This document shows positions 1 to 64,000 of a stretch of DNA of 64,000 nt, piece after piece. The stretch spans positions 128,001 through 192,000 of the forward strand of contig CAVOVB010000004.1 of assembly GCA_963699755.1 (NCBI GenBank). Reading direction: 5' to 3'. This DNA comes from an uncultured delta proteobacterium. GTDB lineage: Bacteria > Myxococcota_A > Polyangia > Polyangiales > Houyiibacteriaceae. The notes under the pieces are model-generated. The model saw only the letters and a program-made list of their open reading frames with translations. It did not search any database and was not told the DNA's origin. Made by a program: the position numbers and the translations under genes. How positions within the stretch are numbered: the stretch's first letter is position 1; each line of letters starts with the position of its first letter.

Positions 1-93
1 CGCGTCGTCGCGCAGGGAACCCCCGAGACGATTGCCAAGCGGAAGCGGAGTCACACGGGGGAGGTGTTGCGAAGGGAGATGGGACGGGGGTAG
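1..93 (+). CDS. uvrA: 3' end of excinuclease ABC subunit A (partial, runs off window start)
   Basis: Frame 1 reads RVVAQGTPETIAKRKRSHTGEVLRREMGRG*, matching the UvrA C-terminal pattern 'VVAxGTPE...SHTG..L'; stop TAG at 91-93. Not in the ORF track. Confidence 0.7.
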   Translation, partial: RVVAQGTPETIAKRKRSHTGEVLRREMGRG

Positions 94-98
94 GGGCA

Positions 99-416
99 GT
101 GGACCGGGACGAAAAAAAATGGCGCGACACGGGGCTGAGGCAGATTCCTTCGGTGGTTCGGAAGCGGGACCGATCACTCTTCGACCAAATCCACCGGGCG
201 ATGAACAGCGTCGTTCTCAACATCGCCGAAGCCGACGGAAACGACGCGGGAACCGCGAAAGCGCGATTCGCAACGGCCTGTGGATCGGCGAAGGAAGTGC
301 GTGCCGGGCTTCAGCGCGCGGTCGCGTACGGATACGTTCCGCCCGCAAGAGCCAAAGTGGTGGACACCACGCTCGATGAAGTCTGCGCAATGTCCTGGAG
401 ACTCTCGGGCCGCTAG
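99..416 (+). pseudogene. Four-helix-bundle protein (23S rRNA IVS protein / Avd-like family), N-terminal helix apparently lost
   Basis: DRSLFDQIHRAMNSVVLNIAEADG...RFATACGSAKEVRAGL...GYV matches the family pattern 'DQxxRAxxSxxLNIAEG...F..A.GS..E'. Resemblance begins only near nt 150; the first ~17 codons are low-complexity and include an A8 run. Confidence 0.7.
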
Positions 417-454
417 GGCATCCCCCCTCAAGACACCCGCGGCAGCCCCAGCCG

Positions 455-931
455 TCAGTGGGTACCCAGCTCTTTCAGATCCGGCCCCGCCCAGAGCTTC
501 GTAGACAGCTTCGCCTGCAGGTCGGCCGCGGTCAGGCCGTGGCGGACCTCGCGGACACGAAGGCCTTGCGCGCTGAAGTCGAAGACGGCGAAGGGGCAAA
601 TGAGACGCGTGATTTGGATGCCGACATCGCCTCGCACGCAAACGAGCGAGCCGAGCTGGTCGAAGCTGCTCTGGCTCAGTCCGACGACTGGGCAGTTCAA
701 CTCGGACGGATCTGCGTCCGTGACGGCAAAGCCCTCCGGCGAAACCGCGCTCACTTCGACGAACGCAATCTCCGCAGGCTTCAGCAGGGCGCCTTCGCTA
801 TGTAAGTCGATTGCGATCCTCAACGCTTGGGGTAGTCCGTCGCCAAACCAGACACCCCGTTTGGATTCGCACTCCTCGGCGGCGCGCGAGAGCAGGCGCT
901 CCAGGTTAGCTGCGTGCTCGGGCGATGGCAT
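455..931 (-). CDS. Short CoA-transferase beta-subunit-like protein (ScoB/AtoA-like, internally deleted)
   Basis: RAAEE...VWFGDGLPQAL...LHSEGALL resembles the ScoB N-terminus; ITRLICPFAVFDFSAQGLRVREVRHGLTAADLQAKL resembles its C-terminus. Start is uncertain (ATG 931 overlaps the carA end). Confidence 0.5.
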   Translation of the reverse strand: MPSPEHAANLERLLSRAAEECESKRGVWFGDGLPQALRIAIDLHSEGALLKPAEIAFVEVSAVSPEGFAVTDADPSELNCPVVGLSQSSFDQLGSLVCVRGDVGIQITRLICPFAVFDFSAQGLRVREVRHGLTAADLQAKLSTKLWAGPDLKELGTH

Positions 932-2018
932 CGGTGAACCGACGGAACAGGTACCGCGAGTCGTGCGGTCCCGCGGCGGCCTCGGGGTGAAACTGGACGC
1001 TGAACGCGCCGGTTTCGACGTGCTCAATCCCTTCGCAGGTGTTGTCGTTGAGGTGCAGATGGGTGACCTCGCTCTTGCCTCTGAGCGAGTCGACGTCGAC
1101 GCAGAAACCGTGGTTCTGGGTGGTGACCTCGATGCGGCCCGTTTGCAGGTCCTTGACTGGCTGATTGAGACCTCGATGGCCGAACTTGAGCTTGTAGGTC
1201 TGCCCTCCGAGCGCGAGGCTCATCAACTGATGTCCGAGACAAATGCCGAAGATTGGACGCTGCCCGAGAAGCTCGCGCACGGTTGCGATGCCGCCGGAGA
1301 CAGCGGCCGGGTCGCCCGGACCATTCGAGAGGAAGATGCCGTCCGGATCGAGCGCCAGCACCTCTGCAGCACTTGTAGTCGCCGGAACGACCGAAACTTT
1401 GCAGCCCTCGTCGACGAGGCAGCGCAGAATGTTCCGCTTGACTCCGAAGTCGATCGCAACGACGCGCCAGGGGCGGGCGCCTTTGCGTGGCTCGGCCCAT
1501 ACGCCGCTGCCCTCAGCCCACTCGTAGACTTCTTGCGTCGTCACCTCGCCGGTGAGGTTCTGGCCGGTCATTGGAGGTGCGGCTTTCGCGCGGTCGTGCA
1601 GCGTCGCAGGGTCTTCGGTCCCGACCGCCGCCATCTGCGCACCCTGGTCCCGGATGTGCCTGGTGAGCGCCCTGGTGTCGACGCCGGTGATTCCTACGAC
1701 GCCTTGCGTCTTCAAGTAACCGTCGAGCGACTCCCTGGTGCGCCAGCTACTCTCGACGGCAGACAACTCCCGTACGACGAAACCGCGAAGGGCAGGGCGC
1801 CTGGCCTCGCCGTCCTCGACCGTGATGCCGGTATTGCCTATTTGCGGCGCCGTCATGGTCACGATCTGTCCGCAATACGAAGGATCGGTCAGCACTTCTT
1901 CGTAGCCAGTCATACCGGTGGTGAATACCGCTTCGCCCGTGGCCGCGCCCTGCGCGCCAAAGCTGGTCCCCGAAAAGCGAGTTCCATCCGCGAGTACCAG
2001 GTGTGCTTGTTTGGTCAT
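906..2018 (-). CDS. carA: Carbamoyl-phosphate synthase small subunit
   Basis: GEAVFTTGMTGYEE, LSNGPGDP, FGICLGHQL (catalytic Cys), QNHGF, QFHPEA. Confidence 0.97.
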   Translation of the reverse strand: MTKQAHLVLADGTRFSGTSFGAQGAATGEAVFTTGMTGYEEVLTDPSYCGQIVTMTAPQIGNTGITVEDGEARRPALRGFVVRELSAVESSWRTRESLDGYLKTQGVVGITGVDTRALTRHIRDQGAQMAAVGTEDPATLHDRAKAAPPMTGQNLTGEVTTQEVYEWAEGSGVWAEPRKGARPWRVVAIDFGVKRNILRCLVDEGCKVSVVPATTSAAEVLALDPDGIFLSNGPGDPAAVSGGIATVRELLGQRPIFGICLGHQLMSLALGGQTYKLKFGHRGLNQPVKDLQTGRIEVTTQNHGFCVDVDSLRGKSEVTHLHLNDNTCEGIEHVETGAFSVQFHPEAAAGPHDSRYLFRRFTDAIARARS

Positions 2019-3319
2019 CTTCCGAGCTCGTGCACTACCTTGCCACCCACGATGGTCATGACGGGCCTCCCCGTGAGCTCACGACCGAGCAGTGGGGTGT
2101 TGTGCGATTTGGAGCGTAGCGCTTCTTTGTCGAGAATCCATCGGGCCTCCGGGTCGACGACGGTGACGTCGGCGCGTCGCCCGACCTTGAGGGAGCCTCC
2201 TTCGAAATCCGGGAGAAGGCGAGCCGGAGCCGTCGACAGTGCCTCGACGAGGCGAAGTGGTTTGAGCACGCCCTCTCGAACGAGCTGGAACATCGAGCCT
2301 ATCGCCGTTTCGAGCCCGTTGATCCCCACCGAGGCGGCTTCGAACTCGCAATCCTTTTCGAGGTCGGTGTGCGGCGCATGGTCGGTCGCGATGCAATCGA
2401 TCGTCCCGTCGGCGAGCGCCTCTCGAAGCGCCTCACGGTCTTCGGCTTCGCGAAGCGGAGGATTGACCTTGCAATAGGTGTCGTAGCTGAGGAGGGCCTC
2501 GTCGGTGAAGAGCAGATGGTGTGGCGTCACCTCGGCCGACACAGCCAAGCCGCGCGACTTCGCCTCCCGAATCAGCCGAACGGCGCCGAGGCTCGAGATG
2601 TGGGCGACGTGATACCGGGCGCCGGTGGTCTCGGCCAGAATCAAGTCACGGGCGACGATGATGTCCTCGGCTGCCCGCGGCCAGCCCCGCAGCCCAAGCT
2701 GGGTCGACTGCGCACCCTCGTGCATCTGCGCGCCCTCTGTCAGATCATGGTCCTCACAATGCTGACTCACGAGCAGATCGAACGTCCGCGCGTACTCCAT
2801 CGCGTGTCGCATGACTGCGGCGTTCATCACACAGACGCCATCGTCGCTCACGCCGATCGCACCGGCATCGCGAAGGTCGGCCATCTCGGTGAGCTCGACG
2901 CCTTTTTGCCCCCTGGTCACCGCACCAAAAGGCAACATGCGCGTACCGCCGTGCTCCTCCGCCCGAGCCAGCATCATTTCGGTGATCGCCCGCGTGTCGT
3001 TCGCCGGCTTGGTATTTGGCATCGGGCATACCGCCGTGAAGCCGCCTGCTGCGGCTGCGTCGAGGCCGGACCCGATGTCTTCTTTGTACTCCTGCCCGGG
3101 CTCACGCAGATGGACGTGAAGGTCGATGAAGCCGGGACAAACCCAGAGCCCAGCCGCATCCACGATGCGAACCGCGTCACTTGCCGGATAGGCGGCGCCC
3201 GCATCGCGACCGAGCGCCTTGATGCGTCCGGCCTCGATCACCACATCGGTGGCTTGGTCGAGCCCCTGTGATGGATCGAGAACGCGGCCGCCGCGCAAGA
3301 CGATCAGCTCGGTCAACAT
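2015..3319 (-). CDS. pyrC: Dihydroorotase (multifunctional-complex type)
   Basis: PGFIDLHVHLREPG, MPNTKP, EVTPHHL, KVNPPLR, ATDHAPH; 4-nt overlap with carA. Confidence 0.96.
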   Translation of the reverse strand: MLTELIVLRGGRVLDPSQGLDQATDVVIEAGRIKALGRDAGAAYPASDAVRIVDAAGLWVCPGFIDLHVHLREPGQEYKEDIGSGLDAAAAGGFTAVCPMPNTKPANDTRAITEMMLARAEEHGGTRMLPFGAVTRGQKGVELTEMADLRDAGAIGVSDDGVCVMNAAVMRHAMEYARTFDLLVSQHCEDHDLTEGAQMHEGAQSTQLGLRGWPRAAEDIIVARDLILAETTGARYHVAHISSLGAVRLIREAKSRGLAVSAEVTPHHLLFTDEALLSYDTYCKVNPPLREAEDREALREALADGTIDCIATDHAPHTDLEKDCEFEAASVGINGLETAIGSMFQLVREGVLKPLRLVEALSTAPARLLPDFEGGSLKVGRRADVTVVDPEARWILDKEALRSKSHNTPLLGRELTGRPVMTIVGGKVVHELGR

Positions 3320-3328
3320 AGCGGTCCG

Positions 3329-3357
3329 CGCTTACGTGACGGACCCAAACCAGTCAA
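3329..3357 (-). promoter_or_regulatory. Putative sigma70 promoter of pyrC-carA (near-leaderless)
   Basis: TTGACT-17 nt-TAAGCG, 9 nt before the ATG, no Shine-Dalgarno. Confidence 0.45.
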
Positions 3358-3362
3358 CCCGC

Positions 3363-3605
3363 TCAGCCAGCTTTGCGGTGAAGATCGTCGTCGTCCGCCG
3401 CAACCACGGTGCCGACCGAGGACGACATCTTGGACTCCGATTTCTTTTCTTCGACGCGCTTCTTCATCGTCATGACCTTGCGGTAGACCGACGCGAAGTC
3501 TTTGTTGCGGGTGGCCATGGAGGGCGTGCCGCCGCGCAGGAGGGTTTGGAGTATGAATTCGAGAACCTGAATCTCGCCTTCGGAGAAACTATTGCTGATG
3601 CGCAT
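3363..3605 (-). CDS. Small hypothetical protein (80 aa)
   Basis: MRISNSFSEGEIQVLEFILQTLLRGG...; helical and protein-like, with the host's GC-rich third codon positions; GGAG upstream. Confidence 0.65.
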   Translation of the reverse strand: MRISNSFSEGEIQVLEFILQTLLRGGTPSMATRNKDFASVYRKVMTMKKRVEEKKSESKMSSSVGTVVAADDDDLHRKAG

Positions 3606-3634
3606 GCGATCGGATCTACCACCGCTCCGGCTAC

Positions 3635-3676
3635 ATGACAATCGGTGACGTGCAGTGTAGGGTCACAACATGTCAT
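3635..3676. promoter_or_regulatory. Dyad-symmetric candidate operator ATGACA-N4-GTGAC-N12-GTCAC-N4-TGTCAT
   Basis: Two nested perfect inverted repeats with symmetric spacers, 30-71 nt upstream of the 80-aa gene. Confidence 0.45.
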
Positions 3677-3820
3677 ATGGGTTCGAGGTTTGCGCTGCAA
3701 CAGGCCTGGAAGCAGCGTTTCCTGGCCTTCACTGCCCGGCCTTGGACGATCGCCCCTGGGCCCTTCCATTCCGCAAAAGGGTTGACAAACGGGTCTGGGA
3801 CGCGGCCTGTCGTACAGGAG

Positions 3821-5524
3821 CTAGCGGTCGGCTGCCGTCACGCGGACGATCTCGTCGATCGTCGTGACCCCTTCGAGCACCTTGTTCAGTCCAGCCCGAC
3901 GCAGAGTCGCAACGCCGTCGCGAATCATCTCGTCCTTCACTTCCGCGGTCGACCCGCCCTGAAGGACGATTTCACGGAGCCGGTCCTTGAACGGCATGAC
4001 CTCATAGAGCGCGATTCGACCCTTGTAGCCGGTGTCGTTGCAGACCTTGCAGCCAGTGCCGCGGAATGCGACCGCACTGGCGATTTCATTCTCGTCGAAG
4101 CCCACGTCGATCAGCACCTGCTCGTCGGTCGGCACCTGAACCTTGCACTCCGTGCAGATCTTCCGAGCGAGACGTTGAGCCAGGACGAGGTTGACCGAGG
4201 CGGTGACCAGGAACGGCTCGACGCCCATGTTGAGAAGGCGAGTCACCGTGCTCGGCGCATCGTTGGTATGAAGCGTCGACAAGACCAAGTGGCCCGTCAA
4301 CGCGGCCTTGACCGCGATCTCGGCGGTTTCGAAGTCTCGAATCTCTCCGACCATGATGATGTCGGGATCCTGACGGAGGAACGACCGCAGGGCCGCGGCG
4401 AAGTTGAGCCCGATATCCTCGTGCATCTGCACCTGGTTGATCCCCATCAAGTTGAACTCGATCGGGTCCTCGGCCGTACTGATGTTAGTCCCGACTTCAT
4501 TCAGGTCCGACATCGCAGAGTAGAGTGTGGTCGTCTTGCCGGAACCTGTGGGCCCAGTGACCAGCACCATCCCGAAAGGCTGGTGAATCGCGTCGCGAAA
4601 ATCCGAGAGTGGCTTCTGCTCGAAACCGAGCTTCGTCATGTCGAGCTGCAAGTTCGACTTGTCGAGGAGACGCAGGACGATCTTCTCGCCCCAGAGCGTA
4701 GGGACGGACGATACACGATAGTCCATCTCGCGGCCCTTACCGAGCTTGAGCTTGATGCGGCCATCCTGTGGCAAACGGCGCTCGGCAATATCGAGTGAGC
4801 TCATGATCTTGAGACGCGAGGCGATCGCATTCTTGAGCTTGATCGGCGGTGTCATCTCCTCGTGGAGCACACCGTCGACGCGGTACCGGACACGAAGGAC
4901 ACGCTCGTATGGCTCGACGTGGATATCGGAAGCGCCCTGTTTGATCGCGTTCAACAAAATCGCATTGCAGAGCCGAACGACCGGCGCGTCCTCGCTCGCG
5001 CGTTCGAGGTCGAGGAGGTTGTCGTCGTCCTCGGTCGTGGCGACTTCGATCTCCGATTCATCGAAGCCCTCCATGATGTCGTCGTATGAGATCTCCGGCT
5101 GTGCGTACGCTTTCTCGAGCGCCGCCAAGATGGCGCTTTCGGACGAAACGACCGGCTCCACGTTGTAGCCAGTGAGGAACTTCACGTCGTCGATCGCGTT
5201 TAGGTTTGACGGGTCGGCCATCGCGACGATCAGCGAGCTCCCGGCTCGTGACACCGGGATAATCTTGTGACGCTCGCAAACCTGCGGACTGATCAACTTC
5301 AGGATCTCGCGATCAATTTCATATTCGGACAGGTCGATTGCTTGGACGCGATATTGTTCACTCAGGAAGTCGGTGATCTCTTGGTCGGAAATCGCGCCGA
5401 GCCGAGCCAGGGCATACCCCAGACTGATATTGTCATCCTTCTGCTGCTTCTGCGCTTCACGCAGTTGCTCGAGGCTGATTCTCTTCTCGCGTACGAGGAG
5501 CTCGCCCAGTCTGTTTCTGCTCAT
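3821..5524 (-). CDS. pilB: Type IV-A pilus assembly ATPase PilB
   Basis: N-terminal RLGELLVRE (MshEN-like), ASDIHVEP, ERRLPQDGR, Walker A GPTGSGKTT, RQDPDIIMVGEIRD, GHLVLSTLHTNDA, tetracysteine motif. Confidence 0.95.
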   Translation of the reverse strand: MSRNRLGELLVREKRISLEQLREAQKQQKDDNISLGYALARLGAISDQEITDFLSEQYRVQAIDLSEYEIDREILKLISPQVCERHKIIPVSRAGSSLIVAMADPSNLNAIDDVKFLTGYNVEPVVSSESAILAALEKAYAQPEISYDDIMEGFDESEIEVATTEDDDNLLDLERASEDAPVVRLCNAILLNAIKQGASDIHVEPYERVLRVRYRVDGVLHEEMTPPIKLKNAIASRLKIMSSLDIAERRLPQDGRIKLKLGKGREMDYRVSSVPTLWGEKIVLRLLDKSNLQLDMTKLGFEQKPLSDFRDAIHQPFGMVLVTGPTGSGKTTTLYSAMSDLNEVGTNISTAEDPIEFNLMGINQVQMHEDIGLNFAAALRSFLRQDPDIIMVGEIRDFETAEIAVKAALTGHLVLSTLHTNDAPSTVTRLLNMGVEPFLVTASVNLVLAQRLARKICTECKVQVPTDEQVLIDVGFDENEIASAVAFRGTGCKVCNDTGYKGRIALYEVMPFKDRLREIVLQGGSTAEVKDEMIRDGVATLRRAGLNKVLEGVTTIDEIVRVTAADR

Positions 5525-5556
5525 ACCTGCAATTTCCCCAACTCAGATCCAGTCTT

Positions 5557-5585
5557 AGTATATTTATTCACGAAAGTCCGGTAAA
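5557..5585 (-). promoter_or_regulatory. Putative sigma70 promoter of pilB
   Basis: TTTACC-17 nt-TATACT in an AT-rich patch, ~32 nt upstream of the ATG. Confidence 0.55.
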
Positions 5586-5775
5586 CTCAAGTGTAGGTGC
5601 ATGGGCGCGCGCGGGCTAGGCGGTCGATTTCGAGGAGAGCCACTCCGAGCGCTAGCCTACCTCTGTACAAAGCTCTTGGCGAAAAGACCGCGTTTCTCCG
5701 GGTTTATCGGTGCTTTCAGGGGCCACGAGGAGGTCTTGGCTTGCCGCCACTTAGCCCTCGCGGTACCGAGCGGGA

Positions 5776-6672
5776 GTGGCGAAGCCAAAAAAACAAATCA
5801 CGGCAGCCCCCAAAGACCAAGGGGAGGCGCTCGAGCAGATCGAGCAGCCCAAGATGAACTGGAAGGTGCTGGGCCTCATCGGCCTGGCCTTGGCGGTGGT
5901 CTGGGTCATCGCCGGCATCCTGCAGCCGAGCATCGGCTACGTCGGACTGATCATCGCTGCGGTGCTCACCGCCGTTGCCCTTGGCTTTCTCATCTGGATC
6001 TGGCGGCTCACCCGCAAGTCGGCGGACATCGCGGCCATTCTCAAGGGCGCGACCGACAAGGAAGGGCGCTTGGCCGCCTTGGAGCAACTGAGAGCCAGAC
6101 AGGCTCCGGGTGGCAAGGATGCGCTCAACGCCATCGCCCAGGCGCAGCTCGTGGCGCAGGAAGATCCGGCAGAGGCGATTCGCATTCTCGAGGCGATCGA
6201 CATCAACAAGGCGCCCGCGATGGTGCAGGACGATGTCAGGGCCAACCTCGCGATGTTCTACTTGATGACCGGACGCGCACGAGACGCGCGCGACCTTGCC
6301 AACGACATTCGGCTCGACCGCCAGCCGCAGGCCAAGGCCAAAGCGATGTATGCCGCCGTAGTTGCAGAGTCGTTCGCGCGGACGGGAAACGCCGATGAAG
6401 CGCGCAAGCTGCTCGAAACCTACGATGCGAAGGATAAGGAGTTTGGGCAGATTTCCGGAATGCTCCTCCGCGCCCAAGTCTATACCTACACCGCGACGAA
6501 GAAGAGCGGACGCGCACGCGAGGCGATGGAGCAGCTTCTCGAAGTGGATCCGAACATGGTCGCAGCCTTCATTCAGAAGGGGACGCGTCCCGAGCTCAGC
6601 CGCCTCGCCAAGCAGGTGCTCTCGGGCGCCGGGGCGCTACCCAAGCCGAAGATGCGCGTGCGTACGCGCTAG
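5776..6672 (+). CDS. Membrane-anchored TPR-like protein
   Basis: Two N-terminal hydrophobic helices followed by Ala-rich helical repeats; GTG start. Confidence 0.75.
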   Translation: MAKPKKQITAAPKDQGEALEQIEQPKMNWKVLGLIGLALAVVWVIAGILQPSIGYVGLIIAAVLTAVALGFLIWIWRLTRKSADIAAILKGATDKEGRLAALEQLRARQAPGGKDALNAIAQAQLVAQEDPAEAIRILEAIDINKAPAMVQDDVRANLAMFYLMTGRARDARDLANDIRLDRQPQAKAKAMYAAVVAESFARTGNADEARKLLETYDAKDKEFGQISGMLLRAQVYTYTATKKSGRAREAMEQLLEVDPNMVAAFIQKGTRPELSRLAKQVLSGAGALPKPKMRVRTR

Positions 6673-6678
6673 GGGCTC

Positions 6679-7536
6679 GTGACCTCTCGAACCTGGACCA
6701 TCCGGGAAGTCCTCGACTGGACCGCGAAGGACTTCGCCGGACGAGGCATCGAAAGCCCAAGGCTCGATGCGGAGCTCCTGGTCGCCAAGGCGCTCGGGAC
6801 CGACCGGATCGGACTGTATCTAGATCTCGACCGACCCCTCGGCGACACCGAGCGAGGCGCGATTCGTCCATTGGTTGCGAGGCGCAGGGAACGGGAGCCA
6901 GTAGCGTACATTCTCGGGTACCGGGACTTCTACGGCCGGCGTTTCAAGGTGACGGCTGATGTTCTGATTCCGCGCCCGGATACCGAGACACTGGTGGAGC
7001 ACGCACTCGAATGCGTCCCAGAGGATGCCGCCTCCCGGGTGCTCGACGTGGGAACCGGCAGCGGCGCCCTCGCAGTGACGATTGCGGCGGAGCGGCCCTT
7101 GGCGATGGTCGTCGCGACCGACATCTCCGAGGCCGCTTTGAAAGTCGCCGCGGACAATGCCGAGCAACTCGGGGTCGCAGACCGGATCCGATTCGAGCGC
7201 GCCGACCTGCTTAGCGGCGCCGAACAATACGACGTCATCGTGTCCAACCCGCCCTACATTCCGAAGTCGGACATGGAATCTTTGCAGGTTGAGGTGAGGG
7301 AGCATGAGCCGACCTGCGCGCTCGAGGCCGGCGAAGATGGACTCGACGTGATCCGGGCTTTGTTGACCGCGAGCGAACGTGCCAGCGCAACCGGCGCGCA
7401 GATGTTGCTTGAAATCGGGATGGGCCAGGCTGCCTCGGTGATCGATTTCACCTCGTCGAACGCAGCCTGGGAGCTCTTTGCCGTCTATCCGGACCTCAAC
7501 CGCATCGAGCGCGTCGTTCACCTCCGGCGAATCTGA
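6679..7536 (+). CDS. prmC: Release factor glutamine methyltransferase (HemK)
   Basis: REPVAYILG, VLIPRPDTE, LDVGTGSG, VSNPPY. Confidence 0.95.
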   Translation: MTSRTWTIREVLDWTAKDFAGRGIESPRLDAELLVAKALGTDRIGLYLDLDRPLGDTERGAIRPLVARRREREPVAYILGYRDFYGRRFKVTADVLIPRPDTETLVEHALECVPEDAASRVLDVGTGSGALAVTIAAERPLAMVVATDISEAALKVAADNAEQLGVADRIRFERADLLSGAEQYDVIVSNPPYIPKSDMESLQVEVREHEPTCALEAGEDGLDVIRALLTASERASATGAQMLLEIGMGQAASVIDFTSSNAAWELFAVYPDLNRIERVVHLRRI

Positions 7537-9473
7537 CGTAGCCCGAGCTCGCCAAACAGCAAGACCATGGCCAGCAAAAGCAGCCAGGGCCCGAGCGGTT
7601 GCTCAACCCCGCTCGACGCATCGAGCTCGACGGCCTCGAAGCTGCTCTCTACATCGGGAGCGCCTTTGGAGACGAGGTCGCTCTCGCCGGGCGGCGCGTC
7701 GACGACGAACGCGAAGCGGGCACCGTTGACACCGTTGACGAGCACGCGATAGGCGCCGATTTCGCCGGTGTCGCGAAACGCCACGCGATCGGCTTCCGCC
7801 AGATCCACCGTTCGACCGGTCGGCGTCACGACCTGGATGCGTTGGCTTTGGGTCGACCCGGGAAGGGACACCGTCCCATATGGTTCGACCGAATGTTCAC
7901 TTCGGCCTGCGAGCCGACGCAGCGTATCGAGGACGAAGGGCACGAAGACCGGCTGGTAGGGCAAATCGGTCCATGCGTCGTCGATCGTCGTCGCCAACAT
8001 CGCCACGCGACCACTCCGGTAACGATGCTCCAACATAGCCGCTGCACCGTCACTGAATCGCGCCGTCACCACCGCATCGAGAGAGGCTTCGGCGATTGGA
8101 GTCCGACCGCGCACCTTGGCCTGCGCTAGCTCGGGCAGCGTTTTGGATTGGAGAGACAGGGACCGCGCCTCCATCCGAGTCGCCGTGTAGCGCCCTGGAA
8201 GAAGCTCGCGGAGAACGCTTCCATACGCCCTCGGGTTGACCCGATCGCCTGCCGTGATCCAAAGGCTCCCGCCGCCCCCCACATAGCGCTGGATCAGCGG
8301 AAGCCACTTCTGATCGAGGGTAGCGTTCGCCAAGACCAGCACGTCGGAGCGAATGATCGCGTTCTCGGAAAGATCCTCGGCGTCGAGCGTCTCTACCGAA
8401 AACGAGCGACCGATGCGCGGCGCAACGCCAAGCGCATGATTGAGAAATGCAGTCTCTCTCTTGCGCGGATCGGGGTGAGGGTCGCCGTCGACGAGCAGCA
8501 CGTGCACCGTGTCGGACCCGAGCAGGACCCCGCGGACGTTGTCCGCAGGAAGAACGTCGTCTGGGTAGAGCTGCAGCTCGACCACCGCGTCGGTCGACCC
8601 GGGCGCAATCGAGAGGGAAGCTTCTCCCCCATTACCGCTCCGCTGAACGGGGGTCTTCTGTGTCTCTTGCCCCTTTTGACGCATGCGAAGCTCCTGCGGG
8701 GACTGCGTCGGGGTGCCTGCAATCTGGACATCGAGCCGCATTCCGTCGGGAGCGTCGCGCTCTCCGTTCACTTCCACAGAGGCGATGCGGCGGTTGTCCG
8801 GGTTGGGCGTGGAAACCGTTTCGAAGGCGACTCGAATACCGCGGCTGGGCCATTCGCAGCTCTCGGCATCTGTGCCTTCGGTGAAGTCGGAGAGGACCAG
8901 CAAGCGCCGGTCCGCGAGCTCGCTCTCGAGGAGCAGCTCCACTGCCGTTTGCACCGCGTTGCACAAGGCATCACCCCGAGTGGACCGAAGACCGATGTCT
9001 CCGAATACGGCCCCCACCATTTCGAGATCAGAACGCCGCCGGACCCAGACGCGCGGAGACCTGCCTGAGAGGATGACCGAAACTTCGGAGCCTTCCGGGA
9101 GTTTCCGAACCTGCTCGGTCGCGGACAGTGCCGCACGCTCGATGAGGGTCTTGCCCTGATAGATCGCCGCCATCGACAAAGAGTCGTCGAGCACGATGGC
9201 CAGTGCGTGCTGCCGGTCCAATAGGCTAGAGCGAACGACGCGATAGGGGGCCGCCGCAACCAGAACCAGCGCCGCCACGAGCAATGCGCGCACGATCAGC
9301 AGCAGCATATCCACGACGCGAAGCCGAGCCGCGCGCGTCGCTTGGATTCGGTGAAGGAACGCAATGGTCGGCAGCGTTTGCTTGGGAAGCTTCTGTCGCC
9401 TGAGCAGGTGAGCGAGGATCGGAATCCCAACGGCGATGAGCCCGGCGAGCGCCCAGGGAAGACCAAAGCCCAT
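7518..9473 (-). CDS. BatA N-terminal + VWA domain membrane protein
   Basis: N-terminal 'PILAHLL...PTIAFL...LLLIVR' BatA pattern; MIDAS DDSLS; GATase-like segment (GGGSLWITAGD); C-terminal TM 'LGPWLLLLA'. Confidence 0.85.
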   Translation of the reverse strand: MGFGLPWALAGLIAVGIPILAHLLRRQKLPKQTLPTIAFLHRIQATRAARLRVVDMLLLIVRALLVAALVLVAAAPYRVVRSSLLDRQHALAIVLDDSLSMAAIYQGKTLIERAALSATEQVRKLPEGSEVSVILSGRSPRVWVRRRSDLEMVGAVFGDIGLRSTRGDALCNAVQTAVELLLESELADRRLLVLSDFTEGTDAESCEWPSRGIRVAFETVSTPNPDNRRIASVEVNGERDAPDGMRLDVQIAGTPTQSPQELRMRQKGQETQKTPVQRSGNGGEASLSIAPGSTDAVVELQLYPDDVLPADNVRGVLLGSDTVHVLLVDGDPHPDPRKRETAFLNHALGVAPRIGRSFSVETLDAEDLSENAIIRSDVLVLANATLDQKWLPLIQRYVGGGGSLWITAGDRVNPRAYGSVLRELLPGRYTATRMEARSLSLQSKTLPELAQAKVRGRTPIAEASLDAVVTARFSDGAAAMLEHRYRSGRVAMLATTIDDAWTDLPYQPVFVPFVLDTLRRLAGRSEHSVEPYGTVSLPGSTQSQRIQVVTPTGRTVDLAEADRVAFRDTGEIGAYRVLVNGVNGARFAFVVDAPPGESDLVSKGAPDVESSFEAVELDASSGVEQPLGPWLLLLAMVLLFGELGLRQIRRR

Positions 9474-9476
9474 GAC

Positions 9477-10352
9477 TCAGCCCTCCCGCAGAAGCTGGAG
9501 CAGCGTGTGCTCGGGTGGGGTGTCGGTTCTTGCGAGAAGATATCGCGCACCCGCTGCGACCACGCGGCGCTGGCACGACCCCACGAACGCATCGATCGCA
9601 TCTCGATAGCGCCGACGAGCGCCCTTCGGGTCGACTTCCACCGGCGATTCGCCTTCGAGCCCCTCGAAATGCAGCGGCTGCTCGTAAGGAAGCTCGAGCT
9701 CGGCAGGGTCCATGACATGAAGAACGATCGTTTGATGGCCGCGCGCCTGAATTCGCGCGATCGGATCCAGTGCCTCGCCCTCGAGGTCGAGCAAATCGCT
9801 CGCGATCACGACCAGCCCCATGCGGCCGGCGTGCTCGATCAATTTGTCGAGCGAGGCATGAAGCGCGGTCTGCCCATTCGATCGCGTCGGCTCGGCGAGC
9901 GTCCGCATCAGGTAATCGAGATGTGCCGGCCCCGAACGCGCCGGCAGTCGGTCCCGGATCTCCTCATCGAAGGTGACCAGCGAGACGGCATCGCCCTGGC
10001 GCGTCAGCAGGTAGGCGATGGCCGCCAGCAGTGTCGCGGCATGGTCGATCTTACTGACATCGCCACTGCCCCAGTGCATCGATGGAGAGATGTCGAGTGC
10101 AAGCGTTCCACGGAGTTGCGTTTCATGCTCGAAGTGCTTGATCGTGTACCGGTCCGAACGCGCATAGGCGCGCCAGTCGATGAGGCGCGGATCGTCTCCG
10201 GGCCGGTACGCGCGATGTTCCTTGAAAATCGCGCTGGCACCACGGTGGGGACTCCGGTGCATGCCAGCCAGGAGACCGTCGACCGTGCGCTTTGCCCTCA
10301 GCGTGAGCCCGGCCAAGCGTACCGCGAGCTCGGGTTCGAGCACGTGGGTCAC
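9477..10352 (-). CDS. DUF58 (VWA-like) protein
   Basis: GMHRSPHRG, EHRAYRPGDDPRLIDW, DISPSM. Confidence 0.93.
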   Translation of the reverse strand: MTHVLEPELAVRLAGLTLRAKRTVDGLLAGMHRSPHRGASAIFKEHRAYRPGDDPRLIDWRAYARSDRYTIKHFEHETQLRGTLALDISPSMHWGSGDVSKIDHAATLLAAIAYLLTRQGDAVSLVTFDEEIRDRLPARSGPAHLDYLMRTLAEPTRSNGQTALHASLDKLIEHAGRMGLVVIASDLLDLEGEALDPIARIQARGHQTIVLHVMDPAELELPYEQPLHFEGLEGESPVEVDPKGARRRYRDAIDAFVGSCQRRVVAAGARYLLARTDTPPEHTLLQLLREG

Positions 10353-11380
10353 GGCTGGATGCCGTGCATGATGCCTTCGATGACGTCAGCTGGAGTCACG
10401 CCTTCAGCCTCCGCACGGAAGTTCATGACCAGACGATGCTTCAGGATCGGCTCGACCAGGGCACGCACGTCTTCGATCTCGGCGGCATAGCGGCCGTGAA
10501 GCACTGCCCTAGCTTTGGCGCCCAAAATCAGCCCCTGGCTCGCTCGGGGACCGGCGCCGAAGGCGACGTTCTTTCGCACGAGCTCCGACGCCTTGCCTTC
10601 CTCGGGCCGCGAGGCTCTCACCAGGTTCACAGCGTGCTGAACCAGGTGGTCGGCGGCAGGAACACGAGGAACGAGGTCCTGAAAGCCGACGATATCTCGG
10701 GCCGAAAGGACCGGAGTGATCTTCGTTGGCATTGGAGCCGTCGTGCGCTTGACGATGTCGAACTCTTCGTTCGGGCTCGGGTACCGAACGTCGATTTGAA
10801 AGAGGAATCGGTCGAGTTGCGCTTCTGGCAAGGGATAGGTCCCTTCTTGCTCGATCGGGTTCTGGGTCGCAAAAACCAAGTACGGCTGCTCCAGCGCGTA
10901 GGTGTTGCCGCTCGCCGTAACCTGACCCTCGGCCATCGACTGAAGGAGCGCCGCCTGGGTCTTGGGTGGCGCGCGGTTGATCTCGTCGGCCAGTAGGATG
11001 TTGGTGAAGACCGGACCCGGGATGAATCGAAAGTGGCGTTTGCCGGTCGTCGCATCTTCTTCGAGAACGTCTGTCCCCGTCACGTCGCTCGGCATCAGGT
11101 CCGGGGTGAACTGGATGCGGTTCGAGTGGAGCGAGAGCGCATCGGCGAGGGTGGTGATGAGCAGCGTCTTGGCGAGCCCGGGCACACCGACGAACAAGCC
11201 GTGTCCGCGCGAGAACAGTGCGATCAGCAGGAGCTCGATCACCTCGTCTTGACCGATGATGCGTTGCTTGAGCCGGGAGACGATCTCCTCCCGCGCGCTC
11301 GCCAGTTGCTGCACGAGGAGCACGTCGGAGGCGGCGCCGCTGGGCGGCGGGGCCGGAGTGCTGCGTAAAGGTTCGGTCAC
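10349..11380 (-). CDS. MoxR family AAA+ ATPase
   Basis: GVPGLAKT, RIQFTPDLMPSD, LADEINRAPPKTQAALL, ATQNPIEQEGTYPLPEAQLDRF. Confidence 0.96.
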   Translation of the reverse strand: MTEPLRSTPAPPPSGAASDVLLVQQLASAREEIVSRLKQRIIGQDEVIELLLIALFSRGHGLFVGVPGLAKTLLITTLADALSLHSNRIQFTPDLMPSDVTGTDVLEEDATTGKRHFRFIPGPVFTNILLADEINRAPPKTQAALLQSMAEGQVTASGNTYALEQPYLVFATQNPIEQEGTYPLPEAQLDRFLFQIDVRYPSPNEEFDIVKRTTAPMPTKITPVLSARDIVGFQDLVPRVPAADHLVQHAVNLVRASRPEEGKASELVRKNVAFGAGPRASQGLILGAKARAVLHGRYAAEIEDVRALVEPILKHRLVMNFRAEAEGVTPADVIEGIMHGIQP

Positions 11381-11417
11381 TGAGACCTCTTAGCGCCTCG
11401 CGGCGGGAATTGCCACA

Positions 11418-12971
11418 TCACTGGCGCATCCCTCCCAGCCGCTCACAAAGCGTCGCTTCGTGATCCGCCTGAGGAACGCCGAGCTTCGAGAGGATGCAAT
11501 GAGGCTGCGGGTCGAACGGGTTTTGGGCGATCGCTCTCGCAGCAGCGTCTTTCGCTTCCTCTGGCATCGACAGCCGATACATCGCGGTCGCCAAACTCGA
11601 GAGCGCGGGCGCATGCGTCGGATATCGCTCGAGGGTGAGCATCAGAGGCCCGATCGCGTCTTTGGGACGCCCGCCTGCAATCGCCGAACGGGCATAGCGT
11701 GATGCAACGACGGGGTCGGACGGCGCGGCTTCGTGCGCCTTTGCGTACTCGACCGATGCAGCCGCAGGGCGGGAGCGCGTCCATAAGAGGTCGCCTAGGC
11801 GCAGATGGTTGCGGGCACGGTCGAGCTCCACGCCGGCGAGCTCATCCTGCTCGGTGGCTTCACCGCTGAGGCGACGAGGCAAGAGTCGCGCCGGTGCGGG
11901 TTGGGGCAGCTTCGAGAGAGCTTTCCTCCAGCGCGACTCGAGAACCCTCCACGGCACGCCGGCTACGCTCGCCAAGGCTTTCTTTGCGTCCTCCCCCCCG
12001 CCGATGAGGTAGAGCGCTTGCTGTACGCCTTCGCTCCCGTATTCCCGGTAGTACGTCTGCATGAAGGATGAAACCTGCGCGAAGGCGAGCGAGGCGGCCT
12101 TCTGGGAGGGGAGAAGGGCAATGGATGGATGCATCTGATCGAAGCTGAGCAGCGCGTCTGCCTCCATGGCCTCGAAGAGGAGCTGAGCAGACGCCGCGTC
12201 CTGCTGTAAGATCGGCGCAGCTTGTCGCCAGCGAGTCTCAAGGAACTTCGCGAGACCTTCCTGCAGCCACACCGGCGCCTGGTCGAGGGAGGCCTTGGTC
12301 AGCAGGAGATGAACGTACTCGTGCGAAATGGTGTCGAGCCAGGGGTAGCCATGCATCAATGCGGAGGGGGACGCGATCATGAGGCGGCCCCATTTGCACA
12401 GAGCGATCGTTCCCGTGTTGCGAATGGCCTCGACAGGCAGTGTCGACACGCGCGACAAGGAATCGGCGTCGGGATAGATCTCGAGACGGATGGGACTGAC
12501 CATCTTGACCCCGAGCTCCTCTTCCAGCGCCTTGCCGACCGCTTTGAGCGCATCGACCGCGTAGGGCACGAGCACCTCGTCATCCCCGGGTGCGTAACGC
12601 ACCTCGATGTTCTCGTGCGTGAACGTCTCGAAGTTCTTCGTCGTCTCGTAGGTGTCGACGATCACGTCCGCCAAGTTACCCAAGTTCCCGGCTGACCCAG
12701 GTTTGTTGCGAAGCGCCGCGATTCCATCGGCCGCCACTTCGTAGTTCCCCGCGTAAAACTCCGTGAGCACTTCGAGCTCGGCGACGCGCGATGTTCGCGG
12801 GTAGTGCTCTAGATACTTCTGCAACAAGACTTGAGCGGGAACCCCTTCGCCCGCTGTCAGCGAGGCTTCGAGGAGATCCAAGATGTCGGAGCTATTCGCC
12901 TCCTCAGCGGGCACGGACGCCGAGACCGATCCGAGCAGGGCACCGACTAGGAACAAGGCAACGCGCTTCAT
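11418..12971 (-). CDS. Exported gluzincin (peptidase MA-like) with TPR repeats
   Basis: Signal peptide; HEYVH plus downstream WLQEGLA; C-terminal TPR-like helices. Confidence 0.8.
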   Translation of the reverse strand: MKRVALFLVGALLGSVSASVPAEEANSSDILDLLEASLTAGEGVPAQVLLQKYLEHYPRTSRVAELEVLTEFYAGNYEVAADGIAALRNKPGSAGNLGNLADVIVDTYETTKNFETFTHENIEVRYAPGDDEVLVPYAVDALKAVGKALEEELGVKMVSPIRLEIYPDADSLSRVSTLPVEAIRNTGTIALCKWGRLMIASPSALMHGYPWLDTISHEYVHLLLTKASLDQAPVWLQEGLAKFLETRWRQAAPILQQDAASAQLLFEAMEADALLSFDQMHPSIALLPSQKAASLAFAQVSSFMQTYYREYGSEGVQQALYLIGGGEDAKKALASVAGVPWRVLESRWRKALSKLPQPAPARLLPRRLSGEATEQDELAGVELDRARNHLRLGDLLWTRSRPAAASVEYAKAHEAAPSDPVVASRYARSAIAGGRPKDAIGPLMLTLERYPTHAPALSSLATAMYRLSMPEEAKDAAARAIAQNPFDPQPHCILSKLGVPQADHEATLCERLGGMRQ

Positions 12972-15895
12972 CGCAAGAGCCTTTCGTAGTAGTCTTCCAC
13001 GGCCTGCCGATAGCCATCAGGCGACGTGCCGTTCATCGCGTCGAGGACGCGACGACGCCAAGCAAGCTCGTCGGCCTTCGAACGGACGGCCGGAATCTCG
13101 ACGCGCTCCGTGGCGCGGCCGCCCTGGGATTTCTCTCTTCCGCCGCCGCCTGGCGACGGCTTGCTCTGGGATTCCAGATGCTCGCGCAGGCGCCGGAGCT
13201 GGTCCGCGGCCGCCTCCTGCTGCTTGTTGGCCGCGAGCGGGTCGGCCTCCTCCAAAGAGCGAGTGGCCCGCTGCATCGGCTGCTGGATCGCCTCGAGCTG
13301 CTCCGCTGCTTCCTCGGAAACCGGCACACCGCCAACCTCCTCGCGTAGCCTGCGTGCGAGCTGGCGCGTCGCCTCATGAGCCTTGCTTTGCCGCTCGGCT
13401 TGTCTTTGGAGCTGCTCGCGCTCCTGCTCGGTCAGCGCGCCAGCCACGTCGGGGACCGCGCCCTGTGCCGCTTCCCGCAAGTCCTGCGAGCGCGCGGCGG
13501 TCTCCCGCGCCTTCGCTGCTGCGTCTGAAGTCTGCCCATTGTTGCCGCGGAACATCATGGCGGAGAGCTCGAGGTCTTTCGCGAGCGCATTCGTGGCCTC
13601 CGCGAGGCGGTTGGCCATCGACAAGGCCTCTCCGAGATCGCCGCTTTCGAGCGCTTTCTCGAAATCATTCAAACGCTCCGCCGCCCGCTCCTTGACGCCC
13701 AACTCGTACGGACCCAGAGCCTCATCGCTCACATCACCGAGAAGCTCTGAAACGTCCTTGGCGAGCTCCTGCAGCTTCGCCCGCATCTCGCTCGCCAGGG
13801 AGTTCTCACCCCCCGCCGCCCGATCGAGCGCTTTGTCCCCGACCCGGCGAGCCTTGTGGGCCAAGCGCTGCTGCTCGACCTCGAGATCCCGTATCGTGTC
13901 CATCGCTTCCATCAGCGCTCGCTCACGCGGGCCAAACCGAGCTTCGACGAGCGAATCCTCGCTCTGCGCCAGGGCTCGCGTCATGGCTTCGATTGTTTGA
14001 TCCAGCTTGTTGAGCGCATCTTCGGCCGCGTCCAGGTCGCCAGTGGCGAGCGCTTCGCGAAGGGTCTGAAGGGCGTCGGTCGATTTACTCGCCTGCCGGG
14101 ACTGCTGATTGACGAACTCGCCGGGCACGTATCGCATGGCCTGCCGAAGCTGGTCTCTGAGCGCCGCGAGGCGCCGCTCGGCGCGGTCCAGGGCAGCCAT
14201 CAGTGCCCGTTCCAACTCCGGTGTCTGGCCGCGTCGCAGCTCGCCGATGAGCGACGCAATCTCGCTGCGAAGCTGCTGCATCTCACGCGCGATCTCGGCG
14301 GCGTCGTTCAAACGCGCTTCACTGATCAGATCGGCAACGATGAGGGTGTCCTTTTCGAGCTCGGCGACGATGGTGCGGTCTTGATACCTTCGGGCTTTGC
14401 CCTGATCTCGGTTCCGGTACGCCGCGGCTTCTCTTCTGTGGGCCCGTTCGAGTCGCTTTCTCATGTCGAGTAGCAACGGGATGGTCCTCGGCCCGCGATG
14501 GTCGCCGACCTCGGCGAGCAAGGCCTTGATTCCGTTGTACGGGACGATCGTCTCCGCGCGTCGCCGCAAGGCCTGCTGCAATCCGTCGGGGACGGGCTGC
14601 TCGAGGCGGGTTGCCAGCGCGACCAGGAGCGCATCCAACAAATTCTCGAGCTCGACGATGCGATCCCGCCGGCGCGTGATTTCTGATGCGAGCGTGAGCG
14701 TACGCTCAGCAGAGCGTCCAACGCCTGGGCCGTCGACGAGGTTGCCATCTTTGGCCTCCAGCCAGACGGTCACAGCGTCCGCAGGCGCCAGGACGAACTC
14801 CTCCAAGCGCAGCACGGTCTCTCCGAAAAGCTCGGTCTGCAGGTGATCGGACGGTGTGACGATCGTCCTGCGAAGATGCTCGCCACTGGGAAGCTTGATG
14901 ATGAGAGTGAGCTCCTTCACGCCGTAGTCATCGGCGGCCTGATGCTGCAAGCCGATCGCCTCCCTGGCCTCGACGACCAGGTCTTCCTCTGGGGCGATCA
15001 GGTTGACCCTTGGTGGCTCATCGCGCTGCACCGCGATCGAGCGGGCACGGTAATCGACCCGGCGCTCACCACGTGCAGATTCGACGTGAATCTCCAAAGG
15101 ACCGTCGGCATCAGCCACAAACGACGCGACAAACCGGTCCCCGACGCGGTCTGCCTGCACATGGCGGCCCGGTAGCTCGAGGACGACGCGCGCAGCGTCC
15201 CCAATGGGCGTAATCGAGTACTCGACCGCCGTCCCTCTCGGCACCGTTAGCCGATCGGCGTCTTCAACGCGCTCGTTGGCGCGCCCCATGTACTCGGGAA
15301 AGAGAAGCTCGGCGTCGGTGCGGGCCACCACGTGACCGGTCTGCGGCCCCGTGACCTCCCCCGCGTCGCTGTGCAGAAGTGCATAGCGTCCCGCGGCGGC
15401 GCGATTGAAATCCAGCGACCACCAGGCCAGCACCGCCAAGACGAGAATGGCCGCCAGGGCCGGCTGCACGACCCACTGCCAAGGGATGAACTTGCGAGCA
15501 GGCGAATCATCGAGCTGACGCAGCAATCGAACCCGCTGCGCCACGACGAGCTCGCGCGAGAACGCGGTTTCTTCTTGTAGCTCGTACGCACTCTGAAGTG
15601 GAGATAGGAGGGCAGGTTGCCTCGCGGCCACGAGCCCCAGCGCCCCGTGCCCACCGAGCCCCCTCAAAGCCTGAAGCGACCAGGCAACCGCCGCCGCCGT
15701 CATTGCAAACACCACGCCCCAGCCAATGCAGAGCCAGACAAGTGGCGTCATCGGCCCAAGCACCCAGGCCATCATGACGAAGGACACGAGACCTACCGCG
15801 GCCGCGGCCACGGCGATCCGAAGCGCCAACACCGTCGCGGCAGCGACCCGAAGCCGTCGCCGATACTCAGAGAGTCTACCGGTGGTGGAGCTCAC
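12968..15895 (-). CDS. DUF4175-like membrane and coiled-coil protein
   Basis: N-terminal TM helices, 'D.PP.V.L..P' and 'ADDYGV' Ig-like region, long coiled coil, C-terminal 'YRQAVEDYYERL'; GTG start at 15895 chosen because TACGAT lies 6 nt upstream. Confidence 0.8.
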   Translation of the reverse strand: MSSTTGRLSEYRRRLRVAAATVLALRIAVAAAAVGLVSFVMMAWVLGPMTPLVWLCIGWGVVFAMTAAAVAWSLQALRGLGGHGALGLVAARQPALLSPLQSAYELQEETAFSRELVVAQRVRLLRQLDDSPARKFIPWQWVVQPALAAILVLAVLAWWSLDFNRAAAGRYALLHSDAGEVTGPQTGHVVARTDAELLFPEYMGRANERVEDADRLTVPRGTAVEYSITPIGDAARVVLELPGRHVQADRVGDRFVASFVADADGPLEIHVESARGERRVDYRARSIAVQRDEPPRVNLIAPEEDLVVEAREAIGLQHQAADDYGVKELTLIIKLPSGEHLRRTIVTPSDHLQTELFGETVLRLEEFVLAPADAVTVWLEAKDGNLVDGPGVGRSAERTLTLASEITRRRDRIVELENLLDALLVALATRLEQPVPDGLQQALRRRAETIVPYNGIKALLAEVGDHRGPRTIPLLLDMRKRLERAHRREAAAYRNRDQGKARRYQDRTIVAELEKDTLIVADLISEARLNDAAEIAREMQQLRSEIASLIGELRRGQTPELERALMAALDRAERRLAALRDQLRQAMRYVPGEFVNQQSRQASKSTDALQTLREALATGDLDAAEDALNKLDQTIEAMTRALAQSEDSLVEARFGPRERALMEAMDTIRDLEVEQQRLAHKARRVGDKALDRAAGGENSLASEMRAKLQELAKDVSELLGDVSDEALGPYELGVKERAAERLNDFEKALESGDLGEALSMANRLAEATNALAKDLELSAMMFRGNNGQTSDAAAKARETAARSQDLREAAQGAVPDVAGALTEQEREQLQRQAERQSKAHEATRQLARRLREEVGGVPVSEEAAEQLEAIQQPMQRATRSLEEADPLAANKQQEAAADQLRRLREHLESQSKPSPGGGGREKSQGGRATERVEIPAVRSKADELAWRRRVLDAMNGTSPDGYRQAVEDYYERLLR

Positions 15896-15954
15896 GGAGC
15901 GATCGTAGCGCCGGGAGAGGGGGGAGCGCCACCCCGGAGAGCGACTCCATCGCC

Positions 15955-16080
15955 ACGGGGCTGGGGACAGGGCCGGTGGCGGCTGCAGGGTCATGGGCGG
16001 CGACAGGTTCGGCGGCAGAGGCAGCTACAGAGGCAGCTACAGGGACAGTGGCCATGGCACCGACAGTGACACCGACGCTC
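15955..16080. repeat. Degenerate hexamer tandem array (21 units, consensus RCRGNG)
   Basis: ACGGGG CTGGGG ACAGGG CCGGTG GCGGCT ... ACAGTG ACACCG ACGCTC; C at position 2 in 20/21 units, purine at position 3 in 20/21; contains perfect (CAGAGGCAGCTA)x2. Confidence 0.75.
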
Positions 16081-16148
16081 GTTCGTGAATCGGCTTCTCC
16101 GCTCGTATGGTTGGTCGACTTCTCCGGTGACTCAGTTTCGCTTAAACG

Positions 16149-16179
16149 AAAAAGCCGGAACACGAATGCCCCGGCTTTT
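16149..16179 (-). terminator. Rho-independent terminator of groESL
   Basis: Minus strand AAAAGCCGG-ggcattcgtgtt-CCGGCTTTTT just after the groEL stop. Confidence 0.8.
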
Positions 16180-16201
16180 CCAGTAGTGAAACCGCGCGGA
16201 C

Positions 16202-17839
<1,638 letters not shown>

Positions 17840-17853
17840 GATTCTTCAGTCTC

Positions 17854-18141
17854 CTATTCGATGATCCCGAGGATGTCGTCTTCGCGGAGGATCAGGTGGT
17901 CTTCACCGTCGATCTTGACCTCCGTGCCGCCGTACTTGCCGAACAGGACGAGGTCGCCCTTCTTCACGGCAAGGGGCCGAACTTCGCCGTTATCGAGGAC
18001 GCGTCCCGTACCTACGGCGACCACCTTGGCCTCGATCGGCTTTTCCTTAGCGGTATCCGGAATGATGATCCCGCCTTTGGTTTTTTCTTCTTCCTTCACG
18101 CGCTTGACCAGAATCCGGTCATGCAATGGACGAATGGCCAT
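17854..18141 (-). CDS. groES: Co-chaperonin GroES
   Basis: [23 protein letters not shown]. Confidence 0.99.
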
Positions 18142-18183
18142 TTTTCCTCCGTTTTCGGGCAGATTCGCTGCCCCTTAGCTTGA

Positions 18184-18210
18184 TTGGCACTCGATGATGG
18201 AGAGTGCTGA
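18184..18210. promoter_or_regulatory. CIRCE element (HrcA operator)
   Basis: TTGGCACTC-N9-GAGTGCTGA versus consensus TTAGCACTC-N9-GAGTGCTAA, upstream of groES. Confidence 0.9.
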
Positions 18211-18219
18211 TGGGCCCGC

Positions 18220-18247
18220 AACCTAGTCACGATAGATGGGGAGTCAA
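18220..18247 (-). promoter_or_regulatory. Putative sigma70 promoter of groESL
   Basis: TTGACT-16 nt-TAGGTT immediately upstream of the CIRCE. Confidence 0.55.
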
Positions 18248-18323
18248 GCCAGGGCGGAGAGCTTTTTGGGGAAATGGGTGGGAGATTTGCCCGGCCGGTG
18301 AACCCTGCTAGCCTCCGCCGCCT

Positions 18324-18569
18324 ATGGCACGCGTCACGGTCGAAGACTGCTTGGAACACGAGGAAAACCGCTTTGCCCTGGTCATCTTGGCCGCGCGGCG
18401 GACCCGCCAACTCATCAAGGGCGCCCCGGCGCTGGTTCACAGCAAGAACCGGCCGGTCGTGACCGCCCTCCGCGAAATCGCCGATCATAAGGTTTACTTC
18501 GCCAGCTCGGTGAGGGGCGCGGTCGAAGAGTTCATCGTCGAGACCAAAGCCAACGAATCCCAGGCCTGA
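18324..18569 (+). CDS. rpoZ: RNA polymerase omega subunit
   Basis: [10 protein letters not shown]...[16 protein letters not shown]...TALREIA. Confidence 0.95.
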
Positions 18570-18656
18570 GGCTGGCAAGCGTCAACCGGGGCTCAGACCG
18601 AGGGGAGCCCCAACTTTGCAGGCCGAGAAGGCCGCAGGTAGCCTGGTGGTGGGGTC

Positions 18657-20282
18657 ATGGCTCGCATTCGCATCATTGGGCCAAGCGGGCGGCAGGAGCG
18701 TCAGCTCTTCCGGCAGAACTCGCTTGGGCGGCACCCACGAAACACCCACCAAATCCTCGACCGGGTGGTTTCGAAGGAGCATTGCCGCATCGAGCTGATC
18801 GAGGACGAGTACGTATTGAAGGATCTAGGCTCGCTCAACGGCACGTACATCAATGGCGAACGAGTAGATGGCCGGCAGTCGCTCCAGCCCGGTGACGAGA
18901 TCACCATCGGCTCGACGCGCATCATCTTTGACCCGCCGGAACGTGGCGCCTCGATGTCGTTCGACGCGCTCCTGAGCGACGAGCCGCGCGAAGCCACGAA
19001 CCGTTTCAAGATTGGCGATACGGATGCCGGCCCGATCATTCGGGCCAAGGTTTCGGTTCTCGCCGACAAGACCTTCTTCGCCGAGGAGCTCGTTCACGAC
19101 GACGCATCGCTTCGCCGCAACTACGAAAAGCTCCGCGCCAGCTACGAAGTCACCCGCGCGATCGAGCTGGGCACCAGCATCACCGCGCTTTGCAACAAGA
19201 TTCTCGAGGTTGCCTTTCGACTCGTTCCCGCCGATCGGGGGGTGGTACTCCTGCACAACGAGCAGAATGTTCTCGAGCCGGTTTCGGTGCGCTCCGCCGC
19301 CGACGCCGACCCGAATCACGAGGTGGTGGTCTCCAAGACCGTGCTGGACACCGTGGTTCGCGAAAAGGAGGCCGTGCTCTCACACGACGCGTCGGCGGAC
19401 GCGCGTTTTCAGAGCGCGCAGTCGGTGATCATGCAAGGCATCCGCTCGACAATGTGCGTCCCTTTGCTTCACGACGACACGGTCTTGGGTGTCATGCTCC
19501 TCGACTCGAAGATCACCACCCACGCGTTTACCGAAAAGGACCTGGCGCTCTTCGAAACCGTCGCCAGCCAGGCGGCTGTCGCGGTTCAGAACACGCTGTT
19601 TGCAAAGAAGATCGAGCAAGAAGCGGTGATGCGCGAGCGGTTTCGGCGCCTTCTCTCGCCTGCGATCGCAGAGCAGGTGCTTTCCGGAGAGCTCGAAGTG
19701 ACCAAGGGCGGAGAGCTCCGAGAAACGACGATCTTGTTCGCGGACATTCGCGGCTTCACGAGCATGAGCGAATCCCACGAGCCCCGTATCGTGGTGGACG
19801 CGCTCAACGAGTACTTCGAGCGCATGGTCGACATCGTGTTCCGCCATGAAGGAACGCTCGACAAGTTCATCGGTGATGAGATGATGGTGCTTTTCGGATC
19901 GCCGGTTTCACATGCCGACGACCCCGACCGTGCGGTCCGCGCAGCGCTCGAGATGCAAGCGGCCCTCGTCGACCTGAACGTGCGACATGAAGCGCGTGGC
20001 CTCCCTCCCTTCAAGATTGGGATCGGCATCAACACAGGGGAAGTGGTGGCTGGATACATCGGAAGCAGCCAGGCACTCGAGTACACCGTCATCGGGGACC
20101 CGGTGAACACGGCCGCGCGCCTCTGCTCCCTGGCCAAGCCGGGACAGACCCTGCTCAGCGAAGGCACCGTCGAAAAGCTTACCGGTGGCTTCGCGTTCGA
20201 GGAGCTGCCTCAGGAGAAAGTGAAGGGCAAGGCCCAGCCCATTCGCGTTTTCGAGCTGCTCGACGCCGCCCATATCGAGTGA
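18657..20282 (+). CDS. FHA-GAF-class III adenylate/guanylate cyclase
   Basis: FHA (LGR, SKEH, DLGSLNGT), GAF (MCVPL, FTEKDL), cyclase (FADIRGFT, DKFIGDE, GDPVNTAARL). Confidence 0.92.
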   Translation: MARIRIIGPSGRQERQLFRQNSLGRHPRNTHQILDRVVSKEHCRIELIEDEYVLKDLGSLNGTYINGERVDGRQSLQPGDEITIGSTRIIFDPPERGASMSFDALLSDEPREATNRFKIGDTDAGPIIRAKVSVLADKTFFAEELVHDDASLRRNYEKLRASYEVTRAIELGTSITALCNKILEVAFRLVPADRGVVLLHNEQNVLEPVSVRSAADADPNHEVVVSKTVLDTVVREKEAVLSHDASADARFQSAQSVIMQGIRSTMCVPLLHDDTVLGVMLLDSKITTHAFTEKDLALFETVASQAAVAVQNTLFAKKIEQEAVMRERFRRLLSPAIAEQVLSGELEVTKGGELRETTILFADIRGFTSMSESHEPRIVVDALNEYFERMVDIVFRHEGTLDKFIGDEMMVLFGSPVSHADDPDRAVRAALEMQAALVDLNVRHEARGLPPFKIGIGINTGEVVAGYIGSSQALEYTVIGDPVNTAARLCSLAKPGQTLLSEGTVEKLTGGFAFEELPQEKVKGKAQPIRVFELLDAAHIE

Positions 20283-20330
20283 GCAGCGCGGCGCTTGCCA
20301 CCCCCGGCGGATATGCCAAGCCACAGGCGC

Positions 20331-21287
20331 ATGGCCCACCTGGACTTCGAAGCGCCCCTGGTCGAGCTCGAGGAGCGGATCGCTGCCCTCAAGGCGCTGA
20401 CCGAAGCGGGTGCCCCAGAGGCCGAGGCGATCGACGGCGAGATCGACGCGCTGGAAGCCCAGGCCGAGGATCTTCAGCGCGAGCTCTATGCGGACCTGGA
20501 CGTCTGGACGAAGGTCCAGCTCAGCCGGCACCCCGATCGGCCGTACTTCCGAGACTACATCGCTCTCATGTTCGAAGACTTCGTCGAGCTGCATGGCGAC
20601 CGGACCTTCGGCGATGATCCCGCGATCATTTCTGGGTTCGCGCGTTTTGAGAGCGAAATCGTTGCGCTTATCGGACATCAAAAAGGCCGAGCTGCCAAGG
20701 ACAAGGCGTACCGAAACTTCGGCATGGCCCACCCCGAAGGCTACCGAAAAGCGATTCGTGTCATGCAGCTCGCCGAGCAAGCGGGTCGGCCCGTCCTCAC
20801 CTTCGTCGACACGCCGGGCGCCTATCCGGGCCTCGGCGCCGAAGAGCGAGGACAGGCCGAGGCGATCGGCCACGCGATCGAGGTGATGAGTGGGCTCCGC
20901 GTGCCCGTGCTGACGACGATCATCGGAGAGGGCGGTTCCGGAGGCGCCCTCGCGATCGCGGTAGCCAATCAGGTGCTGATGTTCGAATACGCGACATACA
21001 GCGTGATCACGCCGGAGGGCTGTGCGTCGATACTTTGGCGGGACGGCACCCGGAGCGCCGAGGCAGCCGAGCAGCTTCGATTGTTGGCGAACGACGCCAA
21101 GCGCCTCGGGGTGGTAGATGAGGTGGTCCCAGAACCCGCAGGCGGAGCGCACCGAAAGCCCGAAGCGGCCGCGAAGGCCCTCGGAGAGCGACTGAGTCGA
21201 CATCTAGGCCGATTTCGCGACATGTCCGGCGATGAGCTCATCAGTCAGCGATATCAGCGATTTCGGACACTTGGCAGCTGGCGCTAG
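20331..21287 (+). CDS. accA: Acetyl-CoA carboxylase carboxyltransferase alpha subunit
   Basis: LDFEAP, RHPDRP, ELHGDR, FVDTPGAYPG, GEGGSGGALA; ATG 20331. Confidence 0.97.
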   Translation: MAHLDFEAPLVELEERIAALKALTEAGAPEAEAIDGEIDALEAQAEDLQRELYADLDVWTKVQLSRHPDRPYFRDYIALMFEDFVELHGDRTFGDDPAIISGFARFESEIVALIGHQKGRAAKDKAYRNFGMAHPEGYRKAIRVMQLAEQAGRPVLTFVDTPGAYPGLGAEERGQAEAIGHAIEVMSGLRVPVLTTIIGEGGSGGALAIAVANQVLMFEYATYSVITPEGCASILWRDGTRSAEAAEQLRLLANDAKRLGVVDEVVPEPAGGAHRKPEAAAKALGERLSRHLGRFRDMSGDELISQRYQRFRTLGSWR

Positions 21288-21299
21288 GACACGCCTTTT

Positions 21300-21329
21300 T
21301 TGACGTGAGTCCGCCGGCTTACCTACGAT
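21300..21329 (+). promoter_or_regulatory. Putative sigma70 promoter of cpoB-lysM
   Basis: TTGACG-18 nt-TACGAT. Confidence 0.5.
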
Positions 21330-21348
21330 TCAGGTGAGGGATTGTGCC

Positions 21349-22137
21349 GTGAAGACGCTCTTCGCAGTGGCTGGTGTGTCGATACTGATCGGGTGCAGCT
21401 CGATGGGAGCGCATTCGAACGCCCAAACTGCAGCCGACGCGGCTACGAGGGACGCTGAGCTCACCGCGCTTCGCGTCCAGCTCGAAGAGCAGGAGCAGGA
21501 GCTTCGAACCGTGCGCGGTCAGCTCGCGTTGGCGCGGGCCGAGGTGCAGGAGCTCAAGGGCGACAAGGGTTTCGCCACCGACCGCGCGAGACGTCGTTCC
21601 GGCGACGAGGCACTCCCCTGGGCGAAGGACGCGGAGGGCGACCTCGAGATGGAGCCGGTGCTTCGAATCGATGGGGAGATCGTCGACGAACGCTTACCGA
21701 CTACGGCGGACGTCCCGGAGATTCCTGCCTTTGAGGAACCGCATCCCGCGGGGGCCAGCAAGGGCGAAGAGGTCAGCGTCGAAGGATACAGACGGGGCCT
21801 GAGCTTGATCCGCGAGCAGAGGTTTCAGGAGGCTTTGGTGGAGTTGGAGGCGTTTTCGTCTGCAAACCCGAGTCATCCGTACACGGACAACGCGCTCTTT
21901 TGGTGCGGCGAGATTCACTACCTGCGCCACGAGGTCGACCCCGCCCTCGACTTCTTCAAGCGCATCGAGAAACTGTATCCCTGGGCGAACAAGGCCCCCG
22001 ATGCGCTGTATCGCATCGGACAAATCTATCTGAGTCGCGGTGATAAGGCGCGTGCTCAGGCTTACTTCGACAAAGTTAGGGAGCAGTTCCCGAATACCGC
22101 CGCGGCGCGGTTGGCGCTGCGGGAGGACGCATCATGA
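21349..22137 (+). CDS. cpoB: CpoB/YbgF-like TPR lipoprotein
   Basis: Lipobox LIGC, coiled coil, C-terminal TPR (DNALFWCGE, KAPDALYRIG, FPNTAAA). Confidence 0.75.
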   Translation: MKTLFAVAGVSILIGCSSMGAHSNAQTAADAATRDAELTALRVQLEEQEQELRTVRGQLALARAEVQELKGDKGFATDRARRRSGDEALPWAKDAEGDLEMEPVLRIDGEIVDERLPTTADVPEIPAFEEPHPAGASKGEEVSVEGYRRGLSLIREQRFQEALVELEAFSSANPSHPYTDNALFWCGEIHYLRHEVDPALDFFKRIEKLYPWANKAPDALYRIGQIYLSRGDKARAQAYFDKVREQFPNTAAARLALREDAS

Positions 22138-23195
22138 AGCTGGTGGGATGGACGAGCATGGTGGTTGTGCTGATAGCGGGCACGGCAATCGCACAGGGTG
22201 GTGAAGGCCCTGCAACCGAAGGGGCAAAGGTGGAGGTGCCGGCAGACCTGCCTCAAACGCATACGGTCAAAGAGGGCGACACGCTCTGGGACATCACGCA
22301 GACCTACTACGGGGATCCCTACCGCTGGCCCCAGGTCTGGTCATACAACCCGGAGATCACCAATCCGCATTGGATCTATCCCGAAGCGACCGTTCGCCTT
22401 CGTCCGACCGATGGCAAGGTCGTCGAGACGCCCCCCCGCGGCTTCCAGCGGACAAAGTACAGGCCGTCCACGACCCACGCAGTCTACCAGGCCGAGTACG
22501 GCTTCCTCAACCAGAACGCTCTAGTCGACGCCGGCTACATCATCGGCGCCAACGAAGAACAGATGATGATGGTCGACACCGACACCGTATACGTCCGATT
22601 CGACAAAGGGGTGGAGCCGGAGGTCGGCCGCGTCTACACGGTCTTTCGGACCATCGAGAAGTCCGAACGCGAATCCTGGGAGAGGGGGACGCTCGTGCGC
22701 CTGCTCGGCCAACTCAAGCTCGATGACTATGACCAGAAGCACCAGATCGGTCGTGCGACGGTCATCAACGCGCTCGAAGGGCTCGAGCGAGGCTTCCGGT
22801 TCGCGCCGCTCGATCGGAACTTCTACTGGGTCGACGTGGTTCCCGCCGACCGATCGATTCGCGCCACCGTGGTGGCCAGCCTCTACCCCCGCAAGCTCCC
22901 ATCGATCAATCAGGTCGTCTTCGTGAACGTTGGCGAGGAGCAGGGCATCGTCCTCGGCAATCGGTTCTACATCGTTCGCCAGGGTGACGAGTGGCGCCGC
23001 AGCTCCGAAGGAAGCATCGGCCGCGACGTCGAAACGACCGTACCCTTGCCAGCCGAGCCGGAGCACTACCCCTGGGAGGTCGTGGCGATCGGGCGCGCGG
23101 TCAATGTGCAGCCCGAGACCACCGCGATCCTGCTCGAGCGGGCCACCAGGTCGGTGCGAATGGGCGATCGCGCCGAATTGCGCAAAGGGGAATAG
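22134..23195 (+). CDS. LysM peptidoglycan-binding protein (TsaP-like)
   Basis: Signal peptide; HTVKEGDTLWDI...WPQVWSYNPEITNPHWIYP. Confidence 0.85.
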   Translation: MKLVGWTSMVVVLIAGTAIAQGGEGPATEGAKVEVPADLPQTHTVKEGDTLWDITQTYYGDPYRWPQVWSYNPEITNPHWIYPEATVRLRPTDGKVVETPPRGFQRTKYRPSTTHAVYQAEYGFLNQNALVDAGYIIGANEEQMMMVDTDTVYVRFDKGVEPEVGRVYTVFRTIEKSERESWERGTLVRLLGQLKLDDYDQKHQIGRATVINALEGLERGFRFAPLDRNFYWVDVVPADRSIRATVVASLYPRKLPSINQVVFVNVGEEQGIVLGNRFYIVRQGDEWRRSSEGSIGRDVETTVPLPAEPEHYPWEVVAIGRAVNVQPETTAILLERATRSVRMGDRAELRKGE

Positions 23196-23251
23196 CTCCC
23201 CCTCAAAGGTCGTTGCGTCTATGACCCGCTTTGGGGGACTATCGGCCCTGT

Positions 23252-25066
23252 ATGGCTTCAGACGGCGACCGAGACGGCCAGGAGGCGCTGCGACTGCAAA
23301 ACGTCGTAGAGCGCGAGAGGGCCAAGCTGCGGGCGCTTCAGGACATCAGCTCGGCGCTCGGATCCACCCTCGACCTCGGCGAGCTGCTCGACATGATCCT
23401 CGACCGGATTTCCGAGGTCATCGAAGCGGATCGATCAACCCTCTACCTATTGGACGAGGAAACCGATGAGCTCTGGTCGAAGGTCGTTCAAGGGGACGAG
23501 GTCCACGAGATCCGCCTCAAGCCGGGCGAGGGGCTCGCCGGAGCGGTTGCAAGCACGGGTAGGCCGCTCAACATCAAGGATGCCTACCAGGATGTGCGAT
23601 TCGACGCGGCCTGGGATCGGGCGACCGGATACCGCACGCGCTCGACGCTCTGCGTGCCGATGAAGAACCAGCACGGTCGTACCATTGGCGTGGTGCAGGT
23701 CCTCAACAAGCACGAAGGGCACTTCACGGTCGGCGATGAGGCGCTGCTGACGGCGCTCGCAAGCCACGCAGCCGTGTCGATCGAGAACTCGAAGCTATTC
23801 CTTTCCGTGGTCGGCAAGAACATCGAGCTGCTAGAAACGAAAGAGAAGCTCGAGAAAAAGATTCGCGAGCTCGATGTCCTGTTCGAGATCACTCAGGTTG
23901 CCGCGAGCGCGATGGAGATCGATGACCTTTTGGCCGGCGTGCTCGCTCGGACGATGCGCGCAACCGACGCGGAGGCAGCATCGATTCTCATCGCAGACGA
24001 ATACACCGGAGACCTGACGTTCCGCGCCGCCGTTGGAGGCGAGCCGGACCGTGTCAAGAAGATGAAAATCAAAGCCGGGCAGGGCATCTCCGGCTGGGTC
24101 GCCGAACACGGCCGGCCTCAAATCGTCAACCAGGCCGCAAACGATCCGCGACACTCGACTCACATCTCGGACGCGGTTGGCTATCACCCAAAGTCGGTCC
24201 TCTGTGTTCCGTTACGCTGGGACGACGGCTCGGGCGCCTTGCAACTTCTCAATAAGTCGGGCGGTCGCGCTCCGTTCATCGACGACGATCTCAAGATGGC
24301 CACTGTCATTGCCGGGCATCTCTCCACGGCCATCGCCCAGGCGCAGTCACGGGCACAGAAAACCCGGCAGGAGCGCCTGAGCACCTTAGGCCGCTTCCTC
24401 TCGAGCATGCTCCATGATTTGAAGACCCCGCTGACGGTGATTTCCGGCTACACGCAAATGCTAGTCCAAGAGGGGGACGAGGATGAACGCCGGAAGCTCG
24501 CCGCTTCGATCCGTCGTCAGGTTCAGCTCCTCACGACCATGATGGGCGAGACCTTGGCCTTCGCGAAGGGCGAGCGACGAATCTTGATCCGCCGCGTGTA
24601 CATGCACACCTTTTTCGAGGAGCTCGCTGAACAACTGAGGCCCGAGCTTGCCGAACGCGGCATCCGCCTCGAGCTCTCCCTCTGCGACCGCGGAATCGCG
24701 CATTTCGACGAAGAAAAGATGCAGCGCGTCTTCCACAACCTCGCGCGCAACGCGGCCGAGGCCATTGGCGAGCGGGGCGGGTTGTGCCGCATCGAAGTCG
24801 ACCGCGCCGAAGACGGCAATCTCGTGTTGACCTTCGCCGATGACGGCCCAGGTGTATCGGAGGAGATCCGCGAGCGCCTCTTCGAGTCGTTCACCACTCA
24901 CGGCAAGAAGGGTGGCACCGGTTTGGGCCTCGCCATCGTCCAGAGCATCGTGGAGGATCACGGCGGGACCGTGACCGTAGACAGCAGGCCAGGGCGAACG
25001 GCGTTTCAGATCGTGCTGCCGCAACCACAGCTGAGGACGAGCACGAGGCCGGCGGCGGCGGAGTAG
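23252..25066 (+). CDS. Cytoplasmic GAF-GAF sensor histidine kinase
   Basis: Two GAF domains (VVQVLNK, LQLLNK), H-box HDLKTPL, NLARNA, DDGPG, GTGLGL. Confidence 0.92.
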   Translation: MASDGDRDGQEALRLQNVVERERAKLRALQDISSALGSTLDLGELLDMILDRISEVIEADRSTLYLLDEETDELWSKVVQGDEVHEIRLKPGEGLAGAVASTGRPLNIKDAYQDVRFDAAWDRATGYRTRSTLCVPMKNQHGRTIGVVQVLNKHEGHFTVGDEALLTALASHAAVSIENSKLFLSVVGKNIELLETKEKLEKKIRELDVLFEITQVAASAMEIDDLLAGVLARTMRATDAEAASILIADEYTGDLTFRAAVGGEPDRVKKMKIKAGQGISGWVAEHGRPQIVNQAANDPRHSTHISDAVGYHPKSVLCVPLRWDDGSGALQLLNKSGGRAPFIDDDLKMATVIAGHLSTAIAQAQSRAQKTRQERLSTLGRFLSSMLHDLKTPLTVISGYTQMLVQEGDEDERRKLAASIRRQVQLLTTMMGETLAFAKGERRILIRRVYMHTFFEELAEQLRPELAERGIRLELSLCDRGIAHFDEEKMQRVFHNLARNAAEAIGERGGLCRIEVDRAEDGNLVLTFADDGPGVSEEIRERLFESFTTHGKKGGTGLGLAIVQSIVEDHGGTVTVDSRPGRTAFQIVLPQPQLRTSTRPAAAE

Positions 25067-25108
25067 GCGGACACGGACAGCGGCGCTGATGCCGACGCTG
25101 TCGCCGAA
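25037..25108. repeat. Second degenerate hexamer tract, spanning the kinase stop codon
   Basis: ACGAGC ACGAGG CCGGCG GCGGCG GAGTAG GCGGAC ACGGAC AGCGGC GCTGAT GCCGAC GCTGTC GCCGAA; internal inverted repeat GACAGCG/CGCTGTC. Confidence 0.45.
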
Positions 25109-25246
25109 TTACAAAGGGCGATGACTCGGACGTATTCGAGGCTTTCGCAAATCGGTAGTCAGTACTAAGCTCGCTGGGCAACCCATCGCGCTCCGCCGAA
25201 GGCCGAGAAGCATTGGTGGAGGAGCAACCCTTCTCGGAGAACCTCG

Positions 25247-27070
25247 ATGTCAGCGCAGAACCTTAGCTTTCCCGTACCCTTTTTGTTCACCATTGCCCTC
25301 GCGACAGGCGGATGCGGCAACGACTCGACGACCGCTGGCGCCCCAGCGCTGGCATGCGCCGAGGCCGCATCGACTTCCGTTCGTGACTGCTTACAAAGCG
25401 TCAGCGTCGCGTGGGAGGACTGCTACAGCGATAGCGATGGCCCTTGTGCTGCGGACGACGCCAAGGTCGCGGCGGCTTTGTCGGCGCTCGAAGCGAGCGT
25501 GAGGGCGAGCTGCGTGGATGATGAGTTCGGGGCTCTTTCGGTGGACGCTCTGGTGGGCCGACTGCGGAACTCGTGCAGCTCGGAGGCCAACTCGCTTGCG
25601 TGGCGGACGTTCGGCGGGCCGCAGGGCGCTACCTGGTCGGATGCCAGCGAGGACGCTCGAGCTTGCTTGCAGAGCGCTCACGCTGCGGCATCCGCGATGG
25701 TCAACGGTTCGCTCTCGGTGATCGGGGACTGCCTCACCGGCGATTCCTGCGACGCGGCCGCCGTTGAAGCCGACCGCCAGGCCTTGATCGACACTGCTGT
25801 GAGCGCAATCGAAGCGGCGTGCACCTCGCCCTCCCTGTCACCACTGATCGGGCTCACCCCCGAAACCTACGTCGATCGCGCATCGCACCAGATCGACTGC
25901 ATCACAGCGACCTCGTATGCAGCGACGAGCCCTCTAGCACTTTCCTGCGGCCCCTCGAACGCGGACTTCGATCCGCCGCGCGGCCAGTACGTGCAGGTGG
26001 TCGTGGATGGCGACAAGTGGGGCACGCTCTGCGGGGACGGGACTGACTATGCGTTCCAAGTCCGTCTGGCCCCGGAGGGCGAGCGCATCGATCGGATCGT
26101 CATCGGACTCGAAGGGGGTGGTGTGTGCCTGTTCGAGGATGACTGCACATCGCGCCTCGCGAGCAATCCGCAGCTCTTCAATGCGCTCGACAACGACCCC
26201 CCAGAGAACGCCGCGGGGATCGCCTCCGATGATCCTGCGGTCAGCCCGTTTGCCAATTGGACCAAGGTCTTCCTCCCGTACTGCAACCAAGACGTCTTCG
26301 CGGGTGGTGGAGTGGTCGAAGCCCTGGGAGCGCTCGACCTCCCTCGCTACGGCTCGGTCAACATGAGGGCCGCGGTTCAGATGGTTCGTGACGTCATCTG
26401 GAAGATCATGGACGCCGAAGGAGGTGATGGCTTCCGCCCCGATGAAGTGATCACGCTGTTCGGCGGCTGGTCCGCGGGCGGATACGGCGCACTCTACAAT
26501 TACCACTGGTTCCTGGACGACTTACAGTGGCCGCGGACGGCGGCGTTTCCCGACGCAGGTGGAGCGCTCGACAACGGAGAGCTTTTCGGGGTTCGCAGCC
26601 TCGGCCAGCTGAAGATCCCCGCCTGGGGCATGCTGGCCAACTTGCCACCTTATTGCTTCGTGGGGGACTGCGCCGTAGGACCCGTGCTCTACGAGGCCAT
26701 CTCCCCGCGTCTCAAGCAGGTGCCTGAGCAACAGATGCTGATCCTCAGTAACCCCAAAGACAACACGCAGCAGGGAGACGCATTCTTCGAGGACGAGGCG
26801 GTCTGGATCAACACGATGCGCCAGTCGTACTGCGACACGAAGGACCTGAAGGGCATCAACTATTACTACACCAGCGTGTCCGACCAGAGCATTCACGTCG
26901 TCTCCATTCGCGAGGCGCTCTGGGAAGGTTCGGTCGATGGAGAAGTCATGCGTGATTGGTTCTGGCGAGCCGTCACCGAGCCCGACACCATCCAGAGCCG
27001 GGTCGAGGAAGCCGACTTCGTGACGGCGATTCCGGGCGTGAGTCCATACCCCTGCACGGTCGCGCCATAG
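25247..27070 (+). CDS. Pectin-acetylesterase/Notum-family hydrolase lipoprotein with Cys-rich N-terminal domain
   Basis: Lipobox-like TGGC; LCGDGT, LEGGGVC, VFLPYCNQDVF, GWSAGG nucleophile elbow; candidate catalytic Asp (PKD) and His (SIHV). Confidence 0.8.
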   Translation: MSAQNLSFPVPFLFTIALATGGCGNDSTTAGAPALACAEAASTSVRDCLQSVSVAWEDCYSDSDGPCAADDAKVAAALSALEASVRASCVDDEFGALSVDALVGRLRNSCSSEANSLAWRTFGGPQGATWSDASEDARACLQSAHAAASAMVNGSLSVIGDCLTGDSCDAAAVEADRQALIDTAVSAIEAACTSPSLSPLIGLTPETYVDRASHQIDCITATSYAATSPLALSCGPSNADFDPPRGQYVQVVVDGDKWGTLCGDGTDYAFQVRLAPEGERIDRIVIGLEGGGVCLFEDDCTSRLASNPQLFNALDNDPPENAAGIASDDPAVSPFANWTKVFLPYCNQDVFAGGGVVEALGALDLPRYGSVNMRAAVQMVRDVIWKIMDAEGGDGFRPDEVITLFGGWSAGGYGALYNYHWFLDDLQWPRTAAFPDAGGALDNGELFGVRSLGQLKIPAWGMLANLPPYCFVGDCAVGPVLYEAISPRLKQVPEQQMLILSNPKDNTQQGDAFFEDEAVWINTMRQSYCDTKDLKGINYYYTSVSDQSIHVVSIREALWEGSVDGEVMRDWFWRAVTEPDTIQSRVEEADFVTAIPGVSPYPCTVAP

Positions 27071-27136
27071 CGCCAGGCGGGGTGAGGGGCGGGGCTCGCT
27101 TGACCGCTCCGGGCGATCCCTTCCAAGCTGACCTCC

Positions 27137-28456
27137 GTGATCAGCGCCAGCCTCCCCGAAGTCCATCCAGCGCGTGCCGAGCTCTATGAGGAGCTTCACA
27201 GCCGTCCCTCGCCGCTGGTCGAGACGCCGTGCAGCATCAGTCACGTCGCCGTTCAGGTCCGGCCAGACGAACGTGAAGCTGAGAACGCGTACCTGGCGGA
27301 GCTCTGTCTGCGATTCGGGGCGAGCCCGCCTCCTGAGCCCGCGTCCTGTTTCTACCAAACCTTCGATGGTTTCGAGCTTCGCTGGGAAAAGCATACGGAG
27401 TTCTCGACTTTCACATTCATCCGCCATGTGATGGATGACCCATTGCGGCAGCCGGCTGCTGCGCTCGAGCAGATCCCAGGCGACTGGTTCGGGAAGATGC
27501 CCGGGCGGGTGACGACGGCGCTGCATCTCGCGTTCAGCTCTGCCGAAGGAGAGCTCGATGCGGCGCATCTCGATCAGTACTTCGAGAATTGGTCGCTCCG
27601 CGGCGGCGTCGTTCGACAGGGGACCGCCCGTCTCTATAGCAGCTTCCGCCTTCACTCCGACGACTTCGGACGCATCGTGCTTCACGCCCGCAATTTGACG
27701 TCGCTTCAGGCTGGGCGCCTCGTGCAGCGGGTCCTCGAAGTCGAAACCTATCGTTTGATGGCGCTTCTGGGGCTACCGGTCGCGCGGAGGATCAGCTCTG
27801 AAGTCACTGCTATGGAGGGGGAGCTTGCACGGATCAATCAGGAGCTCGCCCAGGAACAAGACGAGCCGGGGCAGCAAGCCTTGCTCGGCCGCCTCTCGAA
27901 CCTAGCGGCCCGGGTCGAGCGTCATCGCTCGGACACCACCTATCGCTTTGCCGCGACCAATGCCTACTACGACCTGGTTCACGAGCGCATCCGAGAGTTG
28001 GGCGAGGAGAAGATCCCCGGCCTCCAATCGGTGAAGGTCTTCATCGAGCGGCGCTTGGCGCCTGGGATTCGCACCTGCAATGCGGTCCGCGACCGTCTGG
28101 AAGGCCTTTCTGCCCGGATCGGACACGCCAGCGACCTGCTACGAACCCGGGTCGAGCTCGCGATCCAGGGGCAAAACCGGGAGCTCCTCAGCTCGATGAA
28201 CCGTCGAAGCGAAGTGCAGCTTAGGCTCCAACAGGCGGTCGAGGGGATCTCGGTTGTCGCGATCACCTACTATCTGATGGGCCTGCTCGGTTACATCTAC
28301 GAGGGCCTCGCCTATGCAGGTCTTCCATTGAACAAGAAGATCGGTTTTGCGATTGCCGTGCCCGTCGTGATGGTGCTGGTTTGGCGGGTCATCCACGGCG
28401 TCAAACGCCGAGTGCATCGGGATGACGGAAGAGCAGGATCAGCAAGCGGGGCCTAG
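27137..28456 (+). CDS. DUF3422 family membrane-anchored protein
   Basis: EELHSRP, RWEKHTEF, GRLVQRVLEVETYRLMALLGLP, QLRLQQAVEGISVVAITYY, two C-terminal TMs. Confidence 0.9.
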   Translation: MISASLPEVHPARAELYEELHSRPSPLVETPCSISHVAVQVRPDEREAENAYLAELCLRFGASPPPEPASCFYQTFDGFELRWEKHTEFSTFTFIRHVMDDPLRQPAAALEQIPGDWFGKMPGRVTTALHLAFSSAEGELDAAHLDQYFENWSLRGGVVRQGTARLYSSFRLHSDDFGRIVLHARNLTSLQAGRLVQRVLEVETYRLMALLGLPVARRISSEVTAMEGELARINQELAQEQDEPGQQALLGRLSNLAARVERHRSDTTYRFAATNAYYDLVHERIRELGEEKIPGLQSVKVFIERRLAPGIRTCNAVRDRLEGLSARIGHASDLLRTRVELAIQGQNRELLSSMNRRSEVQLRLQQAVEGISVVAITYYLMGLLGYIYEGLAYAGLPLNKKIGFAIAVPVVMVLVWRVIHGVKRRVHRDDGRAGSASGA

Positions 28457-28815
28457 GCGAAGTCGCGCTCCGAGCGCTCCTGGTCTTCTTTGCAGCGGAT
28501 GCAGAGCTCGGTTTCGGGGCGCGCTTCGAGGCGCTTGATGCCGATCGGCTCTTCGCAGTCCTCGCAGACGCCAAAGGTTCCGTCGTCGAGCTTCTTGAGG
28601 GCCTTCTCGATCTTCTGAAGGAATACGCGCTCCCGGCCGCGGAGGCGGAAGGTGAAGGACTGCATGTACTCGCTCGATGCCAGGTCCATCTCGTCGGGCA
28701 GCTCGGCGGCATCGAGGGTCATGTCCTGGTCCATCGTCTGGCGCGCACGGCGGATGACCGCATCCCGCTTCGCTTCCAGGTGCGAACGAAATCGATTGAG
28801 CTCGGTCTTCTTCAT
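28453..28815 (-). CDS. dksA: DksA/TraR C4 zinc-finger RNAP-binding protein
   Basis: Coiled-coil tip DEMDLA; CEDC...RLEARP...CIRC. Confidence 0.9.
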   Translation of the reverse strand: MKKTELNRFRSHLEAKRDAVIRRARQTMDQDMTLDAAELPDEMDLASSEYMQSFTFRLRGRERVFLQKIEKALKKLDDGTFGVCEDCEEPIGIKRLEARPETELCIRCKEDQERSERDFA

Positions 28816-28843
28816 ATTGCTGACCCCCCTTCGAGGGAGCGCG

Positions 28844-28871
28844 ATAATAATGACCGCCGTCCCCGAGTCAA
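28844..28871 (-). promoter_or_regulatory. Putative sigma70 promoter of dksA
   Basis: TTGACT-16 nt-TATTAT followed by a GC-rich discriminator. Confidence 0.55.
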
Positions 28872-28911
28872 GAAGACAACGGCCAGGAAATCGGAATCAC
28901 GCGTGAAATCG

Positions 28912-30159
28912 CTAGGCCATTCCGTCAAAGGGCGAGTGCTTTGCCCGCAGTCCGGGGCCCCAGAGGATGGCCTCGACGCATTCGCCTGCGACCAGCTCAG
29001 CCCTGTCGGCGGGGAGGATTACCAGAGCATTGACTCCGACGAAGGATGGCAGGGAGCCCGAGCCCTGATGCTCGTGGAGCGCGACGACGATCTCGTCTCC
29101 CTCGCGCGTGGCGATCGCGCGCGCGATTTCGACTCGGCCGGGGCGGCGATGATACGGATCGCGCAGGCGAGCCACGACCGGCTGAGGGTGGGGCTCTGGG
29201 TCTCCGAGCATCTTGCGGAGACAAGGGGCGATCAGCACCTCGAAGGTGACCATCGCGCTTATCGGATTACCGGGAACGCCGATGACCGGCTTGCCCTGGT
29301 ACAGGGCAAAGGTCAGCGGTTTGCCAGGTTTGATGCGGACCTTCCAAAACCCCGGCTCGATGCCCAGGTTCGCAAACGCTTCATGGACGAAATCGTATGC
29401 ACCCACCGACACGCCGCCCATGGTGATCACGACATCGGCCTCGAGCGCGCTTCGAAGCGCGGCTTCGATCTCTCGGAGGCTGTCGGACGCGGCCGGAAGG
29501 GGGACCGGAATCACGCCCAAGGCGCGCAGCATTTCGGTGAGGACGTAGACATTGGAGTTGACGATCGCGCCGGGCTCGAGCTCTTCGCCGAGCGCGCGCA
29601 GCTCGTCACCCGTGGAGAGCAGCGCGACCTCAGGTCGTCGATAGACCTGAACTCGGTCGATGTTCTGACTCGCAAGGAGACCGATTTCACCTGGCCAGAG
29701 GCGGTCCCCCGGACGCAGAATAACCGCGCCGGATGAAACGTCGCTTCCCCGCGCACGCACGTGGTTGGCTTTGGGTGACGCCTCTCGAATCAGAACGCGG
29801 TCACCCTCGCGCTCGCTATCTTCTTGCACGACGACCGCGTCGGCACCCACCGGCATCGGCGCCCCGGTGAAAATACGGCACGCCACGCCCGGTTCGAGCG
29901 GCGGCGGAAGCGGGCCTCCGGCGCGGGATTCGCCGCGAACCTCGAGCTCCACGGCCTTTGCCGCGCTGGCCAACTCGACATCGGTCGCGCGTACCGCGTA
30001 CCCGTCCATCGCGCTATTGTCGAAGGAGGGCGAGTCGAATCGCGCCCTCACCTCGTGCGAAAGATAGCGTCCAGACGCTTTGGTCAAATGCACCTCCTCC
30101 TCTCCCAGAGGAGAAAACGCGGGCAACATCGAAGCAAGGGCCTCAGCGATCGATCGCAT
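28912..30159 (-). CDS. moeA: Molybdopterin molybdotransferase
   Basis: NSAMDGYA, RIFTGAPMP, STGDEL, GGVSVGAYD, KPGKP, PGNPIS. Confidence 0.96.
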   Translation of the reverse strand: MRSIAEALASMLPAFSPLGEEEVHLTKASGRYLSHEVRARFDSPSFDNSAMDGYAVRATDVELASAAKAVELEVRGESRAGGPLPPPLEPGVACRIFTGAPMPVGADAVVVQEDSEREGDRVLIREASPKANHVRARGSDVSSGAVILRPGDRLWPGEIGLLASQNIDRVQVYRRPEVALLSTGDELRALGEELEPGAIVNSNVYVLTEMLRALGVIPVPLPAASDSLREIEAALRSALEADVVITMGGVSVGAYDFVHEAFANLGIEPGFWKVRIKPGKPLTFALYQGKPVIGVPGNPISAMVTFEVLIAPCLRKMLGDPEPHPQPVVARLRDPYHRRPGRVEIARAIATREGDEIVVALHEHQGSGSLPSFVGVNALVILPADRAELVAGECVEAILWGPGLRAKHSPFDGMA

Positions 30160-30196
30160 GCGAGCGTGAGCCTAGCATGCCTCGGCAACAAATCGG

Positions 30197-31084
30197 CTAG
30201 CTCGGGCGAACACAGTTGCGGCCGGCGCGCTTGGCTTCGTAAAGCTGCATGTCGGCTGCGCGAACGAAGTCGTATGCACGCCAGTGCGGCTGAAGCTGAG
30301 CTACCCCGCAGGAAATCGTGACGCCGATGTATTCGTCCTCGAAGATGAGGGATTCGCCGTCGATGATCTTCCGAAGCTCATCGGCAATGCGGATACCCCC
30401 TCCGAGATCGGTCTCGGGCAATACGATCGCGAGCTCCTCACCGCCGTACCTCGCGATCACGTCGTCAGGACGAATCCGACTCTTCGCAAGCTGCGCGATT
30501 TCCTTCAAGACGTAGTCCCCCGCCAGGTGACCGAACTCGTCGTTGACCAGCTTGAAGTGATCGATGTCGCAAATCACGATAGTCAGAGGGCGTCCGTGAC
30601 GTATTGCGCGCGACAGCTCCCGGTCGAGCTGCTCGACGAGGTAGCGCTTGTTGTGGATGCCGGTGAGGCCATCCATGATGGTCATGCGGTAGATTGTCTC
30701 GTGGTATTGCGACTCGAGGTCGGCGCCACTCAGAAACTTCAGAATCGTATCGCCGATCTTGATCTGATCCCCGCGGCGAAGTTGGCACCGCTGCACGAGC
30801 TCGTCATTGACGTAAGTGCCGTTGGTCGAATGCATGTCCACGAGGTGGTAGACCCCCGACCGGATCTCGATGCGTGCATGTTGCCGGGAAATGCTATCGC
30901 TGTGCAGGACGACGCTGTTTTCGATACCGCGGCCAATCCTGACCTCGCCATCGACCAAGGAGAATCGCTTTCCGAGTTGCTTGCTGCTCGGCGCGTAGAT
31001 CACGACCAGGCAGTCCTGCCCTGCTCCCGCCGTGATGTGAGGCTGCGAAAAGGGGGCAACCCTCGTCTTGATCTCGCTGTCCAC
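30197..31084 (-). CDS. FHA-GGDEF diguanylate cyclase
   Basis: FHA (IGR, SRQHA, STNGT); DGLTG, DIDHFK, I-site RPDD, RYGGEEL; GTG start at 31084 after TTGACG-17 nt-TACCCT. Confidence 0.92.
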   Translation of the reverse strand: MDSEIKTRVAPFSQPHITAGAGQDCLVVIYAPSSKQLGKRFSLVDGEVRIGRGIENSVVLHSDSISRQHARIEIRSGVYHLVDMHSTNGTYVNDELVQRCQLRRGDQIKIGDTILKFLSGADLESQYHETIYRMTIMDGLTGIHNKRYLVEQLDRELSRAIRHGRPLTIVICDIDHFKLVNDEFGHLAGDYVLKEIAQLAKSRIRPDDVIARYGGEELAIVLPETDLGGGIRIADELRKIIDGESLIFEDEYIGVTISCGVAQLQPHWRAYDFVRAADMQLYEAKRAGRNCVRPS

Positions 31085-31119
31085 GGTCCACCTAAGGGTA
31101 GATAGGGCACAATGCGGCG

Positions 31120-31677
31120 TCAATGTCGGCGGATGAAGGCCATGTTGCGCTGATTGATCCAAACGTGCGCCAAGACCGGACCCCAGAGCACGCCCGTGAG
31201 CTCGAAAATCGCCCCGAGCAAGAGCCCCATGACGACGGCCCAACCGGCCCAGGCCAAGAAGACCTTCTTCGGCCCTACGTGAAGTGCGCCGAAGACCAGC
31301 GAGGCGGGAAGCAAGCCGAGGGCGGGCTGGAGCGCGCCGCGAAAGAAGAGCTCCTCACCAAGACCGGAGGCGAGGGCTAGCAGGGTGATCTCAGCGGACG
31401 AAAGCGGGCTGATGATCTCTTTGAGCGCGACGTGGAGCGCGTGCGCCCAGTTCGTTCGTTCGACGAGGGGTGGTGTCGCCGCCACGACGAGGAGGGCCAG
31501 CACGAGACCCAACACGAGCGAGAGCGAGAGGCGGAATGGATAAGGCGCGGAGAGCCACGACGAGTCGAGTGACCAAGCGAAACGGCCGCCCCCAAACCAG
31601 GCCCAAGCGAGCCCCAGCAGGGAGAGCGGTACGTAAACGATCAGCGCGAATCGGGTGATCGGTGTAGGCGATGGCAA
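31120..31677 (-). CDS. CPBP (Abi/CAAX) intramembrane metalloprotease
   Basis: EELFFRG, FGALH, HVWIN; multiple TMs; start approximate. Confidence 0.85.
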   Translation of the reverse strand: MPSPTPITRFALIVYVPLSLLGLAWAWFGGGRFAWSLDSSWLSAPYPFRLSLSLVLGLVLALLVVAATPPLVERTNWAHALHVALKEIISPLSSAEITLLALASGLGEELFFRGALQPALGLLPASLVFGALHVGPKKVFLAWAGWAVVMGLLLGAIFELTGVLWGPVLAHVWINQRNMAFIRRH

Positions 31678-31734
31678 GGTCGAGCGGGATGTATCAAAGT
31701 GCCCATCGAGCCGCAATGCAAGCGAGACGCAGAT

Positions 31735-31764
31735 TTGACACGCCAGTGGGGCGCGGAGTACTAG
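31735..31764 (+). promoter_or_regulatory. Putative sigma70 promoter of the HD-GYP gene
   Basis: TTGACA-18 nt-TACTAG. Confidence 0.5.
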
Positions 31765-31780
31765 CCAGGACCATAGGCGC

Positions 31781-33310
31781 ATGAGCGGACTGCCCGGCGA
31801 AGATGTCGCGAAGGTTCTCGTGGTCGACGACGAAGAAGTGATCCGGGAGATTCTCGCGGACTTCCTGACCATGGAGGGGTTCTACGTTCGCACCGCGGGG
31901 GATGGAAGCGACGCCCTCGTCGAGCTCTCGCGCGACCGATTCGACCTGGTCCTGAGCGACCTGAAGATGCCGAACATGGGCGGCCTGGAGCTGCTGGGCG
32001 CCATTCGCAAACACGCGCCGCAGGTCGTGACGATCATCATGACGGGATTCGGGACGGTCGAAACCGCGATCGAAGCGATGAAACAAGGTGCCTACGACTA
32101 TGTTCTCAAGCCCTTCAAAGTAGAAGAGGTCGTCCACACGATCAGGCGCGGACTCGAGAAGCAGCGGCTCCAGGCCGAAAACTTCCGACTCAAGGAGGCA
32201 CTTTCGCTCTACAAGGTCAGCGAGGCCATAGCGGCGAGTCTCTCCTTGGAGCAGGTGGTGCACACCTTGACCCGAGCCGCAATCGACGAGGTCGACTCCG
32301 ACTTGGTCACCGTGCTTCTGAGCGACGGCGGTGGAAGCTTCTATCGTCGAAATACCGAGCTCAATCCAAACTTCCGACTGCGACGCGAACCCGACCCGCT
32401 CAGCGTCGAGGCGCTGGGCGAGCACTTCGTCGACGCGCCTGCACTCCTCGAACATGGCGAGCGCTGCTGGCGCTATTTCGAAGCGCTGGGAGAGGAGCCG
32501 TCTCCTCATTCCCTTGCCGTGGCACGGCTGACCGCACGTGGAGAAACGATCGGGTTTCTATGCGCGCTCAGCTACACCAAGGGCAAGCGCTTCGACGAGG
32601 GCCAACGAAAGCTCCTACACGCCACCGCAGACCGCGCGTCCGCCGCAATCGAAAACGCGCGGCTCTACGAGGACCTGCAAGCGACGTTCAAGCAGACCAT
32701 TCGCGGGCTAGCTAGCGCGATCGACAAGATGGATCGGTACACGGCCGGCCACTCTGCACGCGTCGCCGCCTATGCGCAGATTCTCGCGATCAAGCTCGGT
32801 CTCAGCGATGCCGACATCGAAATCGTCCGCCAGTCGGCGCTCATGCACGACATCGGCAAAATTGGCTGCGTGATGAACCTCAACAAGCCCGGCAAGCTCT
32901 CGCAGCAGGAATACGAGATCTTCAAGCAGCATCCTGAGCACGGTCGTGACATCTTGCAGCCCATCGAATTCCTTCACCCTCTCATTCCTGGCGTGCATCT
33001 GCACCATGAGCGCTGGGACGGGCTTGGTTACCCGCTCGGGCTTCAGGGCAACGATGTGCCGCTCGTTGCGCGCGTCATCGCCGTAGCAGACACCTACGAT
33101 GCCATGACAAGTGACCGCGCCTACCGGAAGGCGCTCCACCACGACATCGCGATCTCCGAAATCAATCGCTGCGGCGGAAGCCAATTCGACCCAGAGCTCG
33201 CACACGGCTTTCTGCAATCGCTCGAAGAATTTCGCAAGGAAGGAAGAACCCTCAAAGAGTTTCCCGACGTGCGGGAAACGCGATCGGGCATCATGGCGCC
33301 AAGTAGGTAA
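31781..33310 (+). CDS. REC-GAF-HD-GYP cyclic dinucleotide phosphodiesterase
   Basis: Receiver (VVDDE, SDLKMP, KPF), GAF, GHSARV, MHDIGK, HHERWDGLGYP, ADTYDAM. Confidence 0.93.
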   Translation: MSGLPGEDVAKVLVVDDEEVIREILADFLTMEGFYVRTAGDGSDALVELSRDRFDLVLSDLKMPNMGGLELLGAIRKHAPQVVTIIMTGFGTVETAIEAMKQGAYDYVLKPFKVEEVVHTIRRGLEKQRLQAENFRLKEALSLYKVSEAIAASLSLEQVVHTLTRAAIDEVDSDLVTVLLSDGGGSFYRRNTELNPNFRLRREPDPLSVEALGEHFVDAPALLEHGERCWRYFEALGEEPSPHSLAVARLTARGETIGFLCALSYTKGKRFDEGQRKLLHATADRASAAIENARLYEDLQATFKQTIRGLASAIDKMDRYTAGHSARVAAYAQILAIKLGLSDADIEIVRQSALMHDIGKIGCVMNLNKPGKLSQQEYEIFKQHPEHGRDILQPIEFLHPLIPGVHLHHERWDGLGYPLGLQGNDVPLVARVIAVADTYDAMTSDRAYRKALHHDIAISEINRCGGSQFDPELAHGFLQSLEEFRKEGRTLKEFPDVRETRSGIMAPSR

Positions 33311-33722
33311 CTGCGCTGATCGGGGGCTCGGGCATCGCGAATGCCGCGTTCCAGCGGCGCGAAGACACAGGCGCCGACCAGCGCCTCGTGATGGGAGCGT
33401 AGTTGGGCAACTCGAAGCGCGTGACGAGCGTGATCCTCGGGCCGCCGGCGACCCTGAGGCTTCGTGGCGAGACGGAAACCAGAGTCAGCGTTTGAGCGGG
33501 GCCGATCGACGGATCGGTGTAGTCGAGCTCGCCTAGACCCTCGGACGCGAGCCGGCGGATGGTGATTTCGTCGCGGAAAGACCGTGTGGTCGTGACGACG
33601 TGAGCACGCCCGTCCTTGGATTCGGTTGGGCCGGTCGCGAATTGGGGCGGATTACCCAATTGATCGCAAGCAACCAGCAGGCCGAGCAGCCCGATGAAGC
33701 ACGCGAGCCTAGTTCGACTCAC
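33291..33722 (-). CDS. Hypothetical lipoprotein
   Basis: GTG start, signal peptide with lipobox LVAC; overlaps the upstream gene end. Confidence 0.6.
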   Translation of the reverse strand: MSRTRLACFIGLLGLLVACDQLGNPPQFATGPTESKDGRAHVVTTTRSFRDEITIRRLASEGLGELDYTDPSIGPAQTLTLVSVSPRSLRVAGGPRITLVTRFELPNYAPITRRWSAPVSSRRWNAAFAMPEPPISAVTYLAP

Positions 33723-35385
33723 GGCTTCGCTCTCGCGCGACGTCCTGCTCGGTGGCGACGCCTGGCACGGGCAGCTGGGCGTCTCCAACGTCTTCCTTGT
33801 CCTGCCAGGGGTACTTGATGCGGTTGTGGTTGGCATTGCAAAGCGTGTCGATCAGCGTGCTCTGAATTACCCGCAGATCTTCCATCGTGAGTCCACACTC
33901 GTCGAGCTGACCTTGGCGCAATTTGACGTTCATCACACGCTGCACGATCGCCTCGAACTTCTCGCGGCTGGGCTCAGCCACCGTCCGTGCGGCGGCTTCG
34001 ATCGCGTCGACCAGCATCAAGATGGCGGTCTCTTTGGTGCGTGGCCGCATGCCCGGGTATCGGAACGCAGCTTCGGAAAGCCCCTTTTGGTTCCCCTCTT
34101 CCAAGCACTTGTGCCAGAAGTACTCGATCACGCTGGTTCCATGATGCGTGTACGCGAACTCCACGATTGGTTCGGGGATGCCTCCCTCTCGAAGAATTCG
34201 CACACCCTCGACCACGTGTGCCATGATCGCGTCTGCGCTCACATCCGGATCCAAGTCGGCGTGCGGGGAGGGCTCGCCCGAAACCAGGTTCTCGACGTAG
34301 TACTTCGGCTGAATCGTCTTGCCGAGGTCGTGGTAGTAGGCGCCGACACGGGTGAGCAGAGCGTCCGCGCCGACCACGGCGGCCGCACCTTCGGCGAGGT
34401 TTGCCATCGCTCTGGCGTGCTGCCAGGACCCGGGCGCGTCGCGCGACATCTTGCGCAAGAGGGGATGGTCGACGTCGGTGAGATCCTGGAGGCGGCGACG
34501 CGCGACGACTCCAAGGGCGGCCGTTGCGACCCGCTGTAGGGCCACGGCGAGCACGCCCGAAATCATTCCGCCCGCGATGGTCGAAAGGAGCGTCGACTCG
34601 TTGAGCTTGGCCAAGTCGGCAATGACGTCGATCTCTTTTCCCACCGACATCGCGACGACGATCAAGACCAAGGCCGCGAAAAGGCCTGCGGCCGTGCCGG
34701 CGACGAGCATGTCGGTGGCGTGCTTGCGGTCATAGAAGAAGACCACCACGCCAAGCGTGGTCGCGAGATAGACGACGACCACGGGCATCGAGAAGTTCAA
34801 AAACGATGCGCAGACGAGTGTGATGACCAGGCCCGACGCGGTCGCGGACGCCCGATTGAAGTAGAGCGCCGCCCACAGGGGCACGGTTGCCAAAGGCAAC
34901 AAGAAAGGAGACAGCCCGGTGAACAGCAGAAGGACCTTCGCGCCGAGGCAAGTCACTCCGATCAGCACGAGAAGGCCTGACTGTGTTCGCAGCAATCCGC
35001 CACGGCCGCCTGTGAACAAGCGCAAATACGCGAGAAAGATATAGGCGATCAGGAAATAGCTAATCCACACGCCCAGCAGGGTGCTCTGGTCTGGAGGACG
35101 ACGTTCCCGTTCGAAGGCCCGAACCACGCGCTGAGTCGCGGGATCATCGACGACCTCGCCGCGAGGGATCACGAGCGGCTCGGGCAGGCCGCGATTCCTT
35201 CTCAGGAGGTCCTGCGGCAGATAGCTACTCGGGATCCGCAGTGCGACTGGAGCTGGGCGCGCCGGATCCACACGAAGTGGCTCGAGGACGACCTCGACCT
35301 GACTTGCGAGCGTAATGAGCGAGGCGAAGACAGCACTCAGGATCAAGCCCGAGGTACGACCAGCGATGAGGCGTGTGCGGAGCAT
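33709..35385 (-). CDS. 7TM-HD (HDIG) phosphohydrolase, PgpH-like
   Basis: Multi-TM region followed by APGSWQH, YYHDLGK, HHGT, LVDAIEAA. Confidence 0.88.
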   Translation of the reverse strand: MLRTRLIAGRTSGLILSAVFASLITLASQVEVVLEPLRVDPARPAPVALRIPSSYLPQDLLRRNRGLPEPLVIPRGEVVDDPATQRVVRAFERERRPPDQSTLLGVWISYFLIAYIFLAYLRLFTGGRGGLLRTQSGLLVLIGVTCLGAKVLLLFTGLSPFLLPLATVPLWAALYFNRASATASGLVITLVCASFLNFSMPVVVVYLATTLGVVVFFYDRKHATDMLVAGTAAGLFAALVLIVVAMSVGKEIDVIADLAKLNESTLLSTIAGGMISGVLAVALQRVATAALGVVARRRLQDLTDVDHPLLRKMSRDAPGSWQHARAMANLAEGAAAVVGADALLTRVGAYYHDLGKTIQPKYYVENLVSGEPSPHADLDPDVSADAIMAHVVEGVRILREGGIPEPIVEFAYTHHGTSVIEYFWHKCLEEGNQKGLSEAAFRYPGMRPRTKETAILMLVDAIEAAARTVAEPSREKFEAIVQRVMNVKLRQGQLDECGLTMEDLRVIQSTLIDTLCNANHNRIKYPWQDKEDVGDAQLPVPGVATEQDVARERSRESN

Positions 35386-35414
35386 CGTATGGGAATCATC
35401 CCGCCGAGGGGACC

Positions 35415-36320
35415 CTAGTGAGCCGCCTCCGCGGATTCAAGTGTCTCTGTGCCTCGTCGCCCCAACATCTCGCCTGCTGACCCCTCGAACGCCAGGATAC
35501 CGAATCGTCGCGGCACATGGAAATCGCCAATTCTCGGTGGGGACCATGCGGCGGCCTGCTGCCGGTCTGCACCGAGGTCCATCACATAGAGGTTTGCACG
35601 CCATTCGTCCCCGATTGCGGGCGGCGGAAAGGAGCTCCCGTCGAGACTGAACGCCTGCCACGGGATCGCGATTTCGATGGCGTATCCCGCATCGGGCTCA
35701 CGATCGTCGATCTTTCCGCGTGCTGACACACCGATTCGGATTTTGCTGTCCCAGTCGACATGTCCGAAGGGCCTGGGAACGCGCCGCGAATCGTATCGGG
35801 TGTCGAAGACCACGCCGCGCGGTGAGACCTGGATTTCGAAATAGCTCTTCTCGTCGCCATCGGGATCGACCATCAGCTCGACGCAGTCCTGTTCCCAGAG
35901 GTGCTCGTCGCGTCGCGTATGGCTCGCGCGGAGCAAGGCGTCCTTCACGTCGACACCCACGTACAAGTAGTGAGCATCCCAAAGAAGCTTTGCAGAAGCC
36001 TGAATGCCCGCGACGCCTCCTTCACGCGTTTCGACGAACGCGCGACTAGCCTTCGCAAGCTCCCAGACGGACTCGTCGAATGAGCCGTCCAACTTTGGCG
36101 AGCGTTCGGTCTGGAGAACCGCGAGTCTGGGCAGAGCGTGTTGCTTGCCGCCTGGGTTGTTGCCGTTGGCAGTCGAGATGCTCGCTGCCAGCGCTCGGCG
36201 CTCCGCATCTGCGATCTGATCACCAGCTTGTAGGCGCTCCGCGTCGCTCGTACATGCTGCGATCGAACCGAGGGAAAGAAAGGCCCAGCAGAGCCTGAAA
36301 GGCACGAGGCTCGCGTTCAT
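35415..36320 (-). CDS. CBM9/DOMON-like carbohydrate-binding lipoprotein
   Basis: Lipobox IAAC; PKLDG..DE..W, LLWD..YLYV, LWEQDCVE, EIAIPW, DFH.P. Confidence 0.8.
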   Translation of the reverse strand: MNASLVPFRLCWAFLSLGSIAACTSDAERLQAGDQIADAERRALAASISTANGNNPGGKQHALPRLAVLQTERSPKLDGSFDESVWELAKASRAFVETREGGVAGIQASAKLLWDAHYLYVGVDVKDALLRASHTRRDEHLWEQDCVELMVDPDGDEKSYFEIQVSPRGVVFDTRYDSRRVPRPFGHVDWDSKIRIGVSARGKIDDREPDAGYAIEIAIPWQAFSLDGSSFPPPAIGDEWRANLYVMDLGADRQQAAAWSPPRIGDFHVPRRFGILAFEGSAGEMLGRRGTETLESAEAAH

Positions 36321-37900
36321 CGCCGCGACTTGCGGCGTGACTTCTGCTGCATCTTTCGTTTCGATTTCTTTTTGCCCTTGTCGACGACGCGGCGAGGCGC
36401 CTGTGGTCCGCCTGGCCCGAAACCGCCTTGCCCTGCGACCGCTGCTTCGAGCAAAGAGTCCGCGAGGTTCGCCATCATCGGGTTGCCCTCGAGCCCGCCG
36501 GTCTTGACCGCCTCGCGAAGTCGATTCGCCGCCGCCATCTGCTTCATGCCCGGAATCTTGGAAAGCATGCCGGCCTGCGAGCCGATACTCCCCATCATCT
36601 GCTTCATGAATGCAAAGCGTTGAAGGATCTCGGCGACCTGCTTCTCGCTCGTGCCGGAGCCCTTGGCGACGCGCACGAGACGCGCTGGCTGCTTTTGGAA
36701 GAGCTCGGCCGTGGCGCGCTCCTGCCGAGTCATCGAGCTCACGATCGCCTTGATTTGGCCGATTTCACGCTCGTCGACCTGAAAGCCTTCGGGCATGCTG
36801 TCGGCGAAAAACGGAACCTTGTCGAGCAGGTCCTGAAGCGGGCCCATGTTTTGCAAAGTCTGAAGCTGCTCGAGGAAATCATCGAGCGTGAACTGACCGC
36901 GCAGCATCCGCTTGGCGTCTTGCTCAGCCTTCTTCTCGTCGACGACCTCCTCGAAGTCTTTCATCAGGCCGACGACATCACCCATACCGAGAATGCGGCT
37001 CGCCATGCCGTCGGCACGGAACTCCTCGAGCCGGTCGAGCGCCTCGCCGGTGCCGGCAAATTTCACTGCCGTCCCGGTCGCGTTCTTGATCGAAATCGCG
37101 GCTCCACCGCGCGCGTCACCATCGAGCTTGGTCAGGATGACGCCGCTCAAGCCGAGCAAGTCGTGGAAAGACTTCGCGGTCTTCACCGAGTCCTGGCCGA
37201 TCATGGCATCGACGACGAGAAATACATTCTGCGGATTGACCGACGCACGAATCTCATCAAGCTCCTTCATGAGCGCTTCGTCGATCGCGAGGCGGCCGGC
37301 AGTGTCGTAGATTACCGTGTCGCATTTAAGCTTCTTTGCGTGAGCGAGACCGCGCTTGCAGATCTCGAGCGGGAGCCCGCCGGGAATTGAGAAGACCGGA
37401 ACGTTGATTTGCTCGCCGAGGACCTGAAGCTGCTCAATTGCGCCTGGACGGGCGACGTCAGCGGCGACGAGCAGAGGTTTGCGCGCCTTGTTCGTTTCGA
37501 GCAGCCGCGCCAGCTTCGCCGAGCTGGTCGTCTTACCCGACCCTTGGAGCCCAACCATCATGATGCCTGTCGGCTTCGGCTTCTTGGCGAACTCCACCGG
37601 CTCGCCTTCGAAGGCCATCATCGACTCGAGCTCGTCCTGGCAGATCTTCACGAACCGCTCGGCGGGGCCGATCTTGAGCCTGCGCTTCGCCGACTTCGCC
37701 GAGGTCTCCACGACGGTGCCGATGGCTTTTTCCTTCACCCGCGAGAGAAACGCCTTGGTGACGCCGAACTCGACGTCGGCTTCGAGCAAGGACAGGCGTA
37801 CGTCGCGGAGCGCCTGATCGATGTTCTCTTCGGTGAGCTCGGTGACTCCGGCGAGGCGATTGCGGGCGTTACGAAAGCCCTTTGTGAGCGTCTCAAACAT
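36317..37900 (-). CDS. ffh: Signal recognition particle protein
   Basis: LLEADV, GLQGSGKTT, DTAGRL, TKLDGDARGGAA, RILGMGD, Met-rich M domain; ATG 37900. Confidence 0.97.
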   Translation of the reverse strand: MFETLTKGFRNARNRLAGVTELTEENIDQALRDVRLSLLEADVEFGVTKAFLSRVKEKAIGTVVETSAKSAKRRLKIGPAERFVKICQDELESMMAFEGEPVEFAKKPKPTGIMMVGLQGSGKTTSSAKLARLLETNKARKPLLVAADVARPGAIEQLQVLGEQINVPVFSIPGGLPLEICKRGLAHAKKLKCDTVIYDTAGRLAIDEALMKELDEIRASVNPQNVFLVVDAMIGQDSVKTAKSFHDLLGLSGVILTKLDGDARGGAAISIKNATGTAVKFAGTGEALDRLEEFRADGMASRILGMGDVVGLMKDFEEVVDEKKAEQDAKRMLRGQFTLDDFLEQLQTLQNMGPLQDLLDKVPFFADSMPEGFQVDEREIGQIKAIVSSMTRQERATAELFQKQPARLVRVAKGSGTSEKQVAEILQRFAFMKQMMGSIGSQAGMLSKIPGMKQMAAANRLREAVKTGGLEGNPMMANLADSLLEAAVAGQGGFGPGGPQAPRRVVDKGKKKSKRKMQQKSRRKSRR

Positions 37901-38010
37901 GAGGGAATTGTTTCGGGGGCTGCGGCTCGGCGCGTAGCATGCGGCGAAGCCGACGCGCAACCTGCTTCACGCCTTGACCTCTGGTTTCGGGCGTTGGATG
38001 GTGCCCGGAC

Positions 38011-40698
38011 GTGCCCGAAGAGCTTCCGAAGAAGGGGGATCCGGAGACGATCTACGTGATCGACATCAGCTCCTACGTCTTCCGCGCCTACCACGCCCTT
38101 CCGCCCCTTTCGAACAGCAAAGGCGAGCCGACCCATGCGGTCGCCGGCGTAGCGAGCATGCTGCTCAAGCTACTTCGGGAGCGCGAGCCGCGAGGAGTCA
38201 TCGTCGCGATGGACTCCAAGGGGAAGTCGTTTCGCAAAGAGCTGTATGCGGACTACAAGGCCAATCGCCCGCCGGCGCCGCCCGATCTCGAACTGCAGAT
38301 GATTCGCGTCCGCGAGATCGCCGAAGCCTGGGGGATGACACCCGTCGAGGCCCCGGGGTTCGAGGCCGATGACGTGATTGCGACCCTGGTCGCGCAGGCC
38401 CGCGACCAGGGGCTTCGAGTCGTGATCGTGAGCGCCGACAAGGACCTGCTCCAACTCGTGGGCCCCGATGTCGTCATGTACGACACGATGCGCGACAAGG
38501 TGTTTGGCCCCGACGAGACCCGGGACAAGCTCGGCGTCGAGCCCAGCCAGGTGTGCGACCTCTTGGCGCTGATGGGCGACAGCTCGGACAACGTGCCGGG
38601 CGTTCCTTCGGTCGGGCAGAAGACCGCGGCCAAGCTTCTCGAGGACTACGGGAGTCTGGACGGCATCTACGAGAACCTCGAGAACATCACGCGCAAGGCT
38701 CTCAAGGCGAAGCTCAAAGAGCATCGAAGCAAGGCGCTCACCTCCAGGGAGCTGGTGACGCTTCGGCACGACGTGGCGGTCGACCAGGACCTCATCACTC
38801 GCCCGTACAGCGGAGGGAACACCGCGGCGCTGCGCTCGCTCTTCAGCGAGCTCGAGCTGACCCGTCTGCTCGCTCAGCTCGACCCGGCGCCTGTCATCAA
38901 AGGGCATTACGAGACGATCACGACCGTGGAGGGCCTTCATCGGATTGCTCGCACGATCCGAGAGGTCGGGCGCTTCGCGCTATATTCGGTGATGGACATC
39001 GACGATCCGATCCGGGCAGAGTTGGTCGGCGTTGCGCTGAGCTGGGTCGAGGGCGTGGGCGCATACATCCCTCTTGCCCACCGTTACATCGGCGCTCCCG
39101 ACCACCTCCGATGGGACGATGCAGGCACGGTCCTCACGCCGCTGCTCGAGAACTCGCTCATTCCGAAGCTCACCTTGGCCAAACGCGAGAAGGTCTTATG
39201 GGCGCGACGTGGTGTCACCCTTCGAGGGGTTCGGTTCGACCCGTCCCTGGCGAGCTATCTGCTCGACCCCGGCCGACATGCGCACCGGCTGGAAGACCTC
39301 GCGCGCCAGGAGCTCGACGGCGAGCTGAGCGAAGAAGACGCCGTTCGCGGGAAGGGCAAGAAGGCCATGACTTGGGACGAGGTCGAGATCGACGCCGTGG
39401 CGCAGTACGCCAACGAGCGTGCCGACTACACCTTCCGCCTTAGCGAGCTCCTGACCCCGCGCATGCACGAAGGGGAGTTCGAGCGGCTCTTCTACGAGGT
39501 GGAGTTGCCCCTGGCCGGCGTCCTCGCGACCATGGAGCTGACGGGAATTCGGGTCGACTCCGAGCTCCTTGCGGAGCTTTCCAAGACAGCTGACACCGAG
39601 CTCGAGAACCTCCACGCCCGGTGCACGGAGCTGGCCGGCCACGACTTCAACGTCTCATCCCCCCGGCAGCTCGAGACCATCCTCTTCGACGAGCTCGGAC
39701 TGCCCTCCAGCAAGAAGACCAAGACGGCCCGATCGACCGATCAGGGAGTCCTCGAAGAGCTTGCGCAGCTCCACCCGCTGCCGCAGGCGATTCTCGAATA
39801 CCGCTCGGTCTCGAAGCTCAAGAGCACGTACCTAGACGCCTTACCAAGGGAGGTTAATTCGGAGACCGGCCGCATTCACACACGCTACAACCAGCTCGTG
39901 GCCGCCACGGGGCGCCTCTCGTCGAGCGATCCAAACCTGCAGAACATCCCGATTCGCACCGAAATGGGCCGCCGGGTACGGGACGCCTTCGTGCCGGCGG
40001 ACGGTTGGTCGATGCTGTCGGCCGACTACTCCCAGATCGAGCTTCGGGTTCTGGCACACCTCAGCCGCGATCCGGCGCTGGTGGAGGCGTTCTCGCGAGG
40101 GGACGACGTCCACATCCAGACCGCCTGCGCGCTATTCGGCGTGAAGCCCGAGGAAGTGACCAAGCAGATGCGCGGCGAGGCCAAGACGGTGAATTTCGCC
40201 GTCATCTACGGCCAGAGCCAGTTCGCTCTGGCCCGGAACCTCAAGATCGATCGGGCTGAGGCGCAGCGCTACATCGACGCGTTTTTCGATCAATACGCAG
40301 GCGTCAAGTCATTTCTCGACGAAGTGGTCGAACAGGCGCGTGCAAACGGCTTGGTGACGACGCTCCTCGGCCGCCGCCGCTCGCTCCCCGATATTCGAAG
40401 CCAGAACAAGAACCTGCGCGCCGCAGCGGAGCGCATCGCGTGCAATACGCCCATTCAGGGGACCGCCGCCGACATCATGAAGGTCGCGATGGTTCAGATT
40501 CAGCACGCGATCGAGGCGCAGCGCCTGCAGAGCCGAATGGTACTGACCGTTCACGACGAGCTCGTGTTCGAAGCGCCGCCAGCGGAGCGCGAAGGCTTGG
40601 AGGCGCTCGTGCTCGATCACATGCAGAACGCCGTACCGCTTGCGGTGCCGCTGCCCGTCGAGGCCGGCTGGGGAGAGAGCTGGGGAGCAGCGCACTGA
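38011..40698 (+). CDS. polA: DNA polymerase I
   Basis: 5'-exonuclease (RAYHA, YKANR, EADD, GDSSDNVPG); polymerase motifs TGRLSS, ADYSQIELR, TVHDEL. Confidence 0.98.
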   Translation: MPEELPKKGDPETIYVIDISSYVFRAYHALPPLSNSKGEPTHAVAGVASMLLKLLREREPRGVIVAMDSKGKSFRKELYADYKANRPPAPPDLELQMIRVREIAEAWGMTPVEAPGFEADDVIATLVAQARDQGLRVVIVSADKDLLQLVGPDVVMYDTMRDKVFGPDETRDKLGVEPSQVCDLLALMGDSSDNVPGVPSVGQKTAAKLLEDYGSLDGIYENLENITRKALKAKLKEHRSKALTSRELVTLRHDVAVDQDLITRPYSGGNTAALRSLFSELELTRLLAQLDPAPVIKGHYETITTVEGLHRIARTIREVGRFALYSVMDIDDPIRAELVGVALSWVEGVGAYIPLAHRYIGAPDHLRWDDAGTVLTPLLENSLIPKLTLAKREKVLWARRGVTLRGVRFDPSLASYLLDPGRHAHRLEDLARQELDGELSEEDAVRGKGKKAMTWDEVEIDAVAQYANERADYTFRLSELLTPRMHEGEFERLFYEVELPLAGVLATMELTGIRVDSELLAELSKTADTELENLHARCTELAGHDFNVSSPRQLETILFDELGLPSSKKTKTARSTDQGVLEELAQLHPLPQAILEYRSVSKLKSTYLDALPREVNSETGRIHTRYNQLVAATGRLSSSDPNLQNIPIRTEMGRRVRDAFVPADGWSMLSADYSQIELRVLAHLSRDPALVEAFSRGDDVHIQTACALFGVKPEEVTKQMRGEAKTVNFAVIYGQSQFALARNLKIDRAEAQRYIDAFFDQYAGVKSFLDEVVEQARANGLVTTLLGRRRSLPDIRSQNKNLRAAAERIACNTPIQGTAADIMKVAMVQIQHAIEAQRLQSRMVLTVHDELVFEAPPAEREGLEALVLDHMQNAVPLAVPLPVEAGWGESWGAAH

Positions 40699-40729
40699 AC
40701 GCGTTGCGCGTACGCTGTCGCGCCGCCCG

Positions 40730-41533
40730 CTACCTCACAAACCCAAAGTGCCGAAGGCCCTCTAGGACTCCTCGTGCATACGGATGCTTGGCGAAATAGA
40801 TCTTGTCGGCGATTCCTTGGGCGACCGATTCGATGCCCAAGTCCTTCTTGAGCGCTTGGTCCGCGTTCCCCACCACGATGACTCGAAACCCGGTCAGCAT
40901 CGCGGCCCGGTCGTTTCCCGAGTCGCCGGCATAGACCAGGTGCTGCTCATCGACGCCGCTGTGATCGTGGAGGTAGCGAACGGCATAGTCCTTGGCGATC
41001 CCGGCGGGGAGCACGTCCAGGAGGCCGCGGTCGCTCACCGGATCGTGACTTGCGACGAGGTTCGCATGCGTGTTCGCTGCGTCTAGCCTCGATTGCACGA
41101 TGTCGACGTACGGCTCGGGGCGTCCCTGCGTGTAGTAGCTGAGCTTGAACTCGCCCTGCTTCTCTTCTTCTTGAGGCTCCAGTCCCTCGATGGTGCCGAT
41201 CGCCGCCCGGATCTCGACGCCGCTCAAGCCACCGTAGGCCTTCCGCATCGCCTCGCGATACGCTTCATCCGGCTCGAACCCCCCATCCGTGCGTCGATAC
41301 ACGCTGGTTCCGACGTCGCAGACGAACCAATCGGGCGACGGCAGTCCGATCTCCGCAATCCCTTCCAGCGCAAGCGCCAGATGTCGGCCGGTGACGTACG
41401 CGAGCATCAGGTTGACGCTGTCGTCGAGCACGTCTACGAACTCTGTGACCTCACGCAAGCGTTGGGAATCGCGCTCCAGGGGGATCAGCGTCCCATCCAA
41501 GTCGGACGCAAGGAGTGAACGTGTTACGCTCAT
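40730..41533 (-). CDS. spp: HAD-IIB sucrose-phosphate phosphatase-like protein
   Basis: SDLDGTL, YVTGR, QGEFKLSY, LDVLP...AK, AGDSGND; divergent from the SPS fusion. Confidence 0.85.
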   Translation of the reverse strand: MSVTRSLLASDLDGTLIPLERDSQRLREVTEFVDVLDDSVNLMLAYVTGRHLALALEGIAEIGLPSPDWFVCDVGTSVYRRTDGGFEPDEAYREAMRKAYGGLSGVEIRAAIGTIEGLEPQEEEKQGEFKLSYYTQGRPEPYVDIVQSRLDAANTHANLVASHDPVSDRGLLDVLPAGIAKDYAVRYLHDHSGVDEQHLVYAGDSGNDRAAMLTGFRVIVVGNADQALKKDLGIESVAQGIADKIYFAKHPYARGVLEGLRHFGFVR

Positions 41534-41596
41534 GCCTGCGTGAGCCTAGCGAGGACCGAGCCCCCCTGCACCCCGGAATAAGTCAACTGAGAGCCT

Positions 41597-44500
41597 GTGC
41601 ATCGATTCCACAAACGACCTGTGATTTTCGGGGAGGTGCTGTTCGACCACTTTCCAGACGGCAGCCGTGTCTTGGGAGGCGCCCCGTTCAACGTCGCCTG
41701 GCATTTGCGGGGATTCAACTCGAATCCCCTGGTGATCAGCGCGGTCGGCGACGACGAGCAGGGCCAGGAAATCCTCGAACGAATGACGAGCTGGGACCTG
41801 ATGACCCACGGGGTGCAGGTCGACCCGGAGCATCCGACTGGCCGAGTGATCGCCTCAGTGGCGGACGGAGAAAACCGGTTCGAGATCGCGCCCGGACAAG
41901 CTTGGGACGCGATACGCGCGGAGCCGGCGCTCCGAAGCGCATTCGAAGAACCCGCAGGGCTCCTCTACCACGGCACGCTCGCCCTTCGCTCCGACGAGAG
42001 CTGGGCCACGCTTCGCAAGCTCAGAGCCGAGACCGACGCACCCTCCTTCGTCGACATCAACCTCCGCGACCCCTGGTGGAGCAGAGAGAAAGTCGACTGG
42101 TGTCTTCGGAACGGAAGTTGGATCAAGCTCAATGACAAAGAGCTCTCGGAGCTGACTTCCAAGCCAACCGGCTCGTTCGAAGAATGCCGCGACGCTGCCA
42201 TGGCACTTGCCCGCGACCACGGGAACGAGCGCCTCATCGTCACTCGCGGTGCGCAGGGAGCGATGTCGGTGCTGGGAGGTCAGACCGCGTTTGAAGCTCG
42301 TCCAGCCGCCGTGAAGAACCTGATTGACAGCGTAGGTGCAGGCGATGGGTTCAGCGCGATTATCTGCCTCGGGCTCCTTCAGGAATGGGATCACCAGGTG
42401 ATCCTCGATCGTGCGGCGGCCTTCGCTGCCGACCTATGCGGCATCCGCGGCGCGACGACGACCGATTTCGCCCTCTACGAACGGCACCTGACCGAGTGGG
42501 CCAAGGACACCAGCGCCGGCACCATCCGCGCTCCCGAAACGCACTCCCTCTACGTCTTGTCTCTCACCATCCACGGGCTCGTGCGCGCGCGCGACATCGA
42601 GCTCGGTCGCGATGCAGACACCGGCGGCCAGGTCTCGTACGTGGTCGACCAGGCGAGGGCACTTTCGGCTCGTCCAAACATAGAGCGTGTCGACGTCATC
42701 ACCCGGCTGATTGAGGATAGGCGGGTCGACCCGATCTACTCGCGCCCTTTCGAACCGATCAGCCGCGGCGCCCAAATCGTTCGAATCCCCTTCGGCCCGC
42801 GGCGCTACCTTCGCAAGGAATCCCTCTGGGAGCACCTCGACAGCTTGCTCGACCAACTGACCCGCTATGTTCGGATGCAGGAGCGCCCGCCCGACCTGAT
42901 CCATGGGCACTATGCCGATGCGGGCTATGTGGGCTCGCGTCTGGCGAAGCTCCTCGGGGTCCCGCTGGTGTTCACGGGCCACTCGCTCGGCCGGGTCAAG
43001 CAATTGCGTCTGCAGTCCAAAGCCGACGAAAGCGAGCAGACCTACCGCTTCGCGCAACGCATTGAAGCCGAAGAGCGTGCCCTCGAAAGCGCAGCGCTCG
43101 TCATTGCGAGCACCCGACAAGAGGTCCGGGAGCAATACGAGCTTTACGACCATTACCAGCCCGAGCGCATGCAGGTCATCCCGCCGGGCGTCGACCTTTC
43201 TCGTTTCTCCCCGCCTGGCGAGGCCTGGGAACGGCCGCGAATCGCCGACGAGCTCGGCCGTTTCCTGAGGGACCCGAGCAAGCCGATGGTCCTGGCGCTG
43301 GCCCGCGCCGATGAGCGTAAGAACTTCGAAGGGCTGGTCCGCGCGTTCGGCGAAACCGAAGGTCTCCGGGAGATGGCCAACTTGGTCATCGTCGCCGGAA
43401 ACCGCGACGACATCAGTGAGATGGGGGTGGGCCCGCGCCGCGTCTTGACCCAGATCCTGGCGCTGATCGATCGCTACGACCTCTATGGAAGCGTGGCCTA
43501 TCCCAAGCATCACGAGCCACGCGATGTGCCCGAGCTCTTCAGGCTTGCCGCCAAGACGAGAGGCGTCTTCGTAAACCCGGCGCTGACCGAGCCCTTCGGC
43601 CTCACTCTGCTCGAAGCCGCGGCCACCGGCCTGCCGCTGGTCGCCACCAACGATGGCGGCCCACAGGACATCATCGGGACCTGCAACAACGGCATCCTCG
43701 TCGACGCGCTCGATTCCGACGCGATCGGCGAAGCGATTCGCGACGCGCTGAGCGATCCGGGGCGCTGGTCACGCTGGGCCGAAGATGGGCTCGCAGCGGC
43801 GCACGCGAATTACTCCTGGGACAGCCACGCGACTCGATATGTCGAAGAGGCCAAGAAGATCTTGAAGGACATGCGTCATGCGCCCATCCGTCGACCGCAC
43901 ACGAAGCTTGCGGGCATGGACAGGCTGCTCGTCACCGACGTCGACGACACACTGACTGGAGACGACGAAGCCATGGCGATGCTGATGAAGCGCCTGGAGA
44001 CCACCGATGCGAAAGTCGGTTTCGGCATCGCGACCGGGCGCACCTTGGACGAAGCGCTCGCCCTCATGAACGAGCTGAACATGCCGGTTCCCGACGTCCT
44101 CATCACCGCGGCGGGAACTGAGCTCCACTACGGGACCCACTTGCTCCCCGACCGCTCCTGGGAGCGCCAGATTCGCTACCGTTGGGACCTGAACGAAGTG
44201 CACCGGGTCCTGCAGGGGATTCCTGGCCTCGACCGCGTTCACCCCTCGGAAACGAAGTATCGGCTCCGGTACCGCCTCGACCCCAAGCGTGCACCGGATC
44301 TCAAAGAAATCCGCCGCCGCGTTCGCCAAGAGGGGCTGCGGGTGACTACCATTTTGGATCATGAGATCTATCTGGATGTGCTCCCCATCCGCGCTTCCTG
44401 CGGGTTCGCGATTCGGTTTTTCTGCTTCAAGTGGAACCTCGAGCCTCAGCGCCTCCTGGTCGCCGGCGATTCCGGAAACGACTGGGACATGCTTTCGGGA

Positions 44501-44668
44501 GATACACTCGGCGTGGTCGTGAGCAATCACACCCCCGAGCTCGATCGGCTTCGCGGGCGGCCTCGTGTTCATTTTGCGAAGAGTGCTCACGCGCGCGGTA
44601 TCCTCGAGGGGATCGACTGGTACGATTTCTTAGGGGACATCAGAATCCCAGCCGAGGATCGAGAATGA
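41597..44668 (+). CDS. sps: Triple fusion: PfkB fructokinase + sucrose-phosphate synthase (GT4) + SPP-like HAD domain
   Basis: One 1023-aa ORF. Residues 1-~300 are PfkB (GEVLFD, GGAPFNVA, DSVGAGDGF). The middle is SPS (HGLVR..ELGRDADTGGQV, HGHYADAG, TGHSLGRVK, EPFGLTLLEA). The C-terminus is HAD (TDVDDTL, ATGR, GDSGND). Confidence 0.9.
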   Translation: MHRFHKRPVIFGEVLFDHFPDGSRVLGGAPFNVAWHLRGFNSNPLVISAVGDDEQGQEILERMTSWDLMTHGVQVDPEHPTGRVIASVADGENRFEIAPGQAWDAIRAEPALRSAFEEPAGLLYHGTLALRSDESWATLRKLRAETDAPSFVDINLRDPWWSREKVDWCLRNGSWIKLNDKELSELTSKPTGSFEECRDAAMALARDHGNERLIVTRGAQGAMSVLGGQTAFEARPAAVKNLIDSVGAGDGFSAIICLGLLQEWDHQVILDRAAAFAADLCGIRGATTTDFALYERHLTEWAKDTSAGTIRAPETHSLYVLSLTIHGLVRARDIELGRDADTGGQVSYVVDQARALSARPNIERVDVITRLIEDRRVDPIYSRPFEPISRGAQIVRIPFGPRRYLRKESLWEHLDSLLDQLTRYVRMQERPPDLIHGHYADAGYVGSRLAKLLGVPLVFTGHSLGRVKQLRLQSKADESEQTYRFAQRIEAEERALESAALVIASTRQEVREQYELYDHYQPERMQVIPPGVDLSRFSPPGEAWERPRIADELGRFLRDPSKPMVLALARADERKNFEGLVRAFGETEGLREMANLVIVAGNRDDISEMGVGPRRVLTQILALIDRYDLYGSVAYPKHHEPRDVPELFRLAAKTRGVFVNPALTEPFGLTLLEAAATGLPLVATNDGGPQDIIGTCNNGILVDALDSDAIGEAIRDALSDPGRWSRWAEDGLAAAHANYSWDSHATRYVEEAKKILKDMRHAPIRRPHTKLAGMDRLLVTDVDDTLTGDDEAMAMLMKRLETTDAKVGFGIATGRTLDEALALMNELNMPVPDVLITAAGTELHYGTHLLPDRSWERQIRYRWDLNEVHRVLQGIPGLDRVHPSETKYRLRYRLDPKRAPDLKEIRRRVRQEGLRVTTILDHEIYLDVLPIRASCGFAIRFFCFKWNLEPQRLLVAGDSGNDWDMLSGDTLGVVVSNHTPELDRLRGRPRVHFAKSAHARGILEGIDWYDFLGDIRIPAEDRE

Positions 44669-47064
44669 TTGAGACGCTCGACGAGCTGCTCCACTCCCAT
44701 CGCGAAGCCCTCTATCTCTTGTTCAGGCGACTGAAGGCGCTCGAACGTCGGTTCCTCCTCTGGTCGGATCTCGTACACGAGTGCGAACAGTTCACCGAGA
44801 CCGAAGTGGGTGCGCGGCTCCGCGACACCAAGATCACGGCGATCATGCGGCACACTCAGGAAGCCGTGGTCCATGAGCCGTTCATCTGTTTCGCGGTGCG
44901 GGTACGCGTCGGGCGTTGGCAGTACGTGCAGGTGAACACCGAGGAGATGCACAGCCGCGAGCTCAGCGTGACCGAGTTCCTCGACATCAAGGAGCGGATC
45001 GCAGCTGGGATTCCTCCGGGCGACCGCTACGTCCTCGAAGTCGATCTGAGCCCGTTCGAACGTGGCTTCCCGAAGCTCAAGGATCCTCGCAATATCGGGC
45101 GGGGCGTCGAGTTTTTGAACCGGCACTTGTCGGTCCGGCTCTTCATGGACGGCGGTCGCGGTCAGAAGCTCCTCTTCGACTTCTTGCAGGTCCACCAGGT
45201 TGGCGGACAGCAGCTGATGCTCAACGGAACGCTTCGTGACCTCGATGAGCTCCGCGAGGCGCTCGAAAATGCGCGCTCGGTCCTCGACGGCCACGAAGAG
45301 GAGAGCGCCGATCTCAGCCGCGCCCTTCGACGCTTGGGCTTCGAACCGGGTTGGGGGCGGGCGCCCGGGCAAATTCGCGAGATGATGGAGCTTCTTCTCG
45401 ACATCCTCGAGGCCCCGTCTCCCGGCAACCTTGCGCGCTTCTTGGCACGCATTCCGATGATTTTCTCGATCGCCATCATTTCGCCCCACGGCTATTTCGG
45501 ACAGTCCAATGTGCTCGGAAAGCCGGACACCGGCGGGCAGGTGGTCTACATCCTCGACCAGGTCCGCGCCTTGGAGCGCGAGATGCGGGAGTCGATCCAC
45601 GACCAGGGGCTCGACATCGTGCCGCAAATCGTGGTGCTGTCGCGCTTGATTCCGGAGGCAGACGGGACGACTTGCGACCAGCGTGTAGAGCCAATTCTCG
45701 GAACCGAGCATGCGAGCATCCTTCGGGTGCCGTTTCGCGACTATCACACCGGCGAAGTCATTCCTCATTGGATCTCCCGTTTCGCGGTCTGGCCGTACCT
45801 CGAGCGCTATGCCATCGATGCCGAGCGCGAGTTGCTCGCCGAGCTCGGCGGCGCACGCCCGGATTTCGTCATCGGCAACTACTCCGACGGCAACCTCGTT
45901 GCGAGCATCATGGCACACCGGCTCGGCGTCACCCAATGCAACATCGCCCACGCCCTCGAGAAGACGAAATACCTCCTCTCGGACCTGCACTGGCAGGACC
46001 ACGAGGCGGAGCATCACTTTGCGGCGCAGTACACCGCCGACCTCATGGCGATGAACACGGCCGACTTCATCATCACCAGCACCTATCAAGAGATCGCCGG
46101 AACCGCCGAAAGCGTAGGGCAATACGAGAGCTACGGCTCGTTCTCCCTCCCTCGGCTCTACCGGGTCGTTTCTGGAATCGACTGCTTCGATCCGAAGTTC
46201 AACATCGTCTCGCCGGGGGCCGACTCGCGGGTGTTCTTTCCCTATTTCGACGAAGCTCATCGCCCCGAAGAAATTCGCCAAGAAATCGAGAGGATGGTCT
46301 TTGGCTCACCGGACTGCGCTTACCGTGGTCTGTTGAGCAAGCAGGACAAGCCCCTGCTCTTCGCCATGTCTCGCCTGGATCGCATCAAGAACATGGCCGG
46401 CCTGGTAGAATGGTATGCGCAGAACCAAGAGCTGCGCGAGGTTGCGAACCTCGTCATCGTGGGGGGACGGCTTCGCACGGAGGAGTCGAACGACCGCGAC
46501 GAGCGGGAGCAGATCGAGCGCACCCATTGGCTCTTCGACACGTACAATCTCGAAGGCGATGTCCGCTGGATCGAAATGCAAACCGACAAGACCACGGTCG
46601 GCGAGCTCTACCGTTTCGTAGCAGACCAACGAGGCGCCTTCGTGCAGCCAGCCCTGTTCGAGGCGTTCGGCCTCACCGTCATCGAAGCGATGAGCAGCGG
46701 CCTTCCAACCTTCGCAACCCGCTACGGCGGCCCGCTCGAGATCATCCAACACGGGAAGTCGGGATTCCACATCGATCCGACCCAGGGCGGCGAAATCGCG
46801 CGACAGATGCTCGACTTCTTCCGAGCCTGCGAAAAGGACCCGGGCGTCTGGGATGCGATTTCGAAGGGTGGCATCGAGCGAGTGGAAGAGCGCTACAACT
46901 GGAAGCTCTACGCCTCGACCCTCATGAAGCTCTCGCGCATCTACGGCTTCTGGCGCTACATATCGTCACTGGAGAGGGACGAGACGAGGCGATACTTGGA
47001 GATGTTTTATGGGTTGTTGTTGAGGCCGTTGTCGAAGCGAGTGCTGGACAAGGGCGAAGCGTAG
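44665..47064 (+). CDS. susA: Sucrose synthase
   Basis: IGRGVEFLNRHL, GFEPGWG, SPHGYFGQSNVLGKPDTGGQVVYILDQ, HALEKTKY, EAFGLTVIEAM; ATG at 44665 overlaps the sps stop (ATGA). Confidence 0.95.
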   Translation: MIETLDELLHSHREALYLLFRRLKALERRFLLWSDLVHECEQFTETEVGARLRDTKITAIMRHTQEAVVHEPFICFAVRVRVGRWQYVQVNTEEMHSRELSVTEFLDIKERIAAGIPPGDRYVLEVDLSPFERGFPKLKDPRNIGRGVEFLNRHLSVRLFMDGGRGQKLLFDFLQVHQVGGQQLMLNGTLRDLDELREALENARSVLDGHEEESADLSRALRRLGFEPGWGRAPGQIREMMELLLDILEAPSPGNLARFLARIPMIFSIAIISPHGYFGQSNVLGKPDTGGQVVYILDQVRALEREMRESIHDQGLDIVPQIVVLSRLIPEADGTTCDQRVEPILGTEHASILRVPFRDYHTGEVIPHWISRFAVWPYLERYAIDAERELLAELGGARPDFVIGNYSDGNLVASIMAHRLGVTQCNIAHALEKTKYLLSDLHWQDHEAEHHFAAQYTADLMAMNTADFIITSTYQEIAGTAESVGQYESYGSFSLPRLYRVVSGIDCFDPKFNIVSPGADSRVFFPYFDEAHRPEEIRQEIERMVFGSPDCAYRGLLSKQDKPLLFAMSRLDRIKNMAGLVEWYAQNQELREVANLVIVGGRLRTEESNDRDEREQIERTHWLFDTYNLEGDVRWIEMQTDKTTVGELYRFVADQRGAFVQPALFEAFGLTVIEAMSSGLPTFATRYGGPLEIIQHGKSGFHIDPTQGGEIARQMLDFFRACEKDPGVWDAISKGGIERVEERYNWKLYASTLMKLSRIYGFWRYISSLERDETRRYLEMFYGLLLRPLSKRVLDKGEA

Positions 47065-47219
47065 CGCCCGCATACGTGCCGGGGCGTGCCGGAGCGCGGA
47101 AAAGGCGCGACGCGCCGGCAAGGCGGAGCGCAGCGCCAGGGAGGGCTACGAGCGGGGTACGCGATAGTGTGGGAGCGGTGGGGCGGGACCCGCGCGAGCG
47201 TCGAGTCTAGCAAACGCCG

Positions 47220-49352
47220 TCAGTGCCCCTGAAGCGCAAGCCGCACGGTGTCCCCGTCGCGTCCCGTCGCCTTCGCAACCCCGTCATCGCCCAGAAGCTC
47301 GACTCGCAACTCCCGATTCGCCCTCGAGCGCCGACCTTCCTCTTGCCCGACCCGAACCTCCAACGCGCCGCCCCGGAGAACCGCCTCGTACGTCGTCAGC
47401 AGGTAGTCGCCTTCGCGGTAGCCAAATCCGTCGCCGGCGTCTTCGTAGAGACGGCCGGATGCGTTCCCTGACGCATCCAATGACACGATGAGCGTCAGCG
47501 GGCCCTCGACGGCTTCGTCGCTAGTCTGTCCGCCAGAACCGACTGGCAGAATCGCTCCATCGCGCAGTCGGAGGATCGGGTTCGCGGAGGTCGCCTCGGC
47601 GGTTTCTCCCGCGAGCGCGAACGAACGCCAGCGTCCCGCCGGCAGCGCGAAGTCGTGCGTCCCACTCTCGACGAGTCGAGGTTGAACCAGCACGTCGCCG
47701 CCGAGCAGGAAGGCATGATCTTCATCGCGAAGCGAAAGGTCGGCTGGATCCGCGAAGAACAGGGGGCGCGCGACCGGCAGCCCCGTCGTCGCCGCATCGT
47801 GGAATGAGGTGTAGAGATAGGGGAGAAGCCGGTATCGGCGAGTCAGCGCCAGCCGGGATAGCTCCTCGGCGCGCTCGCCGAACGACCAGGGCTCCTGGTT
47901 GCCGCGCAGGGCGTTGTGGTTCCGGAAGAAGGGCAAGAGGGCGCCCACTCCCATCCAGTGCGCAAAAAGGTCCGGGGAGGGCATACCCGCAAAACCGCCC
48001 ACGTCGGGCCCAGAGTACGGCTGCCCCGACAGGCCGAGGTTCAAAGCCATCGGCACCGACCAGTGCAGGTGCTCCCACGTCGAGCTGTTGTCACCGGTCC
48101 AGGTCGCGGCATAGCGTTGCCCACCGAGGTAGCTCGACCGAGTCAGAACGAAAGGGCGCCGATCCGGGCGGGCCTCACGCATCGCATCGTATGTAGCTTT
48201 GGACATCAAGAGCCCGTAAACGTTGTGGTATTGGGCATGGTTTCCAGGGGCGATGTCGCCGCCGCCGCGATGTCGAAGGTCCTCGGGCAGCTCGGCGCCA
48301 AGCGGCAGAATCGGGGAAGGCTCGTTCAGATCGACCCAGACCCCGTCCATCCCCTGTTCGAGAAACTCGATCGTCCGTCGCAGCCACCAGGCGCGGGTCT
48401 CGGGGCGTGTATAGTCGGGGAAGGCCGCGTAGCCGGGCCAGGTCCATTCTTGGTGTTCCCGGCCTTCGGCGTCGGTCAGGAAGTGAGATCCGGACACCCC
48501 TTCGTCATAGACCGCGTACCCCGCCTCCGCCTTGATCGCCGGATCGAGAATCCAGACCGACTTGAAGTCGAGCGCGTGCAAGTAGTCATTCGTGCCCTTG
48601 GGGTCGGGAAAGCGCTCTGGGTCGAACGTGAACACCTTGTACTCGTCCATGTAGTGAATATCGACCCAGATGACGTCGCAGGGAAGCTCGCGCTTTCGAA
48701 ACTCCTCGGCGAGCTCCCGCACGCGCGAGTCCGGGTAGTAGGAGAATCGGCATTGGTGATAGCCCAGCGTCCATCTGGGCGGAAGCTCGATTCGGCCCAT
48801 CAAGTCTGCGAGCCTCCGCAGCACTTCCTGCGGCGAAGCACCTTCGATGACGATGACCGGGAAGGGCTGCGCCGAGCTGAGCCTGATCCCGTCGCGAAGG
48901 TCGATCTCGAGCCGATAGGTCGTATCGGCAAGCACCCCAAACGCGCTGCCGTCCGCGCGCAGGGCCAAGACCCAGGGATGCGCTTGATAGAGACTCTTCG
49001 AACGCTCATCGTAGCGCGGCGCCGGCTTCCCATCCTCTTCGATGCGAAACGGCTGCTTCGCCCAGCACTCGGTGACGAAGCCATTGCGCAGGAGCGGGCC
49101 GGCAACTTCACCGGTGCCGTAGAAGCTCGTGTTGGGGTCGGTGCGGATGGCGGCGACGAAACGGTCTTGGCTGCACTCGAAGCGCGGAACCACAGGCCAG
49201 GAGCCAGGCACGGAGCCATGTGCGGGCAGCGGCTCGAGGAGCGCGAAGGAGCGCGGAAGCGTCGCAGGGTCGACGCTGGACGGAACGAAGCGGGCCACGC
49301 CATCGGCGATAAGCCCCGGTTCCTGATGCGTTGGCGCAGACACGATCCGCAC
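47220..49352 (-). CDS. GH31 alpha-glucosidase
   Basis: LGYHQCRFSY, DIHYMD, WVDLNEPS (nucleophile), HNVYG, WTGDN (acid/base), DVGGF; start may be GTG 49343. Confidence 0.93.
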   Translation of the reverse strand: MRIVSAPTHQEPGLIADGVARFVPSSVDPATLPRSFALLEPLPAHGSVPGSWPVVPRFECSQDRFVAAIRTDPNTSFYGTGEVAGPLLRNGFVTECWAKQPFRIEEDGKPAPRYDERSKSLYQAHPWVLALRADGSAFGVLADTTYRLEIDLRDGIRLSSAQPFPVIVIEGASPQEVLRRLADLMGRIELPPRWTLGYHQCRFSYYPDSRVRELAEEFRKRELPCDVIWVDIHYMDEYKVFTFDPERFPDPKGTNDYLHALDFKSVWILDPAIKAEAGYAVYDEGVSGSHFLTDAEGREHQEWTWPGYAAFPDYTRPETRAWWLRRTIEFLEQGMDGVWVDLNEPSPILPLGAELPEDLRHRGGGDIAPGNHAQYHNVYGLLMSKATYDAMREARPDRRPFVLTRSSYLGGQRYAATWTGDNSSTWEHLHWSVPMALNLGLSGQPYSGPDVGGFAGMPSPDLFAHWMGVGALLPFFRNHNALRGNQEPWSFGERAEELSRLALTRRYRLLPYLYTSFHDAATTGLPVARPLFFADPADLSLRDEDHAFLLGGDVLVQPRLVESGTHDFALPAGRWRSFALAGETAEATSANPILRLRDGAILPVGSGGQTSDEAVEGPLTLIVSLDASGNASGRLYEDAGDGFGYREGDYLLTTYEAVLRGGALEVRVGQEEGRRSRANRELRVELLGDDGVAKATGRDGDTVRLALQGH

Positions 49353-49467
49353 GATAGCGCACCAACGCCGACGCGTGTGGATCTAGAGCGTCGCGTCGTG
49401 CCGGTCGTTTGGCACCCTTCCGCACCGATCGCGACGCGCCCGCTGCCCGGAAAAAAGGATCAAGACA

Positions 49468-49505
49468 GAAGATCGAACCCATGGAAGATCGGAAGATCGA
49501 ACCCA
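49468..49505. repeat. Direct repeat GAAGATCGAACCCA x2 with an extra GGAAGATC unit, upstream of the transposase
   Basis: GAAGATCGAACCCAtggaagatcgGAAGATCGAACCCA. Confidence 0.6.
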
Positions 49506-49632
49506 CGTTGCGCTGAACGCAGCAGGCATCGGCAGATTGTCCTTTGATTTCGTGACGTGGCGCCCGCCGGCGGCCCTCCACCAAACCACCACAGTGGTCT
49601 CGCTAAGCTCCGGGAATCTCAAGAACCGCTTC

Positions 49633-49648
49633 CGGCATGGTATTCGCT
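49633..49648 (+). promoter_or_regulatory. Possible sigma54 -24/-12 promoter of the transposase
   Basis: CGGCATGGTATTCGCT: GG-N10-GC; predicted start site ~3 nt before ATG 49662. Confidence 0.4.
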
Positions 49649-49661
49649 TCTCTCCACCGAT

Positions 49662-50579
49662 ATGACCCGACCTCGCATCGTGGATCCGGGCGCCACCTTG
49701 GCGGTCTCTCGGCGCACCACACGACGGCACTTCCTTCTCCATCCCGACGACGCGCGACAGATGGAACGGGTGTATTGGTATTGCCTGGCGCACGCGGCGA
49801 AGCTTCATGGCGTCCTGGTCCATGCAGCCTGCCTCATGTCGACCCACTCCCACGAGGTCATCACCGATGTGCGGGGCGAGTATCCGAAATTTTTGCAGAC
49901 CTTGCACCGTAATTTGGCTCTGTGTACCAAGGCCTTTCGCGGCTGGCCCGAAGAAGTGTTCAATAAGGAAAGTAGCGGCGTCCATGCGTTGCTGACTCCC
50001 GAAGCGATCATCGACTCCATCGCCTATCTCATCGTGAATCCGGTTGAAGCAGGGGCGGTGCGCTACGCCAAAGACTGGCCCGGGGCGCACACACTCCCTG
50101 GCCATGTCGGGACCCGCGTCATTCGAGTTAAGCGGCCCAGGCATTACTTCGACCCTGACAACCCCGAGTGGCCTGATGAACTCGAGCTTCAGTTGGAGAT
50201 GCCCGTGGCGCTCGCGCTAGACTATGGGCCCGAGCTTGCCCGTGACCGCATTGCAGAGCGGGTGCACGACAAGCAACACCATGCGTGGAACAAGGCCAAG
50301 CGCAGCGGCCTCTCCTTTGTCGGGCCGAGGCGTGTCCTGAAACTCGCTCACACCAAGCGGGCCAAGAGCTATGAAGTGTTTGGGAGCCTCAACCCGCGAT
50401 TTGCCGCTTCGGGCAATCGAGCGGCGGCGACCGAAGCAGTGAAGCGGCTTCGAGCATTCAAGGCGCGATACGCACGCGCGCTCCAGGCGTGGACCGCGGG
50501 AGATCGAAGCGCATGCTTTCCTGAGGGCACCTGGTGGATGCGGGTCTGCCACGGAGCGCGCTGCGGACCTGGACCGTAG
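49662..50579 (+). mobile_element. REP-associated tyrosine transposase-like (HUH/Y1) gene
   Basis: MTRPR...SRRTTRR..LL.P, HAACLMSTHSHEV (HUH), IAYLIVNPVEAG (catalytic Tyr), C-terminal FPEGTWWMR. Confidence 0.85.
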
Positions 50580-50815
50580 AGTTCAGCCAGAGCCTCGGTG
50601 GATTTCGCGGCCGCGCGACGAGCACGGTGGCGTTCGGGTGCGCACCAGCGGGGCAATGTGCAAGCGGACGATCGCCATCAAGGAGCTCCTAGCGCCAAAT
50701 TCGGCGGAGCTGGGCTCATCGTCGGACCTGAGCGCGCTCGCTGCAGCTTCGCCTTCAGCCTTACGCGGGCTTCGAGCAACCCAATGCCACCGCCGACCAC
50801 GGTCGGATCTCGTCG

Positions 50816-51619
50816 GATCTCGTCCCGGGCGTGCGGGCGTCGCACGACATTACCATCACGCGCAATTACTCCATCCTGCACGACTTCCCGTTCTTCCAAG
50901 ACCCGGAGCTCCTGCAAAGACACGGCTTCCGGGTGGCGCGCTTTCATCGCGACATCCCTTCTCGCTTTGGTGTCATCCCGCGCCGCGGCGGCTCCGACCA
51001 GGTGCGCTGGTTCGAGTTCGAGCCGGGCTATGTCCTTCACATGGTGAACGCCTGGGAAGAGGGCGACTGGATCGTCATGGACGGCTGCTTTCAGCCCGAC
51101 CCCTCGATTCGGCGAAACCCCGAGGAGGGCCTGCTCGCCTCGATGCTCGCCTACCTTCGCATCAAGACCCACCTTCGGCGCCGGCGGATGAACCTGGTGA
51201 CCGGCGAATGCAAAGAGGAGCAGCTCGATGACTTGAATACCGAGTTCTCCCTGCCGGACACGCTGCCCTACGGCGAGAAGACCCGCTACTCGTATCACCA
51301 ATACCTGCCGCCCGACATGCACACGGTCGAGTTCCGCGCGCTCGTGAAGTACGACCACGAAGATGGGTCCTGCGTCCGTTACGACTACCCCGACGATTGG
51401 TTCGCAAGCGAATCGCCGTTTGCCCCGAGAGTCGGCTCGAGCAGTGAGGACGATGGCTACGTGGTCACCATCATGATGAGCCGGGACGGCCGGTCCGAGT
51501 CCTGGGTCTTCGATGCGAAGCAAATCGAGCGCGGCCCCATCGCCCCTGTTCGCTTGCCCTCACGCGTGCCGGCGGGTTTTCACGCGAAGTGGATCCCGGG
51601 CGACCGCATTTGGACCTAG
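50816..51619 (+). pseudogene. C-terminal fragment of a carotenoid/lignostilbene cleavage dioxygenase (RPE65 family)
   Basis: SHDITIT, LHMVNAWE, SESPFAPR, EDDGY, RVPAGFHAKW; only ~260 aa, and the N-terminal part with the first iron-binding His is missing. Confidence 0.8.
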
Positions 51620-51651
51620 GCCTGAGACGGGCGAGCCCAGATTTGAGGCGC

Positions 51652-52658
51652 ATGACGATGATGACGATGATGAACAAGCAGGTGCGGCTGGCTTCCCGGC
51701 CCGAGGGTCTCCCGAACGACAGCAACTGGTCTTTCGACGAATGTCCCGTCCCGACGCCGAGCGACGGCGAGGTGCTCGTCGAAATCAGCCACATCTCACT
51801 CGACCCGGCGATGCGCGTCTGGATGAACGAGGGCGCGACCTACATCGACGACGTGAAGGTCGGCGATCTGATGCGGGCCAACACAGTCGGCGAAGTCATC
51901 GAGTCCAGGTCTCCGAAGCTCAAAGTCGGTGAAACCGTCCAAGGCGTGCTCGGCGTGCAGCAATACGGGGTGGCCAAGCCCAAGGAGCTACTAAGAGTCG
52001 ACGCGGACTTGGCGCCCAGCCAAAGCTATCTCGGCGTCCTAGGCTGGCCCGGCATGACGGCCTACTTCGGCTTGCTCGACATCGGCAAAGCCGAGGAAGG
52101 CGACACCGTGGTCATCTCGGGCGCAGCCGGAGCCGTAGGCGGCGTCGCCGGCCAAATCGCAAAGATCAAAGGTTGCTGCGTCATCGGCATCGCTGGCGGC
52201 CAGAACAAGTGCGCCTACCTGCTCGACGAGCTCGGCTTCGATGGCGCCATCGATTACAAGACCGAAAACATCCGCAACCGATTGAGCGAGCTCTGCCCAA
52301 AGCGCGTCGACGTCTTCTTCGACAACGTCGGCGGTGAAATCCTCGACGCCGTCTTGAGCAAAATCGGCATGCACGCCCGCGTGGTGATCTCCGGCGCCGT
52401 TAGCCAGTACAACAACCCACGCTTCCGGGGCCCCAACAACTACATGTCGCTGCTGACCTACCGCGCACGAATGCAAGGCTTCGTGGTGTTTGACTATGCG
52501 AAAGAGTGCGGCGAGGCCGCAGCGGAAATCGCGAAATGGATAGCCGAGGGCAAGCTCAAGGAGAGAGAGCAGATCGTCGAAGGCATCGAAATTTTCCAAG
52601 CGCGTTTCTGAGACTCTTCAGCGGAGAGAAACTCGGCAAACCCGTCCTCAAAGTCTGA
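51652..52658 (+). pseudogene. NADP-dependent oxidoreductase (PTGR/CurA-like MDR), frameshifted near the 3' end
   Basis: LASRPEG, SLDPAMR, GMTAYFGL, SGAAGAVG, FFDNVGG. The reading frame stops at 52611, but the normal C-terminus (FPSAFLRLFSGEKLGKPVLKV*) continues in the -1 frame to 52658. Confidence 0.8.
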
Positions 52659-52671
52659 ATCAAATCACACG

Positions 52672-52750
52672 AACCGAGAACGGCGCCGGATGGGCAGCAA
52701 GGCAGTGGCTCCCAATCGCGAGCACGCCGGTCCCGCGCTGTTCTCCGGTT
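52672..52750. repeat. Long imperfect hairpin between convergent genes
   Basis: AACCGAGAACGGCGCCGGA (52672-52690) pairs with TCCCGCGCTGTTCTCCGGTT (52731-52750): 17 WC pairs, 1 GU, 1 mismatch, 1 bulge; inner stem TGGG.AGC/GCTCCCA. Confidence 0.55.
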
Positions 52751-52760
52751 GTACGGTTGT

Positions 52761-53222
52761 CTACGGACACCCGTCGACGCAGACTCTGAACTCGCTTTCG
52801 CAGGCCGCTACGCAGGTCTTGTCTTTCATCTCGCAGTGGCTGTTGCATCTCGCCCAGCGGTCGTTGCAGAGCGGGTTGCAGCCCGAGAGCTGGTATTCGC
52901 CGGGCGGGGCGCGCGGGTACTCGTGCTCATAGGTGGGCGGGGGCGACGGGGCGACGTCGGTCGGGAGGAGGCGGGTGGCGCCGTCGAGGGTGAGCTGCTC
53001 TAGGCGCATTTCCGCGTAGCGGATACGTTCAGGGGTCTCGTCGGCGGCATGCGATTGGAGCCAGCTGGACCAGCAGGCGCGACGCTGATCGGTGCTGACG
53101 GCAGGATTGTAGTCGGCGCCGTAGCACTGCTCATAGGCATCGTCGCGGATTTGGGCTTGTTTAAGGCTGGGTCCGCATGCAATTGAGAGCAGCAAGGCAA
53201 ATGAAAGGAGCCAACCAGCCAT
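52761..53222 (-). CDS. Cys-rich hypothetical lipoprotein
   Basis: Lipobox SIAC; C-terminal repeated Cx3C helical pairs (CNPLC..CNSHC..CVAAC..CVDGC). Confidence 0.7.
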   Translation of the reverse strand: MAGWLLSFALLLSIACGPSLKQAQIRDDAYEQCYGADYNPAVSTDQRRACWSSWLQSHAADETPERIRYAEMRLEQLTLDGATRLLPTDVAPSPPPTYEHEYPRAPPGEYQLSGCNPLCNDRWARCNSHCEMKDKTCVAACESEFRVCVDGCP

Positions 53223-53769
53223 GAGCGCGGAAGCTACCACCTCCGACCAGCCCAACCAAGCTCCCGTCAGCGCTTGGGGTACCTTCGAAGCCAGGGGGCT
53301 TGGAACGCTCTGGCTCGCCTGGACAGACGGCGGCTTGCTGCATCTTTCGTTCGAGCGTCTCGACGGCGAGCTCGTGGACGAGAAAGCCGTACCCGCCGTC
53401 TACGCAGAGCCTCTCTCTCGCTACTTCGAGGGAAAGGCGGAAGACTTCGCCGCGGTCCCGCTCGACCTTCGAGGCACCGAGTTCCAGCTTCGCGTCTGGA
53501 ACGCGCTTCGCGAGATCCCTTGGGGACAGGTCCGGACCTACGGAGGCGTCGCGCAAGAGATCAGCTCACCGCGGGCCATGCGCGCCGTCGGTCAGGCCAA
53601 CCACGTCAATCCGGTCCCGATCATCGTGCCCTGTCATCGCGTCGTCGAAGCCGGACATCACCTCGGAGGCTACGGTGGCGGCCTCGAACGCAAAAAGCTC
53701 TTGCTAGAGCTCGAAGGCGTCCGCTTTCACGAGGGCGTGGTGCAGCCCGGCCAGATGGAGCTCTTCTGA
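53221..53769 (+). CDS. ogt: Methylated-DNA-protein-cysteine methyltransferase
   Basis: GTEFQLRVW, IPWGQVRTY, RAVGQA, IVPCHRV, GYGGG; SD AAGGAG upstream. Confidence 0.93.
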   Translation: MSAEATTSDQPNQAPVSAWGTFEARGLGTLWLAWTDGGLLHLSFERLDGELVDEKAVPAVYAEPLSRYFEGKAEDFAAVPLDLRGTEFQLRVWNALREIPWGQVRTYGGVAQEISSPRAMRAVGQANHVNPVPIIVPCHRVVEAGHHLGGYGGGLERKKLLLELEGVRFHEGVVQPGQMELF

Positions 53770-53782
53770 GCACGCCCCGGCG

Positions 53783-55243
53783 TCAGCCGTAACGGGCGGC
53801 CAGCAGGCAGGCGACCACGAGTAGGCCTGCGAAGAGGCTAATCTTGTCCTTCACAGCGAAGAGCACGGGGTCGTCGTGCATCTGACTCCGCGCAGCGAGA
53901 AACCAGATCCGCATGATCCAGTACACCAGGATCAAGCAGATGCCCCAGAGCACTTCGGGCGCGGAGTAGTAGCGCATCGTTGCCGGGCTGTTGATGTAGA
54001 GCGCGAAAACCAGCACGGCCAGTAGGCCAGCGGCAGGCCCCGCCGAGGAGATGATCGGCAGGTCGGCAGGAACGTAGTTGCGGCCCGCGAGCGATAGGCC
54101 GCCATCGCCTTTGACTTGGATCAGCTCGCTGTAGCGCTTCACGAACGCCAAGCTCGTGAAGAAGAAAATCGAGAAGGCGAGCAGCCAGGGCGAGAGCTTC
54201 ACGTCCACAGCAAGACCACCAGCCACGACGCGATAGGTGAAGAGCGATGCCAGTGCGAGCACGTCGACGATCATCTGCTGCTTGAGAACGAAGCTGTACG
54301 CCGTGGTCAGCGCGACATATCCCAGAAGCACCCAGATGAACTTCGGGCTCACCCAGGCGGCGGCCAACGCAATCGACAGAGCCAGCGAGGCGAGGGACAG
54401 CAAAACGCCCTCCGGGATCGAAAGGGTGCCCGCCGCAAGCGGGCGGTTGCGTTTGCTCCGGTGCTGACGATCTGCGGAAAGGTCGACAAGATCGTTCAAG
54501 ACGTAGATCGATGAGGCGCAGAACGAAAACGAGAAGAACGCCACGATGGCCGTGAAGACCAGATTCAGGTCGGTGTACTGGTGCGAGAAGTAGAGCGGAA
54601 CGAAGAGCAGAATGTTCTTGGCCCACTGGTGGGGCCGGAGCTCCTTGATGGCTGCCTTGAGCTTCGGGGGTCGCTCCATCAAGACGGTGGCCCGGGCCAC
54701 CAACTGCTCAGCGGCACGCTGGGTGCGTGCGCTCGGGCAAACCATGCTCGCCTCATGGGCGGCCTTCCAAACCGGCAAATCGGCCGAGGAGTCTCCCAGA
54801 TACTGAAAACCGCCGGCGCCAAATCGACCCGTCAGATAGTCGGCCTTGCGACGGGCCTTGAGGTTCTTCTCGCCGTCGCTTCCAATCGCTTCGTCGAAGA
54901 GCCCCAAGTGGTCTGAAATCGCATCGGCGGTCGCCTGATCGGAAGCGGTGACGAGCAGCACACGACGCCCCTCGGCACGCGCCTCACCGATCAGGTCCAG
55001 CACCTCCTCTCGATACGGAAGCGTGGCGGGGTCCACCGGCGCGTTCTGCGCCAGGTAGCGTTTCAGCTTCGGGCGGCCCGTCGACAAGGCGGAGAGGGCG
55101 GCGAACACCTTCCAGGGCGCAGACTTGAGCAGGCCGACGAACCCCTCGGCCATCGTGTCGGTCGCCAACAGGGTCCCGTCCAAATCGACGCACAGGGGTC
55201 GCTCGGAGACGGCAGAGCTCGAATCTGTAGGCGCTGTGCTCAA
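53783..55243 (-). CDS. HAD-like + UbiA prenyltransferase fusion (polyprenyl-phosphate phosphoribosyltransferase type)
   Basis: N-terminal VDLDGTL...GDS..D; LRPHQWAKN, YVLNDLVD..ADRQH..K..RP, KRYSE, MHDDPVLFA. Confidence 0.88.
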   Translation of the reverse strand: MSTAPTDSSSAVSERPLCVDLDGTLLATDTMAEGFVGLLKSAPWKVFAALSALSTGRPKLKRYLAQNAPVDPATLPYREEVLDLIGEARAEGRRVLLVTASDQATADAISDHLGLFDEAIGSDGEKNLKARRKADYLTGRFGAGGFQYLGDSSADLPVWKAAHEASMVCPSARTQRAAEQLVARATVLMERPPKLKAAIKELRPHQWAKNILLFVPLYFSHQYTDLNLVFTAIVAFFSFSFCASSIYVLNDLVDLSADRQHRSKRNRPLAAGTLSIPEGVLLSLASLALSIALAAAWVSPKFIWVLLGYVALTTAYSFVLKQQMIVDVLALASLFTYRVVAGGLAVDVKLSPWLLAFSIFFFTSLAFVKRYSELIQVKGDGGLSLAGRNYVPADLPIISSAGPAAGLLAVLVFALYINSPATMRYYSAPEVLWGICLILVYWIMRIWFLAARSQMHDDPVLFAVKDKISLFAGLLVVACLLAARYG

Positions 55244-55253
55244 GGTTTTGCCC

Positions 55254-58037
55254 TCAAAGGCTGCTCAGAGCCGCTTCCAGGCGTTCACGCTTCTCCCGTA
55301 GCTCCCAGGCGTCGCGCTTCGACTTCTCTACCACGGCCTCGGGCGCGCGTTCCACGAAGCTCGGGTTGGCGAGCTTCTTCTCCACGACAACGAGCTCCTT
55401 TTCGACCTTTTTCAGGTCGCGCTGCAGGCGGTCGCGCTCTTTTTCCGTGTCGATGACCCCTGGAACCGCGGCCCGAATGCCCGGGGTGACGAAGACAGCA
55501 GCGTTTTTGAAGTGGGCGCTCGGGTCTTCGAGCTTGGCCGGGTCCGCTTCGAAGCAGAGCTCACAGCGCGCCAGGCTCTCGATGGTCATCCGCTCCGCAT
55601 CGAGGACCGCGTGCTTGCTCTCGTCGCCGCTGTGCCAGTGGATGCGCATGGGCTGACTTCGCGGCACGTCGTGCTCGGCGCGAATCGTCCGCGCACTCCC
55701 GACAAATGCCTGCACCACCTCGAAGTCCCGCTCGGCGTTCCGGTCGAGCTTGGCGTCGACCAGCGCCGTCGGAAACCGGCTGATCATGATGCTCGCGGGC
55801 GCGTCGTCCCATTTGGGAACGCGCTGCCAGATCTCCTCGGTGATGTGCGGCATCATCGGATGAAGGGCCCGAAGCACCGTCTCGAGCGTGTGTACCAGAG
55901 TCTCTTCGGTCTCCTGAACCAGCGCAGCATCGCCGCTGTCGAGCGCGGGCTTGCTGACCTCGAGGTACCAGTCGCAGAGCTCATCCCAGACGAAGTGGTA
56001 GAGCGCGCCGGACGCCTCATCGAGCCGGTACGCGGCGAGCCCGGAAGCCGCGACGTCGAGGGCATGATACAGCCGAGAAAGCACCCATCGGTTGGCGAGC
56101 GCCTTGGGCCGTGGTCGTTCCTGTGAAGCCTTCGTGGGAGAGTCGCCGAGGCGCATCAGCGCGTAGCGCGAGGCGTTCCAGAGCTTGTTGGCGAAGTTTC
56201 GATAACCTTCGATGCGCTTGATCGAGAGCGCGATCCGTCGCGACTGCGGCGAGTAACTCAGAAGCGTCATCCGGAGCGCGTCCGCCCCGTAGGCGGCAAA
56301 GCCGTTCGGGTAGGTCGACTTCAGGTACTTGACGCCCGACTTCTTTGCGCCGGCCTTCTCGGCCTTGGCCACGAGCTCCTCCAGAGTCGCGCCATTGATC
56401 ACGTCGAGCGGGTCGACGACGTTGCCCTTCACCTTGCTCATCTTCTCGCCGCGCTCGTCGGTCACCAGGCCCGCCAGCAAGACACGCGTGAAGGGAACCT
56501 CGCCCATGAAGTGAAGGCCCATCATGATCATGCGCGCGACCCAGAAAAACAGGATGTCGTAGCCTGTCTCCATGTCCTGCGTCGGGTAGAATCGCTCGAG
56601 CGCAACTGTCTTGTCGGGCCAGCCGAGTGTCGAAAACGGCCAGAGCCCGGAGCTGAACCAGGTGTCGAGAACGTCCTCGTCTTGACGAATCGATGTCCCG
56701 CCGCAGCCCCCACAAACCGTCGCGTCCGTCCGCGACACCGTGACGTACTCGCAGTTCTCGCAATACCAGGCCGGAATCGGGTGCCCCCACCAGAGCTGCC
56801 GCGAAATGCACCAGTCCTGGATGTTGCGAAGCCAGTGGAAATACGTCTTGCTCCACTCTGGCGGCAGGATCTGAATCGTGCCGTCTTCGACCGCCGTGAT
56901 CGCGGGCGCGGCGAGCGGCTTCATCTTCACGAACCACTGAGTCGAAATCATCGGCTCGACGATGGTCCCCGACCGCTGCGAGCGCGGCAGCGTCATCATG
57001 TGCTTCTTGCTCCCGCGGGCGAGCCCACGGTTGCCCAGCTCGATCTCGACCGCCTTGCGTGCCTCGAAGCGGTCGAGGCCTTGGAACGAGCCGGCGTTCT
57101 CGTTCATCGTGCCATCGAGGTTGAAAATATTGATCTCTTCGAGGCCGTGTCGCTTGCCTGTCGCAAAGTCGTTCGGGTCGTGTGCCGGCGTCACCTTCAC
57201 GACGCCGGTGCCGAACTCGGGGTCGACCAGCTCTGCATCGAGAATCACCGGGATCAGACGGTCTACGAAGGGGTGCCGCAGGTACTTGCCGTGAAGGTGC
57301 CGGTAGCGCGGATCGTCGGGATGGAGCGCAACCGCCGTGTCGCCGAGCATCGTCTCGGGGCGAGTCGTCGAGACCACGACCTCCCCGCCGCCGTCGGCCA
57401 GGGGATACGCGAAATCGAACATCGCCCCTTCGACGTTCTCCTCCTGCTCGACCTCGAGGTCTGAGAGTACCGTCTGTGACTCGACATCCCAATTAACGAG
57501 GCGTGTGTCGCGGTAGATCAGGCCTTCCTCGTAGAGCGTGACGAAGGCTTCGCGGACTGCTCGCACCATGTCGGGGTCCATCGTGAACTTGGTGCGCGGC
57601 CAGTCGCACGAAGCGCCCATCTTGCGAAGCTGCTCGAGGATCCGCCCACCCGATTGTTCCTTCCACTGCCACACCCGTTCGATGAACTTCTCGCGGCCGA
57701 GGTCGTACCGGGTCAGGCCTTCGTTCTTGAGCTGCCGTTCGACGACCACTTGAGTGGCGATGCCGGCGTGGTCGATGCCGGGGACCCAGAGTGTGTTGTA
57801 CCCCTGCATCCGCTTGTGGCGGCAGAGGACATCCTCGAAAGTGGTCCGACACGCGTGTCCCATGTGGAGCGAGCCGGTGACGTTTGGCGGCGGAATCGCG
57901 AGGGTATAGGTCGGCCGCTGATCGCCCGGTTCCTCGGAGGCCGCGAAGAACCCCGATGTCTCCCAGAACTCGTACCAGCGCGACTCACTTTCGGTGGGCG
58001 AGTACTGCTTGGGCATCTCGTCAGACGGTCCGCTCAT
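55254..58037 (-). CDS. valS: Valine-tRNA ligase
   Basis: PPPNVTGSLHMGH, DHAGIATQ, DWCISRQLWWGH, DVLDTWFSS, KMSK, C-terminal coiled coil. Confidence 0.98.
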   Translation of the reverse strand: MSGPSDEMPKQYSPTESESRWYEFWETSGFFAASEEPGDQRPTYTLAIPPPNVTGSLHMGHACRTTFEDVLCRHKRMQGYNTLWVPGIDHAGIATQVVVERQLKNEGLTRYDLGREKFIERVWQWKEQSGGRILEQLRKMGASCDWPRTKFTMDPDMVRAVREAFVTLYEEGLIYRDTRLVNWDVESQTVLSDLEVEQEENVEGAMFDFAYPLADGGGEVVVSTTRPETMLGDTAVALHPDDPRYRHLHGKYLRHPFVDRLIPVILDAELVDPEFGTGVVKVTPAHDPNDFATGKRHGLEEINIFNLDGTMNENAGSFQGLDRFEARKAVEIELGNRGLARGSKKHMMTLPRSQRSGTIVEPMISTQWFVKMKPLAAPAITAVEDGTIQILPPEWSKTYFHWLRNIQDWCISRQLWWGHPIPAWYCENCEYVTVSRTDATVCGGCGGTSIRQDEDVLDTWFSSGLWPFSTLGWPDKTVALERFYPTQDMETGYDILFFWVARMIMMGLHFMGEVPFTRVLLAGLVTDERGEKMSKVKGNVVDPLDVINGATLEELVAKAEKAGAKKSGVKYLKSTYPNGFAAYGADALRMTLLSYSPQSRRIALSIKRIEGYRNFANKLWNASRYALMRLGDSPTKASQERPRPKALANRWVLSRLYHALDVAASGLAAYRLDEASGALYHFVWDELCDWYLEVSKPALDSGDAALVQETEETLVHTLETVLRALHPMMPHITEEIWQRVPKWDDAPASIMISRFPTALVDAKLDRNAERDFEVVQAFVGSARTIRAEHDVPRSQPMRIHWHSGDESKHAVLDAERMTIESLARCELCFEADPAKLEDPSAHFKNAAVFVTPGIRAAVPGVIDTEKERDRLQRDLKKVEKELVVVEKKLANPSFVERAPEAVVEKSKRDAWELREKRERLEAALSSL

Positions 58038-58078
58038 CCGACGGACCGTGTGCGGTGAAATTGCGGGGCAGTCAAGCC

Positions 58079-58948
58079 TCAGTCGCCGACGAGACGGTGC
58101 AATTCCTCACGGATCATCGCTTCGGCAAGCTCGGGCACGACTTCCCAAACCACGCGCTCGACCACTTCTGCCGACAGCTTGAGCACGCCTTCGACCTGAT
58201 CGGGGGTGAGGCCTAGCGTTTCGAGTCGCGCCACGACCGAATGAGAAAGAGCCTCGCTCGCACCTGCAGCTTCCAGTGGCGAGGATGGACGAGCGGAGGA
58301 TGGACGAGCGAAGGAAGCCTGCGCGGGTGGCGCAGATGAGACCTTCGCGGCGGGCGCAGACACGATCTTCGCGGGTGGCGACGAAGAACGGAGAGAAGCT
58401 GCCGTACCGGGGGGAACCGAAACCTGCGCGCCGCTGATGCGCGTAGCCGCGACGGGCCGGGCCGACTGAGCCACGGGCAGGGGCGGCGGAGTGGGCCGGA
58501 GCGAACGCTGGGCGACCGGCATCGGCGGCGTGGTCGCTGGGCGCACGGAGGGCACCGACGGAATGTCGGAGACGGCTGCGGCCTGGCCGGTCAGGGCGCT
58601 CGCTTTGTCGATGGCTTCCTGCGTATCGAACGGCTTCAGAATGTGGTCGTCGGCCCCGACCTCCGAAGCCCGCGCGGAATCGAGCGGGCGGTGCTGGCTC
58701 GCCATCAGAATCACGGCCGTGTCCGAAAGCATCGGATCTGACTTGATTGCGCGGGTCACCTCATACCCGTCAATTCCGGGGAGCGACGAATCGATGAACG
58801 CCACCTCCGGACCAAAAGCAGCCGCTTGTTGAAGTGCACGCTCGCCGTTTTCCACGACCAGCAACTCGGCGTCCTCACCCGCGAAAGTCATCTCCATGAC
58901 CTTGCGCATGGTCACGCTGTCTTCGACGATCAAAATCCTCATCGACAT
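58079..58948 (-). CDS. romR: RomR-like polarity response regulator (REC / Pro-rich linker / conserved acidic C-terminus)
   Basis: ILIVEDS.TMRKV, FID, KPF; Pro/Ser/Ala-rich linker; EVVERVVWEVVPELAEAMIREEL; immediately upstream of valS. Confidence 0.8.
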   Translation of the reverse strand: MSMRILIVEDSVTMRKVMEMTFAGEDAELLVVENGERALQQAAAFGPEVAFIDSSLPGIDGYEVTRAIKSDPMLSDTAVILMASQHRPLDSARASEVGADDHILKPFDTQEAIDKASALTGQAAAVSDIPSVPSVRPATTPPMPVAQRSLRPTPPPLPVAQSARPVAATRISGAQVSVPPGTAASLRSSSPPAKIVSAPAAKVSSAPPAQASFARPSSARPSSPLEAAGASEALSHSVVARLETLGLTPDQVEGVLKLSAEVVERVVWEVVPELAEAMIREELHRLVGD

Positions 58949-59060
58949 CAAGCCCCGTTCACCACGATGTATGTCGCTGGCATACGCGATCGGCACCTCG
59001 GCGGTCAAGAAGGAGTGTATCCGGTTTGACGCCACGATCGGCCGCCCGTAGGGAGCGCAG

Positions 59061-59684
59061 ATGTCGGATTCAGACCTACGCGTCCTCTATCGCGAGCAGG
59101 CTCCTAGAGCCCCTGAGGGTCGCTTCTCGCTCGAAGAGCTGATCGCCGGATCAGGACCGATCGAGCTCGACATCGGTTTTGGCCGCGGTTTGTCCCTCTT
59201 CGAGCGGACGGCGGCCGCACCCGAGAGCCGGATCATCGGCATCGAGGTCAAGGCCAAGCTCGCATACCGAGTGACCGAACGGCTCCAAGAACACGGAATC
59301 GACAGAGTGAAGGTCCTCTGTGGGGATGCCCGCGAAATCTTGAAAAGGGCCGAACCAGGCAGATCGGTTCAGCGGGTTGCGCTTCACTTCCCAGACCCCT
59401 GGTGGAAGAAGCGCCACGACAAGCGGCGGGTCATCGGCGAGGCACTTCTGACCGAGCTCGGCCGTCTCTTCAAGCCTGGAGGCGAGCTGTTGATTCAGAC
59501 CGACGTCGAGGACCGAGCCGAGCAATATCTCACACAGCTTCGTTGCACGCCCGGTTTCACGCTCGCCTCCGAAAGCGGCTATGTCGACGCAAACCCCTTC
59601 GACGCGCGTTCCAATCGTGAGAAGCGAGCCATCGAAGACGGCCTGCCCGTGTGGCGAATCCTTGCAAAGCGGGACCAGGACTAA
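59061..59684 (+). CDS. trmB: tRNA (guanine-N7)-methyltransferase
   Basis: LDIGFGRG, IGIE, FPDPWWKKRH.KRR, QTDVE. Confidence 0.92.
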   Translation: MSDSDLRVLYREQAPRAPEGRFSLEELIAGSGPIELDIGFGRGLSLFERTAAAPESRIIGIEVKAKLAYRVTERLQEHGIDRVKVLCGDAREILKRAEPGRSVQRVALHFPDPWWKKRHDKRRVIGEALLTELGRLFKPGGELLIQTDVEDRAEQYLTQLRCTPGFTLASESGYVDANPFDARSNREKRAIEDGLPVWRILAKRDQD

Positions 59685-60665
59685 CTAGCGAAGCGCAACG
59701 GTCTTGCAGACCCGCCGCGTCTGCTGCCTCAACTCTTCTTGGCGCTCCTCGAGCGTCTGGTCGGGCTCGTACCCAGGGATGAAGTAACCTAGGTCGTCGA
59801 CGATGTCGTAGAGCTCTTCACCTCGATCGAGGAGCTGGCAGTTCCGGTGCTGCAACGCTCGCACGATTCGAGGCAGCGCTTCGAGGCTGTGGCGCTTGGT
59901 ATCGTGCATCAGAACGATGCCACCTCGGTCGCCCGTCTCGCGCTCGCGCCGCTCGAGAACCCGAAAGAACGTGCGAACCACCTCCTCGGGCGTTTTTGCC
60001 TCTAGATCGCCCGCGTAGAGCGCCCACATCACGCTGGTATAGCCGAGCTCGCCGAGCAGATGCTCGACCCGTTTCGACAAGGCGCCTCCGGGCGGGCGGA
60101 TCAGTCTGGGCGTCCGGCCGATGGCCCTCTCCAGCTTGCGCTCGGTGATCGTGAGCTCTGCTTCGATCTCTTCGTTGCGAAGCAGAGGGAGCTGACGGTG
60201 AGTCTCGGTGTGGCTGCCGACCAGGTGCCCCCTGCTAACGACCTCGCGGATGATTCGTGCGTGCTGCCGTTCCCAGGGGTTCCCATCCCCGAAGCTCTCG
60301 CTCGTCACGAAAAAGAGCGCCTTGATGCCGAGCTCGTCCAGCGTGTCGAGGAGCAGCGGGGTCGTCCTGCGCGAGGGACCGTCGTCGAAGGTGAAGAGAA
60401 TCGCACGGTGCCTGCTGGCGCCGGGAATCGTGAGGCCGCTCGGGAACCGCAGACCAGTCACGTCCTCGTTGACGATGGGGACGACCCCAATCACCTCTGG
60501 GCCGGGCTCGGCATGAACCGGCTCGAGAGCCGGAGAGGGGCGGATCGTGATCGGCTCGATCAGGATCGGAGCGCGGCGCACCTCAGAAGCCCCGGCGAGT
60601 GGGCCTATGGCGACTAGCGCAAGGGCCCATACGCTCAGCTGAGCCTTCCATGTGATCGACTTCAT
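59685..60665 (-). CDS. Exported polysaccharide deacetylase (NodB/CE4)
   Basis: Signal peptide; FTFDDGP, SHTETH, RPPGG, VLMHD. Confidence 0.9.
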   Translation of the reverse strand: MKSITWKAQLSVWALALVAIGPLAGASEVRRAPILIEPITIRPSPALEPVHAEPGPEVIGVVPIVNEDVTGLRFPSGLTIPGASRHRAILFTFDDGPSRRTTPLLLDTLDELGIKALFFVTSESFGDGNPWERQHARIIREVVSRGHLVGSHTETHRQLPLLRNEEIEAELTITERKLERAIGRTPRLIRPPGGALSKRVEHLLGELGYTSVMWALYAGDLEAKTPEEVVRTFFRVLERRERETGDRGGIVLMHDTKRHSLEALPRIVRALQHRNCQLLDRGEELYDIVDDLGYFIPGYEPDQTLEERQEELRQQTRRVCKTVALR

Positions 60666-60783
60666 CGCGATTGGATCGTAGAGAAGCGTAGTCGGCGAAA
60701 GCGAGAAAGCCGCAGAACCTGGACAGGTCTGCAGTTGCAACCGTCGATCGCATCGAGTAACCCCTGCGCCCAACGAGCAAGAC

Positions 60784-61497
60784 GTGATCGAAGCCCAAGG
60801 ACTCAGCAGGCGCTATGGAAGCCGACTCGTGGTAGACGACGTGTCGTTCCGGGTGGAACGCGGTGAGATCGTTGGATTCCTGGGTCCGAACGGAGCGGGC
60901 AAGAGCACGACCCTCAGGATGCTCACCGGCTATCTCGCGCCCAGTGCGGGCGAAATCCGCATCGACGGGATCGACGCCGTTCAGAGCTCGATTCGGGCGC
61001 GGGAGCGGATGGGGTACATGCCCGAAGGGGTGCCTTTGCATCGCGAGATGCGCGTGCACGAATACCTCCGCCACCGAGGCAAGCTCAAGGGTGTCCAAAA
61101 CGTCTCGGATGCAGTCGACCGCTGTCTCGAGCTCGCAGGCGTCGCGGACGCACGGACGCGAATCGTCGGCCAACTCTCCAAAGGCTACCGCCAGCGAGTG
61201 GGTCTGGCCGACGCGTTGATCGCCGATCCGCCGATTCTGATCCTGGACGAACCCACCTCAGGCCTCGATCCGAACCAGGTCCGGCAGTTTCGTGACCTCG
61301 TCCGCGGCTTCAGAGGAGAGAAGACAGTGCTGCTCTCGACCCACATTCTCTCCGAGGTCGAAGCGGTCTGCGACCGAGTGATCATCATTCGGGAAGGTCA
61401 GAAGGTCGCCGACCTCGTGCCCGCTGATTCGGAGACCAGCCTCGAGGACGTCTTCACTGATCTCACTACAGCGCCTGCCGCGGAGGAGGCCTCGTGA
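60784..61497 (+). CDS. ABC transporter ATP-binding protein (GldA-like)
   Basis: GPNGAGKST, LSKGYRQRV, ILDEPT, STH. Confidence 0.93.
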   Translation: MIEAQGLSRRYGSRLVVDDVSFRVERGEIVGFLGPNGAGKSTTLRMLTGYLAPSAGEIRIDGIDAVQSSIRARERMGYMPEGVPLHREMRVHEYLRHRGKLKGVQNVSDAVDRCLELAGVADARTRIVGQLSKGYRQRVGLADALIADPPILILDEPTSGLDPNQVRQFRDLVRGFRGEKTVLLSTHILSEVEAVCDRVIIIREGQKVADLVPADSETSLEDVFTDLTTAPAAEEAS

Positions 61498-62237
61498 AGA
61501 GCGCATGGGTCGTCCTCCGGCGGGAGCTCGCTTCCTTCTTCGTTTCGCCACTGGCGTATGTGGTGCTCACGTCCTGGTTGGTCTGGAATGGCGTCTGGTT
61601 CTGGATGCTCACCGAGTTCTATGCCCGCAACGCCGTCTCCTCCGGGGCATCGACACCTTTGTCCGGTTTTTTCGGCGGAAGCGCACTTTTCTTCATCCCG
61701 CTTCTGGTTTTCGTGCCCGTCCTGACGATGCGGCTGGTCGCCGGCGAGAAGCAATCGGGGACGATTGAGACCTTGATGACCGCGCCGGTTTCGGAGACTG
61801 CGGTCATCCTGGGCAAGTACGGAGCCTCGCTTGCCATCTGGTGCGTGCTTTGGATTCCGACGCTCATCTACGCGTGGATCATGAGCCAGCACGGGAGCGT
61901 CGATTGGGGCGCGGTGAGCGCGAGCTACTTCGGCATCTTCTGGTTGGGCGCGTACTTCATGGCGGTGGGCTTGCTGATGAGTGTCCTCGCGCCTACCCAA
62001 ATCGTCGCTGCCGTGCTCGCCTTCGTGACGCTCGGCGTTCTGTTCACGGTGGGCATCGGTGAGTTCGTCCTGGACGCCCCCGCTCGCGAATTGTGCGCGT
62101 ACGTCAGCATGTTCGGGCACATGCAGAGCTTCGCCAAAGGCGTGATCGACACCCGGTACTTGGTTTTCGATCTATCGCTGGCCGTCTTGGCTGTCGGCTT
62201 GAGCATCGGGGCGCTGAAGGCGCGAAGGCACGGATGA
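61494..62237 (+). CDS. ABC transporter permease (GldF-like)
   Basis: RRELASFFVSPLAY, LTMRL.A.E...GT.E.L.T.P, six TMs, F.KGVID. Confidence 0.9.
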   Translation: MKSAWVVLRRELASFFVSPLAYVVLTSWLVWNGVWFWMLTEFYARNAVSSGASTPLSGFFGGSALFFIPLLVFVPVLTMRLVAGEKQSGTIETLMTAPVSETAVILGKYGASLAIWCVLWIPTLIYAWIMSQHGSVDWGAVSASYFGIFWLGAYFMAVGLLMSVLAPTQIVAAVLAFVTLGVLFTVGIGEFVLDAPARELCAYVSMFGHMQSFAKGVIDTRYLVFDLSLAVLAVGLSIGALKARRHG

Positions 62238-63730
62238 GCGCGCAGCCCCGAACGCGCTTGAACCTCTTGATCACGGCGGTGCTCGGCCTCCTGGTCGTGG
62301 TTCTGGTGAACTATATCTCGTCGCGCCACTACAAGCGATGGGACTGGACGCATCACGGCCTCTTCACGCTTTCGGAGCGCAGCCAGCAAGCCTTGAGGGA
62401 GCTCGACCAGGACGTGGACGTCTACGTCTTCCTCGGGCGCGACGAGCAGGACTTCGCGGACGTCGAGACCTTGCTCGAAGAATACAAGGCAGTCACCGAC
62501 CGAATCAGCGTGGAGTGGGTCGACCCCGACCGAGACCGGGCGCGCTATCAAGTCCTCGCGGACAAGTTTGGCATCGACAGCTGGCTTGCCGGGGACGTGA
62601 CGCTTTCCCAAGTGCCAGTGGTCGTGACGAGCGGCGAGCGCAAATGGAAGGTTGAACGCCATCAGTTGATCATCGAGGACTTCGAAACCTTCGACGACGC
62701 CGACGGACATAAGCTCGACCTACAATCGGAGCGTGCCATCACCGGTGCGATCCTCGAGGTGACCACGGGCGAGCCCAGCAAGGTTTGCATCGCGGCAGGT
62801 CACGGCGAGTGGGAGCTCGGGGCCTACGGCGAGCGCAGCTTCGACGCCGTCGCGCGAGAGCTCGAGTGGGAGAAGATCGAGGTCGAGTCCTTCGAAATTC
62901 GTGCGGATGACGTTCCCGAATCTTGCGACGCGCTCTTCGTCATCAGCCCACAGCGCCCGTTCTCGAAAGGGGAGGTAGCCATCGTCGATCGCTACCTGGC
63001 GTCGGGCGGAAACCTGCTCCTCGCCTTCGACCCAGTCGTGAAAAAGGAAGCGCTGAGCCGAACCGGCTTCGAGCCATGGCTCAAAGAACGCGGAGTTCTC
63101 GTCGGCGCCGATCTCGTCATCGAGAACGACGCGGCACAGCAGCTTCCCGGCAACCCTGGCGATCTGTTTCTCGTGACCAACCTCGGAACCCATCGCCTCG
63201 TCGACACGATTCGGAAGCGTGGAGGGGGGATCCTCTTCGCGGTGGCGCGTTCGGTCGACGTCGCCGATCGAAGCGACACCGAGGTGCTCTTTCGGACGAG
63301 CCCTGCGGCTGTCGCCGAAACCGACCTCGCCCGCGCCCTCGATCCGAATGCCAAGGGAGAACCGACGCCGGCCGGCGCGGTACCGCTCGCGGTTGCGTGG
63401 GAATACGTACCCCCGCTCGGCGACGACCTGAAGCCCGTAAAGGCCGAAGGCCCGACGCCCGGCCGATTGCTCGTCATCGGCGACAGCGACTGGATGAGCT
63501 CGGAGCTTCTCGAGAACCCGCAGCTGTCCAACATCGATTTTCTCTCGTCCTCGGTCGGATGGCTCACCCAACGCGAGGCCCTGATCAACATAGCCCCGCG
63601 CAAGACCAACGCCCGCGCAGTGGTCATGAGCGATGCGGATTTGCAGAACCTCTTGTTCCGCGTGGTCGTTCTCCTGCCCTTGGCTGCCCTCATCGCCGGC
63701 TTTGGCGTTTGGTGGTCGAGGCGGTCATGA
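62234..63730 (+). CDS. GldG-like ABC auxiliary protein
   Basis: RWDWT....FTLS, VDPD, GHGE, GDSD, C-terminal TM ending WWSRR; ATG overlaps the permease stop. Confidence 0.88.
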   Translation: MSAQPRTRLNLLITAVLGLLVVVLVNYISSRHYKRWDWTHHGLFTLSERSQQALRELDQDVDVYVFLGRDEQDFADVETLLEEYKAVTDRISVEWVDPDRDRARYQVLADKFGIDSWLAGDVTLSQVPVVVTSGERKWKVERHQLIIEDFETFDDADGHKLDLQSERAITGAILEVTTGEPSKVCIAAGHGEWELGAYGERSFDAVARELEWEKIEVESFEIRADDVPESCDALFVISPQRPFSKGEVAIVDRYLASGGNLLLAFDPVVKKEALSRTGFEPWLKERGVLVGADLVIENDAAQQLPGNPGDLFLVTNLGTHRLVDTIRKRGGGILFAVARSVDVADRSDTEVLFRTSPAAVAETDLARALDPNAKGEPTPAGAVPLAVAWEYVPPLGDDLKPVKAEGPTPGRLLVIGDSDWMSSELLENPQLSNIDFLSSSVGWLTQREALINIAPRKTNARAVVMSDADLQNLLFRVVVLLPLAALIAGFGVWWSRRS

Positions 63731-64000
63731 GCGCGCGTACGCCGATCATCTTGCTCGTCGTCGCGGCCATCTTGTTGGCCTACGTGATGCTCTTCGAACG
63801 CGGCCGCCCCGGGCGGGAAGAGATCGACGCCAGGTCCGGCCTATTGCTGGAGGCCGTCGTTCGCGAGCGCATCACTCGCATCCGAATTGCTTCGGGCGAT
63901 GAACCCATCGCGCTGCTCCGAACGGGGGAGGGCTTCGACGAGACCTGGACACTCGAAGAGCCGAAGCAAGCGCCCGCCGACCCCGAAGTCATCGAGGATT
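63727..64000 (+). CDS. DUF4340-like protein, partial (runs off window end)
   Basis: MSARTPIILLVVAAILLAYVMLFE...WTLEEP..APAD; ATGA coupling to the gldG-like gene. Not in the ORF track. Confidence 0.7.
   Translation, partial: MSARTPIILLVVAAILLAYVMLFERGRPGREEIDARSGLLLEAVVRERITRIRIASGDEPIALLRTGEGFDETWTLEEPKQAPADPEVIED

Follow-up and report, generated by a model that had tools for sequence, protein, structure and literature searches.

A PfkB kinase fused to SPS and an SPP-like HAD domain in an uncultured sediment myxobacterium

Introduction

Among cyanobacteria, an SPS with an inactive phosphohydrolase domain, accompanied by a separate sucrose-phosphatase (SPP), is reported to be the commoner arrangement (PMC6753628). 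The phosphohydrolase domain of Synechocystis PCC 6803 SPS is described as inactive and lacking the motif-I Asp (PMC9971976), and the SPS enzyme from Synechococcus elongatus PCC 7942 is described as bifunctional (PMC9971976, PMC6753628). A 2023 review lists the role of the SPP-like domain in bidomain SPS as an open question (PMC9971976). In Synechocystis SPP, the motif-III Lys is reported to bind the phosphate of sucrose-6-phosphate (Suc6P) (PMC5113954); this residue is also credited with stabilizing the phospho-Asp, and Gln107, Lys116 and Asn189 are given as the glucose-binding residues (PMC9971976). For the SPS reaction itself, His158 and Glu331 are reported as essential in the T. elongatus enzyme (PMC7264703). 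At the level of gene organization, Synechococcus PCC 7002 is described as having an spsA-sppA-frkA-amsA operon (PMC11046441).

Here we analyze a locus from an uncultured delta proteobacterium (GTDB Myxococcota_A, Polyangia, Polyangiales, Houyiibacteriaceae; assembly GCA_963699755.1, contig CAVOVB010000004.1), a sediment myxobacterium. The window, meaning the whole stretch of DNA analyzed, comprises 64,000 nt (contig positions 128,001 to 192,000, forward strand). It contains a gene in which a PfkB kinase, a full SPS and an SPP-like HAD domain are joined (Table 1).

Table 1. Features of the sucrose locus, in window positions.
Feature	Position	Strand	Remarks
Stand-alone SPP-family gene, 267 aa, divergent	40730..41533	-	Pfam S6PP; all catalytic and sugar-binding residues present
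Divergent spp-fusion spacer, 63 bp	41534..41596	.	Genus-conserved; presumably a shared promoter region
frk-sps-HAD fused gene	41597..44668	+	1023 aa, GTG start; Pfam and NCBIfam profiles, 117 full-length clusters
PfkB kinase domain, residues 1-300, probable fructokinase	41597..42496	+	G27-G28, N32, D244, G247-A-G-D250 intact
Kinase-SPS linker, residues 301-317	42497..42547	+	Variable sequence, near-constant length, low pLDDT; bridged by independent contig
SPS GT4 domain, residues 318-755	42548..43861	+	TIGR02472 over cut-off; H462, R570, K575, E665, E673 invariant
SPP-like HAD-IIB domain, residues 776-1023	43922..44665	+	D781, D783, T785, D958, D962 kept; Lys replaced by C935
Sucrose synthase (SuSy), 799 aa	44665..47064	+	TIGR02470 1122.7 bits vs 810.4; ATG overlaps fusion TGA
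GH31 alpha-glucosidase, convergent	47220..49352	-	Usual genus neighbor; sucrose-pathway link uncertain

Architecture of the fused gene and its junction

The fused ORF contains zero internal stops, and its start site is kept across loci (GTG in 35 of 37, ATG in the other 2). Pfam places PfkB at residues 21-288 (E 3e-34) and S6PP at residues 775-1011 (E 1e-67). Both relevant NCBIfam models are passed: TIGR02472 (SPS) at residues 318-751, with 661.5 bits against a cut-off of 576, and TIGR02471 at residues 777-1011, with 283.3 bits against 209.75. The fusion is thus real, and the preliminary description was right both in reporting an uninterrupted 1023-aa three-domain ORF and in calling the GGAPFN (residues 27-32) and GAGD (residues 247-250) motifs intact.

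The region between the anchors flanking the kinase-SPS linker measures 39-44 residues in the 39 representative fusions listed, with free sequence. In the fusion analyzed here, the only start-type codon of this region is a TTG without an SD, 3 codons ahead of the SPS T-I-H-G and within strand beta-1. Across 42 fused rows no conserved internal start was found in the linker, and an SD-flanked candidate start occurs in 2 of the 42, which agrees with the earlier statement that the junction offers neither Met nor SD for a separate SPS start.

That an assembly error or frameshift artificially joins two genes is hardly conceivable. Such a reading could draw on the metagenome-assembled origin of the host genome (contamination 9%), on split relatives that show a frame change at the same junction, and on the NCBI annotation of the relative P0297 as a 704-aa protein without the kinase. 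It is refuted by four observations. Of the top 120 database clusters, 117 are full-length fusions of 978-1091 aa, with identity reaching as low as 57%; the reading frame is intact in 34 of 39 loci (L002-L040); and locus L023, whose named organism is that of P0297, has a single open frame of 1025 codons. In addition, an independent contig from run X2 covers 42377-42606 with 2 substitutions and zero gaps, and so crosses the junction at ~42480-42560 that the preliminary description had marked as the place where reads might break the frame. The frameshift in the fragmentary relative L033 lies near residue 336, within SPS and outside the linker.

The kinase and SPS domains

Catalytic residues of both domains are kept in 116-117 of 117 fusions. 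The kinase has the PfkB fold, the GG..N sugar site, and the D-x-x-G-A-G-D motif of anion hole and catalytic base; in the fusions, the GG/N residues of the sugar site, the anion hole and D250 are invariant. It does not pass the NCBIfam fructokinase equivalog NF006957 (59.2 vs 450 bits) and belongs to a different PfkB subfamily, the GGAPFN type whose stand-alone members occur in sps-spp-frk-sus operons. Its motifs recur in stand-alone orthologues from split sucrose operons, many of which are named fructokinase by JGI. The best solved sequence match is Bacteroides thetaiotaomicron fructokinase 2QHP, with which fold comparison agrees; 2QHP is called a fructokinase solely by its depositors. No second fructokinase-like PfkB gene stands out in the host genome. 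Taken from gene context only, fructose is the probable substrate. Of the three domains, the kinase shows the lowest conservation (mean identity 61% vs 68% for HAD; dN/dS 0.126).

SPS catalytic residues were located by motif and by alignment to Halothermothrix orenii SPS 2R60, the best solved sequence match of this domain, again in agreement with fold comparison. The catalytic His and the E-X7-E pair (H462, E665 and E673) are present in 117/117 fusions, and dN/dS is 0.070. The domain would make Suc6P from NDP-glucose and fructose-6-phosphate (F6P), the donor here probably being UDP-glucose.

The fused SPP-like domain and the separate SPP gene

Residues of the fused HAD domain were numbered from an alignment to Synechocystis sucrose-phosphatase 1S2O, its best solved match (E 6e-29). 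Motif I DxDxT, the motif II Thr (Thr41, 158/159 fused rows) and the terminal GDSGND (Asn189, 156/159) are retained, and the five residues listed as kept in Table 1 are invariant in all 159. The position of the motif-III Lys (Lys163) is occupied by Cys935 (codon 44399-44401). This Lys is found in 0/159 fused rows and 0/75 split or truncated in-group rows, and its replacements (P, C, L, S, A) are never basic; it occurs in 113 of the 123 representatives of the wider family and in 54/54 stand-alone SPPs of these loci. In the cap, K116 and S118 (Synechocystis numbering) have become R889 and R891, with K116 changed to Arg in 159/159 fused rows and S118 in 158/159. At the glucose site, Gln107 is variable, Lys116 is replaced throughout and Asn189 is kept in 156. 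The combination of four Asp, no Lys and R-x-R is confined to the 3 nearest of the 123 representatives; in 2 others Ser replaces Lys while the cap is normal, a state expected on a stepwise route. Judged from its four invariant Asp, two new cap Arg and dN/dS of 0.08, the domain is not decaying, and the two new invariant Arg could stand in for the lost Lys.

The divergent stand-alone gene scores far above the Pfam S6PP cut-off (186 vs 20.3 bits) and misses the NCBIfam SPP cut-offs (TIGR01485, 91 vs 183.65 bits; TIGR01482, 61.5 vs 107.15 bits), its best solved match also being 1S2O (E 3e-16). D9, D11, Q107, K116, S118, K163, D186, N189 and D190 are present in 54/54 stand-alone SPPs. A separate SPP-family gene accompanies the fused HAD match in 45/45 genus genomes, 39 having the adjacent type and 6 another SPP-family gene of 35-39% identity, with all motifs present in the 4 of these 6 that were examined. 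Among 42 genomes carrying the adjacent type, just 1 has a second SPP, which is partial. The 6 replacement genes represent about 2 independent events and, because they lie beside other glycoside hydrolase genes, may serve another pathway. From these residues and this distribution, the separate SPP neighbor probably performs the final step to sucrose. Neither this gene nor Cys935 appears in the preliminary description.

Gene neighborhood and host metabolism

All four functions of a sucrose cluster (sps, spp, frk, and sus or ams) are present at this locus. The fusion stop and SuSy start form an ATGA overlap in the window and in 38 of 43 loci, and the other 5 overlap as TTGA or GTGA, or abut; SuSy is thus translationally coupled in 43/43 loci, as first proposed. 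At its nucleotide-specificity ('QN') positions SuSy reads Q...V, keeping the Gln and not the Asn. Between 40500 and 49600, no sigma-70 consensus site was found, and terminator-like sites showed no excess over chance.

The host genome carries pgi, fbp, a PF01704 UDP-glucose pyrophosphorylase-family gene and GT3 glycogen synthases, with neither glgC nor galU over cut-off. No intact GT5 glycogen synthase was found in it; one GT5 match lacks KxGGL, which we take to be the motif expected in that enzyme. Since no intact GT5 was found and the glycogen synthases are of the GT3 type, SuSy as an ADP-glucose source replacing a missing GlgC is not supported.

Distribution and evolution of the fusion

At least 117 full-length clusters carry the fusion, from one uncultured Polyangiales genus and from some Gemmatimonadota. 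Within the genus it is retained wherever the gene is complete, and it points to sucrose metabolism in 28 of 36 genomes of this common uncultured sediment myxobacterial genus. Split sister loci keep frk and sps as separate genes in the identical order, the stop codon of frk overlapping the ATG of sps. From this order, the fusion is seen to have joined adjacent frk and sps genes. Trees and AU tests used 44 hand-picked rows of 244, leaving out the contig-truncated L011 and the mis-started P0297. Split forms nest within the fused rows at three places, and a strictly monophyletic fused group is rejected (AU p 0.00068); on these trees the fused or split state has changed more than once, which indicates that the join is dispensable or easily remade. 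One gain and three splits (4 changes) is the simplest reading, and several gains are possible. A transfer in the direction from Gemmatimonadota to Myxococcota is no more than suggested by the trees, because grouping the named Gemmatimonadota rows together is compatible with the data (AU p 0.237).

Functional interpretation

The full-length AlphaFold model, a single model without controls, has a pTM of 0.84, where ~0.5-0.7 would be expected if either flanking domain floated; a single-sequence fold of residues 1-763 was uninformative (pLDDT 34.9). The model suggests that the three domains pack together, and hence that they may be functionally coupled.

On balance, and with somewhat better than even confidence, we favor a bifunctional fructokinase/SPS derived from frk-sps read-through, whose C-terminal SPP-like domain would bind a sugar phosphate and Mg but act as a sucrose-phosphatase poorly or not at all. 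The read-through would have merged two neighboring genes, frk and sps, of the sucrose cluster already known from bacteria. The SPS domain would convert NDP-glucose (probably UDP-glucose) and F6P to Suc6P, from which the divergent SPP would free sucrose, presumably used as an osmolyte. Once sucrose is not required any more, the coupled SuSy would cleave it to fructose, returned to the F6P pool by the kinase domain, and NDP-glucose, directed towards GT3 glycogen synthase. The fusion would set a 1:1 kinase:SPS stoichiometry and probably pack the domains, without F6P having to be channeled. This proposal is consistent with the conservation and dN/dS of the kinase and SPS domains, the contrast in motif-III Lys between fused domains and stand-alone SPPs, the separate SPP in every genome with a fused HAD match, the commoner cyanobacterial arrangement (PMC6753628), the gene order and overlapping frk stop of the split sister loci, and the host's enzyme complement. 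Against it, the HAD domain keeps its four catalytic Asp in 159/159 rows and is better conserved than the kinase, with a dN/dS of 0.082, where loss of the nucleophile would be expected of a dead domain; the new Arg could replace Lys, the predicted packing allows functional coupling, and the replacement SPPs, few in origin, may act elsewhere.

It is possible, if doubtful, that the HAD domain is an active, re-tooled enzyme in which R889 and R891 (or R932) replace the Lys, acting on Suc6P or another sugar phosphate while the separate SPP adds capacity. Its invariant catalytic residues, the Arg swaps with their narrow distribution, its dN/dS and the bifunctional S. elongatus PCC 7942 precedent (PMC9971976, PMC6753628) speak for this; the non-basic residues at the Lys position, the unconserved Gln107 and the universal stand-alone SPP speak against it. 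An allosteric switch of sucrose turnover, in which the domains pack and the rebuilt HAD serves as a new sensor of sugar phosphate or as a phosphatase with altered specificity, appears unlikely. If true, it would separate kinase and SPS in time, so that the SuSy-kinase-SPS-SPP loop is not futile, and the protein would be the first SPS fused to a kinase as well as a natural experiment on the role of SPP-like domains in bidomain SPS. It is very unlikely that the PfkB domain is mainly a fructose/ATP sensor regulating SPS, or a kinase for another sugar; the low NF006957 score, the weaker conservation and the depositor-given name of 2QHP leave some room for this, and the invariant active site, the motif-sharing orthologues in split sucrose operons and the lack of a prominent alternative gene oppose it. 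A complete turn of SuSy, kinase, SPS and SPP amounts to net hydrolysis of one ATP. The preliminary description envisaged a trifunctional enzyme channeling SuSy-released fructose through F6P to Suc6P, and perhaps to sucrose, in a compact cycle. The universal SuSy coupling, the fixed domain positions suggested by the model, the near-constant linker and the genus-wide retention of the fusion fit that scheme. We nevertheless find it improbable and the channeling unsupported, because the cycle burns ATP, pgi and fbp also supply F6P, and split forms nest among the fused; the HAD domain also lacks the motif-III Lys. The predicted packing leaves physical coupling possible. As for a route from fructose to sucrose(-6-P) in one polypeptide, the hedge towards Suc6P was well placed; release of free sucrose is unsupported, since the conserved Lys is missing from the HAD domain and each fusion-bearing genome checked has a complete SPP as a separate gene.

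Under the favored bifunctional reading, the fusion would offer a ready one-protein route from fructose, ATP and NDP-glucose to Suc6P. The clade is a natural variant for the SPP-like domain question, the domain being conserved like SPS, with its nucleophile kept, its Lys gone and a complete SPP adjacent. The fusion also tests whether joining consecutive enzymes buys channeling, with naturally split relatives as controls.

Comparison with known systems

The closest solved relatives, H. orenii SPS (2R60) and B. thetaiotaomicron fructokinase (2QHP), are single-domain proteins, unlike the fusion, and no PDB chain listed in the fold comparison spans more than one of the three fused domains. Bidomain cyanobacterial SPS share the GT4 and HAD-IIB domains, for which TIGR02472 and TIGR02471 are both over cut-off in the fusion, but lack its extra N-terminal kinase. 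Compared with Synechocystis PCC 6803 SPS, the fused HAD keeps the motif-I Asp and lacks the motif-III Lys. Relative to Synechocystis SPP (1S2O), it is without Lys163 and Gln107, and positions 116 and 118 are occupied by Arg, whereas the stand-alone SPP keeps the residues at all four positions. In 10 outgroup rows the SPP-like domain keeps the Lys, with Gly for Asp186 and Asn for Thr13, whereas the fused clade keeps the Asp and has lost the Lys.

The literature search, covering titles and abstract openings, found no described kinase-SPS fusion, though full texts or supplements could mention one. To this extent the architecture is undescribed, as had been proposed, but it rearranges a known operon. 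Proteobacterial sps-spp-frk-sus clusters (Nitrosomonas europaea type, SuSy PDB 4RBN; loci L051-L062) and the PCC 7002 operon (PMC11046441) bring the same four functions together, sharing an SPS that ends in an SPP-like domain, a separate SPP, a GGAPFN PfkB kinase and a sucrose-cleaving enzyme. Unlike in those clusters and that of PCC 7002, the kinase here is upstream of sps and joined with it in one gene, and spp is divergent. On present evidence, the locus departs from known sucrose metabolism in a real but modest way and is neither a new pathway nor new chemistry.

Genomic context of the fusion gene

ORF reading together with Pfam and NCBIfam matches confirmed that the kinase, sucrose-phosphate synthase (SPS) and HAD domains of the preliminary description lie in a single ORF. 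Its supposed coupling to the sucrose synthase (SuSy) gene was borne out by an ATGA start/stop overlap, present in the window and in 38 of 43 loci; in the remaining five, the two genes overlap otherwise or abut. At residues ~636-646, SuSy from the 26 matched in-group loci has Gln where plant SuSy has Q648 and Val in place of N654; most of the five proteobacterial loci differ in this.

Features of the sucrose cluster and its surroundings
Feature	Position	Strand	Remarks
Kinase-SPS-HAD fusion ORF	41597-44668	+	GTG start, 1023 aa, no internal stop
PfkB kinase domain	residues 21-288 of fusion	+	Pfam/NCBIfam match
SPS domain	residues 318-751 of fusion	+	TIGR02472, 661.5 bits (cut-off 576)
SPP-like HAD domain	residues 777-1011 of fusion	+	TIGR02471, 283.3 bits (cut-off 209.75)
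Sucrose synthase gene	44665-47064	+	TIGR02470 above cut-off
S6PP-family gene, stand-alone	40730-41533	-	267 aa, 63 bp from fusion start
GH31 alpha-glucosidase gene, convergent	47220-49352	-	best PDB match 5djw, E 1e-208
Divergent spacer, spp/fusion	41534-41596	.	63 bp, conserved across genus
340-aa ORF	49557-50579	+	weak REP-associated tyrosine transposase match, 27.8 bits (cut-off 80)

The divergent S6PP-family gene had been overlooked in the first reading. The spacer separating it from the fusion is strongly conserved throughout the genus, including loci that have lost spp yet retain a remnant of its first codons, and is probably an overlapping bidirectional promoter. In most loci of the genus the GH31 gene lies convergent to sus, and the Gemmatimonadota and proteobacterial loci examined showed no such neighbor; it could provide a second sucrose-cleaving route or reflect plain synteny.

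Reality and distribution of the fusion

The fusion is real and common. Full-length fusions of 978-1091 aa (57-100% identity) account for 117 of the best 120 clusters, formed at 90% identity, so that at least 117 exist. Named records derive from Polyangiales/Myxococcales and Gemmatimonadota (Longimicrobiales) MAGs, and among the matches listed no record name indicates a cultured strain. A marine sediment contig from run X2, whose study is not that of the best-matching dataset, bridges the kinase-SPS junction (42377-42606) with two substitutions and no gaps. In line with the preliminary description, the linker region offers no conserved separate SPS start: candidates preceded by a Shine-Dalgarno sequence occur in two of 42 fused rows.

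Within the window's genus, 28 of 36 genomes carry the gene; among 24 genomes from other families of the order, one gave a match, to the kinase only. Across a phylum sample of 301 genomes, SPS scored above cut-off in 16, of which 13 belong to the same genus (frames of 1023-1029 codons) and three have frames of 490-877 codons. In the phylum of the genome carrying locus L046, SPS was found in 4/401 genomes, two with frames exceeding 1050 codons. Mis-called starts and labels such as 'PfkB family kinase' or 'HAD-IIB hydrolase' mask the architecture in databases; for instance, P0297 ('Myxococcales bacterium SG8_38', L023:3478-6552) is annotated by NCBI as a 704-aa HAD hydrolase in a frame open for 1025 codons.

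Kinase and SPS domains

Kinase residues G27, G28 and N32 are retained in 116 of 117 fusions, and D244, G247, G249 and D250, like SPS residues H462, R570, K575, E665 and E673, in all 117. Equivalents of the His and first Glu, mapped by motif and via 2R60, are reported to be essential in Thermosynechococcus elongatus SPS (PMC7264703). With dN/dS values of 0.126 (kinase) and 0.070 (SPS; 53 close pairs, 35 coding sequences), both domains look active. The kinase scores 59 against the NCBIfam fructokinase cut-off of 450, so the name 'fructokinase' rests on gene context; this GGAPFN subfamily stands alone within sucrose operons in 20/20 split and outgroup rows.

AlphaFold2, run with a 90-sequence alignment, gave a mean pLDDT of 88.0 and a pTM of 0.84, with low confidence confined to linkers and ends. 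Since pTM would, by calculation, stay near or below ~0.5-0.7 if the kinase or the HAD domain floated freely, this one uncontrolled prediction places the domains in set positions with moderate confidence. Foldseek searches returned single-domain matches only among those listed.

The HAD domain and the stand-alone SPP

Cys935 of the fusion aligns with Lys163 of Synechocystis SPP (1S2O), a residue reported to contact the phosphate of sucrose-6-phosphate (Suc6P; PMC5113954) and to stabilize the phospho-Asp intermediate (PMC9971976). Among HAD rows drawn from proteins and loci that overlap and are kin, Lys is missing from this position in 159/159 fused rows, which carry P (119), C (21), L (10), S (8) or A (1) instead, and in all 75 split or truncated in-group rows, and its loss therefore predates the fusion. 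Ten outgroup rows keep Lys163 and have lost Asp186 and Thr13. Among wider representatives (150 fetched), 113 of the 123 covering all sites retain Lys163. The fused HAD domain lacks a defining feature of active SPPs, and stand-alone SPPs carry every catalytic and sugar-binding residue at nine sites (54/54).

The fused HAD domain is encoded in 45 of 55 genus genomes, each of which also has a stand-alone SPP; this points to a requirement for the separate enzyme. Six others have neither. The accompanying SPP is the adjacent type in 39 and a different one in six, representing about two events, one of which left the adjacent gene behind as a broken remnant; motifs are intact in the four of these six examined. 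Different-type SPP genes adjoin a GH100/GH63-like six-hairpin glycosidase (L063:5467-7561 and L065) or, in L066, a GH13 gene; an MscS channel gene and LigD genes lie nearby in L063-L064. Genus member G013, which lacks the fusion and the sucrose cluster, has a different osmolyte cluster (L073:6987-10297), in which an 809-codon frame places an S6PP-type HAD domain before a GT20 glycosyltransferase, followed by a PfkB gene.

A simply dead HAD domain is argued against by invariant D781, D783, T785, D958 and D962, a mean identity above that of the kinase (68% vs 61%), a dN/dS of 0.082 and two new cap arginines, R889 (159/159 fused rows) and R891 (158/159). Only the three nearest of the 123 representatives share this combination of four kept aspartates, absent Lys and two cap arginines, and residue comparison indicates a remodeled domain.

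Origin of the fusion

Proteobacterial-type loci (L051, L053, L055-L062) begin with sps and carry a separate frk behind it, sps-spp-frk-sus being the usual arrangement. Loci L041-L044, L047 and L050 have divergent spp, then frk and sps, with sus behind as far as the contigs extend; the frk stop overlaps or almost touches the sps start, and the kinase-SPS anchors lie 118-124 nt apart, out of frame. In fused loci this spacing is 126-156 nt, in frame.

An IQ-TREE phylogeny built on 44 rows, chosen by hand from 244, places all 24 fused rows within one branch (SH-aLRT 98), which also holds five split rows at three places and requires four state changes; monophyly of the fused rows was rejected (AU p 0.00068). 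The kinase tree broadly agrees, with weaker support. In two nested split pairs, whose members were matched by equal contig size, the linker stays on the kinase and SPS restarts at its first strand, as would be expected after later fission. One gain and three splits form the simplest history; several independent gains are possible. Polyangiales rows form one branch (support 100) amid Gemmatimonadota-labelled rows in a tree whose rows mostly lack taxonomy, which suggests transfer in either direction; keeping the named Gemmatimonadota rows together was not rejected (AU p 0.237).

Proposed function

We favor, with some reserve, a kinase-SPS enzyme whose HAD domain binds a ligand or acts weakly. 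SPS would make Suc6P, the divergent SPP would free sucrose as an osmolyte, SuSy would re-cleave it and the kinase would recover the released fructose. Besides pgi, fbp and otsAB-type genes, the genome encodes a PF01704 pyrophosphorylase of eukaryote type, glycogen synthases of family GT3, one of them next to GH57 and debranching genes, and a divergent GT5 protein (L067, L068, L069, L071, L072); no glgC or galU scored above cut-off in the whole genome. On this gene content, UDP-glucose is the more probable donor and glycogen the more probable sink. Cyanobacterial SuSy is reported to act in vivo in the direction of cleavage (PMC6753628).

The main rival, a re-tooled active HAD site, would account for the invariant catalytic residues, purifying dN/dS and gained arginines; the missing Lys163 and the universal companion SPP make it doubtful. 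The boldest reading, in which the three domains form an allosterically coupled switch and the HAD domain offers a new ligand site, has a low probability. The preliminary description proposed that one polypeptide converts fructose to sucrose(-6-P), with channelling of the fructose released by SuSy. Its kinase and SPS parts are supported by intact residues; the HAD part is weakened by the absent Lys and separate SPP. When SuSy, kinase, SPS and SPP all run, one ATP is hydrolysed for no net product, so strict channelling of fructose into Suc6P would oppose sucrose removal. This waste and the secondary splitting of the fusion make channelling an improbable purpose.

Comparison with known systems

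The protein belongs to the bacterial SPS and PfkB families. Our literature search, beyond whose reach the main papers on non-photosynthetic sucrose clusters lay, returned no description of a kinase-SPS fusion. As far as the accessible text of PMC11046441 describes them, the sps-spp-frk-sus/ams clusters of proteobacteria and Synechococcus PCC 7002 work like the window's cluster. SPS with an inactive phosphohydrolase domain and a separate SPP is likewise known from the available portions of PMC9971976 and PMC6753628; the fused kinase and the particular remodeling of the HAD domain set the window protein apart.
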